Shown piece after piece: positions 1 through 45,526 of a stretch of 45,526 nucleotides of DNA. Where the stretch lies: contig JAUVQZ010000002.1 in NCBI GenBank assembly GCA_030597865.1, positions 1-45,526 of the forward strand, given 5' to 3'. This stretch comes from Pseudomonadota bacterium (lineage in GTDB: Bacteria > Desulfobacterota > Desulfobulbia > Desulfobulbales > SURF-16). Numbering within the stretch: the stretch's first letter is position 1; each line of letters opens with the position of its first letter. Both the position numbers and the translations under genes were made by a program. The notes beneath the pieces are model-generated. The model saw only the letters and a program-made list of their open reading frames with translations, was not told the DNA's origin and made no database searches.

Positions 1-367
1 CCTCCCGTAGGAGTCTGGTCCGTGTTCCAGTTCCAGTGTGGCGGATCATCCTCTCAGACCCGCTAACCATCGTAGCCTTGGTAGGCTCTTACCCCACCAA
101 CTAGCTAATGGTACGCAAACTCATCCAAATGCGATAGCTTCCAAGGAGAGGCCATCTTTCTTCACTTTATCTTGCGATTAAGTGAACGTATCAGGTATTA
201 GCTAACCTTTCGGTCAGTTATTCCAGACACCTGGGTAGATTATCTACGTGTTACTCACCCGTGCGCCACTTTAATAAGTTCTCCGAAGAAAACCGTTCTC
301 GTTCGACTTGCATGTGTTAAGCACGCCGCCAGCGTTCGTTCTGAGCCAGGATCAAACTCTCCAGTTT
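1..367 (-). rRNA. rrs: 16S ribosomal RNA, 5' portion only (gene continues past the left edge)
   Basis: The reverse complement of 341-360 is AGAGTTTGATCCTGGCTCAG (universal 27F site). The reverse complement of 1-14 is ACTCCTACGGGAGG (universal ~338-351 region). The 5' end is placed by E. coli numbering, +/-5 nt. Confidence 0.95.
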
Positions 368-502
368 AAAATATCAACCAGATTATCTAACCTTGGTTAT
401 TCTCAAAAATAAATTACAAAGTATTTCAAAACCTTAAATATCCCCCCTTGTTATTTATTAACAGGGATATCCAGGGTCCTTTAATTTATCTACTACTATT
501 CA

Positions 503-535
503 GTTTTCAAAGATCGATTCCACACTCGAAGTGTG
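503..535 (-). promoter_or_regulatory. rrn leader antitermination-like elements: boxB-like hairpin followed by a boxA-like sequence
   Basis: On the minus strand there is a hairpin CACAC-TTCGA-GTGTG (535-521), then GATCTTTGAAAAC (515-503), which resembles boxA TGCTCTTTAACA. The order and the position in the 16S leader fit rrn antitermination. Confidence 0.35.
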
Positions 536-672
536 TCCCAGACTCCGTCTGAGCAAGCCGCACAATTAACTAAATTTTTTGAATCCAGTCAATACTTATT
601 TGCAACTTTTTTTTACCGCTCCCCGCCGCGAAATGACCAGCCGAACTGTGTCTTCCCGCTGCAGAGAGCGAC

Positions 673-701
673 AACCTAATGGAACCCCCACACCTTGTCA
701 A
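673..701 (-). promoter_or_regulatory. candidate sigma70 rRNA promoter
   Basis: The minus strand reads TTGACA (701-696), a 17-nt spacer, then TAGGTT (678-673). An A7 tract (UP-element-like, 711-705) lies just upstream. This gives a ~300 nt leader to the mature 16S 5' end. Confidence 0.4.
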
Positions 702-836
702 AGGTTTTTTTGAAGGTAATTATGGCAAAGATGGACACTGCAAAAAAATCCCGCGCTAAAACAGGCAGATATTCTCGCAGCCCATCCTGCTTTTTATCCC
801 GTAAAATCCCGCTGAAACAGCTTTGCCCATCCGCCC

Positions 837-1586
837 CTATCTATTAATAGTATCCGCCATACATCCTGCCCCAAAGCCGTTATCAATATTTACCACTGCT
901 ATTCCAGGAGAGCAGCTGTTGAGCATGCCAAGCAGGGCGGCCAGGCCGCCAAAACCGGTGCCGTACCCCACACTGGTCGGCACCGCGATCACCGGCGTCG
1001 ACACCAGTCCTGCCACCACGCTGGGCAGTGCACCCTCCATGCCGGCAACCACCACCAGAACACGGGCCTGCTTGATTTTGTCGAGACTGGCATAGAGGCG
1101 ATGGATGCCGGCCACCCCCACATCATAGATGGCATCCACCCTATTGCCCAGACACCAGGCCGTGATCCGCGCCTCTTCCGCAACACTCATATCGCTTGTA
1201 CCGGCGCTGACCACTGCCACGACACCGTTTTCATTGAGATCTTCCTTTTGAGGAGGGCGGGCCACCAACATCCTTGCCTCCTCAAAATACTGCACCTCAG
1301 CTATTTCGCCCTCTATGTCCCGGGCCTTGGCCTGATCAACCCTGGTGGCCATGACAACCCCTGGCCTTTCAAGCATTGCCCCCATGATTCCACAGATCTG
1401 CTTGGCCGTCTTGTTCTCGCCGTAAATGACCTCTGGCCTGCCGGTCCGCAGGACACGGTGATGATCAAGGCAGGCGTAACCCAAGGGGTCAGAACTTAAA
1501 CCTTCAATCTTTTTTACGGCATCCTCCACCGGGCATGTCCCCGACCTGACCTGTTGCAAAAGATTTTCAATCGCTGTTTTGTCCAT
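837..1586 (-). CDS. larB: nickel-pincer cofactor biosynthesis protein LarB (PurE-like AIR-carboxylase fold)
   Basis: The 249-aa ORF has the N-terminus ...LLQQVRSGTCPVEDAVKKI...LDHHRVLRTGRPEVIYGENKT and a PurE-like C-terminal half (VVAVVSAGTSD...VVVAGMEGALPSVVAG), typical of LarB. Confidence 0.85.
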   Translation of the reverse strand: MDKTAIENLLQQVRSGTCPVEDAVKKIEGLSSDPLGYACLDHHRVLRTGRPEVIYGENKTAKQICGIMGAMLERPGVVMATRVDQAKARDIEGEIAEVQYFEEARMLVARPPQKEDLNENGVVAVVSAGTSDMSVAEEARITAWCLGNRVDAIYDVGVAGIHRLYASLDKIKQARVLVVVAGMEGALPSVVAGLVSTPVIAVPTSVGYGTGFGGLAALLGMLNSCSPGIAVVNIDNGFGAGCMADTINR

Positions 1587-1777
1587 ATCAGTATTCTCTT
1601 ATACCCAGAGTAACGTTGCCTTCTTGACGGATCTTCTTTTTCGTCTAGAGTAGCATTAACTGTTGCATACCTATTGCCTGTCCATTACTGGATAGACACT
1701 AACCAGTCTCATCATCATATAATAGAAGCAGACCATAATAGATAAATCCTGTTCCATCTAACCTGTACCCAAGCCAT

Positions 1778-2689
1778 ATGCCAACCTCATTTTCCCATCG
1801 CCCTGCCCGCCACTGGCTGCAAATTGATATCTCTGCGCCTGCAGAATTTCTTGAATATGTCAGCCATCACCTGACGCGAATCACCGGCAACGGCGTGCAG
1901 CTCCTCAGCAAGGACGGCAAGGAAACAGTCATTGGCTATCTGGAAAAGGACGATGGATACCCCAGGAGCCGCCAGGAACTTGATGCCTTTACTGCCGAGC
2001 TGAACAGCAAGCTCGACCATCCTCTGGAGCTCAGCCTCGCCACCATAGTTGAAGAAAACTGGGCCGAGAACTGGAAGGCAAACTATAAACCGAGCCGGAT
2101 CACCGCCACCATCACGGTCAAACCCACCTGGGAGGCCTATACCCCCGGAGAAAAGGAGATCGTCATTGACATCGATCCGGGTATGGCCTTTGGAACCGGT
2201 CTCCATGGTTCAACCCGCCTGGCCCTTATCTTTATAGACCAGCTCTTCTCGTCCGCCGCAACACGCCCCCAAAAGGTGCTTGATGTTGGCACCGGCACCG
2301 GCATCCTGGCCATTGCCGCCGCCAAACTCGGGGCCCGGAAGGTGATGGCCGTTGACAATGACATCGACGCTGTGGTGGCGGCCCGGGATAATATAGGGCA
2401 AAACCAGGAAACGAGCCATATCCAGTGCGCAGACACCGAACTCCCAGACCTTGCTGATTCCTATGACCTGGTCATCGCCAATATCACCGCCGACATCCTC
2501 ACGGAACTCTGCCCGGAGCTGGTGAAAAAGATGGCCCCGGACGGCCATCTCATCCTGGCCGGCATCCTCCAGGGAAGCCAAGCCGACAGAATCGCCCATC
2601 GCTTCCAGGCCGCCTCCCTGCACCTGGTTGCCGAGAAAACCGAGGGGAAATGGATCTCCCTGCTCTTCACCAACAATCCTGCCTCCTGA
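1778..2689 (+). CDS. prmA: ribosomal protein L11 methyltransferase
   Basis: The 303-aa ORF contains the IDPGMAFGTGLHGSTRL motif and the SAM-binding LDVGTGTGILAIAAAKLGA, followed by DLVIANI. Confidence 0.9.
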   Translation: MPTSFSHRPARHWLQIDISAPAEFLEYVSHHLTRITGNGVQLLSKDGKETVIGYLEKDDGYPRSRQELDAFTAELNSKLDHPLELSLATIVEENWAENWKANYKPSRITATITVKPTWEAYTPGEKEIVIDIDPGMAFGTGLHGSTRLALIFIDQLFSSAATRPQKVLDVGTGTGILAIAAAKLGARKVMAVDNDIDAVVAARDNIGQNQETSHIQCADTELPDLADSYDLVIANITADILTELCPELVKKMAPDGHLILAGILQGSQADRIAHRFQAASLHLVAEKTEGKWISLLFTNNPAS

Positions 2690-2695
2690 GCCATT

Positions 2696-3421
2696 ATGCG
2701 CCGCTTTCCCATCGCCCCCATCCGGCAAGCCCAAACAACGACCCATCTTGACAGGGAAGAGTCCCGTCATATCCGCAAGATCCTGCGCCTGCAAAAGGGC
2801 GACAGGATCGAGCTCTTTGATGGCATGGGTATGGTGTACCAGGCCACCATCTCTAAAATAGGCAAAGAGGTGGAGGTCAGCATCGAATCGGGCCGGCAGA
2901 GTCTGCCCCCCCAGCCCTATATCCATCTCCACCTGGGACTTCTGAAGGGCAAAAAGATGGATTTTATCATCCAGAAGGCCACTGAGCTCGGGGTCCACGC
3001 CATCCACCCATTCACCTCGGAGTTCACCGAGGCCCGCCTCCCTAAAGGGCAGAAAACAGAGCGCTGGCATAAAATATCCCTGGAGGCCTGCAAGCAATGT
3101 GGGCGCAACTGGCCCCTTATTATCAAGGAATCTGCACCCCTCACCGAGCAGATCCAGGACCTGGCGCGGGACGCAACCTCTCTTCTGCTCTGGGAGGCTG
3201 AAAAAGAACAGGCCTTGGGCGACATCGCCCTCCCCCAAGCGTTGCAAGACCTCCACCTCTTCATTGGCCCAGAGGGGGGATTTTCACCAACAGAGGTGGC
3301 TCTCTGCCGGCAACACATGGCCACCGTCTCCCTTGGCCCCCTCACCATGCGGGCCGAGACCGCCGTTATCGCCGCCCTTTCCCTGGCCCTTTTTTTATCG
3401 GGCCGCATGCACCATAAATAA
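2696..3421 (+). CDS. rsmE: 16S rRNA (uracil1498-N3)-methyltransferase
   Basis: The 241-aa ORF has an N-terminal PUA-like region ([19 protein letters not shown]) and a C-terminal SPOUT motif ([12 protein letters not shown]...[11 protein letters not shown]). Confidence 0.9.
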
Positions 3422-3434
3422 TAGGAGGCAAACC

Positions 3435-3884
3435 ATGCGCGCCGTTGTTCAACTGGTAAAAAAAGGCTCGGTGACCGTTGCCAACGACGAAACCGGCGCC
3501 ATCAAGAAGGGGCTCCTCATCTTCCTCGGTGTCACCAGGGACGATACAAAAAAAGATGCCAGCTATCTTGCCGAGAAGATCGTTAACCTCCGTATCTTCC
3601 CAGACCATGGGGACAAGATGAACCTCTCCCTTGTCGACATTGACGGTGAGGCCCTCATTGTCTCCCAGTTCACCCTCTATGGTGATTGCCGCAAAGGCCG
3701 CCGCCCCTCCTACTCCAAGGCGGCAAGGCCTGAAAAGGCCAAAGAGCTCTACAATTTTTTCATCAAGCAGGTCGAGGGTCTTGGGATCCGGGTTGGCACC
3801 GGCATCTTCCAGGCCATGATGGAGGTCCACCTCATCAACGACGGACCAATCACCCTGCTCATCGACTCTCACAAAGACTTTTAG
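3435..3884 (+). CDS. dtd: D-aminoacyl-tRNA deacylase
   Basis: The ATG at 3435 follows AGGAGG (3423-3428). The product is 149 aa: [15 protein letters not shown]...LLIFLGV...[17 protein letters not shown]...[12 protein letters not shown]. The longer track ORF starting at 3099 overlaps rsmE and is not used. Confidence 0.93.
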
Positions 3885-3949
3885 CGCCCCAGCCGGCAAG
3901 GTTCACACCGCGTCCCCTTCGCCCCTTGAAGGTCCAGGCCCAGGACATG

Positions 3950-3982
3950 AAAAAGGCCCAAGAATTTCTTCCTGGGCCTTGC
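3950..3982. terminator. hairpin between convergent dtd and tlpA-like genes
   Basis: AAAAAGGCCCAAG-AATTTCTT-CCTGGGCCTT has a GC-rich stem and an A-run on one side. Confidence 0.5.
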
Positions 3983-4015
3983 AATAGGTGACAACAGCTC
4001 ACTCGTTGGCAGATT

Positions 4016-4531
4016 TCACTCCATCAACTCTTTTAGATCCTCAGCCATTTTTTCATAGGTGGTATAGCCAGGATATTTTTTGACAATCCTTCCCTGCCGA
4101 TTCATGAGAAACGTCGCCGGAATAGTGCCCATTGCCCCGAAACTCCGGGCAACTTCTGGTGTTCCAAGGGCGACCGGGTAATCTATCCCTATCTTTGTAA
4201 CAAAATCAGAGATTTTACGCCTGTCACCCCTGTCCATGGAGATACCGATCACCGTGAAACCATTATCCCTGTTTTCATGATAAAGGCGGATGAGGGATGG
4301 AATCTCCCTTCGACATGGTGGACACCAGGTGGCCCAAAAATTAACCAAGATAACCTTGCCTTGATACTTTTCACTGCTGACAAGCTCAGCAGAGCCACCT
4401 ATCCCAGGCAGTGAAAAGGCGGGCATATTTTTTTCTGCCGCCCAGACCGCTCCCGGGCCCGGCAGGGCCAGCTGGATGAACAAGAAAAACCCCAGCGCCC
4501 GCATTAGATCCCTACCCCTCATCATCCCCAT
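4016..4531 (-). CDS. TlpA/ResA-family thiol:disulfide oxidoreductase (thioredoxin fold, exported)
   Basis: The sequence has a WATWCPPCRREIP active site and an N-terminal hydrophobic signal or anchor. The start is taken as ATG 4531, preceded by GAGGAGG. The track ORF extends to 4585. Confidence 0.85.
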   Translation of the reverse strand: MGMMRGRDLMRALGFFLFIQLALPGPGAVWAAEKNMPAFSLPGIGGSAELVSSEKYQGKVILVNFWATWCPPCRREIPSLIRLYHENRDNGFTVIGISMDRGDRRKISDFVTKIGIDYPVALGTPEVARSFGAMGTIPATFLMNRQGRIVKKYPGYTTYEKMAEDLKELME

Positions 4532-4605
4532 GGCACCCCTCCTCACCCCCAAGACAGGGGCATTCTTATCGTGATTGATCCTCAATCTTCCCCAAGCACA
4601 TCAAG

Positions 4606-5046
4606 CTATGGCCGCACAGCACGGACATATCCGGCCTTTCCCGCTTCATACTGGCGCTCCGGATCGCATTGATCAGAGATGGCCCAGGCGCCGATCATGC
4701 CATCACCATCCTTTTTACCAGACCAGTAGTTTCCTTCTCTATTAAGGGAGATATTACCGTTCTTGTGGAGGTCAAAGAGAAAGTTGAGGTCATAGAGCTC
4801 ATAGATGGTGGGCAGACGCCAATCATCATAGCCGCCAAGGACCAACTGCTCAACAAATGCCTCTGCCTCTCTAAAACTTTTGAACCGCTTACTTCTTTCC
4901 AGCTGCCACATTTGGCCGCTGACATTATCCTGCAGGATGCCTTGGCTCAGGCCAGCGAACCGGGCGCTTTCGCCGGACTTTCCCGCACAGCCCACCACAC
5001 CGGCAAACAGGGCCAACAGTAAACAGGTCATTAAACTTTTTTTCAT
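4606..5046 (-). CDS. DUF1566 (Lcl C-terminal domain) lipoprotein
   Basis: The N-terminus MKKSLMTCLLLALFAGVVGCAG contains a lipobox. The sequence also carries the DDWRLPTIYEL and YWS...GYVRAVRP signatures of DUF1566. ATG 5046 follows AGAGGTG. Confidence 0.8.
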   Translation of the reverse strand: MKKSLMTCLLLALFAGVVGCAGKSGESARFAGLSQGILQDNVSGQMWQLERSKRFKSFREAEAFVEQLVLGGYDDWRLPTIYELYDLNFLFDLHKNGNISLNREGNYWSGKKDGDGMIGAWAISDQCDPERQYEAGKAGYVRAVRP

Positions 5047-5121
5047 GGTCACACCTCTTTCTATGATTTTGGAGGCAAGATCTCCTCCACCTGCCCATCT
5101 TTTCCAAACCCCAGGGCGCCG

Positions 5122-5754
5122 TTAAACAACCACACCCAACAGCGTGCCCAGCTGTTTACCCAAGGCACGCGCTGCAGCAATCTTATCCGGCTGCCTGCCC
5201 AGGTCCGGGATAATCTCATCGGTGATTTCTACACCTTTGCCGTGGAGCATACGTACCGCCCCTGTGCTGCAGGACTCCCCGTAACCGCAGGTAAAACAAG
5301 AGGCAGCACCTTGGGCAGCCACACTCCCCACATGCTTGATCTGATAATAGGGCAGCATCTTTTCAATCATCGCTGCCGGCACCTCGGGCTCAATACCACC
5401 GGTGCTGACGATCACCGCATATTTACCCGCCAGGGAGAGACAATCACGGTGCCGAAATTGACAGAGCCGCTCAAGGAAACAATGACTCAAGGCATTAAGG
5501 GCCGAAAAATAATTCGGCGCGCCGATCACCAAGGCGTCGGCAGCCAGAATTTTGTCCCGCAGCGGCCCCATATCATCCTTGATCTTGCAGATGTTATCCT
5601 TCACACAGCCCAGACAGGCCGAACAGGGGGCTATTTTTTTACCGGCCAAAGAAACAAATTCAACTGCGCACCCCACCGAATCCAGCACCTCATGAACCAA
5701 CCGATCCGTACTCTTACCACGCCGAGGGCTGCCGGAAATACCTAAGACTCGCAT
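5122..5754 (-). CDS. flavodoxin-like NADPH-dependent FMN reductase / iron-sulfur flavoprotein family
   Basis: The N-terminus MRVLGISGSPRRGKST has the FMN-reductase P-loop-like motif. There is a Cys cluster CSACLGCVKDNIC, and GAGGAGG lies upstream of the ATG. Confidence 0.8.
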   Translation of the reverse strand: MRVLGISGSPRRGKSTDRLVHEVLDSVGCAVEFVSLAGKKIAPCSACLGCVKDNICKIKDDMGPLRDKILAADALVIGAPNYFSALNALSHCFLERLCQFRHRDCLSLAGKYAVIVSTGGIEPEVPAAMIEKMLPYYQIKHVGSVAAQGAASCFTCGYGESCSTGAVRMLHGKGVEITDEIIPDLGRQPDKIAAARALGKQLGTLLGVVV

Positions 5755-5803
5755 GCCGCCTCCTCTGTACCAACTAGACGGTACAATTTTATGTCAAAAA
5801 AAA

Positions 5804-6391
5804 TCACTGGCCAAGCATGGCAGCGATGACCACCAGGCACTCCTTCAGATCAGCCTGATCCTTACTTACCCGGGACATCATAATCCCCCCCTCAATGGTT
5901 GCCACGATGGTCTTGGCCATCAAGGCCGAAGATACATTTCCCAGCAACAAACTCCCCTCCCCAGCCATGGATAAATGCCGTTCAATTTCGTCAACCCAGT
6001 GGGCAAAGACGCCATGGATAACCTCGGAAAAACGGGGATTGAGATCACTCATCTCCAAGGCGGCATTACCAAAGAGACAGCCGCCGACAAAATTATTCTT
6101 TTTCTGTTCGGCAAAAATGGCCTGACAGGAATTAACCACCTTGGCACAGGGTGAATGGCCTTGAAAGGATTGGGCGAGGAACTGGAAAAATTCCTCCTTG
6201 GCATCCTCCAAGACCTCCAGGCCGATATCCTCCTTGGAGGCAAAATGGTAATAGAGATTACCCTTCTTGACCCCGCTCGCCTTGATAATGTCGCTGATGC
6301 TGGTGTTATGAAAACCATTGGCCACCAAAATAGCGCGGGTGGTCTTTAATATATGCTCCCGGGTCTTCTCACCTTTTTTCATCTGGGTCAT
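5804..6391 (-). CDS. TetR/AcrR-family transcriptional regulator
   Basis: The helix-turn-helix region reads TREHILKTTRAILVANGFHNTSISDIIKASGVKKGNLYYHF. ATG 6391 follows GAGGAGG. The TTG at 6406 in the track would contain the ribosome-binding site. Confidence 0.88.
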   Translation of the reverse strand: MTQMKKGEKTREHILKTTRAILVANGFHNTSISDIIKASGVKKGNLYYHFASKEDIGLEVLEDAKEEFFQFLAQSFQGHSPCAKVVNSCQAIFAEQKKNNFVGGCLFGNAALEMSDLNPRFSEVIHGVFAHWVDEIERHLSMAGEGSLLLGNVSSALMAKTIVATIEGGIMMSRVSKDQADLKECLVVIAAMLGQ

Positions 6392-6558
6392 GGAACCTCC
6401 TCGCAAAACTGACCGTTCGGTATAAAAATAACCGGGTGTAGTATTTTGTCAACAATAAATTCCCCACCCTGAAACACAAAAGCTTAACATGCTGCATTTA
6501 TTGAACAATAATTGCTCAAAAAAAGACAGGCCTGGAGAGATGCCGTGCGGCCCTGTAT

Positions 6559-7035
6559 TTATCGATTATCCTGATAGGGAAAGAGAGTACGCCAACAACG
6601 GATCATGGAGGCCTTGAGTTCAGGGTCGTCGATATCACCAAGGGACTCCTCAAACTGTGAAAAGTCGCTGACATCCGGAGGCGGCCCTGCCTGACGCAGG
6701 GGAGGCCTTGGGATCTCTTGCGGCCCATGGCCTGGAAGTTTGAGCTGAAAACGGATATCCTCCACCTCAACCGAGTCAAACTCCTTGTTAATCTTGGCCA
6801 GTAGAACGATTTTAAGAAACTGGAGCTGTTGCATCCAGACAGAGTCAGAAACATCAACCCAGAGCACCTTGCCGCGAAACTTGGCAGGGGTGGCGTGCTC
6901 GGCAATATCCTTACCCACCGCCTTGTTCCAGAAGTCAAACACCCCATGGAGCTCAAAACGGTCCTGCCACTTCCGGCGTTTTACCATGGCGCCCAGCAGG
7001 GAGCTGATATGATCGGGGGTATGTTTTCGGGCCAT
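6559..7035 (-). CDS. DUF721 (DciA-like) domain protein
   Basis: The 158-aa ORF shows the pattern ...FWNKAVGKDIAEHATPAKFRGKVLWVDVSDSVWMQQLQF... Confidence 0.7.
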   Translation of the reverse strand: MARKHTPDHISSLLGAMVKRRKWQDRFELHGVFDFWNKAVGKDIAEHATPAKFRGKVLWVDVSDSVWMQQLQFLKIVLLAKINKEFDSVEVEDIRFQLKLPGHGPQEIPRPPLRQAGPPPDVSDFSQFEESLGDIDDPELKASMIRCWRTLFPYQDNR

Positions 7036-7291
7036 GGAGTTATTCGTTCGCTGGATACATAATCAAGTTGATGGCAAAGGGTTCGAGGAATCCTTAAACC
7101 ATGGCGATAGCTTTAGCTATTTAACCGCCGAAGCAATATAATCTGGAAACAATGGGGATAATTGCAAAAGATATTCTTCCCTTGCCCCTTTGCCAAGAAG
7201 TAATTATAGATGGCTTCGTATTTTTTATCTCAAAAAACGTCTGGAGCAGTAGCCATAATCCCCTGCTGCCGACACGTATAGGAGTATTACC

Positions 7292-8386
7292 ATGGGCTTT
7301 CGCTGCGGCATTGTCGGTTTACCGAACGTTGGCAAATCCACTATCTTTAATGCCATGACATCTGCTGGTATTGAGTCGGCCAACTATCCCTTTTGCACCA
7401 TTGAACCCAATGTCGGCATGGTGCCTGTCCCTGACGAACGCCTTAAAAGGCTCGGCGACATGGCCAAGACCAAGAAGACCATCTATGCCCAGATGGAATT
7501 TGTCGATATCGCCGGATTAGTTGCAGGGGCCAGCAAGGGCGAGGGCCTGGGCAATCAATTCCTTGGCCACATCCGCCAGGTGGATGCCATTGCCCATGTC
7601 ATTCGCTGTTTTGAGGATTCCAATATCGTCCATGTGGACGGCGCCATTGACCCCAGCCGCGACCGCGAAGTCATCAATACCGAATTGATCCTGGCCGATC
7701 TTGACACGGTGGAACGCCGCCTCACCAAGACCATAAGCCAGGCCAAGGGCGGCGACAAGCTCTTCAAGGCCCAGGTGGTTATCCTGGAAAAACTCCAAGC
7801 CCTCTTAGATGACGGCAAACCAGCCCGGCTGCTCGAAACCGATGACACCAGCGCCAAGCTCTTAAAGGAACTCTGCCTGCTCACCAATAAGCCTGTGCTC
7901 TACGTGGCCAATGTCGCGGAAGAGGACATTGCCACCGGCAATGAATGGGTCGAGAAACTCAAAAGCGAAGTGGCCGAAGAGCAGGCCCCGGTGGTGGTGA
8001 TATCCGGCGCCATTGAAGAGGAACTTTCCGGCCTTGAGCCCGAGGAACAGGCAGAATTCCTGGCCGATCTCGGCATGGAAACCTCCGGACTCAACCGCCT
8101 GATCAAGGCAGGCTATGACCTTCTCGGCCTTAGCAATTATTTCACGGTGGGCGAAAAAGAGACCAGGGCCTGGACCATTAAGAAAGGGGCCACCGCTCCC
8201 GAGGCCGCCGGTGTCATCCACACCGATTTTCAAAAAGGCTTCATCCGGGCCGAGATCGTGGCCTATGACGATTTCATTGCCTCCGGCGGCGAAGCAGGCG
8301 CCAAAGACAAAGGGCTCTGGCGCCTGGAGGGCAAGGAGTATATTGTCCAGGACGGTGACTGTGTCAATTTCAGATTTAACGTCTAA
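7292..8386 (+). CDS. ychF: redox-regulated ATPase YchF
   Basis: The 364-aa ORF begins MGFRCGIVGLPNVGKSTIFNA, contains FVDIAGLVAGASKGEGLGNQFL, and ends in a TGS-like region. Confidence 0.95.
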   Translation: MGFRCGIVGLPNVGKSTIFNAMTSAGIESANYPFCTIEPNVGMVPVPDERLKRLGDMAKTKKTIYAQMEFVDIAGLVAGASKGEGLGNQFLGHIRQVDAIAHVIRCFEDSNIVHVDGAIDPSRDREVINTELILADLDTVERRLTKTISQAKGGDKLFKAQVVILEKLQALLDDGKPARLLETDDTSAKLLKELCLLTNKPVLYVANVAEEDIATGNEWVEKLKSEVAEEQAPVVVISGAIEEELSGLEPEEQAEFLADLGMETSGLNRLIKAGYDLLGLSNYFTVGEKETRAWTIKKGATAPEAAGVIHTDFQKGFIRAEIVAYDDFIASGGEAGAKDKGLWRLEGKEYIVQDGDCVNFRFNV

Positions 8387-8423
8387 CTGCAGACAACAAA
8401 GGTTCCACGATAATCCGTGATGA

Positions 8424-8474
8424 ACCTAAAAAAGGGGTGGGGGAGACCAATGTCTCCCCCACCCCTTTTTTAGG
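8424..8474. terminator. bidirectional intrinsic terminator (ychF / helicase convergent pair)
   Basis: AAAAAAGGGGTGGGGGAGA-CCAATG-TCTCCCCCACCCCTTTTTT forms a long GC stem flanked by A and T runs. Confidence 0.85.
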
Positions 8475-8527
8475 TTTAGGCAAAATGAACAACTGACAGA
8501 GCTTTACCTCTCCGCCCACTACATTGC

Positions 8528-9865
8528 TCAACCAAGACCAAAGATATTGCTGCCACTGGTGGCGGCGCGCTGATTACCGGATTTTTTGGCAGGACGGCGC
8601 TGGGCCGAGGTGTTCTTGCCCTTGGCAGCGGAGCGTGCCTTGCCACTGCCACCTGAACGACGGCTGGACGTTTTTTTCCTGGCAGCACGCTGGGGGTTGG
8701 CAGGACGGCGCGGTTGACGCGGTGGGCGCGCCTCCTCCACCTCATCCTCCAGGGCAAAACCATCCACCGTAAGTCGGTCAATGGACCGGCCCTGAAGACG
8801 CTCAATGGCCCTGACCATGGTATGGTCGTCATGGCCGATGAAGCTCACGGCGCGACCGCTGCGTTGGGCGCGGCCGGTGCGGCCGATTCGATGGGTATAG
8901 GCCTCGGCGGTTGCGGGCAGGTCAAAGTTAATCACCTGACCCACCAGGGAAACATCAATGCCGCGGGCCGCGATGTCAGTGGCGACAAGCACGGTAAAAT
9001 TGCCGTCACGGAAACCCGTAAGGGCACGCTGCCGTTGGTTTTGCGACATATTACCCTGGAGATCGGTGGCCTTGAGCCCTGCCCTGTTGAGCTTCTTGGC
9101 CAGGTTTTTGGCGCCGTACTTGGTACGGGTGAAGACAAGGGTGGAGCCGTCAGTGGTTTCCTTGATGAGATGCAGGAGTAAGGCGGTCTTCTTCTTTTGG
9201 GCCACCGGATAGAGTGCTTGGCTGATCAACTCCAGGGGCTGTTCAAGTTTGATCCGCACCTCCACCGGGTTGGTGAGGGTTTCATCGGCCAGTTTACGGA
9301 TATGACCCGGCATGGTGGCGGAAAAGAGCAGGGTCTGCCTCTTGCGCGGCAGGTGCTTGAGGATGCGACGGATATCAGGGAAAAATCCCATGTCAAACAT
9401 CTGATCCGCCTCGTCAAGGACCAGGCTCTCCACCTTACTCAGGTCAAGATCATGACTGTTAAGATGGTCAAGGAGGCGGCCCGGACAGGCGATGACCACC
9501 TCAACGCCGCGTCTAAACTCCTGCACCTGTTTGCCCTTGCCCACACCGCCATAGACGGTGACCGACCGCAGGCCAGTACCTTGGGCCAGCTCCTGGAAAC
9601 TCTGGTCAATCTGTTCGGCCAGTTCCCTGGTCGGGGCCACCACCAGGGCGCTCACCTTGCGGCGCGGCCCATCGGCCAGCCGTTGGATGATGGGCAGGGC
9701 AAAGGCGGCCGTCTTGCCGGTACCGGTCTGGGCCAGGCCCAGGACATCCCTGCCTGCCAATACCTTGGGGATGGCCTGTTCCTGGATGGGGGTGGGCGCC
9801 TGGTATCCACACGCCTTAATATTGTCCATAATCTTTGTTTGAAACTTAAACTGGGTGAAACTCAT
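8528..9865 (-). CDS. DEAD-box ATP-dependent RNA helicase (RhlE-like) with a basic C-terminal tail
   Basis: The ORF carries the Q-motif region TPIQEQAIP, AQTGTGKT, DEAD (LVLDEADQM), SAT, ARGID and HRIGRTGR. The C-terminus is Arg/Lys-rich. Confidence 0.95.
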   Translation of the reverse strand: MSFTQFKFQTKIMDNIKACGYQAPTPIQEQAIPKVLAGRDVLGLAQTGTGKTAAFALPIIQRLADGPRRKVSALVVAPTRELAEQIDQSFQELAQGTGLRSVTVYGGVGKGKQVQEFRRGVEVVIACPGRLLDHLNSHDLDLSKVESLVLDEADQMFDMGFFPDIRRILKHLPRKRQTLLFSATMPGHIRKLADETLTNPVEVRIKLEQPLELISQALYPVAQKKKTALLLHLIKETTDGSTLVFTRTKYGAKNLAKKLNRAGLKATDLQGNMSQNQRQRALTGFRDGNFTVLVATDIAARGIDVSLVGQVINFDLPATAEAYTHRIGRTGRAQRSGRAVSFIGHDDHTMVRAIERLQGRSIDRLTVDGFALEDEVEEARPPRQPRRPANPQRAARKKTSSRRSGGSGKARSAAKGKNTSAQRRPAKKSGNQRAATSGSNIFGLG

Positions 9866-10396
9866 TACAACTCCTTGTGGGCTCCATCATCCCGTTATGG
9901 ACAGTGGAACGGTAATATATGCCATGGGCGATAACGCCGAGGCATTGGTTTATATGTCTTACATTTATGGGGATCCGGCGATGGGAAAAACCTCCATGGT
10001 GAGCCGGACACGCACTTGCGGCGTGTGCACCATGGCAGGCGAGAGAGAAGAGGTGGGAAGTATCAAGGGGGGAGCAATGAGCGTCTGCGTCCACCCTTTT
10101 TCTTTTTCAGCTATTGTTCGTTGACCACCATTTTTCAATGCCCAAGGGTGAGCCAAACTAAGGCTACGCCATTGACGTGGCTGGCTGAAAAAGAAGGCCC
10201 ACCATACAGGATGATTGTTGTTTTGACAATCACCTTTAAATAATGTTCCCAACCCACACCTTTTTCAGGGGAAGAATCAGCGGATAGAGCAAAACCCATT
10301 GACCCCATAATAATAATGGTGATAGGTAAAAAAATCCCTGGAGATGAAGGGGATTTTCTGTCATTTTATGGGCCAATCCAAAATCAGGAGTCATAC

Positions 10397-11281
10397 ATGA
10401 AGATAAAGACCAACGAAGATAAACTGGTCTGCCAGTCGGTGATTGGCGAAATCACCTCGCCCCTGGGCGGTATCAACCCCTATCGGATCAATCCGGATGG
10501 CCACTCTGACATCTATCCAGGGGTGGGCGGCATCACCTATAATGTCCGCATTGGCGACAGGGCCTGTGGTCTTTTTGCCGACCATGTTGAACCCGGGGTT
10601 TCCATCTCCAACTTCACCCAGTTTTCCGGTCAGCCAGGACCGAACCGGGCCCTCAACCTTTTTTCCTGCGTGGGCAATGTGGCATGCGTGGTATCGGGCG
10701 AGGCCAAGGGTGCCACGGGCCGGGTCACGGGCAAGCACGGCGGCATTGACCATGTGCTCCTTGACTTTAGCCCCAAAGTTCTGGAGCAGCTGGTGATCGG
10801 CGACAAGATCCAGATAAAGGCCGTGGGATGCGGCCTGGGCCTGGCCGATCATCCAACAATCAAGCTGCTCAATATGGATCCGGCCCTGTTTACGGCCTTG
10901 GGGATAAAAGCACACCAGGACGGCCACCTTGAGGTTCCGGTCACCCACACCATTCCCGCCAAAATCATGGGCTCCGGCATTGGTCATTCCCACTCAAACT
11001 CCGGTGATTACGACATCCAGCTCTTTGACAAACCAACCGTTGACGAGTATGGTCTGGAAAATTTGCGCCTAGGTGACTTTGTCGCCATCATGGATGCCGA
11101 TGCCACCTATGGCAGAATCTACAAGACAGGCGGCGTGGTCATCGCTATCATTGTTCATTCCGACTGCGTGCTGGCCGGCCACGGACCGGGCGCCATGGTT
11201 GCTATGGCCTCCAAGGATGGCCTGATTATCCCGAAAATAGACGCCAAGGCCAACCTGAGCAGATATTTCAAAAAACTTTAA
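10397..11281 (+). CDS. conserved hypothetical protein (DUF4438-like, from memory)
   Basis: ATG 10397 lies 6 nt after AGGAG (10386-10390). The frame has clean coding composition and ends 21 nt before pyrE. The family assignment is tentative. Confidence 0.7.
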   Translation: MKIKTNEDKLVCQSVIGEITSPLGGINPYRINPDGHSDIYPGVGGITYNVRIGDRACGLFADHVEPGVSISNFTQFSGQPGPNRALNLFSCVGNVACVVSGEAKGATGRVTGKHGGIDHVLLDFSPKVLEQLVIGDKIQIKAVGCGLGLADHPTIKLLNMDPALFTALGIKAHQDGHLEVPVTHTIPAKIMGSGIGHSHSNSGDYDIQLFDKPTVDEYGLENLRLGDFVAIMDADATYGRIYKTGGVVIAIIVHSDCVLAGHGPGAMVAMASKDGLIIPKIDAKANLSRYFKKL

Positions 11282-11302
11282 TCCTCTTCCGGAACAATCA
11301 CC

Positions 11303-11860
11303 ATGAACGACAGACAGCGTTTGAAGGATATCCTTCTTGAAAAATCATACCGCAAGGGCACCTTCACCCTTTCCTCCGGCCGGGAATCAGATTTCTATAT
11401 TGATGTCAAACAGACCAGCCTGGATGCCGAAGGCGCCCTGCTCTGCGGCAAACAGATCTTTGAACTGATCACCAGGCATCCCGAAGAGATAGGGGCTGTG
11501 GGCGGCATGACCTTAGGGGCTGATCCGCTGGTGACTGCCGCCTCCATTGCCAGTTTTCTGGACGGCAAGAATCCCATCCCTGCCTTTATCGTCAGAAAGG
11601 AGGCCAAGGGCCACGGTACCGGTCAGTTTCTTGAGGGCCAGAAAAACATGGCGGCCGGCTGCAAGGTAACCCTCCTTGAAGACGTGGTCACCAGCGGTGG
11701 CACCCTCATCCAGGTCATTGACCGGGTGGAGGCCCAGGGCTTCAAGGTGGTGCAGATTATCACCGTGGTGGATCGTGAGGAGGGAGGCGCTGAGGTCCTT
11801 GCGGAACGCGGCTTTGCCCTGGAGGCCATTTTCACCCGCACCCAGCTCCTGGCCGGTTAA
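11303..11860 (+). CDS. pyrE: orotate phosphoribosyltransferase
   Basis: The 185-aa ORF contains FTLSSGRESDFYIDVKQ and the PRPP loop VTLLEDVVTSGGT. Confidence 0.93.
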   Translation: MNDRQRLKDILLEKSYRKGTFTLSSGRESDFYIDVKQTSLDAEGALLCGKQIFELITRHPEEIGAVGGMTLGADPLVTAASIASFLDGKNPIPAFIVRKEAKGHGTGQFLEGQKNMAAGCKVTLLEDVVTSGGTLIQVIDRVEAQGFKVVQIITVVDREEGGAEVLAERGFALEAIFTRTQLLAG

Positions 11861-11916
11861 GCCGTTATCAGGGCAATGACAACTGAACATTGCCCCATTA
11901 ATAAGGTAGTTATGTG

Positions 11917-12087
11917 ATGAAGTGCAGAGAATGTAACGAAAATTTAGAGGTGGCCCGCTCCTGTGGCCGGGTACGGATGCGCTGCACCTCCTGTGGCAAT
12001 GAATACCAGATCCACGAGGTGGCTGCCGATCTTGATGATAAGACCGTGGCCATCCTGGAACGTTACACCGCCATCATCTATGATTAG
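11917..12087 (+). CDS. 56-aa dual-CXXC (zinc-ribbon-like) small protein, below the ORF-track cutoff
   Basis: The frame from ATG 11917 to TAG 12087 gives MKCRECNENLEVARSCGRVRMRCTSCGNEYQIHEVAADLDDKTVAILERYTAIIYD. It has CxxC at residues 3-6 and 23-26. Confidence 0.6.
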   Translation: MKCRECNENLEVARSCGRVRMRCTSCGNEYQIHEVAADLDDKTVAILERYTAIIYD

Positions 12088-12119
12088 GCTTAGGCAACGC
12101 CGCCATTTCAGCACAAGCC

Positions 12120-14105
12120 CTACCAATCCAGCCGAAAACTATTATCCAGGGCACTGACCTTGGCAAGCTTCACCCTGACCGTATCCCCTGCCTCGACATG
12201 GCCCGCCGGGTTGTGGGGCAGATCGCCCTCCATGAGGATATCGCTGAGCACCACCTGCACACGCCGGGCCTGGATATCAAGGACCAGGGCATCCATGGAA
12301 TTTCCCACCCCCACACCCTCCTCCAGATAACGCAACAGCCAGTAACGATGGCGCTGGTTCCGTACCCGGTTTGCCCGGCCCACCCCATGCAGGATATTGC
12401 CGACAAAGCCTTTGCAATCCTTTTCGGTAAAGGGCGTACCCTTGCGGCTGATAATGCCCACGAGCTGATGCTGCATGACCAGATCCAGGAAGCGGCGGAT
12501 GGGCGAGGTCACCGTGGTATAACAATCGGCACCCACACCACTGTGGGACTTGGCCACGGTAAGAAGATGTCCCCTGGACAGGCAACGGCGCTGCCGAAAG
12601 TTGAGAAAGAGATCCCGTTGCAGTCCCTCAAAAAGACGCTGACGGGGCGGATCCTGGCTGCGATAAAGCCCGGGCTCCATCCGGCTTGAGACATACTGGG
12701 CCCCCAGGACATTGGCCAGCACCATAAACTCGGCCACCAGGGTGCGCGACAGGCTGTCTGAATCGGCCAGTCTCACCTCCACCCCTTCATCCAGCCGGAT
12801 ATTGACATCAGGAACCGGCATCACCACCGCGCCGCCGGCCACCCTCCGCGCCAGGAGCTTCTGGGCAAGATCGGTGAGGACAACTATCTCCCCATCGCTC
12901 TTCTGCTCCGCCATATCCAGGGCCTCAACATAGCTCAACCGGCGCTTGACATTGACCACACTGCGGACAATACGGGAATTGACCACCTCACCCGCCGGGG
13001 TCAACTCAACCAAGGTGGAGATGGCCGGCCGATCAACACCGGCGATAAGGCTGCAACTCTTTTCCGACAGGCTGTGGGGCAGCATGGAGATCTGGCGGTC
13101 CGCCATATAGATGGAGGTGGACCGTTCGCGGGCCGTGTCAAAAAGCAGGTCGCCGGGCCGGACATAATGACTGACATCGGCGATATGGATACCCACCAGA
13201 AAATTATCACCCTTTTTTTCAAGATGGAGGGCATCATCAAGGTCGCGGGTGGAGGCCGCGTCAATGGTGAGCAGGGGTTTATCGCGTAAATCCAGGCGTC
13301 CCTCATCAAAGAAATCCAGGCGCTGCTCCTGAACAGCAAGGGCCTGCTCTTCCTCTGCCTCTGAAAAATCAGTGGGCAGATCAGACTTTAACAGGGGGAT
13401 ATTCTCATCCTCATGCCAGATGCCTGCCCTGACCAGGATAAAATAGGGATCATTGGGCCGTCCGAGGTTGGCCCTTTTCAGAAGCTCACGGGTGGTTGCC
13501 GCATCCACGGCATCATTGCCCTGGAGATAGAAGTTCTCCACCATCTCCAGACAGAGCTGGCGCTCCGGCCAGTCGCAGGCAGCGTCACCATCATAGATGG
13601 CCCGCAGACCCTGGCCACCTTTTTCAAGGAGCGCCTCTTTTTCCTGCTCTTTGTGGGCCATGACCTGCAGCTGCTCCACCACCTCTTGGGAGTGAACCTG
13701 CACCCTGCCCTCTTTATATTTAAAATAGTACCTGTCGCCAAAAACGCAGCGCACAAAGGCGGCAACATGATCATCCGTGGCAGCCTCGGCAAAGGCAAGC
13801 TCGGCAAAAAAAGGGGCGGGGAAGGCGGCCTGCTCCTCGCCCACGGCAAGCTCCCAGATATCCTGGAGATTAATGGGCCCCATCATGGCCTGGCGGCGGG
13901 CTGCGGTTTCCTGGAGCAGGGCCATGGCGGCCTCGCGGCTGTCAGCGCTGAACTTCTTGTCGGAAAGATGGACGATGCGGGCTTGGGGCAGCTTCATTTC
14001 CCGGCCATTTTGATTAATGACCCGCAGTCGCTTACCATCTTCACCCTGGACCAGGGCGCAGATAAATTTACCCTGATCAACATATTCTACAATTTTCCCC
14101 AGCAC
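12120..14105 (-). CDS. RNase II/R-family 3'-5' exoribonuclease (RNB domain plus C-terminal S1-like domain)
   Basis: RNB motifs are present (TIDAASTRDLDDALH, ...SPIRRFLDLVMQHQ). The stop at 12120 is firm. The start is uncertain: the ORF is open to 14195, but I prefer GTG 14105 (VLGKIVEYVDQGKFI...), which leaves a promoter gap to divergent era. Confidence 0.85.
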   Translation of the reverse strand: MLGKIVEYVDQGKFICALVQGEDGKRLRVINQNGREMKLPQARIVHLSDKKFSADSREAAMALLQETAARRQAMMGPINLQDIWELAVGEEQAAFPAPFFAELAFAEAATDDHVAAFVRCVFGDRYYFKYKEGRVQVHSQEVVEQLQVMAHKEQEKEALLEKGGQGLRAIYDGDAACDWPERQLCLEMVENFYLQGNDAVDAATTRELLKRANLGRPNDPYFILVRAGIWHEDENIPLLKSDLPTDFSEAEEEQALAVQEQRLDFFDEGRLDLRDKPLLTIDAASTRDLDDALHLEKKGDNFLVGIHIADVSHYVRPGDLLFDTARERSTSIYMADRQISMLPHSLSEKSCSLIAGVDRPAISTLVELTPAGEVVNSRIVRSVVNVKRRLSYVEALDMAEQKSDGEIVVLTDLAQKLLARRVAGGAVVMPVPDVNIRLDEGVEVRLADSDSLSRTLVAEFMVLANVLGAQYVSSRMEPGLYRSQDPPRQRLFEGLQRDLFLNFRQRRCLSRGHLLTVAKSHSGVGADCYTTVTSPIRRFLDLVMQHQLVGIISRKGTPFTEKDCKGFVGNILHGVGRANRVRNQRHRYWLLRYLEEGVGVGNSMDALVLDIQARRVQVVLSDILMEGDLPHNPAGHVEAGDTVRVKLAKVSALDNSFRLDW

Positions 14106-14262
14106 GTTCTTCCCGCCTTCCAGTTTAGGGTAGCCTTTATTTGATCCCGCCCCAGTGAAACCGGGCTTCCGCATACTTGCGGGACATGGTGACACATGGT
14201 ACTTTGGCCTCAGAAATCACGATGTACCAACTATCTCCCCCTTTGTCACTGTGAATCCATCC

Positions 14263-15156
14263 ATGAAAACCGTTGAAGAAAAGATCAAAACCGGGGTTGT
14301 CGCCCTGGTGGGTCCGCCCAATGTCGGCAAATCCACCCTGCTCAACACCCTGCTGGGCCAAAAGATATCCATTGTCTCCCCAAAGGCCCAGACCACCAGG
14401 AACCGCATCATGGGGATTATCAACGGTGAAGGCCACCAGATTCTTCTGCTCGATACCCCGGGTATCCACCAGGCCGATTCCCCGCTCAATAAAGAGATGG
14501 TAAAGATTGCCCTGGACTCTCTCCATGACGTGGAAATCATCATCTTCATGATCGATGTCACCTACCCGCTGCCGGAACGGCTGACCAGCGCCAAGCAGGT
14601 TCTGGAGAAAACGGGCAAGCCCGTCATCCTGTTGATCAACAAAATCGACCTCATTGACACAAAGACGCTGTTCCCCATCCTAGAGGCCTATGACGCCCTG
14701 TTTCCCTTCCAGGCCATGCTGCCCATCTCAGCCCTAAAGGCAAACGGCTGTGACCAGCTCATCGCTGAGATCCTCAAACTTCTGCCCACCCGCCCCCGCG
14801 CCTATCCCGACGACATCCCCACCGATGTCACGGAGCGTTTTATTGTCAGCGAGCTGATCAGGGAAAAAATCTTCAACCTCACCCATCAGGAGATTCCCTA
14901 CTCAACGGCGGTGGTGATTGACAGCTTTAAGGAAGAGAAGGACAGGGTGATGATCCATGCCACCATCCAGCTGGAACGAAGCTCCCAGAAGGGGATTATC
15001 ATTGGCAAACAGGGGAAGATGCTGGCCCGCATCGGTCGTGAGGCCAGAAAGGACATGGAGGAATTACTCGGCACCAACGTGGTGCTCAAGCTCTGGGTGA
15101 AGGTGGTGAAGGACTGGTCAAGGAACATGCGCTCCCTGCGGGAACTTGGCTTTTAG
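14263..15156 (+). CDS. era: GTPase Era
   Basis: ATG 14263 gives MKTVEEKIKTGVVALVGPPNVGKSTLLN, then DTPG, NKID and a C-terminal KH domain. The track ORF from 14155 adds an implausible extension. Confidence 0.93.
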   Translation: MKTVEEKIKTGVVALVGPPNVGKSTLLNTLLGQKISIVSPKAQTTRNRIMGIINGEGHQILLLDTPGIHQADSPLNKEMVKIALDSLHDVEIIIFMIDVTYPLPERLTSAKQVLEKTGKPVILLINKIDLIDTKTLFPILEAYDALFPFQAMLPISALKANGCDQLIAEILKLLPTRPRAYPDDIPTDVTERFIVSELIREKIFNLTHQEIPYSTAVVIDSFKEEKDRVMIHATIQLERSSQKGIIIGKQGKMLARIGREARKDMEELLGTNVVLKLWVKVVKDWSRNMRSLRELGF

Positions 15157-15254
15157 TTGTCCCTGCAGACATCTTGACAAAGGTAGCAGGCAACGGTGTG
15201 GTTCTTCACAGCCTGCTTGATCCAGGCCCGGCGGCCTGCCTGCCACAAAATCTC

Positions 15255-15629
15255 CTATAATTTTGCCCGCGCCTCCACCAGACGCTGGATCTTTTGCTGA
15301 TCACGCCTTGACATGTCTTGAAACTGGCAGCCTGCCGAGACGATATCGAGAAAATTCTGGTCAATCACCCAGCGCACCTCCATACGCACCTCTTCGACAT
15401 CCTGCAACTCAGCCAGGCCATTTAAACCCATCAGGGTTAGATGATCTCCGGGCTGTAATACCCTTCCACCATTGCGTTTCTGGCTCAACTGCAGACCGCC
15501 ACTGCTGATATTAAGAATATCGACAAAAAAAGGCTCACCACCGCTACCATTAATGGCAGCAGCGATCTTTTCGCCGTTATTGAAAAAGGTACGGGGTGAA
15601 CTTCTCTTTTCCACAAACGATGATCCCAT
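15255..15629 (-). CDS. PilZ-domain protein (c-di-GMP receptor family)
   Basis: The 124-aa ORF has the RxxxR motif (RSSPR) and the D/NxSxxG motif (DILNISSGG). Confidence 0.8.
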   Translation of the reverse strand: MGSSFVEKRSSPRTFFNNGEKIAAAINGSGGEPFFVDILNISSGGLQLSQKRNGGRVLQPGDHLTLMGLNGLAELQDVEEVRMEVRWVIDQNFLDIVSAGCQFQDMSRRDQQKIQRLVEARAKL

Positions 15630-15750
15630 AATTCTCTCCCTGGATTAATGTCGCATCCAGGTGAGTCTATCAAAAAAGAAAGTTCACTGGCAAGTGGTTA
15701 GTTAACAGAGGCAAGGCAGAAGGAAGCATTTCTCCGCCAAAGACGACCAT

Positions 15751-15789
15751 AAAAAAAAGCCCCGCCAGAACTGGCGGGGCTTTTTTTTA
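15751..15789. terminator. bidirectional intrinsic terminator
   Basis: AAAAAAAAGCCCCGCCAG-AA-CTGGCGGGGCTTTTTTTT. Confidence 0.85.
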
Positions 15790-15791
15790 TG

Positions 15792-16097
15792 TTAAACTAT
15801 AACATCAATTGTCGATTTAGAATCTTCCGGGGGCGGCTGAGGTCTTGATTCATAACGGTCGGTGCTTGACTCCATACGATTTTTATCCGCTGCCTGGGAG
15901 GCCTCAGAGGTTGCCCGGGATGTCTCCAGGGCTGCCGCTGAAAAATCGGCAACAACTGCGGAACCTGCCTCACTGGCCTGACCAGCCCGGCTCATTTCAT
16001 TTTCCCGGGTGGGGGACTTAATTTTCGTACCGCTATCTAAATTCTGGGGTCTATTATTGTCCTGGACAGTGGTAATACTTGCGCCATCAATAGCCAT
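15792..16097 (-). CDS. hypothetical 101-aa Ser/Ala/Glu-rich, probably disordered protein
   Basis: The ATG is preceded by GGAGGG, and a terminator immediately follows the stop. I recognised no motif. Confidence 0.55.
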   Translation of the reverse strand: MAIDGASITTVQDNNRPQNLDSGTKIKSPTRENEMSRAGQASEAGSAVVADFSAAALETSRATSEASQAADKNRMESSTDRYESRPQPPPEDSKSTIDVIV

Positions 16098-16445
16098 AAT
16101 GTCCCTCCGTACAAAATTTATCTTTCATAAACCATCTTTTACAATAAGTATCTTTTTGCCATTTCGCTAGTGTTGGTTTTTATTTTTTTCTTTCTCCTTA
16201 TTTTTTAAGCACTTACCCATGCTTGACATGGGCCACCCAGAGGTTGTTCCCCCTGAACCCCCTGGGGCGGCAAAAATAATCCTCCCCTCCCTTTGTCAGC
16301 TGCTTTTTTGTGGGAAACGTGCGTTCTGCCATTGTATTTTGCTGCCAAACTATTTATGACAGAGTGTCAAAAAATAATATCTTAAATCGATCCGCACCAA
16401 GCCTTGGCCGGATCGTTACTCCAATTTGTCTCAAGGACACCTATT

Positions 16446-17930
16446 ATGGCCAACGAAGTTAGACTCCGCTTTCCCCCAAGCCCCACAGGCTATCTGCATA
16501 TCGGCGGGGCACGCACCGCTATTTTAAACTGGCTCTATGCCCGAAAGCATAACGGCAAACTCATCCTGCGCATTGAGGATACCGATGCCGAGCGCTCCAC
16601 CGAGGCATCTATCCAGGGCATTATGGATGGCCTTAACTGGCTGGGTATTGACTGGGACGAGGGCCCCTATTTCCAGACCGACTTTACCGGGGATCACCAG
16701 GCCGCAGGCCAGAAACTTCTCGACACAGGCAAGGCCTATAAATGTTTCTGCACCAAGGAGGTGCTTGATGCCAAACGGCAGGCCGCCCTGGCAGCCAAAC
16801 AGGAGGTCAGGTATGACGGCACCTGCCGCAATCTGAGCCCTGAGGAGATTGCTGACCAAGAGGCGGCAGGCATCCCGTCCGTGCTTCGCTTCAAGGTTCC
16901 TGAGCGCGATGGCTCTGTGGGCTATGACGACAAGGTCTTGGGCCGTATCGAACAAAAGTACTGCGAGATTTCCGACTTTGTCATTGTCCGCTCCAACGGC
17001 AAACCCCTGTATCTGCTGTGCAATGTGGTGGATGATATCCGTGACCGCATCTCCCATGTCGTTCGTGGCCAGGACCACAAGGATAACACCAACCGCCAGA
17101 TCCTCCTCTATGAGGCCCTGGGGGCGCCGGTCCCGGTCTTTGCCCACATGCCGCTGACCCTGGACACCAAAAAGGCCAAGATCTCCAAACGCAGCCATGG
17201 CGAAATAGTCGCGGTTCACTGGTATCGCGACCACGGCTTTCTCCCTTGGGCCATGATCAACTTTCTCTGCCTGCTGGGCTGGTCCGCCGGTGATGACCGG
17301 GAAATCTTTTCAAAGGATGAATTGCTCGAGGCCTTCACCCTGGAGCGCATCAATAAGTCAAACGCCGTCTTTAATTATAAAAAGGATGACCCGAAATTCA
17401 TCACCGACCCCAAGCTCCTCAATATCAACGCCCATTACCTGCGCACCATGGACCTTGAAGAGCTGGCCGTCCTGGTCAAAAAGGAGTTGGAGAGTGCCGG
17501 TATCTGGCAGGCGGCCTATGGGGGGGAACGCAAGGGATGGTTCTTAAAGACCCTGGACATGAGCCGCGAACGTTTCTACACCCTGAAGGATTTTAGCACC
17601 GAGGGCAGGGCCTGGTTTGCCGACGATTTTGCCATGTGCCCCAAGGCCCTAAAGAAAAATGTCCGTAAGCATGATCAACTTAGAGAATGGTTGCCGGAGC
17701 TGGCCGACAGAATGGCCGCCCTGGATGATTTCAGCGCGGATGAGACCGAGAAGGCGGCCCGGGACTTTGCCGAGGAAAAGGATATCAAGCCCGGCATCCC
17801 CATTAACGCCTCCCGCGCCGTCTTGACCGGTCAGATCAAAGGACCCTCCATGTTTGAGGTCTTTGCCCATCTTGGCAAAGAGACCGTGGTCCGCCGCTTG
17901 CGGGAGTCTGGCAGGTGGTTTGAAAAATAA
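16446..17930 (+). CDS. gltX: glutamyl-tRNA synthetase
   Basis: ATG 16446 gives MANEVRLRFPPSPTGYLHIGGARTA (HIGH motif), and a KISKR (KMSKS) motif follows. The TTG at 16404 in the track is not needed. Confidence 0.95.
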   Translation: MANEVRLRFPPSPTGYLHIGGARTAILNWLYARKHNGKLILRIEDTDAERSTEASIQGIMDGLNWLGIDWDEGPYFQTDFTGDHQAAGQKLLDTGKAYKCFCTKEVLDAKRQAALAAKQEVRYDGTCRNLSPEEIADQEAAGIPSVLRFKVPERDGSVGYDDKVLGRIEQKYCEISDFVIVRSNGKPLYLLCNVVDDIRDRISHVVRGQDHKDNTNRQILLYEALGAPVPVFAHMPLTLDTKKAKISKRSHGEIVAVHWYRDHGFLPWAMINFLCLLGWSAGDDREIFSKDELLEAFTLERINKSNAVFNYKKDDPKFITDPKLLNINAHYLRTMDLEELAVLVKKELESAGIWQAAYGGERKGWFLKTLDMSRERFYTLKDFSTEGRAWFADDFAMCPKALKKNVRKHDQLREWLPELADRMAALDDFSADETEKAARDFAEEKDIKPGIPINASRAVLTGQIKGPSMFEVFAHLGKETVVRRLRESGRWFEK

Positions 17931-18100
17931 CCTGCCGGGCCTTTAAGGCCCAGTTGTCAGTCGTCAGCAGTCAAAATTGGCAACTGCAACTTAGGATCTC
18001 AAAAAAACAAGGGGTCAGGGCCAGAAATAGCGTCTGGAAAAATCCTATCTGCCAACTGACCCCTGATAACTGACAACTAAAAAAATCCGCAGGCCTTGAA

Positions 18101-19786
18101 ATGTCCGAAATTGACACAAGCAATCTTGATTTTATCCGTACCATTGTCGCCAAAGATCTGGCGGCCGGCAAGAATGACGGCCGTCTGGTAACCCGCTTTC
18201 CACCGGAGCCCAATGGCTATCTCCATATCGGTCATGCCAAGTCCATCTGCCTTAACTTCGGCCTGGCCCAGGAGTATGACCAGGGCGTCTGCCATATGCG
18301 CTTTGACGATACCAATCCTGAGAAGGAGGAGGTGGAGTACACCGAGGCAATCATGACAGATGTCAAGTGGCTGGGCTTTGACTGGGGGGACAACCTCTTT
18401 TACGCCTCCGACTATTTTGACCAGCTCTACGACCATGCTGTTCAGCTCATCAAAATGGGCAAGGCCTATGTCTGCAGCCTAAGCGCCGAGGAGATGCGCG
18501 CCTACCGGGGCACCATGAAGGAGCCGGGCAAGAACAGCCCCTTCCGGGACAGGGGCGTGGAGGAGAACCTTACCCTCTTTGAGGGCATGAAAAATGGCGA
18601 GTTCAGCGATGGTGAGCATCTGCTGCGGGCCAAGATCGACATGGCATCACCCAATTTCAACATGCGCGACCCGGCCATCTACCGGATCCGCAAGGTCAGC
18701 CACCACCGCACCGGTGACACATGGTGTATCTACCCCATGTACGACTTCACCCACTGCCTCTCCGATGCCATGGAGAAGATCACCCACTCCCTCTGCACCC
18801 TGGAGTTTGCCGACCACCGCCCCCTCTACGACTGGGTGCTGGACACCTTGCAGACCCCCTGCCATCCCCAGCAGATTGAATTTGCCCGGCTGAACCTCAA
18901 CTTCACGGTGATGAGTAAACGCAAGCTCATGCAGCTGGTCAATGGGGGCTTAGTCAACGGCTGGGATGATCCGCGCATGCTGACCATCTCCGGCCTCCGG
19001 CGCCGGGGCTACACACCGGCCTCCATCCGCAACTTCTGCACCGAGATCGGCCTTGCCAAACGGGAGAGCCGCATTGATATGGGGGTGCTTGAAAATGCCA
19101 TCCGTCATGATCTCAACGACATAGCCCCCCGTCGCCAGGGCGTTCTCAACCCGCTGAAGGTGGTCATCACCAACTATCCTGAAGAGATGGAGGAGGAGTT
19201 GGAGATTGCCAACCACCCCAAAAACCCGGACATGGGCACGCGGATGATCCCCTTTAGTCAGGAGATCTACATCGACCGTGATGATTTCATGGAAGAGCCT
19301 GTCAAAAAATTCTTCCGCCTCGCCCCCGGCCGCGAGGTGCGCCTGCGGGCCGCCTACTTCATCACCTGCAACGAGGTCATCAAGGATGCGCAGGGTGAGA
19401 TTGTCGAGTTGCACTGCAGCTATGATCCGGCCAGCCGCGGCGGTTCATCCCCGGATGGCCGTAAGGTCAAGGGCACCCTGCACTGGGTCTCGGCCCGCCA
19501 TGCCCTGGATGCCGAGGTTCGTCTCTACGACCGCCTGTTTAACAAGGAAAATCCGGAGGATGACCCTGATGTTGACTTCAAGGAAAATCTCAACTCCGAC
19601 TCCCTCAAAATCCTCACAAACTGCAAGCTGGAGCCGTCTCTGGTCGAGGCAACCCCAGGCGACCATTTTCAGTTTGAGCGGGTGGGATTCTTTTGCCTGG
19701 ACAGCAAGGAGGGCACACCGGCAAATCCGGTTTTCAACCGCACCGTCACCCTGCGTGATACCTGGGCAAAACTGGCCAGGAAATAG
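18101..19786 (+). CDS. glnS: glutaminyl-tRNA synthetase
   Basis: The 561-aa ORF has [18 protein letters not shown] (HIGH) and VMSKRKL (KMSKS), plus a typical GlnRS C-terminal anticodon-binding region. Confidence 0.95.
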
Positions 19787-19833
19787 TCTGATCTAAAACC
19801 TTCAGACCCTTACCGAAACTCCACCGCCATTAT

Positions 19834-21135
19834 TCATGGACATAATGGCGGATCCAGGAGAACCGCCACCTTGCCATCCCCCCCATCCCCTAACAACAGA
19901 CAGGTGGACTGGGGGAGGAAGGTCATGGTGTCATCGTGCACAAGCCCCAGCTCAATATTTTTAGAACTGCCAACCCCCTCCTCCTCAAGATGAGCGCTTA
20001 AGGCCTCAATGCCGCCCTCCAGGGAAAAAAGCCTTGCAAAATCACGGGCCAGGAGCTCCTGGCGCAGCATGCCCAACATATGGCAGGCCTGGACATTGAC
20101 ATAGGACAGGGCCCCTGTCCGGCGCTCAAAGACAAAGACCGCATTACTGGTGTGATCCATGAGGCCTTTGAAAAGGGCGCGGTCTTGGGCCGCCTCCAGC
20201 CCTTCCAGATAGCGGGCCAGCCGGGAGCAGACCGTTTCAACAAGGGCCTGTTCCTCCCTGGAAAACACCCTTTCGCCATCAACGGGGGGGTGCTCAAGAT
20301 AGCTGACCTCTATGGCCCCCCTCTTCTCACCTGCCACCTCAATATCGCAGCCCATCCGCCACGGCGTGGCCTGGTAATTTTCAGTGCTGGCCCCATGCCC
20401 GTTTACACTTACTTCTGCCTCGGCAAGATGGGGAAATTGCATGGCAAGGGGTAGGAGCTGGCTGATTTTTGCCATCACCTCGGACTGGGTCAGGGAGGGA
20501 TCACCAAGAAACCCGGCCACCCCGAAAAGACAATGGAGCTCCTGCACCCTCTTGGTGAGATTGGTATGAAGGCGCTCAACCTGGTTCCTGGTGATGGCCA
20601 GGTCGGTGAGATCCAGATAGGTTTTCAGGGTGAAGACCGAACCGTTAATGGTGGTCGGCACCACCTTCTCCAGCACGGGGAAATGTTCGCCCGTGGACCT
20701 GAGCAGCTGCCGATGGCGAACATTCTCCCCGCCGGAGACGATATTTCTAAACTCATCAAGCTCCTCGCCCCCCTCCCCCTCCTTGACCTCAAACTCCTCA
20801 ATGGGACGGCCAATGATCTTCCCCTTGTCCAGTCCGATCATCTTGCAGGCAGCGGGGTTGACAAACTCTATCATCCGGCTCACCGGGTTAACCACGGCCA
20901 CACCGGTCTGGATGGCGGACAGAATGGTGCGGAGACGTTCCTCTGACTCCTGGAGCTGTTGTCGGCCCTTGCGGCCCGTGACCTGATGCTTCCGAAGACG
21001 GCGTAGGATGAGGCGCAGCTGTTGACGGAAGAGAAAATAATGAAACAACCAGGCAGCCAGAAAGACTGCTGGTATGAGCAGGGGCCAATAACGGCGACTG
21101 AAATCGTCAAAGAGGACAAATAAATCCGAACCCAT
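19834..21135 (-). CDS. membrane-anchored PAS-domain sensor protein with no recognisable output domain
   Basis: One N-terminal transmembrane segment (YWPLLIPAVFLAAWLFHYFLF) is followed by a PAS region (RLRTILSAIQTGVAVVNP...), a GAF-like middle and a second PAS-like C-terminus. There is no HisKA/HATPase, GGDEF or HD motif. The start is ATG 21135 (GGGAG upstream) or GTG 21180. Confidence 0.75.
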   Translation of the reverse strand: MGSDLFVLFDDFSRRYWPLLIPAVFLAAWLFHYFLFRQQLRLILRRLRKHQVTGRKGRQQLQESEERLRTILSAIQTGVAVVNPVSRMIEFVNPAACKMIGLDKGKIIGRPIEEFEVKEGEGGEELDEFRNIVSGGENVRHRQLLRSTGEHFPVLEKVVPTTINGSVFTLKTYLDLTDLAITRNQVERLHTNLTKRVQELHCLFGVAGFLGDPSLTQSEVMAKISQLLPLAMQFPHLAEAEVSVNGHGASTENYQATPWRMGCDIEVAGEKRGAIEVSYLEHPPVDGERVFSREEQALVETVCSRLARYLEGLEAAQDRALFKGLMDHTSNAVFVFERRTGALSYVNVQACHMLGMLRQELLARDFARLFSLEGGIEALSAHLEEEGVGSSKNIELGLVHDDTMTFLPQSTCLLLGDGGDGKVAVLLDPPLCP

Positions 21136-21270
21136 AATCTCCCTAGAACTTAATTTTAATCCCCAGAAAAAATTCTTCACACACTGAGAACCTTATACAA
21201 GTGTCGGATGTTCCGGGATCCGGGTCAATTTTTTTCTCATCATGGGCGTGCAACCAGTCAGCAGGGGGAA

Positions 21271-22281
21271 TCAGCGGCTCAAGAACTCTTCCGCCTCATC
21301 AACATCGAGCTTGCTGCCGATAATGAGCGGCACCCGCTGATGGAGATCCTCCGGCTCAATATCAAGGATATTGCGGCCATCATCGGTGATGGCCCGGCCG
21401 CCAGCCTGCTCAATGAGCATGGCCAGGGGAGAGGCCTCATAGAGCAGGCGCAATTTACCATGGGGTTTACTGGTATCCTTACTATCGCGGGGATAGGCAA
21501 AGATACCACCGGTGATCAGGTTGCGATGGAAATCAGCCACCAGGGAACCAATATACCTGGAGCTGTATGGCCGCCCCTTGCCCTTGTCCGGCTGGTTGAT
21601 CATCTCAAAAAACGCCCTGACGTTGTCCTGCCAAAAGGGCTGATTATAGCTGTTGACACTGACATACCTGGCCCGCTCAGAGGTTCTGATATCGGCATGG
21701 GAGAGATAAAACTCCCCGACACTGGGGTCCAGGGTAAAGCCATGGACACCGTCACCGGTGGTGAAAACCAGCATGGTGGACGAGCCATACAGGATGTAGC
21801 CTGCCGCCACCTGCTCACGGCCGGCCTGGAGCAGGTCGCCTATATCGCCCTGCCCCTCCTTGGAGAGACGGCGGTGGACGGAAAAGATGGTGCCGATGCT
21901 GACATTGACATCAATATTGGAAGAACCGTCCAGAGGATCAAAGGCCAGGGTATATTTGCCCTCATAGCCCTCCTCCACCGGGATAATGTCGTCCTCCTCC
22001 TCGGAGGTCATCACGCAGAGATAGCCGGAACGGGCCATCCTTCTTACAATGGTGCGATTGGCAAACTCATCCAGCTTCTGGACCTCTTCGCCCTGGATAT
22101 TCGTCTTACCGGACATGCCGAGGATATCAGCAAGGCCGGCCATATTCACCTCGGCGGAGATAGTCTTACCGGCAACAATGAGCTCATTGAGCAGGCCGGA
22201 AAGATCACCTGTGGCCTCTGGATGCAGGCGTTGACTATCAACAATATGTCTATGGACAGTTACTCCAAGTGGTCTTCTCAT
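21271..22281 (-). CDS. fbp: class 1 fructose-1,6-bisphosphatase
   Basis: The 336-aa ORF contains ...GEEVQKLDEFAN..., SEEEDD, FDPLDGSSNIDVN, GSSTMLV and YPRDSKDTSKPHGKLRLLYEASPLA. Confidence 0.95.
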   Translation of the reverse strand: MRRPLGVTVHRHIVDSQRLHPEATGDLSGLLNELIVAGKTISAEVNMAGLADILGMSGKTNIQGEEVQKLDEFANRTIVRRMARSGYLCVMTSEEEDDIIPVEEGYEGKYTLAFDPLDGSSNIDVNVSIGTIFSVHRRLSKEGQGDIGDLLQAGREQVAAGYILYGSSTMLVFTTGDGVHGFTLDPSVGEFYLSHADIRTSERARYVSVNSYNQPFWQDNVRAFFEMINQPDKGKGRPYSSRYIGSLVADFHRNLITGGIFAYPRDSKDTSKPHGKLRLLYEASPLAMLIEQAGGRAITDDGRNILDIEPEDLHQRVPLIIGSKLDVDEAEEFLSR

Positions 22282-22507
22282 CTACGTTCTATCTCCATCT
22301 TCTCATCCGAATAAATCTTCAAGGCCATACCAAGGGCCAACCATTGCTGCAAAAACCCGCCAGGGCATACGGGTGGCCATGACCAAAACACCTATTAGCT
22401 TCCTGTGACACCCTATTGAAATCACTAAAAGTTCCCTGTGCAACTACTTTTTTGTTTTAACAGTTTTTCAAAGAAGTGACAAAGCTGTAGAATGTCAGAA
22501 TACCATC

Positions 22508-23809
22508 ATGATCAGAGACCCCGAGCCCAAAAAAAAATCAACCAAGCATCTGCCCGCCGGTGATGTGCGCAGTTATGTCAGGGTGCTGCGCCGCAACCCC
22601 CACTTTAGGCGTCTCTGGCTTGCCGGGGTTATCAGCCATATCGGCAACTGGTTTAACTATATCGGCATCTTTGTCCTGTTAAACGAATACACCGGTTCCG
22701 GGCAGGCGGTGAGCTGGTTTCTCATTGCCAAGTTCTTGCCCTCTTTTCTATGGGGACCGGTTGCCGGCGTCATTGCTGACCGCTTGCCGCGCAAGATGAT
22801 CATGATTGCCGGTGATCTTAGCCGGGCCCTCATTGTGCTCGGTTTTCTCTATGTTGATGATGCCAGCCGCCTCTGGCTCATCTATGTCCTGGCCCTGGCC
22901 CAGGAAACCGTCTGGACATTCACGGATCCGGCCCGGCGGGCCTCCATCCCCAATCTCTGTGCCAGGGAGGAGCTCAAGGTTGCCAATAGCCTCAACGGCG
23001 CAACCTGGTCTGTTATGCTGGGGGTGGGAGCTGCCCTGGGGGGCTATGTTTCCGCCCGTTTTGGCTGGCAGACCGCTATTATTGTCGATGCGGCAACCTT
23101 TATTGTTTCGGCCGCCCTGTTGACCGCCCTGCCCCTGCCCCACCGGCCCCGGGAGAAACAACCGGTAAAAACATGGTCAACCATGCTGGGCCTCACCGAC
23201 CTCAAGGAGGGCTGGAGTTACATTATCCACCACCCAAAGACAGCCCGCCTCATGCTGGTGAAAAGCGGCTGGGCCATGGCCGGTGGTATTTTGGTCATGC
23301 TCACCATTTTTGGCGAACAAATTTTCGGGGGGGAGGGCGGCGGCAAGAGCGGCGTGCTCTACTCAGCGCGTGGCGCCGGCGCCGCCCTTGGCCCTTTAAT
23401 GGCCTGGAATATATTTGGCGAGGAAAAAAAAGATATGACACGGGCCATCGGCTTTGGCTTCTTCATGGCTGCCGCATCCTATCTCTGCTTCAGCCAGGCC
23501 ACCTCACTCTGGCTGGCAGCGCTCTTTGTCTTCTCTGCCCATCTTGGCGGCTCCGTCCAATGGGTCTTCTCAACAACACTGCTGCAGGAGATGGTGGAAG
23601 ACCGCTTCCGGGGCCGTGTTTTCGCAGCGGAGATGGCTCTTGTCACCCTGATTCTGTCCATCTCCACCTGGTTCACCGGCTTTGTCCTTGACCTGGGGGT
23701 GGCGCCCCGTCTGGTCACTGCCGGGCTGGCAACCTGCTTTCTCCTGCCCGGCCTGGTCTGGAGCCTGTCCGAACGCCGTCAATCAGAAGATCCATCAAAA
23801 AAGCAGTAG
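22508..23809 (+). CDS. MFS transporter
   Basis: The 433-aa ORF has about 12 hydrophobic segments and a GVIADRLPRK loop motif. Its 3' end overlaps the convergent maturase gene by 31 nt. Confidence 0.85.
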   Translation: MIRDPEPKKKSTKHLPAGDVRSYVRVLRRNPHFRRLWLAGVISHIGNWFNYIGIFVLLNEYTGSGQAVSWFLIAKFLPSFLWGPVAGVIADRLPRKMIMIAGDLSRALIVLGFLYVDDASRLWLIYVLALAQETVWTFTDPARRASIPNLCAREELKVANSLNGATWSVMLGVGAALGGYVSARFGWQTAIIVDAATFIVSAALLTALPLPHRPREKQPVKTWSTMLGLTDLKEGWSYIIHHPKTARLMLVKSGWAMAGGILVMLTIFGEQIFGGEGGGKSGVLYSARGAGAALGPLMAWNIFGEEKKDMTRAIGFGFFMAAASYLCFSQATSLWLAALFVFSAHLGGSVQWVFSTTLLQEMVEDRFRGRVFAAEMALVTLILSISTWFTGFVLDLGVAPRLVTAGLATCFLLPGLVWSLSERRQSEDPSKKQ

Positions 23810-25365
23810 GGATCCTTCTCAGTAAAGACATCCAGGCCCATGCCATGGCTTACGGCCAGGCAACCGCCACAGACAGCCCGTATTTTACAGTCATTGCAGG
23901 CCTGGGATCCTGCCCGGTATTTGCGGGCCGCCTCAGAGTGATAGATCTCCGACAGGGTGCTTTCACAGGTATTACCGATGTGGGACGGAAACTTACGGCA
24001 GGCATGGACCTCGCCCTCGGCCAGAAGCGACAGAAAATTGAAGGCCGCCCCACAGCCATAGCCCGTACAACCGCCAAACAGCTCCCTGCCATCTTTGGCA
24101 AACAAGGTGTTTAGATGATTGTCCTTGAGCCCCATACAGGGATTGGCCAGGGAGGCCTCATAATAGCGACGCAGGAACCCCCCATAGCCCTTGGTGGGCG
24201 CCGACAGGAGCTGGGCACCTTCGCCCACCATGGCCAGCCGATTGAAATTAAAGAGATCAACCTTGCCCCTGAGAACCTCGGCCAGGGGCAAAACCTGCTC
24301 CTGGTTCTCCCTGGTCAGGGTCAGCATGACCATGGAATAGATGCCCAGGTCCTTTAAAATGGCCAGAAACTCGATGGTCCGTCTAAAATGACCGGCACCA
24401 CGGATATGGTCATTATGCTCGGAAAGACCCTCCAGGCTGACCTGGTAAAATTCAAGGGGCTGGATGGCCTGCAACTCCTCAAGGCTCTCCCTTGGCGCAG
24501 GATTACCAAGAATCGCCAACTGAAAACCACGGGCAGAGGCGGCCTGGTAGAGTTCGCTAAAACGGGGATAGAGCAAAGGATTGCCACCGGTAAAGGTCAC
24601 CTGACCATAGACATGGTGCTCCCGGCAGAAGGCCCGGAAATCATCAAGAATGGTGAGTGCCTGGTCATATGCGACGGCCGTGCGGCTCGTCCGGTCGTAG
24701 CAATGTTTGCAGTGGAGATCACAGGCCTGGGTAATATGCCATTGCAGGGTAAAGGCCGATGAGGAGAGATACCTCTTGGCCGTGACATCATTTGCCTTAA
24801 AAACAGAGGGATCCCGGCGGATGGTGGTTTCCGGGACCAGGATGTACTCCTCGTCTTCAGCCCGTTCCAGGATACGGTCCAGATAGGCCAGGGTCACCCC
24901 ATGCTCGACAGCCGCCTGGGCCAGGTCAACATCCTCTTCAACAAGCTTTAAGGCCAGAAGATCCTGGGGGCCGGCATTTTTATAGCGCACCGCGCCACTG
25001 GCAAGGCGCCAGACCAATACCAGCTGTTCGCCCGGCCTGCCCTCCTCATCCCGGCCGGCCAGGATGGGGGCAAGATTCTGCCAGGGAAACTGGGCAAGTC
25101 GAAGGGTGGGATTAACAATGCCCCTTTCAACAGGGGGGGCCGGATCCACCTCAAGCCGTTCCACCTCCGCCACCAGCTCCTCAAGGCGGGCAAGATCGGG
25201 GAGAAAGGGGGGCAGGTGGAAATCTTTCACATGGCTGGCCAACCAGTCGGCCATGCCAAGGGATGGCCGCTTATCATTGGCCCGGAGGGATTGGGCAAGA
25301 ATTGCCTGGGAACGTGGGTAATCGGAAATCATCTCTATGGGTACCACCTGGATCTGATCCTTCAA
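23779..25365 (-). CDS. sbtM: radical SAM/SPASM-domain peptide maturase, SbtM-like (thio(seleno)oxazole-forming family)
   Basis: The sequence has a CDLHCKHCY (CxxxCxxC) SAM cluster and a Cys-rich SPASM C-terminus (CGGCTGYGCG...CRKF...CNDCKIRAVCGGC). A ~200-aa N-terminal extension precedes the radical SAM core. The gene lies directly downstream of a Sec-encoding peptide gene. The start is uncertain among TTG 25365, GTG 25347 and ATG 25332, because a terminator T-run abuts 25365. Confidence 0.78.
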   Translation of the reverse strand: MKDQIQVVPIEMISDYPRSQAILAQSLRANDKRPSLGMADWLASHVKDFHLPPFLPDLARLEELVAEVERLEVDPAPPVERGIVNPTLRLAQFPWQNLAPILAGRDEEGRPGEQLVLVWRLASGAVRYKNAGPQDLLALKLVEEDVDLAQAAVEHGVTLAYLDRILERAEDEEYILVPETTIRRDPSVFKANDVTAKRYLSSSAFTLQWHITQACDLHCKHCYDRTSRTAVAYDQALTILDDFRAFCREHHVYGQVTFTGGNPLLYPRFSELYQAASARGFQLAILGNPAPRESLEELQAIQPLEFYQVSLEGLSEHNDHIRGAGHFRRTIEFLAILKDLGIYSMVMLTLTRENQEQVLPLAEVLRGKVDLFNFNRLAMVGEGAQLLSAPTKGYGGFLRRYYEASLANPCMGLKDNHLNTLFAKDGRELFGGCTGYGCGAAFNFLSLLAEGEVHACRKFPSHIGNTCESTLSEIYHSEAARKYRAGSQACNDCKIRAVCGGCLAVSHGMGLDVFTEKDPYCFFDGSSD

Positions 25366-25367
25366 CG

Positions 25368-25407
25368 ATAAAAAAAATCGGGTTTACCGCCAGCTCCGGT
25401 AAACCCG
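25368..25407 (-). terminator. intrinsic terminator/attenuator between the precursor-peptide gene and the maturase gene
   Basis: On the minus strand, CGGGTTTACC (25407-25398) pairs with GGTAAACCCG (25388-25379) across a 9-nt loop. ATTTTTTTTAT (25378-25368) follows. Confidence 0.7.
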
Positions 25408-25478
25408 ATACAAATCATGAAGGTGCAACCTGCACCTTGCAGTAGAAATCCTGTCGGCAATGGCTGCCAGAAAGACTC

Positions 25479-25847
25479 CTACTTTTGGCTGCCTCAGCTG
25501 GAACCTGCAGCACCCTTCTTTTTCTCGACACTCCCGGTGTCGGGATGGGCGCCTCAGCTTGAGCCTGCTGCATCTTTTTTCTTTTCGACACTCCCGGTGT
25601 CGCCTTTTGTACCACCTCAGCTGGAGGCGGCTGGATCAGCCTTTTTATCAGTGCTCACGGCACTGTCTTTTGTCCCGCCTCAGCTGGATCCTGTCTGATG
25701 CTGCCCCTTGTCGGCGCCACCTGCGCCGGTTTTAGGAGGGCCTCAACTACTACCTGCATGGGCCCCGGGAACAGCAACTCCTGCTCCGGCAATGAGTCCG
25801 GCCAGACCGAACCGTGCCAAAGTTTTCTTGAGTTCCTTGACTTCCAC
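25479..25847 (-). CDS. tandem-repeat peptide with five in-frame UGA (selenocysteine) codons; SbtA-like RiPP precursor candidate
   Basis: GTG 25847 lies 6 nt after GGAGGAGG (25861-25854). The frame reads MEVKELKKTLARFGLAGLIAGAGVAVPGAHAGSS U GPPKTGAGGADKGQHQTGSS U GGTKDSAVSTDKKADPAASS U GGTKGDTGSVEKKKDAAGSS U GAHPDTGSVEKKKGAAGSS U GSQK, then TAG (25481-25479). The TGA codons are at 25745-25743, 25682-25680, 25619-25617, 25556-25554 and 25496-25494. The first four each have a downstream SECIS-like hairpin. If the fifth TGA is the true stop, the CDS is 25494..25847. Confidence 0.72.
25526..25542 (-). promoter_or_regulatory. SECIS-like hairpin 4
   Basis: Minus-strand CGACAC-CGGGA-GUGUCG begins 11 nt after UGA 4. 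Confidence 0.65.
25586..25602 (-). promoter_or_regulatory. SECIS-like hairpin 3
   Basis: Minus-strand CGACAC-CGGGA-GUGUCG begins 14 nt after UGA 3. Confidence 0.65.
25649..25665 (-). promoter_or_regulatory. SECIS-like hairpin 2
   Basis: Minus-strand CAGUGC-CGUGA-GCACUG begins 14 nt after UGA 2. Confidence 0.65.
25712..25728 (-). promoter_or_regulatory. SECIS-like hairpin 1
   Basis: Minus-strand CGGCGC-AGGUG-GCGCCG begins 14 nt after UGA 1. Confidence 0.65.
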
Positions 25848-25985
25848 GACGTTCCTCCTCCACAAAGGATTTTGTGAGATGCAGAGATTGCAGGGAAACA
25901 ACCTCCACCCATGGTGACAGAAATCAGTATGTCATAACCCATCAGCTTTTTCCACCTGCTTTTATGAACAGATAGAATTTTCCTA

Positions 25986-26849
25986 TCAGTTGCCCTGTAA
26001 AGCCAAAACCCCCTGCCACCTGTCCACCTTGCCCTGGTAAACCACAGCCTCCTCAACACGGCCATGCCTGCGGCACCCCTTCCCATAGATGGTTGCCTTT
26101 CTGACAATCTCGTTGGCCAGGGCCAGACGTTGCCGGCCCGAGCAAGACACCAGGCCGGCAACCTTTTCCATGGCCCGGATCCGGAAACGATCCATCCCCA
26201 CCCGGTAGACAGAGGAGACCTGGTCCTCACGGCCCCCCTGTTTATAGGTAAGGGGCTCATCAATTTTCAAAAAAGGATGGCAGATACTGGCCCGCAGCCA
26301 GAGTTCATAATCCTCGCAGCAGGGAAATGATTCATCAAAGAGGCCCACCTGGTCAAAAAAATGCCGCCGGGCCATGACGGTTGACATGCCCACGCAGCAA
26401 AGGGGCAAACAGTGCTCAAAGATATCGCCGCCAGGCCGGGCATGTTTGTTCTTCTGGTTTAAAAAGGCGCCGCGCCGGAACCAGATCTCATCGGTATGAC
26501 TAATCAGAAAATCAGGCTGCCCTGCCATGGCCCGAGCCTGGGTGACCAGTTTACTTTCATGCCACCAGTCATCGGAATCAAGAAAGGCCAGCAGGCCATG
26601 GCTGGCCTCCTGGATTCCGAGGTTTCTGGCCGCTGACGGCCCTTTATTTTTCTGGCCTATGGCGCGGATTTTTCTGCCATAGGAGTGCAGGACCCGGGGG
26701 GTATCATCGCTGGAACCGTCATCGATCACCAGCAGCTCAAAATCAACCCCAACCTGGGTCAGCACCGAATCAATGGCCTTTTCCAGCAAGCCACCAGCCC
26801 TATTATGGGTGGGAATAATAACAGAGACAGACTCCAGCTTCTCCATCAT
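25986..26849 (-). CDS. family 2 glycosyltransferase
   Basis: The 287-aa ORF has the GT-A signature VSVIIPTHNRAG...LLVIDDGSSDDT...FLDSDDWW. Its ATG overlaps the birA stop (ATGA). Confidence 0.88.
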   Translation of the reverse strand: MMEKLESVSVIIPTHNRAGGLLEKAIDSVLTQVGVDFELLVIDDGSSDDTPRVLHSYGRKIRAIGQKNKGPSAARNLGIQEASHGLLAFLDSDDWWHESKLVTQARAMAGQPDFLISHTDEIWFRRGAFLNQKNKHARPGGDIFEHCLPLCCVGMSTVMARRHFFDQVGLFDESFPCCEDYELWLRASICHPFLKIDEPLTYKQGGREDQVSSVYRVGMDRFRIRAMEKVAGLVSCSGRQRLALANEIVRKATIYGKGCRRHGRVEEAVVYQGKVDRWQGVLALQGN

Positions 26850-27754
26850 CAGGGGTCCAGATAGATGAGTTCACCGCCGTGCTCGACAATATCCACCCCA
26901 TCTTGAAGATGGTGCAGGACAATACCGCCGTCAGCGCAGATGGCCTTCACCGTGGCAGTGTACTGGGGGTTATTCTGGACATCGAAACCAAAGGAGACCC
27001 TCTGGCCGCAACTCTTGCACAGGGCACGATAGGAGGCCATGAAGGAGCCATGATCCCCCTCAACCTCTTCCTCCCCATAGGTGAGAAGACCTATATTCCA
27101 GCGCAGCTTGGCCAGGAGATCCAAGGCCACCCCATGGAGGTCAAAAGCATGGCCAGCACAGGTCTTCATACTGGTGGCAAGGGAGGTCAAATCTTCAGGA
27201 AACTGTGTATTGTTGACGTTAAGACCTATGCCCACCAGGATAAACTCCTCCGACGACTCCTGGCAGATAAAGGTCTCGCTGAGAATTCCGCAGATCTTCT
27301 TACCACCCACCAGGACATCGTTCACCCATTTCAGCTCACCATCAAGGCCGAACTGCCTGACAGTTTGACAGGCACTGACCCCGGCGGCCAGGGGCAAGAG
27401 CCGGGTGGTCTGGGGCAGCCACTGGTTAAACAGGGCAACCACCAACCAGAGACCGCCCTCAGGGGCATGCCAGGGGCGCCTGAAACGACCTTTGCCGCCG
27501 GTCAGGGTCTGGGCAAACAACACCGAGCCACTGGCAAAACTACGGCCCTCACGGGCGGCCAGGCGTATATGATTACGCGCCTCATCCATGGCGCGCGGCA
27601 GGCTGGGGTACTGCTTGATATGGGAGGCAACAATGGCCCCATAGCGGAAGATATCGCCGGGGGGGAAGGGAGAACCAGCAGAACGCCGGTCCATTTCTGT
27701 CTGGGCTATATAGGAGGTAAGGAGATCCGGAGAGGGGAAAGGAGCTACTCCCAT
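26849..27754 (-). CDS. birA: biotin--[acetyl-CoA-carboxylase] ligase
   Basis: The 301-aa ORF has the biotin-ligase motif TGGKGRFRRPWHAPEGGLWL. The start overlaps the upstream BCCP-like gene by 10 nt. Confidence 0.85.
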   Translation of the reverse strand: MGVAPFPSPDLLTSYIAQTEMDRRSAGSPFPPGDIFRYGAIVASHIKQYPSLPRAMDEARNHIRLAAREGRSFASGSVLFAQTLTGGKGRFRRPWHAPEGGLWLVVALFNQWLPQTTRLLPLAAGVSACQTVRQFGLDGELKWVNDVLVGGKKICGILSETFICQESSEEFILVGIGLNVNNTQFPEDLTSLATSMKTCAGHAFDLHGVALDLLAKLRWNIGLLTYGEEEVEGDHGSFMASYRALCKSCGQRVSFGFDVQNNPQYTATVKAICADGGIVLHHLQDGVDIVEHGGELIYLDP

Positions 27755-28398
27755 TCCGCCTTGACCCGGGTGATAATTTTTTCAACAAGGGGGAGAATCT
27801 CCGGCGGGCAGATTCCCACCAGGGGGTCACCCTGGTCAACACTCTGCCCCGAGGAGAAATAAACCGAATGAATAATACCGGTCTCACCCTCGTAATACAC
27901 CGGAGTATCACGCTTCATGAGTGACATGGTGAGAAGTTCATCACCGGCCTTCACATTCACCGAACGCTGACCGAACTTTTCGATACGGTTCTGGATATCC
28001 AAGGCAAAATAATACTTGGCCTTTTCCGGGGCCTTGAAGGGCACAAGGACCTCACGGAGGATGCGTTCGATGATCTCCCTCTTCTTTAAGGGATGGCGGA
28101 TGGTCATGATCTTCTCACCCGCCTCGACAAACTTCCCATCAAGATCAGAACGGAGGAAAGAAACCTCACCATTGGCCTCTGAAAAGATCGCCTTTTTATT
28201 GCGCTCCCTTGTCAGCTCAAAGAGCAGGGTACCCTTGATATGATGAAACTCTCCAGTTGTTCCCTCAACCTTGCCACCCTCACGGACATTAAACTGGATC
28301 GTACCGCTGTGCTTGCTGAGGATATCCTCATAGGCAAAAGGATCCTGCCTGTACTGGCTTAATATGGTGTCGTAATCTATTTCATTTTGCATGGACAT
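27745..28398 (-). CDS. biotin/lipoyl-attachment (BCCP-like) protein, atypical 217-aa form
   Basis: The C-terminal hybrid-barrel motif VKAGDELLTMSLMKRDTPVYYEGETGIIHSVYF...GDPLVGI carries a candidate biotinyl-Lys in SLMKR. The gene sits between the carboxyltransferase and birA. Confidence 0.7.
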   Translation of the reverse strand: MSMQNEIDYDTILSQYRQDPFAYEDILSKHSGTIQFNVREGGKVEGTTGEFHHIKGTLLFELTRERNKKAIFSEANGEVSFLRSDLDGKFVEAGEKIMTIRHPLKKREIIERILREVLVPFKAPEKAKYYFALDIQNRIEKFGQRSVNVKAGDELLTMSLMKRDTPVYYEGETGIIHSVYFSSGQSVDQGDPLVGICPPEILPLVEKIITRVKAEWE

Positions 28399-28418
28399 AA
28401 CCTAGGAAAACGGCCTGA

Positions 28419-30665
28419 TTAACGGTAGTACAGGCTCTTGCCGCCCATCGTCATTAACGACTTGTGGAGATTAAGGCGGAATTCGCGCCGATCCCAGATA
28501 CCATGGATATGACCACGTTTCAGGGCATTACGGGCACTATGATAATCGGGCGGAATCTCCTCCCCTGTGGTGTCACGGATAACACGGGGGCCGGCAAAGC
28601 CGATCCGGCTGGAACGGATGGCAAACTGATAATGGGAGCATCCCAAAAAGCTGGCCACCGGTCCGGCGTATGAGTTGTTGTCGTACACAACGATATACAG
28701 CCCGCCGGCATCAACATATTCACGGACCGCCATGGTGCATTTGGGCATCTGGGTAACCCCCAAAGTCCCCTCCTGGATGCGAATACCACCCGTGGTATGG
28801 ACATAGGAGAGCAATGGCCGCCGCATCATCCGGGCCCGTTCAGCAGCCTGGACGAACTTCTCACCCTCGGTGGAACCAACGGTGCCGTTGCGGAAGTTGG
28901 AGTAGAGCATGGACACCACCACCTCAACGCCCATTACCCGGGCATCAAAGGTGATCATGGAGCTGCGCCGCCCTGTTTTCTTCATGGCAGCCTGCAACCG
29001 TTTTTCAAAACCTGGGGCCCTTAAGGGATTGCCAGCCGTGAGCTCCTCATTAAATTCCCGGATGGAATCTCGATCAAAGAGATGCTTGAGATACCACTCA
29101 TACTCCAGGGGAAAATGATGCCCGCATGTTTCACAGACACCGCCAAATTCACCATAGAGATCAGGCACCCACAGGTCTTTACAGCCAGCGCGCTCCGCGT
29201 TTGGACAGGTTACGGTGCGATCCTCATTGGCCAGGGGACTGGTGTAGGTGTCGTCGTATAATTCTTCACTGTCAACAGGGGGAGCCCCTATCTTGATGGC
29301 CTTGGAGGTCGCCTTACGGCTGAAAAGACCAAGGATTCCGGCAAGGGGGCCAGCCACCTGTTTGATGACCGCCGTGCTTTCACCGGTGACATCACGCATG
29401 ACCTGTTTGACCTGTTTGCTATGGCTGTGCAGCAGATCATAACGAAAATTATAGAAATATTGACTGCTCTTCTGACGCATGCGCTGGGCCAGTCCGCCGA
29501 GCAGGGTCCCCTTCTTACGGATACCCTGGGAGGCCATGTTGCGATACTTCTTGGACCTGAGTTCCAGTAACCGTCGAACCTCTTCAGAATTGAGCTCCCA
29601 GGACACATCGATATGGGGATCTTCAGGGTTCTCATCTTCGGAGCGCTTCAACTTCAGCTCATAGGCCCGGAAGGCCCGCAGACTCTTGGTCTTCAGAACA
29701 ACCTCATCCGTGGCGCGGACCATCTCAAACTTGACACGTTTGAAAAAGGCAAAATCATCGCGTTTGCCACCCAGACGCGGCTCATCAATGATCCGGTCAA
29801 TGGTGCGCAGGCGCAGATTCTCCCTGGAGGTAATCTTCAAGCGCTCGGCGCAGGACTCAACGGTTTCAGGGGGCAGCTTCTGCCCTTCACGAATCTTGCC
29901 CTCAATGGCGGCCGCTCCCTCTGGGGAGATGACCGAGTAATAGCCATGGGAAAACATCATCCTATAATCAGAAAGACCAATGGCCTCGGCACCACCGGAA
30001 CCACCCTCGGAAATAAGGGAGATAATGGGCACCCTGAGCTTGGTCATGGCAAAGATATTGCGGGCAATCTGCTGGCCGGCGCCAGGATAATCCTCAATGG
30101 GAAAGGAGCCGGGGGTAAAGATATAAGAGTGGATGGGGATGCCCTCGGTCTGGGCCACATACATAAAACGCAGGGCCTTCTCATTGCCCCAGGGCTTACT
30201 ACAACCGCCGTTGCGATACTCCTCACCATGCCCCTTTTCATGACCAATCACCATGACCTGCTGGGTCACGGTCTGGCCCTTCACCTGGGCGGAGATGGTG
30301 GCCTTGGCACAGACCATGGACGGATCAACGGAGGCCTCCTCCTCACCACCAAGCTCGGTGTATTCGTCATACACATTTTCCAGGATGTCCTGGAGGGAAA
30401 AGCGCAGGGGACTCCGGACAATGCGAACCCGGTCCATGCTGGTCAGGCTTTCGTCTGCCCGCTCCTCAAGGAGGATCAATTCATCTTCCAGGCCCTTGAT
30501 CTTGGCAAGGAGGGCGTCTTGGCTGAGGTCAAAAATGGCGGCGCGCACCGAGCCGAAACGCTCCTGCAGGCCAGCCACGTTACCCCAGGCCGAAGAACCT
30601 TTTACCTGAATGAGGTAATTGATTCTCTCATCTATTTTTAGCAATCGCTTTCGTATTTCTTGCAT
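28419..30665 (-). CDS. acetyl-CoA carboxylase carboxyltransferase, fused alpha (N-terminal) and beta (C-terminal) subunits
   Basis: The 748-aa ORF has an AccA-like half (VMVIGHEKGHG...FTPGSFPIEDYPGAGQQIARN...SEGGSGGAEAIG...SVISPEGAAAI). It also has an AccD-like half with a Zn ribbon (CPN...C...CETCGHHF) and TGGIRIQEG. Confidence 0.88.
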   Translation of the reverse strand: MQEIRKRLLKIDERINYLIQVKGSSAWGNVAGLQERFGSVRAAIFDLSQDALLAKIKGLEDELILLEERADESLTSMDRVRIVRSPLRFSLQDILENVYDEYTELGGEEEASVDPSMVCAKATISAQVKGQTVTQQVMVIGHEKGHGEEYRNGGCSKPWGNEKALRFMYVAQTEGIPIHSYIFTPGSFPIEDYPGAGQQIARNIFAMTKLRVPIISLISEGGSGGAEAIGLSDYRMMFSHGYYSVISPEGAAAIEGKIREGQKLPPETVESCAERLKITSRENLRLRTIDRIIDEPRLGGKRDDFAFFKRVKFEMVRATDEVVLKTKSLRAFRAYELKLKRSEDENPEDPHIDVSWELNSEEVRRLLELRSKKYRNMASQGIRKKGTLLGGLAQRMRQKSSQYFYNFRYDLLHSHSKQVKQVMRDVTGESTAVIKQVAGPLAGILGLFSRKATSKAIKIGAPPVDSEELYDDTYTSPLANEDRTVTCPNAERAGCKDLWVPDLYGEFGGVCETCGHHFPLEYEWYLKHLFDRDSIREFNEELTAGNPLRAPGFEKRLQAAMKKTGRRSSMITFDARVMGVEVVVSMLYSNFRNGTVGSTEGEKFVQAAERARMMRRPLLSYVHTTGGIRIQEGTLGVTQMPKCTMAVREYVDAGGLYIVVYDNNSYAGPVASFLGCSHYQFAIRSSRIGFAGPRVIRDTTGEEIPPDYHSARNALKRGHIHGIWDRREFRLNLHKSLMTMGGKSLYYR

Positions 30666-30721
30666 AAGATATAAAACAGATTCTTCTTTTGGTGGGGGGA
30701 ATCGTGTTCCCGCACCACCTC

Positions 30722-32128
30722 CTAAAAGGTCAACAACCTGTCAATATTCTCCTTTAAATACTCAAGGTTGGTCATCATTGGTTCACCATTGCTGGTCTCG
30801 CCTTCAATGGTTACCTGACTCAGAAAACTTAAGCCCCGCTCTTTGGCCTCGGCAATGGACTTGCCCCAGACCAGAGCCAGGGCCAGGTTTGGATCAAAAT
30901 CACTGGGAATGGCATAGGAGCGATCCGTGGGGACCTGGGTGTAGACAGCCGACCACGTATGCTCTGGGAACTTAAAGGTGTTAATGGTACCGATCCAAGG
31001 GGCGAAATCACGGCTGGTATCCTCGGCAACGATACGAAACTCGATACAGGCACCCTTAAACTCGATGCGGCGCTGACTGTAGCCGATCTTCTCGCCAAGG
31101 GCGACCCTGATTTGTTCCCTGATAAGGTTGGGTTGTTTTTTCTTGTAATAGGAAATTCGAGCTGAAACATCATTTTCAACCTGAATACGTGTGTTTACCT
31201 CAAGAAGATAAGGGCGGCCGTTGCGGGCAACGATCCACTCCCATGTCCCAACATTATCATAGCGGACATGTTTGGCAAGCTTGAGGGAGTATTCAACGAT
31301 CTGCTCCTGGAGCTTTTCGGCATCAAAATCGTAGTCAAAACAGCTATTGTCAAAGCCGGGGGCAGCCTCGAGACGTTTCTGGCGGCCCGTTGACTGGATG
31401 GTACAGTTTCTGGTCCCGAAATGGATCCGTTCACCATGCTTCGAGCAGAGAAGCTGAACCTCAAGATGATTATAATCGCGCAGGCATTGCTCAATAAGAA
31501 CGCCACCATCACCAAACTGGCGCTTGGCGTAATTCTTGATTTCCCGATAGGTACGCCGAAACTGCTCTATCCGGTTGACCTCTTCAATACCCATACCACC
31601 GCCGCCGGCAGCGGCCTTGACCAGGATCGAAGGGTTCTCAATGCCCTGGTTCCGCTGGTCATCAAGGAGTTTGGCGGCAATGGCCTCTGCCTCCATCTCA
31701 TTATAGATGGGGGCGGATGTGCCGGGAATGGTGGGAATACCAAGTTCGTTGGCCACCTTTTTGGTGTTAATCTTGTCACCAAGATCCTTAATCACCTCCC
31801 ATTTGGGACCGATGAAGACCAGGGGCCGATCCCGCAACGTGACCCGGCGGGCAAAACGGAAATCCTCTGAGAAAAAACCATACCCCGGATGGATGGCTGT
31901 ACAGCCGGTGTGATCTGCAATGGAGAGTATTTCATTGGGGTCGGTGTAACTTGAGATGCGCCAGACCTTCTGGTCGGCACCGCTGCCGCCGGCATAACGC
32001 CGGACATGCTCGGAGTCCTTATCCGGATCCGTATATACCATTACAAAGTCAAGACCGAGGTCTTCACAGGCAGTGGCTATCCTGATGGCGATCTCACCTC
32101 TATTTGCAATCAATACCTTAGCTTTCAA
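30722..32128 (-). CDS. accC: biotin carboxylase
   Basis: The ORF begins at TTG 32128 after GAGG and reads MKAKVLIANRGEIAIRI...HPGYGFFSE...KAAAGGGGMGI...NHLEVQLL. Confidence 0.9.
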   Translation of the reverse strand: MKAKVLIANRGEIAIRIATACEDLGLDFVMVYTDPDKDSEHVRRYAGGSGADQKVWRISSYTDPNEILSIADHTGCTAIHPGYGFFSEDFRFARRVTLRDRPLVFIGPKWEVIKDLGDKINTKKVANELGIPTIPGTSAPIYNEMEAEAIAAKLLDDQRNQGIENPSILVKAAAGGGGMGIEEVNRIEQFRRTYREIKNYAKRQFGDGGVLIEQCLRDYNHLEVQLLCSKHGERIHFGTRNCTIQSTGRQKRLEAAPGFDNSCFDYDFDAEKLQEQIVEYSLKLAKHVRYDNVGTWEWIVARNGRPYLLEVNTRIQVENDVSARISYYKKKQPNLIREQIRVALGEKIGYSQRRIEFKGACIEFRIVAEDTSRDFAPWIGTINTFKFPEHTWSAVYTQVPTDRSYAIPSDFDPNLALALVWGKSIAEAKERGLSFLSQVTIEGETSNGEPMMTNLEYLKENIDRLLTF

Positions 32129-32442
32129 AATGAACCTCGGGTAGAGTAGGGCCTGCCAGAGATGGCATGGTTAGGAATATATTTTAGTATGGGAAATAAC
32201 AGTGAATTCAAAAAAATATTTGAAATAGTTTTCTAACATTGTAAATGCGCTCAACAAGCTCCATCGAAGGCATGTTTCATTATTAACAGGAGCGTTCACT
32301 CAGATTCAAAACTATCATTTCAGGCCAGCAAAAAGAAGCCCTTCCTGATGAAAAATGAACTTCGTTTATACCTTTTCCCTCCGTCTTGGTCAATTTTTTT
32401 GTAATTTAGCTGGCTTTTTAGCCACGCTCTTCTTATATTTTT

Positions 32443-33405
32443 TTGTCAGTGAAGCCCTTTCAACAAAGAGAACTCAACACCCTATTTTTATTAAAAATAT
32501 TATTATTTCTGCATAAATTTTCCAGAACAGCCAGAGGCAATTTACCCCACATCCATGTCCGACAACTCACCCCCCCCTCCCCCTCATTTTTCAGAAAAAC
32601 CCTGCACACCCTTGGCCTGGCCCCTAGCCCTGACCCTGCCGAGGATCTAAGCAACGAACTCCAGGAGCTCATTGAAGAAGGCGAGGAACACGGCCTGATC
32701 AGCAGCCGGGAGGGGGAGATGCTGACCTCCATCTTTGAATTCAGGGATACCCAGGTCAAGGAGGTCATGACCCCGGCCACGGAGATTATCTCAGCACCCC
32801 TTACCTCGGCGCCCTGCGACATCATCAAGCTTATCACCGAACACGGCTTTTCCCGCATTCCGGTCTATGATGATTCACCTGACAAGATTGAAGGATTTAT
32901 CCATGCCAAGGACCTCCTGAGCTGCCCGGACACACCGGCGGTGATCAAGATCCCCCCCCTTCTGACCCCGATGATATTTGTCAACGAAAACGACAAGGTC
33001 ATGGCCCTTCTCCAGAATTTCCAGACAAACAATACCCATCTGGCCATTGTCACAGACGAATTTGGCGCCACCCGTGGTCTTGTTACCCTTGAGGACATCC
33101 TGGAAGAAATTGTCGGGGAAATCGCCGACGAGTCGGACAAACCGGAAAACCAGTGGCAGGTTGTTGACGAGCAGACCCTGGTTACCGATGCCAAAATCGA
33201 CCTTGAGGACCTTGAGGATTTTTTCAACATCACTTTCCCGGAAGGCCCCTATGAGTCCATCGGCGGCTTTATCATTGACCAGCATGGCCGGATTCCGGAA
33301 AAAGGTGCCACGGTTTCCTACCCCCCCCTCACCCTCACCGTGCTCAAGGCGGATAAGCGCCGCATCTCCACCGTGAAAATCCATACAGACTCTGAAAAAA
33401 AATAA
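32443..33405 (+). CDS. corC: CorC/YbeX-type protein (CBS pair plus CorC_HlyC domain)
   Basis: The sequence reads ...MLTSIFEFRDTQVKEVMTP..., followed by a CBS pair and a C-terminal transporter-associated domain. The stop overlaps the lnt ATG. The 5' end is doubtful (see finding): the only in-frame starts are TTG 32443 and GTG 32449. Confidence 0.8.
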   Translation: MSVKPFQQRELNTLFLLKILLFLHKFSRTARGNLPHIHVRQLTPPSPSFFRKTLHTLGLAPSPDPAEDLSNELQELIEEGEEHGLISSREGEMLTSIFEFRDTQVKEVMTPATEIISAPLTSAPCDIIKLITEHGFSRIPVYDDSPDKIEGFIHAKDLLSCPDTPAVIKIPPLLTPMIFVNENDKVMALLQNFQTNNTHLAIVTDEFGATRGLVTLEDILEEIVGEIADESDKPENQWQVVDEQTLVTDAKIDLEDLEDFFNITFPEGPYESIGGFIIDQHGRIPEKGATVSYPPLTLTVLKADKRRISTVKIHTDSEKK

Positions 33406-34922
33406 TGCCTACCCCCCTTTTTTCCCTTCTGTCCATACTCCTTCTCTACCTTGCCTCCCCAGGGCCCGGTCTTTCCTTTCTGGCCTGGATAGCCCTTGTT
33501 CCCCTCCTTATCTTCTGCCAAAGAACGCCGCCGGCCAAAGCTGCCCTGTGGGGCCTGGTCAGCGGCACCATCTACCACCTCTTCCTGGTGTACTGGGTAA
33601 CCATCTCCATGGAAACCTATGGTGGCCTGGAGCCCCTGGTCTCATGGCCGGCCCTGGGCCTGCTGGCCCTGTATATGGCCCTTTATTTCGCCCTCTTTTG
33701 TTACCTGATCAGCAAGACAAAGAACCGGCTTGCCCTGCCCTGGTTCAGCCCCCTGCTCTGGGTGGCCCTTGACCATGTCCGGGGCTTCCTTCTCACCGGC
33801 TTTCCCTGGATGGACCTTGGTTACAGCCAATATCAGTATCCCCTCCTGATCCAGACGGCAGATCTCACCGGCCACCATGGCATCACCTTTATCCTGGTCC
33901 TGGCCAATGCCCTTCTGGCCCAACTTCTCCTGGACAGGCAATGGTTCAGGCAGAACAAAAAACAGGCTGGCGCTGCCCTGGTTGTTCTAGTCCTTATACT
34001 CGGCTATTCCGTGGCCCGTTTTTATCAGGTCAAGGGGGGTCTGCAGACAGGCCCGGCCCTGGAGGTCGCCGTGGTCCAAGGCAATATTGACCAGGCCCTG
34101 AAATGGCAGAAGGAGCATAAAAAAATAAGCCTGGAGCGCCACCTGCAACTTACCAGGGAGGTCCGCAAAAAGAGCGGGGCTGCCCTGGTGGTCTGGCCAG
34201 AGACTGCCCTGGCCTTCTATCCCAGCCAAGATCCGCTCATGGACTATGTCCAACAGGAGACCGTGCAAAGCGCCCCCTTTCATCTGCTCACCGGCGCCCC
34301 CTATGTCCTGCGCCGGGAAACAGGATACGCCTACTACAACAGCGCCATGCTCTTGAGTCCGCATAACAGGCCGGACATCTATTTCAAGCAACACCTGGTC
34401 CCCTTTGGCGAATATATCCCCCTGCGCTCCATCCTGCCCATCCCCAAACCCATTGTCGAGAGCCTGGGAGACTTCTCCGCCGGCACCTCCGCCCATCCCC
34501 TTGATATGGGGGCCGCCAAAATAGGCGTCCTTATCTGTATTGAGGCGATCTACCCGGATCTGGCCCGCCGTGAGACGGCCCTGGGGGCGACGCTCCTGGC
34601 CAACATCACCAACGACGCCTGGTTTGGGGCCTCAAGCGCCCCTGTCCAGCATCTTGCCATGGCCATCTTCCGCACCGTTGAAAACAGACGAAGTATGGCC
34701 CGGGCCGCCAACACCGGCATTTCCGCCCTCATCCTACCCACCGGAGAGGTCCTCCACCAGACCGGCCTTTTCCAACAGGGCTATCTCAGCGCCAACCTGC
34801 CCCTTCTCTCCACCACCACCTTTTTCACCAGGGCCGGGTTTCTCTTCCCCCTGCTCTGCCTGGCCGCCACCCTTATTTTTCTAGGCATTTTTTTGAAAAA
34901 GAGAGACCAGCGGGTAAAATAA
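33405..34922 (+). CDS. lnt: apolipoprotein N-acyltransferase
   Basis: The 505-aa ORF has an N-terminal multi-transmembrane region and a C-terminal nitrilase-like domain (VVWPETA...GVLICIEAIYP...). Confidence 0.92.
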   Translation: MPTPLFSLLSILLLYLASPGPGLSFLAWIALVPLLIFCQRTPPAKAALWGLVSGTIYHLFLVYWVTISMETYGGLEPLVSWPALGLLALYMALYFALFCYLISKTKNRLALPWFSPLLWVALDHVRGFLLTGFPWMDLGYSQYQYPLLIQTADLTGHHGITFILVLANALLAQLLLDRQWFRQNKKQAGAALVVLVLILGYSVARFYQVKGGLQTGPALEVAVVQGNIDQALKWQKEHKKISLERHLQLTREVRKKSGAALVVWPETALAFYPSQDPLMDYVQQETVQSAPFHLLTGAPYVLRRETGYAYYNSAMLLSPHNRPDIYFKQHLVPFGEYIPLRSILPIPKPIVESLGDFSAGTSAHPLDMGAAKIGVLICIEAIYPDLARRETALGATLLANITNDAWFGASSAPVQHLAMAIFRTVENRRSMARAANTGISALILPTGEVLHQTGLFQQGYLSANLPLLSTTTFFTRAGFLFPLLCLAATLIFLGIFLKKRDQRVK

Positions 34923-35046
34923 TTGACGGGGCCAGAGGGTTTTGGGTATAGATGGACTCAGCATTTCCGGAGACATTTTGCAGATCCTCCTCCCAATTAC
35001 GTATAAAGGCAGGGCCAGCAGCCAGACCCCGCAGGAATAAAAAGAT

Positions 35047-36151
35047 ATGTCAGCAGAACTCCAACAGAAACTCCAAGGCTACAAAGACCGCCTTCTCACC
35101 TTACAGGTGCATCTTTGACCTAGCCGGCAAACAAGGACAGCTTGCCGAGCTTGAACACCAGACCATGAACCCGGACTTCTGGAATGATCCGGACAAGGCC
35201 CGCCAGACCCAGATTGCCATTGGCCGTCTGCAGGACCCCATTGATGGCTGGCAGGGCTGCTACGACATAGTTGAGGATGCGGAAATACTCCTTGAGCTAG
35301 CCCGTGAGGAGAAGGACGCCGATACCGAGCAGGAGGCTGGCGAGACCATTGCCTCCCTTGAAAAACGCCTGGAAGATTTTGAGCTTGAATGCATGTTCAG
35401 CGGTGAGCATGACAACAGCAATGCCATGCTCACCATCCATGCCGGTGCCGGCGGCACCGAGGCCCAGGACTGGACCGATATGCTGCTGCGCATGTTCCTG
35501 CGCTGGTGCGAGAAGAAAAATTTCCAAACCGATATTCTTGACCTGCAGCCCGGCGATGAGGCAGGGGTCAAGAGTGTCACCCTGATGATCAAGGGCAAGT
35601 ATGTCTACGGCTATCTGCGCTCCGAGGTGGGTATCCACCGCCTGGTCCGCATCTCCCCCTTTGACACCAGTGGCCGCCGCCACACCTCCTTTGCCTCGGC
35701 CTTTGTCTTTCCAGAACTTGACGACGACATTGAGGTGGAAATTATCGACAAGGACCTACGTGTCGATACCTACCGGGCCAGCGGCGCCGGGGGCCAGCAT
35801 ATCAACAAGACAAGCTCAGCAATCCGCATCACCCATATCCCCACCAATATTGTCGTCCAATGCCAGAATGAGCGTTCCCAGCATCGCAACAAGGAGACGG
35901 CCATGAAGATGCTCAAGACCCGCCTCTATGAACGGGAACAGGAGCTGCAGAGGGAACAGCATGAGGTCATTGGTGGAGAGAAAAAAGAGATCGCCTGGGG
36001 CAGCCAGATCCGCTCCTATACCATGCAACCCTATCGCCTGGTCAAGGACCACCGCACCAATCAGGAGAGCGGTAATGTCGAGGCGGTCATGGATGGTGAT
36101 CTCGACCCCTTTATCAAGGCCTACCTCCTATGGCAGGGCAACAACAAATAG
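35047..36151 (+). CDS. prfB: peptide chain release factor 2, programmed +1 frameshift (join 35047..35115, 35117..36151)
   Basis: Frame 0 reads MSAELQQKLQGYKDRLLTLQVHL and then meets CTT-TGA-C (35113-35119), with SD-like AGGTG 3 nt upstream. The +1 frame continues DLAGKQGQLAELE...SPF...GGQH(I)NKT (SPF and GGQ motifs). Confidence 0.93.
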
Positions 36152-37374
36152 TACATAGATGTGCCAAATGCGGGGCCTGCACCCCGGTCTGCCCTGTCTA
36201 CCAGAGCACGGCCAGGGAATCGCACACGGCCCGCGGCAAGCTTCACCTCTTTAAGAGGGGCGGCTCTTTTGACTCTGCCTATTTTAATGATCTGCTCTCC
36301 AAATGCATCCAGTGCGGGGCCTGCGATGATGTCTGCCCCCGTAATTTAAACCCCAGCGCTGACATCCGCGCCTGGCGGGGTCAGCAGCCCTTTGGCCGTG
36401 ACCCGCACGCCTTTGTAAAATTTCTCAGCAGAAAGGTGCTGGCCAGCCCCCTGCTCCAGGAGGGGGGCAGCCATACCCTGCGTGCCCTCTTTGCCAGCCT
36501 GCCGCAGGCAAGCGGCCTGCGAAAACGCCTTGACCTCCTCGTCCCCGGGCTGACAGCACGACCACCCCTGCCCCCCTCCAAGAAAAAGAGTGGCTCCAAA
36601 CCCCTTTCCTATTTCCCCGGTTGCCTGGCTCAACATCTCTATACAAATATTAAAGCGGCCACGGCTCTTCTGGCCAACAACTGCGGCTATGAACTGTACA
36701 GCCCTGCCTCGCTCACCTGCTGCGGCTTGGCCTCCCATGCCTCCGGCAATATGAAAGAGGCCCGGGCCGCAGCCAGAAGGAACATTGCGGCCTTCGGCGC
36801 TGGCACTCCCGGCGCTGGCACTCCTGGCGTTACCACTCCCGGCGTTACCACTCCTGCTGACCCTGACGGCCCCATCCTCACCTCCTGCGCATCCTGCACC
36901 AGTCATCTCATGAGCTACCCAGCTCTCTTTACTGATGACCCGGAGATGCATAAAAAGGCGCTGGCCTTTGCCCGGCGCATCCAGGAATTTTCCACCTTTT
37001 TTCTTGGCCGGGAGGGACTGACATCCTCCCACCCCCAAGAGACCCTTTTTTACCATGACCCCTGCCACCTCCGTTTTGGCCCCTGCCAGGTCATAAAAGA
37101 GCCGCGCCAACTGCTCACCGAAATGAACGGCTGCCCCCCGCTCCCCCTGCCCCCACACTGCTGCGGCCAAGGCGGCCTCTGTCACCTGACCAACCCTGAC
37201 ATTTCCAAGGATATTTTCACCAGGGCGCAACACCCTCTTGCGGAACTTTCAACAGCAACGGTGGTCACCACCTGTAGCGGCTGCCTGCTCCAATGGCAAC
37301 AGGGTTTAGCCAAGGCCCCCCACACAGCGGAGCATCTTGCCGTTTTCCTTGCCAAAATAAGCGAGGATTGCTAG
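36130..37374 (+). CDS. (Fe-S)-binding oxidoreductase subunit, GlcF/HdrD-like (2x4Fe-4S plus CCG domains)
   Basis: The sequence has CAKCGACTPVCP and CIQCGACDDVCP ferredoxin motifs and two Cys-rich CCG-type regions (FPGC...CCG; HDPCH...CCGQGG). It overlaps the prfB 3' end by 22 nt. Confidence 0.8.
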   Translation: MAGQQQIVHRCAKCGACTPVCPVYQSTARESHTARGKLHLFKRGGSFDSAYFNDLLSKCIQCGACDDVCPRNLNPSADIRAWRGQQPFGRDPHAFVKFLSRKVLASPLLQEGGSHTLRALFASLPQASGLRKRLDLLVPGLTARPPLPPSKKKSGSKPLSYFPGCLAQHLYTNIKAATALLANNCGYELYSPASLTCCGLASHASGNMKEARAAARRNIAAFGAGTPGAGTPGVTTPGVTTPADPDGPILTSCASCTSHLMSYPALFTDDPEMHKKALAFARRIQEFSTFFLGREGLTSSHPQETLFYHDPCHLRFGPCQVIKEPRQLLTEMNGCPPLPLPPHCCGQGGLCHLTNPDISKDIFTRAQHPLAELSTATVVTTCSGCLLQWQQGLAKAPHTAEHLAVFLAKISEDC

Positions 37375-37410
37375 TTTGAGATACTATTTTTTCTAAAAAA
37401 AGGAGCGTCC

Positions 37411-38262
37411 ATGAAACTACACAGGCATATCATTGTTACCCTTATCGCCCTCTATTTGCCGGCATCGGCCCTGGCGGCCATTGACTGGTCTGTTGACCAA
37501 AGCATTGAGACCAAGGCTAGCATCAAGCACATGGCCCCATCCTTTGACGGCAACAGCCTCTTTGTCCTCACCGGCACCAACGAGCTTGTCATGTATGATG
37601 CCTCAGGAAAGGCCCTGGGAAGCATGAAGGTTGATCCAGGCATGGACCAGATCCACCTGAGCGGTTTTCAAAAGGCCGGCGTTCCTGAACAGATCTTTGT
37701 GGCAAACTCGGCCACCGGCCAGATCCAGAGGCTCTCCTTCAGCCTGGTGGCCAAGATTGACCTCAGCGGCAGCCCGTTCCTCGGCAATGCTGACGCCCCG
37801 GTTGCCCTGGTGGTGTACAGCGACTTTCAATGACCCCACTGCGCCCAGGCAGGGGCGTTACTCGAGCAGGTGCTCGAGCAAAATCCAGACACCGTAAAAA
37901 TCGTCTTCAAACATTTCCCCCTGAGCTTTCACAAACAGGCCCCAGCCGCAGCCCAGGCAGCTATTGCTGCCCATAAACAGGGGAAATTCTGGCAGTACCA
38001 CGATCTGCTCTACGAAAACCATAAGACCCTGACCGCTCAAAGCTATGAAGGCCTTGCCACCGAGCTTGGTCTTGACCTGACCACCTTTAACCGTGACCGC
38101 ACGAGCCCCCAAACCCGTCAGCAGATGAGCGCTGACATCAATGGCGGTAAACAGGCAGGTGTCACCGGCACCCCGGCCATATTTGTCAATGGCCACCGCC
38201 TGAAAAAACGGACCCTGCAGGACATCCAGGCAATGATTGACGCGAAACTCAAAAAACCCTGA
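37411..38262 (+). CDS. DsbA-family thiol:disulfide oxidoreductase selenoprotein (U-P-H-C active site; TGA 37831-37833 read as Sec)
   Basis: Track ORFs 37411..37833 and 37870..38262 are in the same frame and are separated only by one TGA. Read-through gives ...VALVVYSDFQ-U-PHCAQAG...VKIVFKHFPLSFHKQA...GKFWQYHD...GVTGTPAIFVNG. This is a DsbA fold with Sec replacing the first Cys of CPHC. Hairpins lie downstream at 37841-37858 and 37861-37878. Confidence 0.78.
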
Positions 38263-38530
38263 TGATCGAGGATGCCCTTCGACAGGCTCAGGGTACGGCA
38301 GGAATTTACGCATGCTACCTTTGATACGTTCCGAGTATGGCAGGGGTTAAGAGATTTATTCGACACGTTCTGAATATGGCCTGGACTAAAGAGGTGGCAA
38401 GATAAAAAAAGAACTCTCCTTCACCAACAACGATACCACCCGCCTGCTCTACGGTGATCTGAACAGCAATCTCCATGAGCTGGAAAAGGGTATCGGCGTC
38501 AAGGTCAAGGCCCGGGGCACCACCCTCACA

Positions 38531-39379
38531 ATGAGTGGTGCCGAGCACGAGGTGGAGCTTGCGGCCCAGACCCTTGAGCAGCTCTACATACTCATTGAGG
38601 CCGGCTACCCGGTTTACCCCCAGGATGTGGCGTATGCCATCCACATCCTGCAGAAATCGGCCCGGGCCGACCTCAAAGAGATCTTCCTCGACCAGGTCTA
38701 TATCACCTCCAGGCAACGGGTTGTTTCCCCCAAGAGTCTCAACCAGAAGAGCTATATCGAGGGAATCCGCAACCACGACATTGCCTTTGGTATTGGTCCG
38801 GCCGGCACCGGTAAAACATATCTGGCCGTGGCCATGGCCGTGGCCGCCTATACCAGTCACCAGGTCAGCTCAATTATCCTGACCAGACCGGCGGTGGAGG
38901 CTGGTGAGCGCCTGGGGTTTCTACCCGGCGACATGGCGGAAAAAATCAACCCCTATCTCCGTCCCCTGATAGATGCCCTCAATGACATGCTGGGCCGGGA
39001 AAAGGCCAGCGAACTGGTTGAGCAGGGAGAGATCGAGATAGCCCCCCTGGCCTTTATGCGCGGCCGCACCCTCAACAATGCCTTTGTTATTCTTGATGAG
39101 GCCCAGAACACCTCCTACGAGCAGATGAAAATGTTTCTCACCCGGCTGGGCTTTAACGCCAAGGCCGTTGTCACCGGCGACATAACCCAGGTGGACCTCC
39201 CCCATGGCCAGCAGTCAGGCCTGGTGACCGCCTCTCGCATTCTAAAAAACACCCCTGGCATCAGCTTCACCCGCTTTACTGACACGGATGTGGTGCGTCA
39301 CCCCCTGGTCAGAAAGATTATCAAGGCCTATGAGGCCTCGGAAAAGAAGGCCGCTGCCAAGAAAAAGAAAGGCCCCTGA
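38531..39379 (+). CDS. phoH: PhoH-family ATPase (YbeZ-like)
   Basis: The sequence has Walker [17 protein letters not shown], then [11 protein letters not shown] and FVILDEAQN. The first ATG is at 38531, but the homologous frame is open from 38390 (see finding). Confidence 0.88.
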
Positions 39380-39381
39380 TT

Positions 39382-39828
39382 ATGCCCGTTCTGCTGAGCA
39401 ATAGGTACGGCGGCCCCTGCCATATCTGCCTTGACCTCTTTATCAAAAGGGCCGAAGAACTTCTTTGCCTGGCTGGGCTGGAAGGCCACGAACTCTCCCT
39501 GCTGCTCCTTGATGATCCGGCCATGCAGGAAATAAACAGGCAGTGGCGCCAAAAGGATAAGGCCACCAATGTCCTCTCCTTTCCCCAAGGCCTTGATGAT
39601 GATTTTGATCAGCACCCCATGCTCGGCGATATCATCATTTCCATTGACACGGCCCATCAAGAGGCAATTGATAGGGGCATCTCCCTCCACCACCATCTGA
39701 CCACCCTGCTGGTCCATGGTTTTGTTCATCTGCTGGGCCATGACCATGAGCGCTCAGACCACGATGCCGAGGAGATGTTTGGCCTCGAACACTCTTACTT
39801 ACAAGCACTAGCAACAAGGAGAACAAAG
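39382..39828 (+). CDS. ybeY: rRNA maturation endoribonuclease YbeY (no stop codon of its own; the frame continues into pdxJ)
   Basis: The zinc motif [12 protein letters not shown] is present. The ATG lies 2 nt after the phoH stop. Confidence 0.8.
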
Positions 39829-40548
39829 ATGGTTAAACTCGCCATAAATGTTGACCACGTAGCCACCCTGCGTCAGGCCCGTGGCAACACAGAACCAGAC
39901 CCGGTCACGGCCGCCGCCATTGCCGAGCTTGCCGGGGCCACTGGCATTGTTGTGCATCTCCGGGAGGACAGGCGCCATATGCAGGACCGTGATATCGACA
40001 TCCTGCGCAAGACCGTACAGACCAAGCTCAACCTGGAAATGGCAGCGGCTGAAGAGATTATTAAGATCGCCCTGGACCTGCAACCGGACATGGTCACCCT
40101 GGTTCCGGAAAAACGACAGGAGCTGACCACCGAGGGCGGCCTTGACGTGGCGGGTCAGATAAAAAAACTCAAAAAGGTTATTGCCAGGCTGGCCAAAAAG
40201 AATATTCCGGTGAGCCTCTTTATCGACCCTGACCCGGCCCAGATCCAGGCCTCAAAAGAGGTGGGCGCCACCTTTGTGGAGATCCACACCGGCCGCTATG
40301 CCGATGCCAGCAGCGAGGAGGAGGAGGATAAGGAGTTTGAGCTCATTGCAACGGCAGCCGAAGAGGCCTATGAAGCAGGTCTGCGGGTTTATGCCGGTCA
40401 CGGTCTCAACTATGTCAATGCCGGCCGGGTGGCAGCCCTGCCCACCATTGAGGAACTTTCCATCGGCCATGCTGTCATGGCCCGGGCAATCTTCACCGGC
40501 CTTGACCAGGCTGTCCGCGAGATGGTGGATATCTGCCGGTTCGCCTAA
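39829..40548 (+). CDS. pdxJ: pyridoxine 5'-phosphate synthase
   Basis: ATG 39829 lies 8 nt after AAGGAG and gives [19 protein letters not shown]...[10 protein letters not shown]...VEIHTG...HGLNY. Confidence 0.9.
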
Positions 40549-40555
40549 GATACAT

Positions 40556-40610
40556 GGACCTAAAAAAAGCCCTGCTTGCCATAACGGCAAGCAGGGCTTT
40601 TTTTAGGTCC
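40556..40610. terminator. bidirectional intrinsic terminator (pdxJ / DUF342 convergent pair)
   Basis: GGACCTAAAAAAAGCCCTGCTTGCC-ATAAC-GGCAAGCAGGGCTTTTTTTAGGTCC is a perfect long palindrome. Confidence 0.9.
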
Positions 40611-40632
40611 ATGTCAGAAAAATCAGAGTGTA

Positions 40633-42084
40633 TTAATCCTGGGCGGCGGCAAAATCCCGTTCTTCCGGGGTCATGGCACGGGCATGGATGGCCTGCTTTG
40701 CCCGGTCAAACTCGATAACCACCCTCTCCTCCGGGGTCGTCAGAATCCTGCTTACCTTACCAATGGTTATCTGAACACCGGGGTGGATCTTATCGTACAC
40801 ATAGACACATTGGGTGGCCGCCTTTTCAATCTCCTCCTCAAGCTTTTCTTCAAGCTCGCTGAGCTGGTTATTGGCCTCCATAACCTTGGGCATCAGGGAG
40901 TTTAGTTTCTTGAGCTTTGCCGCATTCTCCGGGGAAAACTCTTTACCCTCATTCTTCTTCATCGCTGACAACGCAGTGATATCCTTCAACATCTCTGCAA
41001 GACGCGGCGGCCAAACCTCCTTGGCCTCCTCAATCTTTCTCTTCTTTTGCTCCAGGCTGGGGTTAAGGCCAACCACAATTTCGGTGTGAACCTCAGCATC
41101 GGAACCAATCTCCAGGGCATATAAAGAGCCGCCCAGGACATATCTGCCGCCAATGACGCCTCCCTTGCCGCGCAAGGCCTTGAGATCATTCTCCACCTTC
41201 ATGTCGCCCTGAACGACAAAATCGCGGATAATCATGTTACCCCGGGTCTCAATGGAGCCGGTATTTTCGCAAAAATCCACATCCATATCACCCCAGACAC
41301 GCACCGAGCATTCCTCACCGAGAAGACCGCCGCGAATCTTCAAACCAGACCCGGCAATAATTTCTGCGTTATTTACCCCCTCGCTGATATCAATACTACC
41401 CATACATTTGACCCGGAAGCCTGGGAGAACCTGGCCCCTGATTATCAGCTGCTTGCCACTGAAGGTGATATTGCCGACACTCATATCGACATCTGAGTTA
41501 ACGATATGCTCCTCATAAACAGCAGGCTTGCCCCCGGCCATAACAAACTTGCCCTTGACCGTGGATGTGACCCGGAGCCCATCCTCACTTAGAGAAACAC
41601 CAGGGCCGCATTTTATGGTGACATCCTTGCCATCCTTGGTGGCAATTTCCTCACCCAGAACATTACGGCCTGGAATTCCGGCGGTGGCAGCAATTTTCTC
41701 CAGGAGGAGCTGCTCCTCAGGAACATTGACGATGTTACCCAGCTCCCGAAAATCCCGCCGCTCATGGCGTGACTCCTCTAGATCCTTGGTCTGGATAACT
41801 GCGGGGCGAACAACAGGCCTTACCTTGGCATTTTCACCATATTGGGCAGGGGATCCGGTCGCAATCACCGCCTTGCCATCCTCCAGGGAGGGCATTCCCT
41901 CATTGAAGCCGTGGCAGACCCCGGCCTGCAGGACAATCTCCACCACATCCTTCCAGTCAGCTGGGTCAAAGCTTTCCGCCTGGTGGAGGGCAAAGTGGAG
42001 ATGGAGCTTATCCTTGGACAGCTGCAACGTATACCTGTCATCACAGATTTTCTGCGGGTGTGACCCAAGGGTTATCTCAGACAT
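40633..42084 (-). CDS. FapA-family (DUF342) protein
   Basis: The ~483-aa ORF has a central beta-helix-like repeat region (G.I.V.G.V...) and a C-terminal coiled coil (KLKKLNSLMPKVMEANNQLSELEEKLEEE). The family assignment is from memory. Confidence 0.7.
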   Translation of the reverse strand: MSEITLGSHPQKICDDRYTLQLSKDKLHLHFALHQAESFDPADWKDVVEIVLQAGVCHGFNEGMPSLEDGKAVIATGSPAQYGENAKVRPVVRPAVIQTKDLEESRHERRDFRELGNIVNVPEEQLLLEKIAATAGIPGRNVLGEEIATKDGKDVTIKCGPGVSLSEDGLRVTSTVKGKFVMAGGKPAVYEEHIVNSDVDMSVGNITFSGKQLIIRGQVLPGFRVKCMGSIDISEGVNNAEIIAGSGLKIRGGLLGEECSVRVWGDMDVDFCENTGSIETRGNMIIRDFVVQGDMKVENDLKALRGKGGVIGGRYVLGGSLYALEIGSDAEVHTEIVVGLNPSLEQKKRKIEEAKEVWPPRLAEMLKDITALSAMKKNEGKEFSPENAAKLKKLNSLMPKVMEANNQLSELEEKLEEEIEKAATQCVYVYDKIHPGVQITIGKVSRILTTPEERVVIEFDRAKQAIHARAMTPEERDFAAAQD

Positions 42085-42370
42085 CACATCATCCTAATTT
42101 AAAAAAAAGTTTTAATATTATCTTCCACAGGGAGAGATACTATGGCCCCTCACCCCTGCTTGTCGGCATAATTACTGATTTATTTACATTTTTTTTGGCC
42201 ATTAGACATGGAGTGCCATTGTCTAAGTCCACATGGAAGGGTCGGCCCCATGGCTACTCAAAAAAAAGCTCTTAACAACTTTACTATAAACCATGTTATT
42301 TTAGCAAGTTACTTGACAATAAGCGATGTTTTGTCTCGAGCTTAAAATCATTCAGCCCCAAAATGCCTGT

Positions 42371-42810
42371 TTATACTGGCTGAAGTTCGTTGCTCATCAG
42401 AAAAGAAAATATAGACCCAAAAAAAATCTTACCCTTTAGCCGGCAGCATGCTCTTTTCAAGGCCGGCCCTGCCCCCCCCCGACACCACCTGCGCTCATCT
42501 CCCGAAAAAGAAGCATCACATAACCGGCCCCTATGAGGATGAGGATCATCGTAGCAATGGCGACCAGCGGGACTGAGATGAATCATCTCCCCAAAACCCA
42601 CGGTGGTAACGGTAATTATGGTCATATACAGGCCATCATCAAAGGAAGCGCCCTCAATGATCATGTAACCACCGAACCAAAGGTCAAGATGGCAACGAGA
42701 ACGATGACCAAATGATAGTTTTTCCCATGGGCCTTGATATTTTTTCTTTCACGGACCTGGGGCCCGTGGCCGATAAAGAAAGTAGGCTTGGTCTTCATAT
42801 ACGTGTTCAT
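42371..42810 (-). pseudogene. degraded potassium-channel gene (pore domain only, at least 2 frameshifts, no RCK domain)
   Basis: The minus strand reads MNTYMKTKPTFFIGHG...HLVIVLVAILTFGSVV, then a frameshift, then YMIIEGASFDDGLYMTIITVTTVGFGE (K+ selectivity filter), then a second frameshift restoring IATMILILIGAGYVMLLF. A C9/G9 homopolymer lies at 42472-42480. Confidence 0.55.
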
Positions 42811-43494
42811 CTAGCCGCAGTGTCTTTTTCCGGAAAAGAGGACTGCTTGCCAGGCGAAGGGATTAATCAACATCAAAAAAAACATCTGACATGCTCTTTT
42901 TCCGGAAAAAAGGATTATTGTACTGACCAAGGTGACTTACCCACATCCCCACCTGTCACCATGCACGGTAACACCTTGAAATAATTACTAATTTAGATTT
43001 AAGGCCCTGGCGGCCCAGATATTGCTAATTAGTATTAACTAGCAAAAGCATTGATCCTTCTCCCGTCATCACAACCTGGAGGTTTAGTCATGACTACCAA
43101 GGATGTTATCAGACTGCTGATGTTAAGCCCTTTCTATTTTCGCCTTTCCCTACGCCAACGCCATAATCTTTTCCAGGAATTCTGCCGTCGTCACCAGATA
43201 TAGTACAAAAAGTACAATCCGCGTCCCTGTGTATCTTCACGGGGGCCTGTTGTCCCTGCCGCTTTACACCACCCCATTAATGAATAGCTATTCACAAAAT
43301 TGGCCCTCCATTATATTTTCGGTGGCACTCCCTGGCATCTTACGATATATTTTATCAATTTTTTAGATAGCAACTGCCTTTAGCCGTCTATGTACAGGTT
43401 ACACCTGTGCCTATGGTGGTATCAACTTTATAAAAAAGACATTATTTCATGCAGAGATAATGGCCATCAATACATACTGAGATAGGAGTATATC

Positions 43495-44178
43495 ATGAAC
43501 ATTCTTATGTTTGGTCCCAATGGTAGTGGTAAGGGCACCCAAGGTGCAATCATCCAGGAAAAAGAGGGCAACATCGCCCATATCGAATCCGGTGCTATTT
43601 TCCGTAAGAACATCGGCGGCGGTACCGAGCTTGGCATGAAGGCCAAGGAGTATAATGACCGGGGCGATCTTGTTCCCGATGATATCACCATCCCCATGAT
43701 TCTCGATCGTCTCAAGGAGGATGACTGCAAAAGCGGTTGGATCCTGGACGGCTTCCCCCGCAACAAGGTACAGGGCGAGACCCTGGCCAAGGCCCTGAAG
43801 GATGAGGGCATCAAGCTTGACTACGTGGTGGAGATCGTTCTGCCCCGCGACATCGCCAAGCTGCGCATCACCGGCCGCCGCCTCTGCGAGAACGACAACA
43901 ACCATCCCAACCACATCGCCTTTGACGCCATCAAGCCTGTGGAGAAGGACGGCAAACTGGTCTGCCGCGTCTGCGGCGGCGCCCTTTCCGCCCGCGCCGA
44001 TGACCAGGATGATACCGCCATTGATAAGCGCCATGACATCTACTATGACAACAACACCGGCACCATGGCCGCTGTCAACGTCTTTAAGGCCATGACCGGT
44101 GACACCACCGTTATTTCCGTGGATGGCCAGCCCTCCATCAAGGAAGTTACCGAGACCATGCTGGCCGGTCTGAAGTAA
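43495..44178 (+). CDS. adk: adenylate kinase (long lid variant)
   Basis: The ORF begins MNILMFGPNGSGKGTQG (P-loop) and contains GDLVPDD, ILDGFPRN and a lid insertion. TAGGAG lies upstream. Confidence 0.93.
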   Translation: MNILMFGPNGSGKGTQGAIIQEKEGNIAHIESGAIFRKNIGGGTELGMKAKEYNDRGDLVPDDITIPMILDRLKEDDCKSGWILDGFPRNKVQGETLAKALKDEGIKLDYVVEIVLPRDIAKLRITGRRLCENDNNHPNHIAFDAIKPVEKDGKLVCRVCGGALSARADDQDDTAIDKRHDIYYDNNTGTMAAVNVFKAMTGDTTVISVDGQPSIKEVTETMLAGLK

Positions 44179-44206
44179 TTTCAGCCCCCACACCTGCTGT
44201 ACGCAT

Positions 44207-44240
44207 AAAAAAAGCCAGGGCCTATGCCCCGGCTTTTTTT
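44207..44240 (+). terminator. intrinsic terminator after adk
   Basis: AAAAAAAGCCAGGGCC-TAT-GCCCCGGCTTTTTTTT. Confidence 0.75.
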
Positions 44241-44315
44241 TATGCTCTTCACGGATTACCGTGAAACCTTTGCTCTTGGTGTTTTGTTTTCCCCCATTCA
44301 GCCCTGAACTCCCAC

Positions 44316-44381
44316 CCCTTCGACAGGCTCAGGGTACGGTCTCCGACAGGCTCAGGATACGGTCCCTGAGCCTGTCGAAGG
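44316..44381. repeat. palindromic repeat element (18-bp inverted arms) with a 24-nt partial copy at 38275-38298
   Basis: CCTTCGACAGGCTCAGGG (44317-44334) is the exact reverse complement of CCCTGAGCCTGTCGAAGG (44364-44381). An internal direct repeat is CGACAGGCTCAGG(G/A)TACGGT. The string CCCTTCGACAGGCTCAGGGTACGG recurs identically at 38275-38298. Confidence 0.8.
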
Positions 44382-44417
44382 GCCCGGCGGAAGGCGAGTG
44401 GTGCCAAAGGCCAAGGC

Positions 44418-45392
44418 TCAATGCGCTTGGCTATTTCTTTGAAATTTCTGAATACGGTTGTTGCCAAAATCAACAATATAGATATTGCCATTATCATCAA
44501 GGGCAATATCCGTCGGATATTTAAATTGCCCTAAGCCCTCGCCTTCAGCGCCGATGGCTCCCAGGAACACGCCTCTTTCGGTGAATTTCTGGATGCGGTG
44601 ATTATAAAAATCAGCCACAAAGACATTGCCCTCCGGCCCAACCTCCACGGCAATGGCGACCTTGAACCAGCCATGACCACTGCCCGGGATGTTGATGGCC
44701 AGCAGCCCCCCCCATTTGCGGACAAATTCTCCGTCAGGCCCAAATACCTGGATGCGGTCATTATAGGCATCTGCCACCAGCAGGCTGCCGTCACCCAAGA
44801 GCGTCACATCGGTGGGATAATTGAAGAGGCCCGCCTTGATCCCCTTTTTTTCTGTTACGCCGTATTGGCGGATGAACTTTCCGTCAGAATCCAGGAGTTG
44901 AACCCTATGGTTAAAAAAGTCAGCCACATAGAGGCGGTCTTTTTCATCAATCGCCACCCCGCCTGGACTGTCGAACTGACCTGGCCCCGAACCTGGGGAG
45001 CCCATCATTGCAGAGGGCTTGCCAGTTAGGGAAAATGTCTGGATGCGGTCATTGCCAAACTCTGCCACATAGAGTCTCCCCTTGCTGATATCCATGAGCA
45101 TGGGCCGGGCAAGTTCACCAGAGCCATGCCCTTGGCGCCCGAAGCTGCGGAGGAAATTGCCGTCAGGATCAAATACCTGTATCCGGTTATTCCCCGCATC
45201 GCTGACAAATATCTCCCTGCCGGCAATGGCAACACCAATGGGCTCGTTGAATTGACCTGGGCCGTTGCCAGCGCTCCCCCAGGCCCGCACGAAGGTATAG
45301 CCCGGTTCCCGGGCCGAGGAAAACCCGGTGCAGCCGGTTAAAAGACATAAAAAAACAAGAAGTACATTAACGCCCGTTTTTTTTGTTTCCAT
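44418..45392 (-). CDS. NHL-repeat six-bladed beta-propeller lipoprotein
   Basis: ATG 45392 lies 7 nt after AGGTGA and gives METKKTGVNVLLVFLCLLTGC (lipobox). Repeated motifs (G.F..P.GVA.D....YVAD..N.RIQ.F) are typical of NHL repeats. Confidence 0.85.
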   Translation of the reverse strand: METKKTGVNVLLVFLCLLTGCTGFSSAREPGYTFVRAWGSAGNGPGQFNEPIGVAIAGREIFVSDAGNNRIQVFDPDGNFLRSFGRQGHGSGELARPMLMDISKGRLYVAEFGNDRIQTFSLTGKPSAMMGSPGSGPGQFDSPGGVAIDEKDRLYVADFFNHRVQLLDSDGKFIRQYGVTEKKGIKAGLFNYPTDVTLLGDGSLLVADAYNDRIQVFGPDGEFVRKWGGLLAINIPGSGHGWFKVAIAVEVGPEGNVFVADFYNHRIQKFTERGVFLGAIGAEGEGLGQFKYPTDIALDDNGNIYIVDFGNNRIQKFQRNSQAH

Positions 45393-45445
45393 CAGAAATT
45401 CACCTTCGCAACTGTGCAAACTCTAAGGTTTTTGGATAGGGGTTT

Positions 45446-45526
45446 AGGCTGTAGGCTGTAGGCTGTAGGCTGTAGGCTGTAGGCTGTAGGCTGTAGGCTG
45501 TAGGCTGTAGGCTGTAGGCTGTAGGC
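45446..45526. repeat. heptanucleotide tandem repeat (AGGCTGT)x11.5 running off the right edge
   Basis: Direct reading shows 11 perfect copies plus 4 nt, truncated by the end of the window. Confidence 0.97.

Follow-up and report, generated by a model that had tools for sequence, protein, structure and literature searches.

The stretch of DNA that we analyzed, hereafter the window, is 45,526 nucleotides long and carries on its minus strand a short gene with five in-frame UGA codons, followed by a gene for a radical SAM enzyme. We refer to the two genes as sbtA and sbtM, and the main features of the locus are as follows.

25854..25861, minus strand: Shine-Dalgarno sequence GGAGGAGG, 6 nt from the GTG
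25479..25847, minus strand: sbtA coding sequence, 122 residues with five predicted selenocysteines, GTG start and TAG stop
25755..25847, minus strand: leader (residues 1-31, of which 1-27 match TIGR04081), doubling as a putative Sec-type signal peptide
25743..25745, minus strand: UGA 1 (Sec35), in the context GSS-U-GP; TGA in 5/5 close orthologues
25680..25682, minus strand: UGA 2 (Sec56); GGA (Gly) at the equivalent site in locus L005
25617..25619, minus strand: UGA 3 (Sec77); GGA (Gly) at the equivalent site in locus L004
25554..25556, minus strand: UGA 4 (Sec98), within an extra repeat unit absent from the closest relatives
25494..25496, minus strand: UGA 5 (Sec118), with the TAG stop four codons on
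25370..25409, minus strand: intrinsic terminator or attenuator in the sbtA-sbtM spacer, a 13-14 bp stem plus a T run
23779..25365, minus strand: sbtM, a radical SAM/SPASM thio(seleno)oxazole maturase (TIGR04082, 684.9 bits; cutoff 350)

The sbtA frame runs from the GTG start codon at 25847-25845 to a terminal TAG at 25481-25479 and translates as VEVKELKKTLARFGLAGLIAGAGVAVPGAHAGSS-stop-GPPKTGAGGADKGQHQTGSS-stop-GGTKDSAVSTDKKADPAASS-stop-GGTKGDTGSVEKKKDAAGSS-stop-GAHPDTGSVEKKKGAAGSS-stop-GSQK-stop. The internal stops are TGA codons that begin at 25745, 25682, 25619, 25556 and 25496 (spacing 63, 63, 63 and 60 nt), share the context AG(C/T)-TGA-GG and correspond to predicted residues U35, U56, U77, U98 and U118. 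This frame contains zero TAA or TAG codons before its terminal stop; frame 3 has two of each and frame 2 has none. As the longest UGA-free stretch is only 34 codons, the gene is invisible to standard gene finders. A repeat search recovered five copies of a TGA-containing 17-nt core at the UGA spacing (family D1) and identified the repeat unit of UGA 4 as a 57-nt duplicate with 82% identity (family D2); this unit is an insertion of 60 nt relative to L002, L004, L005 and L007 and of 57 nt relative to L003. Tandem Repeats Finder did not detect the 63-nt period of sbtA, which the separate repeat search did detect, because the units are too diverged. A GGAGG-type Shine-Dalgarno sequence is kept in most close orthologues, with GGTGG in L005. 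We rejected an upstream TTG at 25901 as the start codon, since orthologues keep the GTG together with its Shine-Dalgarno sequence and the model aligns from residue 1 onward. An earlier note on this DNA had claimed a single open frame from a GTG through five TGAs to a TAG, with an SbtM-like gene on the same strand after a 113-nt gap; all of its sequence statements were re-derived, and the neighboring gene, which starts at 25365, 113 nt on, is sbtM.

UGA is also an ordinary stop codon in this organism, as had been argued: prfB is present with a CTT-TGA-C site in frame at 35113, and TGA terminates 4 of the 15 annotated genes (sbtM, a glycosyltransferase gene, birA and fbp). The second selenoprotein gene that had been proposed for the window is likewise there, encoding a UPHC thioredoxin-like protein with a TGA at 37831 in a UxxC motif and a hairpin whose AGGU loop starts 34 nt after the UGA (57-nt fold z = -3.5). 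None of selA, selB, selC and selD lies within the 45.5-kb window, which holds no tRNA gene, and no tRNA-Sec was found; for the presence of these genes in the genome, the UxxC gene and its hairpin give indirect support.

The SbtA precursor model to which the earlier note had pointed, NCBIfam TIGR04081, matched SbtA residues 1-27 (model positions 1-27) at 36.7 bits against a cutoff of 30.5, and a protein database search with the peptide in which U was replaced by C gave 226 candidates, none of them significant. We found the same leader adjoining SbtM in 61 loci from other species, with sbtA upstream of sbtM in nearly all of them and downstream in L011, L014 and L029. The closest SbtM is 85% identical, and the organism is a relative of Desulfurivibrionaceae/Desulfobulbales. 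Behind the leader, these loci contain between zero and five in-frame TGAs in the motif [GS][GS]-U-[GS]G; the window gene equals the highest count in this sample, and its five sites read S-S-U-G, the residue before selenocysteine being Ser rather than Gly.

The reading frame is maintained beyond the UGA codons across the family. In about 60 species it runs on to a TAG or TAA even though lengths differ, every indel after the first UGA is a multiple of 3, and substitutions in this region fall on codon positions 1, 2 and 3 at 11.9%, 9.2% and 22.6%. Cysteine occupies positions in the selenocysteine motif in L001 (4 U plus 3 C), L012, L023, L027, L030 (11 Cys) and L032, so that both the preserved frame and the Cys substitutions expected of orthologues were observed. 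The distance from one site to the next also differs with the residue, the median being 21 residues after a selenocysteine and 12, with a minimum of 6, after a cysteine. The pattern of the window gene, which recurs next to SbtM in these loci, is far beyond chance.

In line with the proposal that each UGA has its own recoding element, we identified the following hairpins, the loop positions of which are given relative to the UGA.

25712..25728, minus strand: SECIS-like hairpin 1, CGGCGC-AGGUG-GCGCCG; loop +20 nt; -12.1 kcal/mol
25649..25665, minus strand: SECIS-like hairpin 2, CAGUGC-CGUGA-GCACUG; loop +20 nt; -8.3 kcal/mol
25586..25602, minus strand: SECIS-like hairpin 3, CGACAC-CGGGA-GUGUCG; loop +20 nt; -7.9 kcal/mol
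25526..25542, minus strand: SECIS-like hairpin 4, CGACAC-CGGGA-GUGUCG; loop +17 nt; -8.1 kcal/mol
25441..25483, minus strand: SECIS-like hairpin 5, long stem-loop with loop GCCAU; +29 nt; -23.1 kcal/mol, z = -2.5
25420..25438, minus strand: orphan SECIS-like hairpin in the 3' UTR, AAGGUGCA-GGU-UGCACCUU

A SECIS-like hairpin of 5-6 bp thus lies downstream of all five sbtA UGAs, with loops starting at +20, +20, +20, +17 and +29 and a G at loop position 1 or 2. For bacterial SECIS elements, Zhang and Gladyshev (2005) reportedly placed the apical loop at ~16-37 nt from the UGA, with a G in its first positions, and the loops in the window agree with this description in both distance and sequence. 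The same geometry recurs across the family, where the loop typically begins 20 nt from the UGA (median; IQR 18-21), a G stands at loop position 1-2 at 128 of 147 sites, and the commonest loops are GGU, AGGUG and AGGUA. The best hairpin averaged -9.6 kcal/mol at 149 UGA sites and -3.8 kcal/mol at 29 Cys sites (p = 2.6e-11; these statistics include related sequences, so the p-values overstate independence), and UGA sites had a 48-nt fold z-score of -1.17, compared with -0.05 for Cys sites.

The individual hairpins differ in the evidence that they offer. Hairpin 5 straddles the TAG stop, extends into the 3' UTR and shows compensatory changes at five pairs among six orthologues. Hairpin 2 has one compensatory pair, U-A to C-G, that couples a synonymous Ser change with a Thr/Ala change, and the sequence of hairpin 3 is invariant among orthologues; both differ from the MFE fold of isolated 53-mers. 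Hairpin 4 is a copy of hairpin 3 and therefore adds no independent evidence. The common GGU motif is absent from the loops of hairpins 3 and 4 (CGGGA) and of hairpin 5 (GCCAU). The orphan hairpin has 8 bp and three compensatory pairs among six orthologues; at ~60 nt from the last UGA it is too far away to be a canonical SECIS element. A comparison of the window with the Rfam SECIS families gave zero matches, both at the gathering threshold and with E relaxed to 10.

The leader of SbtA does look like the signal peptide that had been suspected at its N-terminus, having a basic n-region, a Gly/Ala/Leu h-region and A-H-A, with a predicted signal peptidase I cut between A31 and G32. At the equivalent place, 29 of the 61 relatives have a lipobox (a PROSITE PS51257-type rule, [LVI][ASTVI][GAS]-C after the h-region), with the Cys mostly at position 29; these signal peptide and lipobox calls are pattern rules read from sequence rather than the output of a trained predictor. 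The window peptide has no lipobox and zero Cys, and the Cys29 of relatives could be an extra SbtM target instead of a lipidation site. The leader also contains a conserved [DE]LKKxLA motif. Its sequence suggests that SbtA is cleaved and exported.

SbtM combines Radical_SAM and SPASM domains with an N-terminal domain of ~190 residues that resembles HvfC/BufC partner proteins. The profile of this domain aligned with that of an MNIO partner protein, P0002 (hhalign 99.8%, E = 2.5e-29), which itself belongs to PF09836 (40.4 bits; cutoff 27.2) and whose gene neighbors one for an MNIO and one for a precursor that has a lipobox and repeats the motif xC[SG]G. A direct Pfam match of SbtM to NGO1945_C was sub-threshold only, PDB sequence searches with the SbtM N-terminal profile and with P0002 gave no meaningful match, and a single-sequence AlphaFold model of the domain (pLDDT 46) was too poor for use. 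In L081, the precursor of the MNIO cluster has a lipobox and looks much like Cys-type SbtAs. As the neighbor of sbtA encodes a radical SAM/SPASM enzyme and an MNIO (DUF692) gene is absent from the locus, we regard SbtA as an analogue, not a member, of the MNIO metallophores.

Little else accompanies the two genes. The terminator or attenuator between them is kept in L002 and L005, with one compensatory pair. The next gene past sbtM, on the other strand, encodes an MFS transporter; this gene could contribute to export, and most of the family does not share it. Neighborhood clustering of 81 loci found no conserved protease, transporter or other partner beside sbtAM and no neighbor gene conserved outside the close clade. 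We also considered the upstream glycosyltransferase, birA and acc genes as parts of the system and rejected them, as they are syntenic in the close clade only.

The gene, its family membership, the conservation of read-through, the SECIS-like hairpins and the domain homology were all computed here, and we consider it highly probable that sbtA encodes a selenocysteine-decoded substrate of SbtM. The fuller explanation, in which the region is sbtA and its precursor peptide is modified by the SbtM encoded downstream, we hold to be probable. Translation would begin at GTG 25847, and at each UGA a short hairpin, its loop 17-29 nt downstream, would recruit SelB with Sec-tRNA(Sec) such that selenocysteine is inserted and termination does not occur. 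That all five codons are recoded in this way is our inference, and efficiency may suffer when recoding has to succeed five times in a row. The product would be a 122-residue peptide built of ~21-residue units, each closing with G/A-S-S-Sec-Gly, and the unit length would be set by the room needed for one SECIS hairpin per UGA; relatives that encode Cys shorten their units to as few as 6 residues. The N-terminal domain of SbtM, homologous to the substrate-recruiting partners of MNIOs, would bind the precursor, and SbtM, if it follows its published chemistry, would then oxidize each selenocysteine and the carbonyl of the preceding residue to a 5-selenooxazole, each site becoming 4 Da lighter. Modification of Ser-Sec is an assumption, because the window motif is S-S-U-G and the published chemistry was on Gly-Cys/Sec (GGUG).

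Together, the signal-peptide or lipobox leader and the HvfC/BufC-like domain of SbtM suggest an exported, selenooxazole-containing peptide that binds metal. We give export through the Sec pathway an even chance; it would proceed without a dedicated protease or exporter, and the many lipobox-bearing relatives would be lipid-anchored. The likeliest role would be to bind soft metals, copper for example, outside the cytoplasm; the peptide would then be for anaerobic life, and with selenium, what the thiooxazole metallophores known as bufferins and oxazolins are elsewhere, although by that analogy alone a metallophore function for this peptide is somewhat doubtful. Tentatively, and with slightly more conviction than for that single function, we offer a joint reading in which SbtA peptides are Sec-pathway-exported, often lipid-anchored poly-selenooxazole metal binders and not bacteriocins with cytoplasmic leaders; in which they are the radical SAM counterpart of the O2-dependent bufferins and oxazolins, with a shared precursor layout and a homologous HvfC/BufC-type recognition module that SbtM carries fused to the enzyme; and in which five UGA/SECIS units are packed into 369 nt, the RNA element rather than the peptide dictating the repeat length.

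Two alternatives dispute that the UGAs are read as selenocysteine. Translation might end at the first UGA to yield a 34-residue peptide, the later repeats being non-coding hairpins, such as attenuators or a repeat element between sbtA and sbtM. UGA is a genuine stop in this organism, selenocysteine insertion is known to compete with termination, and hairpins 2 and 3 score as terminator-like on the opposite strand. Such a product would nevertheless be a signal peptide without cargo, and a truncated gene does not account for a frame that is open in about 60 species with in-frame indels and most variation at third positions, for Cys codons that replace UGA within the same motif, or for a hairpin geometry tied to the UGA at +20 nt, so we regard termination at this site as very unlikely. 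Still less credible is that a reassigned code or a suppressor tRNA makes UGA specify a standard amino acid (Cys, Trp or Gly). Gly codons (GGA) do replace UGA at single sites in L004 and L005, as Cys codons do in other species, but RF2 is present with a UGA-dependent autoregulatory frameshift, several housekeeping genes terminate with TGA, position-specific hairpins occur at UGA sites and are missing at Cys sites, and the family is catalogued among selenoprotein families (PMC13188914).

Two further alternatives accept the selenocysteines and assign the peptide another fate. The family has been labelled selenobacteriocin (PMC13188914), which would imply a classical RiPP whose cytoplasmic leader recruits SbtM and is removed by a protease before a dedicated transporter exports the antimicrobial. 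The conserved [DE]LKKxLA exceeds the needs of a signal peptide, and the MFS gene directly downstream of sbtM is of an efflux type and lies on the opposite strand. We consider this route unlikely, as no protease or transporter is conserved beside sbtAM in 81 loci, the leader has full signal-peptide anatomy with a lipobox at a fixed position in half of the family, the homologous MNIO systems are exported via the Sec pathway or as lipoproteins, and the long, Lys/Gly/Ser-rich, low-complexity core is unlike typical bacteriocins. Marginally less likely again is a secreted poly-selenocysteine protein with free selenols, serving as a redox buffer or, like selenoprotein P, as a selenium store or carrier, on which SbtM modification is partial or unrelated; in its favor are several selenocysteines in a flexible, low-complexity chain that is read as exported. 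SbtM products are also reported to be still iodoacetamide-reactive, so Se/S is exposed (PMC9204691). Against free selenols stand the strict pairing with SbtM across the family, a [GS]-U-[GS] motif that fits the documented SbtM target, and Cys-only members, which would be poor selenium carriers.

The architecture was not known to the earlier note as a described one. This does not hold for SbtA as such, which is a curated family; the count of five and the family-wide picture do go beyond the accessible literature. In a 2026 review, the SbtA family is entered with 2 Sec and prokaryotic selenoproteins reach 2-3 at most (PMC13188914), and five exceeds the numbers in published catalogues for any bacterial protein. 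The signal-peptide reading of the leader and the HvfC/BufC-like domain of SbtM are also new relative to that literature. As gene finders miss multi-UGA sbtA genes, SbtA cores are likely under-annotated. Five selenocysteines with their own hairpins would make a natural test bed for the serial recoding efficiency of bacterial ribosomes, and the family would also illustrate how a peptide repeat takes its period from an RNA element (21 residues for Sec, down to 6 for Cys). Through its leader and the SbtM domain, this orphan RiPP of selenium would be linked to copper chelators of the thiooxazole type, which are well studied, and the SbtA product would gain a concrete, testable function.

The closest known system is SbtA/SbtM of Geobacter lovleyi (Lewis et al. 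2021, summarized in PMC9204691), whose SbtM is reported to turn Sec/Cys into a 5-seleno(thio)oxazole that is 4 Da lighter and absorbs near 304-313 nm. Our locus resembles it in a leader that passes the SbtA model and an adjacent enzyme that passes the SbtM model, in the use of UGA with SECIS, in the small-residue-Sec-Gly motif and in the expectation of more than one Sec per precursor. It differs in having five Sec, where 'at least two' or '2' is reported, in reading S-S-U-G in place of the published GGUG or SGUG, and in forming a regular 21-residue tandem array. Vertebrate selenoprotein P is secreted, as is predicted for SbtA, and has many genetically encoded Sec, but it is unrelated in sequence, functions in selenium transport and has two 3' UTR SECIS elements that serve all of its UGAs, in contrast to the adjacent hairpin for each UGA in sbtA.

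The bufferins (BufA, with the MNIO BufB and the DUF2063 partner BufC) share with SbtA a precursor that has a Sec signal peptide (a putative one in SbtA) and no dedicated exporter, a recognition module homologous to the SbtM N-terminal domain, and the conversion of Cys-type residues to 5-thiooxazoles at -4 Da each, as in SbtM chemistry; they bind copper in the periplasm (PMC11626156), and as periplasmic copper chelators they are the basis on which we infer metal binding by SbtA. They differ in using an O2-dependent multinuclear iron oxidase rather than a radical SAM enzyme, in having the partner as a separate protein, and in being folded small Cys proteins rather than a Sec repeat array, and SbtA lies outside the bufferin family. 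The oxazolins or RiPP-lipoproteins, which include HvfABC and NedA/NedBC with repeated EGKCG motifs, resemble SbtA in their repeated short Cys-Gly motifs, each losing 4 Da, in an HvfC-type partner, and in leaders that are signal peptidase I or lipobox signal peptides, as the SbtA leaders are predicted to be (PMC13056109). Their chemistry is that of MNIOs and involves no selenium, whereas the window peptide pairs its five putative selenocysteines with a radical SAM enzyme and has an A-x-A site, not a lipobox.

The earlier note had proposed that a gene invisible to plain ORF tracks encodes a tandem-repeat precursor with five selenocysteines (Sec, U), upstream of an SbtM-like gene on the same strand. 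We re-read this gene, sbtA, from the sequence and found its signals and its neighbor as claimed:

25861-25854, minus strand: Shine-Dalgarno sequence of sbtA, GGAGGAGG, 6 nt before the GTG
25479-25847, minus strand: sbtA, GTG start at 25847, five in-frame TGAs, TAG stop at 25481-25479
23779-25365, minus strand: sbtM, directly downstream of sbtA after a 113-nt gap, 684.9 bits to the thio(seleno)oxazole maturase model NCBIfam TIGR04082 (cutoff 350), with Radical_SAM and SPASM domains

The TGAs begin at 25745, 25682, 25619, 25556 and 25496, all in one frame that contains no TAA or TAG ahead of the terminal stop (frame 3 has two of each, frame 2 neither), and a repeat search returned a 17-nt core around each of the five, spaced 63, 63, 63 and 60 nt apart. 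The ordinary ORF list holds only fragments of the gene. With C or X substituted for U, the first 27 residues of SbtA scored 36.7 bits against the SbtA precursor model, NCBIfam TIGR04081 (cutoff 30.5). As this alignment covers all 27 model positions beginning at residue 1, it fixes both the family assignment and the GTG start codon. These data confirm the sequence observation and support its interpretation as a Sec-containing SbtA precursor.

A comparative scan with SbtM, using one genome per species, returned 80 loci, with the closest homologues (79-85% identical) in Desulfurivibrionaceae, Desulfobulbaceae and other Thermodesulfobacteriota MAGs. When these loci were translated with TGA as U and only TAA or TAG as stops, a leader homologue adjoined SbtM in 61 of them, upstream in nearly all and downstream in loci L011, L014 and L029, and was followed by in-frame UGAs within a [GS][GS]-U-[GS]G motif.

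Sec residues per SbtA peptide
0 Sec: 4 loci
1 Sec: 11 loci
2 Sec: 13 loci
3 Sec: 22 loci
4 Sec: 9 loci
5 Sec: 2 loci (the window and L011)

Other species carry Cys codons in the same motif, as sought at the TGA positions: the L030 peptide has 11 Cys and no Sec, those of L012 and L032 are Cys-only, and that of L001 starts with four Sec units and continues with three Cys units. When the window is aligned with its five closest relatives, differences past the first UGA amount to 11.9%, 9.2% and 22.6% at codon positions 1, 2 and 3, and all indel lengths are divisible by three. The extra (fifth) unit of the window is itself an in-frame insertion of 60 nt (57 nt when compared with L003) and shares 82% identity with the neighboring unit. 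From these alignments, we conclude that sbtA is under coding selection across its UGAs, with the frame kept open in orthologues, and this excludes termination at the first UGA (residue 34) as the main outcome. Individual sites do vary among relatives: L004 has GGA (Gly) at site 3 and has lost the last UGA (TCA), and L005 has GGA (Gly) at site 2, followed by a hairpin carrying a mismatch; the frame stays open in both. L008 and L052 contain UGA pairs only 3 codons apart (SSUSSUS), so that a single downstream hairpin may serve both UGAs, or the second UGA may be the real stop.

Each UGA in the window is followed by a SECIS-like hairpin of 5-6 bp with a 5-nt loop, in line with the proposal that each has its own recoding element:

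Hairpin 1: loop AGGUG, starting at +20 after the UGA
Hairpin 2: loop CGUGA, starting at +20
Hairpin 3: loop CGGGA, starting at +20
Hairpin 4: loop CGGGA, starting at +17
Hairpin 5: loop GCCAU, starting at +29; spans the TAG stop and extends into the 3' UTR

Hairpins 3 and 4 duplicate each other, hairpins 2 and 3 differ from the MFE fold of their isolated 53-mers, and an Rfam search returned no SECIS model matching the window hairpins. We compared 149 UGA sites with 29 Cys-codon sites across the family. The best simple hairpin averaged -9.6 kcal/mol at UGA sites versus -3.8 kcal/mol at Cys sites (p = 2.6e-11, a value that overstates independence because the sites are phylogenetically related), and the z-score of the downstream 48 nt was -1.17 versus -0.05. 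At UGA sites the median distance to the loop start is 20 nt (IQR 18-21); the loops have G at position 1-2 in 128/147 hairpins and are most commonly GGU, AGGUG or AGGUA, reminiscent of the GGU-type loop that SelB binds in E. coli fdhF. The stems are supported by covariation in the aligned sequences: hairpin 5 has compensatory changes in five pairs (six sequences), and in hairpin 2 a synonymous Ser change and a Thr/Ala replacement together exchange a U-A pair for C-G. Given hairpins at UGA but not Cys sites and the wider spacing of Sec (median distance to the next site 21 residues, versus 12, minimum 6, from Cys sites), the RNA element appears to dictate the repeat period of sbtA. Two further structures lie between sbtA and sbtM:

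25420-25438, minus strand: orphan SECIS-like hairpin in the sbtA 3' UTR, 8 bp with a GGU loop, between the last SECIS and the terminator
25370-25409, minus strand: strong intrinsic terminator/attenuator, with counterparts in L002 (2951-2979) and L005 (2764-2796)

The orphan hairpin is conserved across six orthologues, among which 3 of its pairs show compensatory changes. Its distance from any UGA is too great for a canonical SECIS; it may be left over from a lost repeat or act as a regulatory element bound by SelB. The terminator is also conserved, with compensatory changes, and its position suggests more precursor transcript than enzyme transcript.

The remaining features bear on UGA usage and gene context:

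35047-36151, plus strand: prfB, 517.9 bits
37411-38262, plus strand: second candidate selenoprotein (Thioredoxin_4/DSBA, signal peptide), TGA at 37831, ending TGA TGA
37861-37878, plus strand: strong AGGU-loop hairpin of this gene; its loop starts 34 nt past the UGA, and the 57-nt fold has z = -3.5
21271-22281, minus strand: class 1 fructose-bisphosphatase gene (fbp), 458.6 bits
26849-32128, minus strand: acetyl-CoA-carboxylase-like cluster (accC, 748-residue fused carboxyltransferase alpha/beta, BCCP-like, birA), then a GT2 glycosyltransferase gene
39382-40548, plus strand: single uninterrupted ORF with YbeY at residues 34-145 and PdxJ at 150-385, possibly a gene fusion, or else two genes sharing a frame by chance
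1-367, minus strand: 5' portion of a bacterial 16S rRNA gene lying at the edge of the window (296.9 bits to Rfam RF00177)

UGA serves as an ordinary stop here, as the earlier note held. In prfB, the ATG at 35047 and 24 codons precede an in-frame CTT-TGA-C with an AGGTG Shine-Dalgarno-like sequence ahead of it, a classical +1 frameshift site, and TGA terminates sbtM, the glycosyltransferase gene, birA and fbp. The second proposed Sec recoding event likewise stands as a candidate: a UPHC redox motif begins with the residue encoded by TGA 37831, and the best NCBIfam match is NF041057, "thioredoxin-like (seleno)lipoprotein" (93.6 bits, under the cutoff of 190). A tRNA search within the 45,526-nt window found none. 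A longer plus-strand ORF at 21208-22314 (368 aa) was rejected as a shadow of fbp without a family match. The carboxylase-like cluster and GT2 gene lie upstream of sbtA on its strand; synteny with sbtA, for birA, the BCCP-like gene and the GT2 gene at least, is limited to the closest relatives (7 loci; accC and the carboxyltransferase gene fall outside the flanks compared). We do not count the cluster or the GT2 gene as members of the sbtAM system.

The SbtA leader has the predicted signal-peptide features described earlier: a basic n-region, a Gly/Ala/Leu h-region and A-H-A ahead of Gly32. A PROSITE-style lipobox occupies the equivalent position in 29/61 relatives, 22 of which have its Cys at residue 29. 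When all flanking ORFs from 81 loci were clustered, conservation was confined to the close clade, and no protease or transporter was conserved beside sbtAM, which fits export through the general Sec or lipoprotein pathway.

The SbtA family is already known and curated; its entry in a 2026 review reads "Selenobacteriocin, TIGR04081, SGUG, 2" (PMC13188914). The window gene is therefore no new architecture, contrary to the initial impression. The same review gives prokaryotic selenoproteins at most 2-3 Sec. Five Sec, which equals the maximum in our 61-species sample, multi-Sec tandem arrays with a SECIS-imposed period as the family norm, and a signal-peptide/lipobox leader paired with an HvfC/BufC-like SbtM domain all go beyond the literature consulted, and curators may know part of this. 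The locus is of interest for its record Sec count, its natural five-SECIS array and a testable functional tie to thiooxazole metallophores.

This tie comes from the ~200-residue N-terminal extension of SbtM, in which the homologous domain covers residues about 10-190 (roughly 24796-25338). A database search with the extension led to P0002, a 248-residue NCBI protein carrying PF09836 (DUF2063/HvfC_N; 40.4 bits, above cutoff). In BLASTP the two are 41% identical over the best-conserved SbtM motifs, LPPFLPDLARLE and VNPTL, and hhalign of a 21-sequence SbtM N-terminal profile matched P0002 over 179 columns (99.8% probability, E = 2.5e-29). In locus L081 (273-2144), the P0002 gene directly follows genes for an MNIO (PF05114) and a 74-residue precursor, which combines a lipobox-bearing signal peptide (LTLAGC) with repeats of an xC[SG]G motif, a layout shared with Cys-type SbtAs. 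In the consulted papers that mention SbtM together with DUF2063, SbtM serves for spectroscopic comparison. These profile matches indicate homology between the SbtM domain and MNIO partners of the HvfC/BufC type (DUF2063 plus RRE-like), so that two unrelated oxidases making the same heterocycle would share one recognition module.

BufC, with DUF2063 and an RRE-like C-terminal domain, is needed with the MNIO BufB for 5-thiooxazoles on bufferins, which have Sec signal peptides and chelate periplasmic copper (PMC11626156). MNIO RiPPs with a lipobox and repeated EGKCG motifs are lipidated (PMC13056109), and SbtM is described as converting Gly-Cys or Gly-Sec into a thio(seleno)oxazole by a 4-Da oxidation (PMC9204691). 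By analogy, SbtA/SbtM would be an anaerobic radical SAM counterpart of the MNIO thiooxazole systems, yielding a putatively exported poly-selenooxazole peptide whose most likely role would be the binding of soft metals.

Follow-up and report, generated by a model that had tools for sequence, protein, structure and literature searches.

Hairpins following in-frame UGA codons in an sbtA gene with five predicted selenocysteines: four probable bacterial SECIS elements, one per repeat

The minus strand of the DNA analysed here (the window, 45,526 nt) carries a short gene that is interrupted by in-frame UGA codons, several of which are followed by an RNA hairpin. This raises the question whether these UGAs end translation or are read as selenocysteine (Sec), and whether the hairpins direct that reading. 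Our analysis indicates that a gene cut at 34 codons by standard gene callers is a 122-codon SbtA precursor gene with five predicted Sec codons, and that the hairpins after its first four UGAs (hairpins 1-4) are very probably bacterial SECIS (bSECIS) elements, one in each 21-codon repeat of this thio(seleno)oxazole RiPP precursor gene. The gene and its surroundings comprise the following features:
25479..25847, minus strand: sbtA coding sequence of 122 codons, five of them in-frame UGA, with GTG start and UAG stop; translation (U, predicted Sec) MEVKELKKTLARFGLAGLIAGAGVAVPGAHA / GSSUGPPKTGAGGADKGQHQTGSSUGGTKDSAVSTDKKADPAASSUGGTKGDTGSVEKKKDAAGSSUGAHPDTGSVEKKKGAAGSSUGSQK
25854..25861, minus strand: Shine-Dalgarno-like GGAGGAGG preceding the GTG start by 6 nt, read from the sequence
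25369..25409, minus strand: intrinsic terminator between sbtA and sbtM, 13-bp stem and U8 run
23779..25365, minus strand: sbtM, radical SAM/SPASM thio(seleno)oxazole maturase, NCBIfam TIGR04082 equivalog

On the basis of its sequence, the gene at 25479..25847 is assigned to the SbtA family of thio(seleno)oxazole RiPP precursors, directly upstream of the gene for its predicted maturase SbtM. Residues 1-27 of the leader match NCBIfam TIGR04081 with 36.7 bits (cutoff 30.5), and SbtM, which is encoded 114 nt downstream of sbtA on the same strand, scores 684.9 bits against TIGR04082 (cutoff 350). An alignment of start regions left the sbtM start ambiguous between TTG 25365, GTG 25347 and ATG 25332. 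The terminator between the two genes is conserved with covariation in the loci L001-L007. The core of SbtA places Sec in a small-residue motif, as expected of the family (SGUG/GGUG type); the UGA context was given as GSS-UGA-G for all five sites, the third site reading ASSUG in the product string. The repeat unit spans 21 codons (60-63 nt), and both frame and repeat structure are kept in orthologues. These 60-63-nt repeats were not detected by Tandem Repeats Finder because they are too diverged, but a second repeat search did detect them and showed that the 57-nt units of repeats 3 and 4 are 82% identical. Searching a protein database with the full-length SbtA sequence, in which U was entered as C, returned no homologue, presumably because gene callers cut such genes at the first UGA. 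Plus-strand ORFs across the sbtA region were rejected, having no family support, and so were plus-strand terminator-like calls at 25586-25602 and 25649-25665, which consist of the reverse complements of hairpins together with the complement of Lys codons.

The UGA codons and hairpins on which the analysis centres are located as follows:
25743..25745, minus strand: UGA1, predicted Sec codon in GSS-U-G context
25712..25728, minus strand: SECIS hairpin 1 (predicted), CGGCGC-AGGUG-GCGCCG, 14 nt after UGA1
25680..25682, minus strand: UGA2, in-frame
25649..25665, minus strand: SECIS hairpin 2 (predicted), CAGUGC-CGUGA-GCACUG, 14 nt after UGA2
25617..25619, minus strand: UGA3, in-frame
25586..25602, minus strand: SECIS hairpin 3 (predicted), CGACAC-CGGGA-GUGUCG, 14 nt after UGA3
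25554..25556, minus strand: UGA4, in-frame
25526..25542, minus strand: SECIS hairpin 4 (predicted), CGACAC-CGGGA-GUGUCG, 11 nt after UGA4, within a recently duplicated copy of repeat 3

A sequence-only reading of this DNA had reported four hairpins with a 6-bp stem and a 5-nt loop, beginning 14, 14, 14 and 11 nt after UGA1 to UGA4. Both the coordinates and an RNA folding analysis agree with that description: all four are perfect, bulge-free 17-nt stem-loops contained in the centroid fold of a 291-nt region, with UGA-to-apical-loop distances of 20, 20, 20 and 17 nt. While its account of UGA1-4 and their hairpins stood, that reading left a fifth UGA (UGA5), which has no proximal hairpin, unmentioned. 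It had also described the four hairpins as covarying. Stem positions 2-5 do vary and are compensated every time, but the comparison involves three independent sequences, since hairpins 3 and 4 are the products of one recent duplication. A further compensated form of hairpin 2, CAGCGC/GCGCUG, occurs in orthologues. The predicted energies of the isolated 17-mers are -10.6, -7.2, -6.6 and -6.6 kcal/mol for hairpins 1-4 and those of 60-nt windows starting from UGA1-4 are -20.1, -22.1, -9.2 and -20.7 kcal/mol; the span meant by the bSECIS energy criterion (-7.5 kcal/mol or lower) is ambiguous, the 17-mers of hairpins 2-4 being weaker and the 60-nt windows stronger than this value.

Hairpins at such a spacing recur throughout the family. 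In a survey of 54 sbtA genes with 148 UGA sites, 79% of the sites had a hairpin of -6 kcal/mol or lower starting 8-18 nt downstream of the UGA, whereas dinucleotide shuffles gave 7% and randomly chosen genomic positions 7.6%. An independent metagenome set gave a similar result (78/96 UGA sites, 81%). The offset between UGA and hairpin moves in codon steps across the family, with modal values of 14 and 11 nt, and the family consensus combines a 6-bp stem, in which the C-G closing pair is invariant, with the loop N-G-[G/U]-N-N. Among 108 distinct hairpins, G occupies loop position 2 in 107, and all 108 have G or U at loop position 3. Pairing across these 108 hairpins was found in 96.9% of cells versus 75% in shuffles, and the covariation score was 0.70 versus 0.26, a score of 0.70 being reached by none of 500 shuffles; best-hairpin picks make up the underlying alignment, and the high inner-stem pairing is therefore partly by construction. 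Double, compensatory changes were present at five of the six stem pairs. The fit of loop, stem and spacing to the bSECIS consensus, together with recurrence and covariation in homologues, upholds the SECIS-like reading as a predicted function. The accompanying claim that multiple SECIS elements in a single bacterial ORF are rare holds for bacteria generally; in the SbtA family they are the norm, with at least two UGAs in 48 of 54 genes and a maximum of five. The surveyed sequences provide evidence that three to five predicted Sec residues per peptide are common in the SbtA family, and the five Sec codons predicted here are an unusually high number.

The hairpin is specific for its position in sbtA. 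A simple descriptor gave 98 matches located 6-20 nt after sbtA UGAs, whereas 0.28 were expected. The covariance model R2, which was trained solely on distant genes with the clade of the window excluded, recovered hairpins 1-4 with 26.2, 19.5, 17.9 and 17.6 bits; five of its best six matches in the window lie in the sbtA transcript, and on 306 kb of independent loci all 122 of its 122 matches were at the sbtA position. The family consensus (6-bp stem, C-G closing pair, N-G-[G/U]-N-N loop, 11-14 nt from the UGA) is sufficiently specific for sbtA genes to be located, and correctly extended, in metagenomic data. A match of R1 and R2 at 35441-35461 (23 bits) was rejected as a SECIS element, as it falls in the stretch of prfB (RF2) that encodes HAGAGGTE and has no UGA upstream. 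Rfam searches of the whole window at the gathering threshold returned nothing but a 16S fragment, and an E-value scan of 25350-25900 gave chance-level matches to unrelated families, the hairpins fitting no Rfam family.

The hairpins could in principle be a by-product of a Gly/Ala/Ser-rich repeat written in GC-rich codons, with selection acting on the peptide. Consistent with this explanation, a loose x-[AT]-[GV]-[GS]-[TAV] motif follows U across homologues, the RF2 segment HAGAGGTE forms its 23-bit hairpin without a nearby UGA, and an equivalent hairpin arises from the peptide TGAGGAD of hairpin 1 in 32-61% of resamples with synonymous codons; because of this high frequency hairpin 1 alone is weak evidence. 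When the peptide was fixed and codons were resampled, however, hairpins 2 and 3 arose in 0/500 cases and hairpin 4 in 3-4%, and family-wide synonymous re-encoding yielded a hairpin rate of 16% compared to 82% observed. One and the same structure is formed from three different peptides (GAGG, SAVS and TGSV). Following terminal UGAs, 26 hairpins lie past the stop codon in the non-coding 3' UTR, often with the stop within the stem. In orthologues, a synonymous stem change of Ser AGU to AGC is offset by an amino acid replacement, Thr ACU to Ala GCU. Finally, motif and hairpin are both lost in Cys-coded repeats: a hairpin was found at only 2/9 Cys-coded sites, and the motif is absent from the three Cys repeats of L001 and from the all-Cys core of L012. 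We consider selection on the peptide a very unlikely origin of the hairpins, and the 3' UTR hairpins, the Cys sites and the resampling bear out the proposal of the sequence-only reading that the RNA structure, and not the peptide, is selected. Because the hairpins lie inside the reading frame, the spacer residues TGAGGAD, DSAVSTD and DTGSVE are largely set by the RNA structure, making the sbtA repeats a clear natural case of RNA structure dictating the amino acid sequence of a repeat.

Alternatively, the UGAs could be true stops, in which case the 34-residue leader alone would be made and the repeats would represent untranslated attenuators or stabilisers. Standard gene callers end at the first UGA, the protein database lacks a full-length homologue, and an intrinsic terminator and other hairpins are present 3' of the gene, all of which would agree with such a role. 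Against it, the frame is intact through five UGAs in like context, indels in orthologues are in frame, and the UGA-to-hairpin offset is fixed in codon steps. Cys codons are found at UGA-equivalent positions in L001, L012, L023, L027 and L061, and those in the first four of these loci argue that the region is translated. The family is also biochemically tied to Sec/Cys modification, which has been shown for a related pair (PMC9204691). We therefore regard true stops as extremely unlikely. No selA, selB, selC, selD or tRNA-Sec was found in the 45.5-kb window. The organism probably decodes Sec, since a second gene of the window (37411..38262), which belongs to a known (seleno)protein family, also contains a UGA and has a GC-AGGU-GC hairpin downstream of it. 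A global reassignment of UGA was rejected, as UGA serves as the stop codon of sbtM and of many other ORFs in the window.

We give next to no credence to the hairpins being pause or mRNA-stability elements or non-SelB sites, with read-through by, for example, near-cognate suppression: the SelB role is deduced, the bulged U of fdhF is lacking and some homologue UGAs have no proximal hairpin, but the N-G-[G/U]-N-N loop, conserved closing pair and canonical distance are the published SelB-type signature, and the window contains an unrelated putative selenoprotein gene whose UGA is followed by a loop of this type.

If hairpins 1-4 are bSECIS elements, a ribosome at each UGA would have a hairpin located 11-14 nt downstream, at the mRNA entrance, and this hairpin would show its N-G-[G/U]-N-N loop on the C-G closing pair to SelB-GTP-Sec-tRNASec. 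SelB would then bring in selenocysteine, and termination at the UGA would not occur. The resulting product would be a secreted peptide with a signal-like leader ending in AHA and five (GSS-U-G...) repeats, in which SbtM would turn each X-Sec unit into a selenooxazole. SelB binding, Sec insertion and modification by SbtM are what we infer for the sbtA system. Five successive recoding events would result in a low yield of full-length product unless each is efficient.

The arrangement at the last UGA differs from that at UGA1-4 and involves three further features:
25494..25496, minus strand: UGA5, candidate terminal Sec codon, GSS-U-GSQK-UAG (UAG at 25479-25481)
25441..25483, minus strand: hairpin A, long conserved stem-loop (41-43 nt) whose basal stem includes the UAG stop, beginning 10-11 nt downstream of UGA5
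25420..25438, minus strand: hairpin B, SECIS-like, AAGGUGCA-GGU-UGCACCUU, 55 nt downstream of UGA5, separated from hairpin A by 2-3 nt

No proximal SECIS was found at UGA5. The tail after UGA5 is in frame among orthologues, including a Cys version in L001. Hairpin A is present in the fold, and an RNAalifold consensus of seven clade members contains compensatory pairs for it. Hairpin B is conserved in the clade and is scored at 20.7 bits by R1 and 21.5 bits by R2, lying outside both training sets; its loop is ~63 nt from UGA5, which is outside the 16-37 nt range of bSECIS. Possibly, hairpin A is a spacer that brings hairpin B near UGA5. Decoding of UGA5 via a two-part signal, in which folded hairpin A would put hairpin B ~13-14 single-stranded nt from the UGA, is a tentative proposal that we hold to be rather doubtful. 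The link between UGA5 and hairpin B is based on seven genomes, and a metagenome scan yielded a single further close relative, L081, with a frameshifted sbtA. Elsewhere in the family some sbtA UGAs are without a proximal hairpin and some adjacent UGAs share one; these cases suggest that a bacterial SECIS element may work from further away, or for two or more UGAs. UGA5 with its distant SECIS-like hairpin bears on the distance rule for bacterial SECIS. If the two-part UGA5 signal is real, it and the presence of five Sec codons among 122 would take bacterial Sec recoding beyond its currently accepted rules.

The SbtA/SbtM system was predicted by Haft & Basu 2011 and SbtM was characterised by Lewis et al. 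2021 (summarised in PMC9204691, PMC11002830), and its SECIS has been remarked on in the same literature (PMC9204691, PMC11002830). Both the system and its SECIS have been described before, and genes of this family normally carry several Sec codons. The locus described here shares with this system the leader match, an SbtM equivalog downstream, Sec in [GS]-[GSA]-U-[GS] and a hairpin right after the UGA. It differs in having five predicted Sec residues, the GSSUG context and 21-codon repeats, each with its own SECIS except for the last, which is without a proximal one. The literature on SbtA mentions 'at least two SeCys' and a GGUG motif, and a 2026 review gives two Sec residues and the motif SGUG for the family, with a prokaryotic maximum of 2-3, compared to the three to five per SbtA peptide predicted here.

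The bSECIS consensus (the bSECISearch model of Zhang & Gladyshev, per PMC13188914) comprises a loop of 3-9 nt, a stem of 4-16 bp, a G among the first two loop nucleotides, usually as N1-G-[G/U]-N-N2, and a UGA-to-loop distance of 16-37 nt (PMC13188914). Hairpins 1-4 agree with it in loop length, stem length, G position, loop pattern and UGA-to-loop distance, and likewise have an in-frame UGA upstream, Cys in some homologues and a structure that is conserved with covariation. The minimal SECIS of E. coli fdhF is a 17-nt stem-loop located 11 nt from the UGA with G23/U24 in the loop, and its bulged U (U17) in the upper stem is needed for SelB binding in E. coli (PMC8659212). The match to fdhF proposed by the sequence-only reading holds for the 17-nt stem-loop located 11-14 nt after the UGA within the ORF, with a stem sequence that is free if paired, and for the loop, in which GGU, GUG or GGG lies approximately at the position of G23/U24; it fails for the bulged U17, which the sbtA stems lack. 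Further differences from fdhF are the absence of an obligatory long lower stem, a loop of 5 nt (or of 3 nt if one more pair forms), a modal spacing of 14 instead of 11 nt, and five elements counted in one short gene instead of one. In eukaryotic SELENOP, the classic multi-Sec protein, many in-frame UGAs in one mRNA are read as Sec (PMC5727441), as is predicted for sbtA; SECIS elements in its 3' UTR serve all UGAs remotely, whereas the UGAs of sbtA have their own in-frame hairpins, which the bacterial mechanism demands, with UGA5 as a possible exception.

The repeats, at 25526..25728 in plus-strand numbering and read on the minus strand, lie within sbtA, the gene for a selenopeptide precursor. 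Translation of 25850..25380 on the minus strand gave a single frame that is interrupted by UGA five times and closes with UAG; the product reads (V)EVKELKKTLARFGLAGLIAGAGVAVPGAHAGSS-UGA-GPPKTGAGGADKGQHQTGSS-UGA-GGTKDSAVSTDKKADPAASS-UGA-GGTKGDTGSVEKKKDAAGSS-UGA-GAHPDTGSVEKKKGAAGSS-UGA-GSQK-stop. Translation likely starts at the GTG at 25847, with GGAGGAGG 6 nt ahead of it. Successive UGAs are 63, 63, 63 and 60 nt apart, and a repeat search confirmed the repeats at the DNA level (82% identity over 57 nt between units 3 and 4). Residues 1-27 of SbtA (U written as C) match the NCBIfam model TIGR04081, 'SbtA family thio(seleno)oxazole RiPP natural product precursor' (36.7 bits, cutoff 30.5). Downstream on the minus strand, the adjacent gene (23779..25365) scores 684.9 bits (cutoff 350) against TIGR04082, 'thio(seleno)oxazole modification radical SAM maturase SbtM'. 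The SbtA/SbtM system was reportedly predicted by Haft and Basu in 2011, and SbtM is said to have been characterised in the Bandarian laboratory; the four hairpins that follow UGA1 to UGA4 are part of this already described system. The codons, as read from the sequence, and the hairpins are located as follows.

25745-43, 25682-80, 25619-17, 25556-54 and 25496-94, minus strand: UGA1 to UGA5
25481-79, minus strand: UAG stop codon of sbtA
25728-25712, 25665-25649, 25602-25586 and 25542-25526, minus strand: hairpins 1 to 4, each a perfect 6-bp stem with a 5-nt loop

Upstream of sbtA, 26849..32128 (minus strand) encodes a glycosyltransferase, a BirA-like biotin ligase, a fused AccA/AccD-like carboxyltransferase and a biotin carboxylase, genes with no evident link to the sbt genes. 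An MFS transporter gene (22508..23809, plus strand), convergent with sbtM, weakly matches a family of RiPP-exporting MFS proteins, and its product is a possible exporter of the SbtA peptide.

The sequence-only reading had described four hairpins starting 14, 14, 14 and 11 nt after four UGAs. This observation is correct, as the sequences and offsets were quoted exactly and the centroid fold computed for the 291-nt region contains all four hairpins; the fifth UGA had been omitted. The consensus for bacterial SECIS elements comprises a loop of 3-9 nt, an upper stem of 4-16 bp, a distance of 16-37 nt from UGA to apical loop, a G within the first two loop positions (mostly N1-G-[G|U]-N-N2) and a minimum free energy of -7.5 kcal/mol or lower (PMC13188914). 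Hairpins 1-4 agree with it in loop, stem, position of the G and spacing (20, 20, 20 and 17 nt). Regarding energy, hairpin 1 passes alone (-10.6 kcal/mol) and hairpins 2-4 as isolated 17-mers (-6.6 to -7.2 kcal/mol) fall short of the -7.5 threshold; all four pass in a 60-nt context. An Rfam search identified no family matching the sbtA hairpins.

Recurrence was analyzed in 80 SbtM loci from species-representative genomes, among which the nearest SbtM relatives are Desulfurivibrionaceae/Desulfobulbaceae MAGs (79-85% identity). Using the leader motif and with UGA read as U, sbtA was found beside sbtM in 53 of the 80 loci, which together with the window gives 54 genes. In nearly all of these, UGA occurs several times, each in a [GSA]-U-[GS] context: one UGA is present in 6 genes, two in 16, three in 20, four in 10 and five in 2 (the window and L011). 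A hairpin, defined as perfect, of -6 kcal/mol or better and starting 8-18 nt downstream of the UGA, was present at 79% of the 148 putative Sec-UGA sites, compared to 7.2% when the downstream sequence was dinucleotide-shuffled and 7.6% at randomly chosen locus positions. The fixed distance to the UGA recurs in homologues, with peaks of 53 sites at an offset of 14 nt and 20 sites at 11 nt, and with loops such as AGGUG, GGU, AGGUA, GUU, CGUGA, CGGGA and AGUUG. Many sites that fail the definition show the same motif with one mismatch. An independent metagenome set (79 loci) gave a hairpin at 78 of 96 sites; its only additional close relative (L081, 1152.., plus strand) has an sbtA frame that shifts after the second repeat, representing either an assembly error or a pseudogene. 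Internal UGAs without a recognisable proximal hairpin occur in L035, L036, L143 (Nitrospirota; terminal UGA has one) and at the third UGA of L019, and two loci (L008, L052) contain two UGAs 9 nt apart with one hairpin for both; these UGAs may use shared or distal SECIS elements.

Covariation was determined in a loop-centred alignment of 108 distinct sbtA hairpins. Of these, 106 close with a C-G pair and 107 have G at loop position 2; G or U occupies loop position 3 in every one of the 108, while the remaining five stem pairs vary among G-C, A-U, C-G and U-A. Paired cells amounted to 96.9% versus 75.3% in column shuffles, both-side changes to 167 cells versus 39 expected, and the covariation score to 0.70 versus 0.26, a value reached by none of 500 shuffles; shifting the partner column by 1-3 reduced pairing to 22-53%. 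As the alignment was built from best local hairpins, inner-stem pairing is partly by construction; this selection does not account for the conserved loop or for the range of pair types. Among orthologues of hairpin 2 in the clade of the window, the stem reads CAGUGC/GCACUG in the window and in L003, and L002 and L007 have CAGCGC/GCGCUG; the synonymous step from AGU to AGC at a Ser codon is matched by replacement of Thr (ACU) with Ala (GCU).

Four lines of evidence bear on the proposal that the RNA structure rather than the peptide is under selection. Firstly, 26 terminal UGAs have their hairpin past the stop codon, with the stop frequently inside the stem, as in AAA-UAG-UGCA-GUU-UGCACUAU. Secondly, when the 15-residue stretches following 90 internal UGAs were re-encoded with synonymous codons from local sbtM usage, a hairpin arose in 16% of cases versus 82% observed. 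For the sbtA of the window, such resampling gave hairpins 2 and 3 in 0 of 500 cases, hairpin 4 in 3-4% and hairpin 1 (TGAGGAD) in 32-61%. The prfB codons for HAGAGGTE (35441-35461) also fold into a SECIS-lookalike hairpin, indicating that GAGG peptides can give the fold by chance, and hairpin 1 alone is therefore unconvincing. The prfB gene (release factor 2; 35048..36151, plus strand) contains a canonical programmed +1 frameshift site, CAT CTT TGA C, near 35111-35120, after a first frame of 25 codons. Cys-coded equivalent sites carry a hairpin in only 2 of 9 cases, and in L012 the core is all Cys and the motif is absent. In the close relative L001 (3400..4000, plus strand), four Sec repeats carry SECIS hairpins and the three Cys repeats after them (GSSCSG / GSSCGG) do not; its sbtA is a natural Sec/Cys mosaic inside one precursor.

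A simple descriptor (a C-G-closed 6-bp stem and a loop N-G-[GU]-N-N) gave 269 matches on both strands of 1.3 Mb of locus sequence. An annotated sbtA UGA precedes 98 of them by 6-20 nt (0.28 expected); many of the others are in sbtA genes missed by the leader pattern, e.g., in L001 and L014. A covariance model (R2) of 91 hairpins from distant genes, containing no sequences of the window and its close relatives (the window clade), ranked as its best six in the 45.5-kb window hairpin 1 (26.2 bits), the prfB lookalike (23.0), hairpin B, a stem-loop downstream of UGA5 (21.5), hairpin 2 (19.5), hairpin 3 (17.9) and hairpin 4 (17.6). On independent metagenome loci (306 kb), all 122 R2 matches with E of 0.5 or less were at the sbtA position relative to sbtM. 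The SECIS interpretation of hairpins 1-4 is supported by all available sequence-level tests.

UGA5 shares the GSS-U-G context of the other UGAs and is followed by these elements.

25483..25441, minus strand: hairpin A, long, starting 10-11 nt after UGA5, with the UAG within its basal stem
25438..25420, minus strand: hairpin B (AAGGUGCA-GGU-UGCACCUU), 2-3 nt after hairpin A and 55 nt from UGA5
25409..25377 plus U8 (to 25369), minus strand: strong intrinsic terminator with a 13-bp stem, 13 nt after hairpin B and just before sbtM

RNAalifold analysis of seven clade members recovered both hairpins A and B, with compensatory changes in 8 of 24 predicted pairs. Hairpin B scores on par with internal SECIS elements under R2 and a second covariance model (R1), and is absent from both training sets. 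It is intact in all five clade genomes retaining the terminal UGA and altered in both genomes lacking it: in L001 the stem has a mismatch, and in L004 the loop reads GCU. With hairpin A folded, about 13-14 unpaired nt separate UGA5 from hairpin B, the modal SECIS spacing. We infer from these seven genomes that hairpin B would be the SECIS of UGA5, relayed by hairpin A. Alternatively, hairpin A might itself serve UGA5, or UGA5 might be mostly a stop. Distant lineages have a consensus SECIS 10-18 nt after the terminal UGA, and the window clade has none at that place. Relatives keep the tail in the reading frame (GSSK, GPGSK; DSSK in L004, where the UGA is lost), with Cys in L001 (Cys-GGQRK), so that the region is very probably translated. 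The sbtA-sbtM terminator is conserved with covariation in relatives, which suggests attenuated read-through into sbtM.

No sel genes and no tRNA-Sec were found within the 45.5-kb window. A single frame at 37411..38262 (plus strand) is broken only by a UGA at 37831-37833 (...VVYSDFQ-U-PHC...) and encodes a DsbA/DsbG-like thioredoxin-fold lipoprotein with a UxxC motif. It matches, under the cutoff of 190, the model NF041057, 'Rcas_1661 family thioredoxin-like (seleno)lipoprotein' (93.6 bits), and a hairpin (CUCGAGC-AGGU-GCUCGAG) is located 27 nt downstream of the UGA. This putative second selenoprotein gene indirectly supports Sec competence of the organism. Many ordinary ORFs in the window terminate in UGA, so that a global reassignment of the codon does not apply here. 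At the window start, a bacterial 16S rRNA gene is cut off, with its 5' end at 1..367 (minus strand).

The likeness to fdhF put forward in the sequence-only reading holds in part. In E. coli fdhF, the minimal SECIS comprises a stem-loop of 17 nt that lies 11 nt from the UGA, bulges U17 and carries G23/U24 in the loop (PMC8659212). The window hairpins share its size, position and G-[G/U] loop but lack the bulge, and thus would act like the fdhF SECIS yet are not of that exact type. Likewise, multiple SECIS elements in a single ORF, regarded as rare, are supported here, but several Sec codons, each with its own SECIS, are typical of the SbtA family. The window sbtA is noteworthy for the arrangement 3' of its last UGA and for its five Sec codons, the maximum among the 54 genes and above the figures in reviews: one Sec is found in the overwhelming majority of prokaryotic selenoproteins and 2-3 in 'a small subset', and a 2026 review gives the TIGR04081 family, with motif SGUG, 2 Sec (PMC13188914).

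Follow-up and report, generated by a model that had tools for sequence, protein, structure and literature searches.

A DsbA-like oxidoreductase gene with a predicted selenocysteine active site and two hairpins downstream of its in-frame UGA in a Desulfobulbales bacterium

DsbA-like selenoproteins with a UxxC redox motif were described from the Sargasso Sea by Zhang, Fomenko & Gladyshev (2005), and DsbA-like selenoproteins were subsequently reported from Anaeromyxobacter dehalogenans, Desulfovibrio desulfuricans and Desulfotomaculum reducens (Zhang et al., 2006) and from the Olavius delta-1 symbiont (2007); a 2026 review carries the entry 'DsbA-like protein form 1, PF01323, UxxC'. Here we analysed a gene from a 45,526-nucleotide stretch of Desulfobulbales DNA (contig JAUVQZ010000002.1; the whole stretch is hereafter the window) that is presented as two ORFs and that a first-pass annotation had read as one DsbA-like gene with a selenocysteine (Sec) active site. 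That call is correct; it is not new, as DsbA-like UxxC selenoproteins have been known since 2005 and are common in sulfate-reducing relatives. Like the described family, the predicted protein combines a DsbA-type thioredoxin fold with Sec in place of the first Cys of CxxC, a bacterial SECIS (bSECIS) whose small apical loop contains a G follows shortly after the UGA, Cys homologues are widespread, and the family is enriched in anaerobic Deltaproteobacteria/Thermodesulfobacteriota. In contrast to the family of 2005 (COG2761, FrnE-like), the best-scoring model here is PF13462 (Thioredoxin_4), with relatives of the BdbD, ScsC and 3gyk types, and structure modelling predicts an extra N-terminal domain resembling two blades of a beta-propeller.

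The top NCBIfam model for the catalytic domain was NF041057 (Rcas_1661 family thioredoxin-like (seleno)lipoprotein, known in the literature as the 'DsbG-like' selenoprotein; E 1e-26), likewise a UxxC selenoprotein family having Cys-containing members. At 93.6 bits the match falls below the curated cut-off of 190 bits. The protein is therefore not a member, and it differs from that family in lacking a lipoprotein signal and in its N-terminal region. In its catalytic fold the protein resembles ScsC (a trimer), DsbC and DsbG (dimers) and the monomeric BdbD, with Foldseek TM-scores of 0.6–0.8 (target-normalised). As in these proteins, the redox motif is of the CP[HY]C type, a Thr-cisPro loop is present, and the catalytic domain is preceded by an N-terminal module that is not catalytic. 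Unlike them, it has a predicted Sec as nucleophile, and its N-terminal module, in place of a helical stalk or a dimerisation domain of the DsbC type, is a predicted beta-propeller fragment.

Reading frame and homologues of the TGA-containing gene

The features of the gene that bear on its reading frame are as follows.

37401..37405, + strand: Shine-Dalgarno-like AGGAG, 5 nt 5′ of the ATG (read from the sequence)
37411..38262, + strand: predicted selenoprotein coding sequence, complete, 283 codons including Sec141
37831..37833, + strand: in-frame TGA, predicted as selenocysteine Sec141, the N-terminal nucleophile of the redox motif (from homologues)
37831..37842, + strand: redox motif U-P-H-C (from translation and alignment)

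Translation of 37411-38262 agreed with the earlier observation that the ORFs 37411..37833 and 37870..38262 share one frame. TGA 37831-37833 is the single internal stop within the 283 codons, in the context ...VVYSDFQ-*-PHCAQAG..., and 142 more in-frame codons lie 3′ of it before the gene's own stop (TGA 38260-38262), which is directly followed by a second TGA. The AGGAG upstream of the ATG probably serves as the Shine-Dalgarno element of this gene. With the stop replaced, Pfam searches gave matches that cross the TGA for both Thioredoxin_4 (PF13462; 97.7 bits against a cut-off of 23.2, E 1e-27, residues 120-278) and DSBA (PF01323; 73.6 bits against 25.6, E 2e-20), and a dN/dS of 0.16-0.26 shows purifying selection on the sequence 3′ of the TGA. 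The two ORFs are correctly read as a single real gene, which encodes a DsbA-type disulfide oxidoreductase with predicted export and a predicted Sec active site, and, judging from its sequence, 37411..38262 is a genuine selenoprotein gene within the known DsbA-like UxxC family.

The proposal that the TGA occupies the position of the first Cys of CxxC was borne out by alignment: all 19 full-length homologues in alignment A1 (276-305 aa, covering 92-100% of the protein) have Cys in this column, within the motif F-S-D-F-[EQ]-C-P-[YHF]-C. We also scanned 185,579 species genomes for the pattern [FY][ST][DE]F[QE]-TGA-P-[HY]-C, which leaves CPFC forms outside its reach. At least 120 loci matched, and all 121 matches listed were DsbA-like ORFs that stay open for about 140 or more codons past the TGA; by a rough estimate, chance alone would give fewer than 10, and the observed number is far beyond that. 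The matches listed came from Desulfobacterota, Chloroflexota, Myxococcota and Phycisphaerae and included the cultured Desulforhopalus singaporensis DSM 12130, Desulforhopalus sp. IMCC35007 and Desulfopila sp. IMCC35006. Homologues thus do not end at this codon: at least 120 species-level genomes carry the TGA together with an intact downstream frame.

Among the matches listed, the closest Sec-form orthologue was locus L117 (79% identity over 282 aa), and the part of the protein C-terminal to the TGA was 84% identical to both L117 and L001, the Sec forms closest to it in that set. A Cys form (P0001) at 67% identity falls between Sec forms at 79% and 58%, indicating that Sec and Cys forms interconvert within the clade.

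RNA hairpins downstream of the UGA

In E. coli fdhF the minimal SECIS hairpin lies about 11 nt past the UGA; its loop is of the GGUC type with G23/U24, and its stem contains a bulged U. The bSECIS consensus allows an apical loop of 3-9 nt, a stem of 4-16 bp, a G in the first two loop positions, a UGA-to-loop distance of 16-37 nt and a minimum free energy (MFE) of -7.5 kcal/mol or below (PMC13188914). Two hairpins follow the UGA of the gene, with positions marked + counted from its U.

37841..37858, + strand: hairpin 1, GCGCCC-AGGCAG-GGGCGU, probable accessory or spacer helix separating UGA and SECIS (from folding and orthologues)
37861..37878, + strand: hairpin 2, CUCGAGC-AGGU-GCUCGAG, SECIS proper, presumed SelB-binding stem-loop (from consensus and covariation)

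Both had been put forward as candidate SECIS elements. The coordinates of both stood. Of the two, hairpin 2 fits the consensus SECIS; hairpin 1 did not hold up in that role and is probably better described as an accessory helix. Hairpin 2 (span +31..+48) encodes L-E-Q-V-L-E and lies within the consensus in every respect, with a 4-nt AGGU loop having G at position 2 followed by another G, 7 bp, a UGA-to-loop distance of 34 nt and a folding energy of -10.7 kcal/mol, which was equalled by only 1 of 200 shuffles.

Comparison of orthologues linked hairpin 2 closely to the presence of TGA. At least six of the seven pairs form in all 62 Sec orthologues and in none of 11 Cys orthologues (Fisher 3e-13, a figure that ignores kinship), and the mean local MFE was -9.8 kcal/mol in Sec forms versus -2.2 in these Cys forms and -2.5 over all 80 Cys forms. 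Across the Sec orthologues 93.9% of the cells are paired, A38, G39, U41 and G42 are invariant, and the pair 36-43 is unbroken across GC, AU, UA, CG and GU. The number of pairs (6.55 observed) exceeds the 4.35 expected under a null of random synonymous codons, and only 8 of the 1152 synonymous encodings of LEQVLE reach 7 pairs. The compensatory codon pairs GAG/CUC, GAA/UUC, GAU/AUC and GAC/GUC occur, and as a consequence of this pairing L is replaced by F, I or V. One Cys form (L143, with TGT) keeps a perfect hairpin 2, probably as a fossil SECIS, and the hairpin alone is therefore no proof of current Sec use.

Hairpin 2 resembles the fdhF element in being an in-frame stem-loop after the UGA with GGU in its apical loop, and yet it is not of fdhF type: it starts 27 nt after the UGA, its loop begins 34 nt after the UGA as opposed to about 18-20, its GGU lies at +39..+41, its stem is perfect with no bulged U, and a hairpin of variable sequence intervenes between it and the UGA. 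In contrast, Myxococcota homologues have an fdhF-like GGGUC-GGUC-CGACCC with G23/U24.

Hairpin 1 begins 7 nt after the UGA and folds with -10.4 kcal/mol. Its position is conserved, with the 3′ end at +28, while its sequence and loop vary. An MFE helix at exactly +11..+28 or +15..+28 was found in 40 of 62 Sec orthologues versus 1 of 11 Cys types, and the mean MFE of +4..+30 was -8.3 in Sec forms versus -5.1 in all 80 Cys types (p 7e-12, kinship ignored) and -4.6 in the 11 Cys types with the N-terminal domain. Double changes occur at four of the six pairs. A single fixed register suits only part of the family, with 68% of the cells paired, as two registers coexist.

Could hairpin 1 nevertheless be the element bound by SelB, with hairpin 2 as the accessory? 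Its position at +11..+28 is that of the E. coli fdhF SECIS, its spacing from the UGA is similar to that in E. coli, its loop in the window (AGGCAG) has G at position 2, and its stability is higher in Sec than in Cys forms. We nevertheless consider this assignment unlikely: the loop varies across Sec orthologues (AAGCAG, AAAAUUGA, CUUG and others), many of which have no G at either of the first two positions of the loop, the helix occurs in two registers, the 13 nt from UGA to loop fall short of the 16 nt that the consensus requires, and the invariant A38, G39, U41 and G42 belong to hairpin 2. Hairpin 2 is thus taken as the consensus SECIS and would be the site of SelB binding, and hairpin 1 is probably an accessory or spacer helix.

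A further fold, the MFE alternative in the window, pairs the UGA itself (UGACCCC with GGGGCGUUA). Among the folded sequences it recurs only in the closest relatives, L117 and L061, and we rejected it as a conserved structure. At gathering thresholds no Rfam family matched the gene region, a 16S fragment being the sole match in the window.

UGA decoding in the window

The window contains a second UGA-recoded gene, sbtA, which has five in-frame TGAs and was detected through the adjoining sbtM. Four of the five TGAs are followed by SECIS-like 6-bp hairpins whose loops (AGGUG, CGUGA or CGGGA) start 17-20 nt downstream, and the fifth by a hairpin of a different kind; one of the sbtA hairpins has the heptamer GCAGGUG in common with hairpin 2. 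The presence of sbtA with its five TGAs next to sbtM argues that the organism decodes Sec, and related Desulfobulbaceae are known Sec users (PMC1794560). Among other long same-frame ORF pairs split by TGA in the window, none was coherent apart from the DsbA-like gene. Global reassignment of UGA was rejected, since TGA is the ordinary stop in 11 of 27 window genes and prfB carries its UGA frameshift site.

Stable hairpins downstream of a stop codon can promote read-through in general, and the UGA might in this way be decoded without selenium, either with Trp or Cys inserted by a near-cognate tRNA or with the ribosome induced to bypass the codon by the structure that follows. We regard such decoding as very unlikely here, given that the site is that of the catalytic Cys, where function is kept only by Cys or Sec, that the hairpin fits the SelB-type consensus and its GGU loop is also found in an sbtA element, and that a family pattern of UxxC alternating with CxxC has been documented as the mark of DsbA-like selenoproteins (PMC1088965).

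The TGA might otherwise be a nonsense mutation from TGC or TGT in a Cys-type DsbA-like gene, leaving a pseudogene in which the hairpins are incidental. It is one base away from either Cys codon, and the interconversion of Sec and Cys forms noted above for P0001 and its neighbours shows such changes in the clade. The sel genes are likewise missing from the 45 kb window, where NCBIfam scans of about 38 ORFs detected no selA, selB or selD and ARAGORN detected no tRNA, hence no tRNA-Sec. Against a pseudogene stand the TGA at the same codon with intact downstream frames in so many species-level genomes, the low dN/dS downstream, the covarying SECIS hairpin confined to TGA forms, and the second multi-UGA gene in the window. 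We give a pseudogene hardly any credence, and conservation effectively refutes it. A mechanical ORF caller puts two distinct genes here, one for a secreted beta-rich protein of 140 aa that stops at TGA 37833 and one for a protein of 130 aa from GTG 37870. We consider the chance of this practically nil: the DsbA-fold (Pfam) domain crosses the junction, the second ORF would lack an active-site motif, the first beta strand and a signal peptide, every Cys homologue is one protein of 276-305 aa, and GTG 37870 lies inside a conserved hairpin.

Protein domains and a proposed route to Sec insertion

The predicted protein consists of a signal peptide, an extra N-terminal domain and the catalytic domain.

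37411..37476, + strand: predicted Sec-type signal peptide MKLHRHIIVTLIALYLPASALA (from sequence features; Ala22 is invariant in alignment A1)
37480..37764, + strand: N-terminal extra domain, residues ~24-118 (from AF2, Foldseek and a weak profile match)
37768..38244, + strand: DsbA-like thioredoxin-fold catalytic domain with helical insert, residues 120-278 (from Pfam, AF2 and Foldseek)
38170..38175, + strand: Thr254-Pro255, cis-Pro loop opposite the active site (T254 and P255 invariant in alignment A1)

The signal segment was modelled by AF2 as a helix at residues 3-13 with low pLDDT. It ends in A-L-A-A, and cleavage would likely follow A-L-A; no lipobox Cys is present, residues 1-140 being devoid of Cys. 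An extra N-terminal domain after this segment, as suggested at the outset, was recovered in the AF2 model, in which residues ~24-118 form seven beta strands (pLDDT ~88-90). No Pfam family matched this domain even at E up to 1. A profile match to the YVTN propeller of 1l0q was weak, and the top full-coverage Foldseek matches were Cake2 (6tjb) and v13Bagel2 (8pr9), two-blade self-assembling propeller fragments, with TM-scores of 0.69-0.70 (target-normalised) and weak E-values of ~2e-3. Owing to the latter, the assignment leans mainly on the TM-score, the strand pattern and the weak YVTN match. We predict from the model that the domain is a two-blade beta-propeller fragment, through which the protein may oligomerise.

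The catalytic domain was modelled with pLDDT of ~90 or above, with a helix (143-157) right after U141-P-H-C and an insert formed by helices 177-248. Foldseek gave a TM-score of 0.8 (target-normalised) to 3gyk and B. subtilis BdbD and also matched ScsC, and profile matches to PDB entries reached 7e-28. We take Thr254-Pro255 to be of the T-cisP type of BdbD, ScsC and DsbC, unlike the V-cisP of E. coli DsbA, with Pro255 presumably in the cis conformation.

The best explanation of the whole, to which we assign a probability of about 0.9, is one gene for an exported two-domain U-P-H-C oxidoreductase whose UGA is recoded via hairpin 2. Translation would yield a signal peptide, a two-blade beta-propeller-like N-terminal domain and a DsbA-fold catalytic domain, in that order. 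Rather than being read by RF2, UGA 37831-33 would be recoded by SelB-GTP-Sec-tRNA(Sec), recruited by the in-frame SECIS stem-loop at 37861-37878 (7 bp, AGGU loop). The UGA-to-loop distance of 34 nt is near the consensus maximum (16-37) and 14-17 nt beyond that of the sbtA elements in the window, which leaves the geometry of SelB delivery to hairpin 2 unexplained unless hairpin 1 is invoked; the helix at 37841-37858 would most likely act as a structured spacer or pause element that offsets this distance. After Sec-dependent export and signal-peptide cleavage, the enzyme would cycle between selenol/thiol and selenenylsulfide in the anoxic periplasm of a Desulfobulbales-type bacterium. Sec, being highly nucleophilic and of low pKa, would serve disulfide exchange both as the attacking and as the leaving group.

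More tentatively, the family's Desulfobacterota clade might use a bipartite Sec-insertion signal and the enzyme might be an oligomer built on a closed propeller; that both hold together is possible, though on balance we doubt it. If so, the variable spacer hairpin (+11/+15..+28) would be needed to place the invariant AGGU hairpin (+31..+48) within working distance, reconciling the 34-nt spacing with the 17-20 nt of the sbtA elements under the same SelB. The two-blade N-terminal domains would close into a beta-propeller hub bearing several Sec-active DsbA domains, giving an oligomeric disulfide isomerase/reductase architecture analogous to trimeric ScsC; to our knowledge, a propeller hub has not been described before for such an enzyme. 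The two-hairpin layout and the propeller-fragment domain are testable leads, and they leave the current view of Sec decoding and Dsb systems unchanged.

For annotation, ordinary gene callers will split the window gene into two ORFs or call it a pseudogene, and will do the same with its orthologues or paralogues, of which species-representative genomes contain at least 120; the nearest curated selenoprotein model, NF041057, misses them. With a model dedicated to the subfamily, a periplasmic selenoprotein that is widespread in Desulfobacterota, Chloroflexota and Myxococcota would be recovered.

The locus also offers a natural data set on Sec/Cys switching at one orthologous, syntenic position, including lineage-specific SECIS designs and replacements of Leu by Phe, Ile or Val that the RNA pairing imposes. 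The gene order lnt-prfB-glcF-like-dsbA-phoH-ybeY/pdxJ is common to the window and L117, and L001, whose sequence covers only the downstream side, matches from the C-terminal part of dsbA onwards. A Cys form, L121, sits in the same syntenic slot.

The in-frame TGA and its homologues

The DsbA-like gene is covered by two ORFs of the ORF listing, 37411..37833 (+, 140 aa, ATG start) and 37870..38262 (+, 130 aa, GTG start), which were found to share one frame when positions 37200-38500 were read. Translated in one piece, 37411-38262 gives 283 codons with TGA 37831-37833 as the sole internal stop, in the context ...PVALVVYSDFQ-*-PHCAQAGALLEQVLEQNPDTVKIVFKHFPL..., and when the stop was replaced by Cys the Pfam domains PF13462 Thioredoxin_4 (E 1e-27, residues 120-278) and PF01323 DSBA (E 2e-20) both extended across it, in agreement with the first-pass annotation of a single frame split by this TGA only. 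The same annotation had placed the TGA at the first Cys of the CxxC motif. Alignment with 19 Cys-containing homologues confirmed this, with Cys in the TGA column in 19 of 19, embedded in F-S-D-F-[EQ]-C-P-[YHF]-C. Past this column the alignment is strongly conserved at QGKFW and at a GTP containing the cis-Pro, and the homologues therefore do not end at the TGA.

Of 858 relatives found in a 5.8-billion-protein collection, the top homologues were 276-305 aa long and covered 92-100% of the query, thus sharing its two-domain architecture. Homologues with TGA in place of the Cys codon (Sec forms) were sought with a DNA pattern for [FY][ST][DE]F[QE]-TGA-P-[HY]-C in one genome per species (185,579 species), which yielded at least 120 loci. 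In all 121 matches listed the DsbA-like ORF continues in frame for approximately 140 or more codons beyond the TGA, so that Cys and TGA homologues alike run on downstream, contrary to the possibility that homologues end here. Hosts among the matches listed were Desulfobulbaceae, Desulfocapsaceae, Desulfurivibrionaceae and other Desulfobacterota, as well as Anaerolineae/Chloroflexota, Myxococcota and Phycisphaerae, and included the cultured strains Desulforhopalus singaporensis DSM 12130, Desulforhopalus sp. IMCC35007 and Desulfopila sp. IMCC35006.

Among the Sec matches listed and the Cys relatives together, the closest was a Sec form from a Desulfurivibrionaceae MAG (locus L117; 79% identity over 282 aa), and the C-terminal part of a second Sec form (L001) reached 84%. 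Among Cys forms the highest identity was 67% (protein P0001), followed by Sec forms at 58% and 56%. The neighbourhood lnt-prfB-glcF-like-dsbA-phoH-ybeY/pdxJ is common to Sec forms L117 and L073 and to Cys form L121, and Sec form L093 has it from prfB onward. As the identities interleave and both forms occupy the same neighbourhood, Sec and Cys alternate at one orthologous locus. Three members of this neighbourhood in the window are:

35047..36151, + strand: prfB (RF2), with frameshift site CTT-TGA-C (CUU-UGA-C) at 35113-35119
36130..37374, + strand: GlcF/GlpC/HdrD-like Fe-S oxidoreductase, with two ferredoxin-type clusters and two CCG domains
39382..40548, + strand: ybeY-pdxJ fusion, a single 388-aa ORF (rRNA maturation RNase and pyridoxine 5'-phosphate synthase)

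The prfB site is the canonical autoregulatory +1 frameshift site, and the gene truly starts at ATG 35047, whose frame differs from that of the long ORF 34952..36151. TGA is the stop of 11 of the 27 confidently identified window genes, 37411..38262 itself included, which together with the frameshift site argues that UGA is a normal stop in this organism and that recoding is local. Over the 142 codons past the TGA, dN/dS against four Sec orthologues was 0.19, 0.24, 0.26 and 0.16, like or below the value for the part before it. Synonymous divergence from L117 was 0.47 after the TGA (37834..38259) versus 0.86 before it, a difference that may be due to chance or to constraint from RNA structure in the part bearing the SECIS.

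Two hairpins downstream of the UGA

Two candidate SECIS hairpins had been proposed, at 37841-37858 (hairpin 1) and 37861-37878 (hairpin 2), and the sequence bears out both sets of coordinates. Only hairpin 2 stood as a SECIS element. The 66 nt from the U of the UGA were compared across all Sec forms listed, and the Desulfobacterota clade was found to have in common CUCGAGC-AGGU-GCUCGAG at +31..+48 (counted from that U), which is hairpin 2, with the compensatory variants GAAC/GUUC, GACC/GGUC, GAUC/GAUC and CUUGAGC/GCUCAAG. Six or seven of its seven pairs are kept in 62 of 62 TGA orthologues listed (those with the N-terminal domain), versus two to five in 11 Cys orthologues with that domain (Fisher 3e-13). 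The control was a set of 80 metagenome loci encoding relatives, mostly Cys forms. Local MFE was -9.8 kcal/mol in Sec forms versus -2.2 in these 11 Cys orthologues and -2.5 over all 80 Cys forms. In a 61-sequence alignment 93.9% of helix 2 cells are paired, and pair 36-43 is GC (50), AU (4), UA (4), CG (1) or GU (2) and broken in none. One base of this pair is position 3 of a Glu/Asp codon, and its partner is position 1 of the codon next but one. The codon combinations are GAG/CUC (Leu), GAA/UUC (Phe), GAU/AUC (Ile) and GAC/GUC (Val); in Cys forms that have GAU, the second codon is CUC, CUG, GUC, GUU or AGG, of which only some could pair. Seven pairs arise from only 8 of the 1152 synonymous encodings of LEQVLE, and mean pairs observed versus expected from random synonymous codons were 6.55 versus 4.35 in Sec forms and 3.14 versus 3.01 in Cys forms. 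Covariation and the synonymous-codon test thus argue for selection on the RNA structure of hairpin 2, confined to forms whose codon is TGA.

Under the published bacterial SECIS consensus (PMC13188914), the stem has 4-16 bp and the loop 3-9 nt with G in its first two positions, the loop lies 16-37 nt past the UGA, and MFE is <= -7.5. Hairpin 2 agrees with it throughout: its 7 bp stem carries the 4-nt loop AGGU at a spacing of 34 nt, and folded alone it has -10.7 kcal/mol. A 76-nt region here had a z-score of -3.3 against dinucleotide shuffles. Homologue, SECIS and dN/dS evidence together uphold the selenoprotein interpretation of the first-pass annotation, and 37411..38262 is predicted on solid sequence grounds to be a genuine selenoprotein gene.

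Hairpin 1 is real and probably an accessory helix. Folded alone it has -10.4 kcal/mol, MFE over +4..+30 was -8.3 kcal/mol in Sec forms versus -5.1 in the 80 Cys forms (p 7e-12 with no correction for relatedness), an MFE helix lies at exactly +11..+28 or +15..+28 in 40 of 62 Sec orthologues listed versus 1 of 11 Cys orthologues, and double changes affect four of its six pairs. Its freely variable loop, two registers and 13-nt spacing, under the consensus minimum, argue that it is not the hairpin recognised by SelB. Subtracting its 18 nt from the 34-nt spacing of hairpin 2 leaves 16 nt, compared with 17-20 nt in the sbtA gene of the same window, and hairpin 1 could accordingly be pictured as a structured spacer or pause site between the UGA and hairpin 2.

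Among Cys forms, L143 (PJEL010017780.1; Cys codon TGT in ...EFSDFQCPYCAKIQPLLEQVLK...) carries a perfect 7-bp CUUGAGC-AGGU-GCUCAAG at +31..+48, probably a fossil SECIS from a recent Sec-to-Cys (TGA-to-TGT) conversion, and L129 and L130 have 5 of 7 pairs left with pair 36-43 broken. Outside the Desulfobacterota clade, the hairpin of Myxococcota/Phycisphaerae Sec forms is GGGUC-GGUC-CGACCC, which resembles that of E. coli fdhF in having G23/U24, and Chloroflexota Sec forms have several further hairpins, the design and the distance from the UGA differing between lineages. Several DsbA modules in tandem were seen in contigs apparently of Myxococcota type (loci L154, L149, L157, L176, L182, L185, L189 and L190). 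L154 (Ga0163179_10021610) has three, each with TGA at the active site; AAGGUC-GGUC-CGACCUU SECIS hairpins follow modules one and two, and a different sequence follows module three.

Protein architecture and known relatives

Residues 1-22 are predicted to be a Sec signal peptide without a lipobox. In an AlphaFold2 model (20-sequence alignment; pLDDT 90), residues 120-280 adopt a DsbA fold with TM 0.8 (normalised to target) to 3gyk and B. subtilis BdbD, and also match ScsC, Corynebacterium DsbA/TsdA and Wolbachia DsbA well. U141-P-H-C lies at the start of helix 143-157 of the model, and Thr254-Pro255 is invariant in the alignment with 19 homologues. The extra N-terminal domain already noted in the first pass corresponds to residues ~24-118, which matched no Pfam family and in a profile search hit the YVTN propeller of 1l0q weakly. 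Modelled alone it has seven strands (pLDDT 88), and its best full-coverage structural matches were Cake2 and Bagel2, designed self-assembling two-blade propeller fragments (TM ~0.7, E only ~2e-3). We infer that the module may oligomerise, in which case the enzyme would be analogous to the oligomeric DsbA-fold isomerases/reductases ScsC, DsbC and DsbG.

DsbA-like UxxC selenoproteins have been described since the 2005 selenoproteome of the Sargasso Sea (PMC1088965), later also in complete genomes, among them those of Anaeromyxobacter dehalogenans, Desulfovibrio desulfuricans and Desulfotomaculum reducens (PMC1794560), as well as in the Olavius delta-1 symbiont (PMC1976440), and a 2026 review (PMC13188914) includes them. 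NF041057 (Rcas_1661 (seleno)lipoprotein, "DsbG-like") is the nearest curated model. At 93.6 bits the window protein falls short of its cut-off of 190, nor is it a lipoprotein; it is thus not a member of this equivalog. It belongs to the known DsbA-like UxxC selenoproteins, perhaps as a distinct subfamily. A DsbA-like selenoprotein is ordinary for this phylum, and only the bipartite SECIS layout and the propeller-fragment N-terminal domain might be new.

Evidence on Sec decoding and neighbouring genes in the window

ARAGORN found no tRNA in the window, and NCBIfam scans found no selA, selB or selD among ~38 window ORFs. Two other genes bear on Sec use:

23779..25365, - strand: SbtM radical-SAM maturase (TIGR04082, 685 bits, cut-off 350)
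about 25479..25850, - strand: SbtA-type precursor, directly upstream of sbtM (leader matches TIGR04081, 36.7 bits, cut-off 30.5)

The sbtA core has five in-frame TGAs (25745, 25682, 25619, 25556 and 25496), each within S-S-[TGA]-G. Four are followed by SECIS-like hairpins with 6-bp stems and 5-nt loops (AGGUG, CGUGA, CGGGA and CGGGA) that begin 17-20 nt past the UGA, and the fifth by a different hairpin; one of the hairpins has the heptamer GCAGGUG in common with hairpin 2. SbtA is a documented Sec-containing RiPP precursor (PMC9204691). The literature mentions a GGUG motif and "at least two" Sec residues, and a precursor with five SSUG repeats may thus be an unusual variant. Desulfobulbaceae, e.g. 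Desulfotalea psychrophila, are known Sec users (PMC1794560), which with sbtM/sbtA indirectly supports the presence of Sec machinery in the source genome.

The prfB gene lies two genes upstream of the selenoprotein gene, an arrangement syntenic in L117, L073, L093 and L121. RF2 is the competitor of SelB at UGA. The intervening GlcF/GlpC/HdrD-like gene shares 22 nt with the end of prfB, is separated by 36 nt from the DsbA-like gene, and is kept in Sec forms L117, L073 and L093 and Cys form L121. "GlpC-like Fe-S oxidoreductase" is a known selenoprotein family, and the window gene is an intact Cys form. The window edge cuts a bacterial 16S rRNA gene, of which the 5' part is present (1..367, - strand; Rfam RF00177, 297 bits). 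The ybeY-pdxJ fusion gave one continuous tblastn match in L001 and L121 and two separate matches in L061, L093 and L043, and thus looks lineage-specific.
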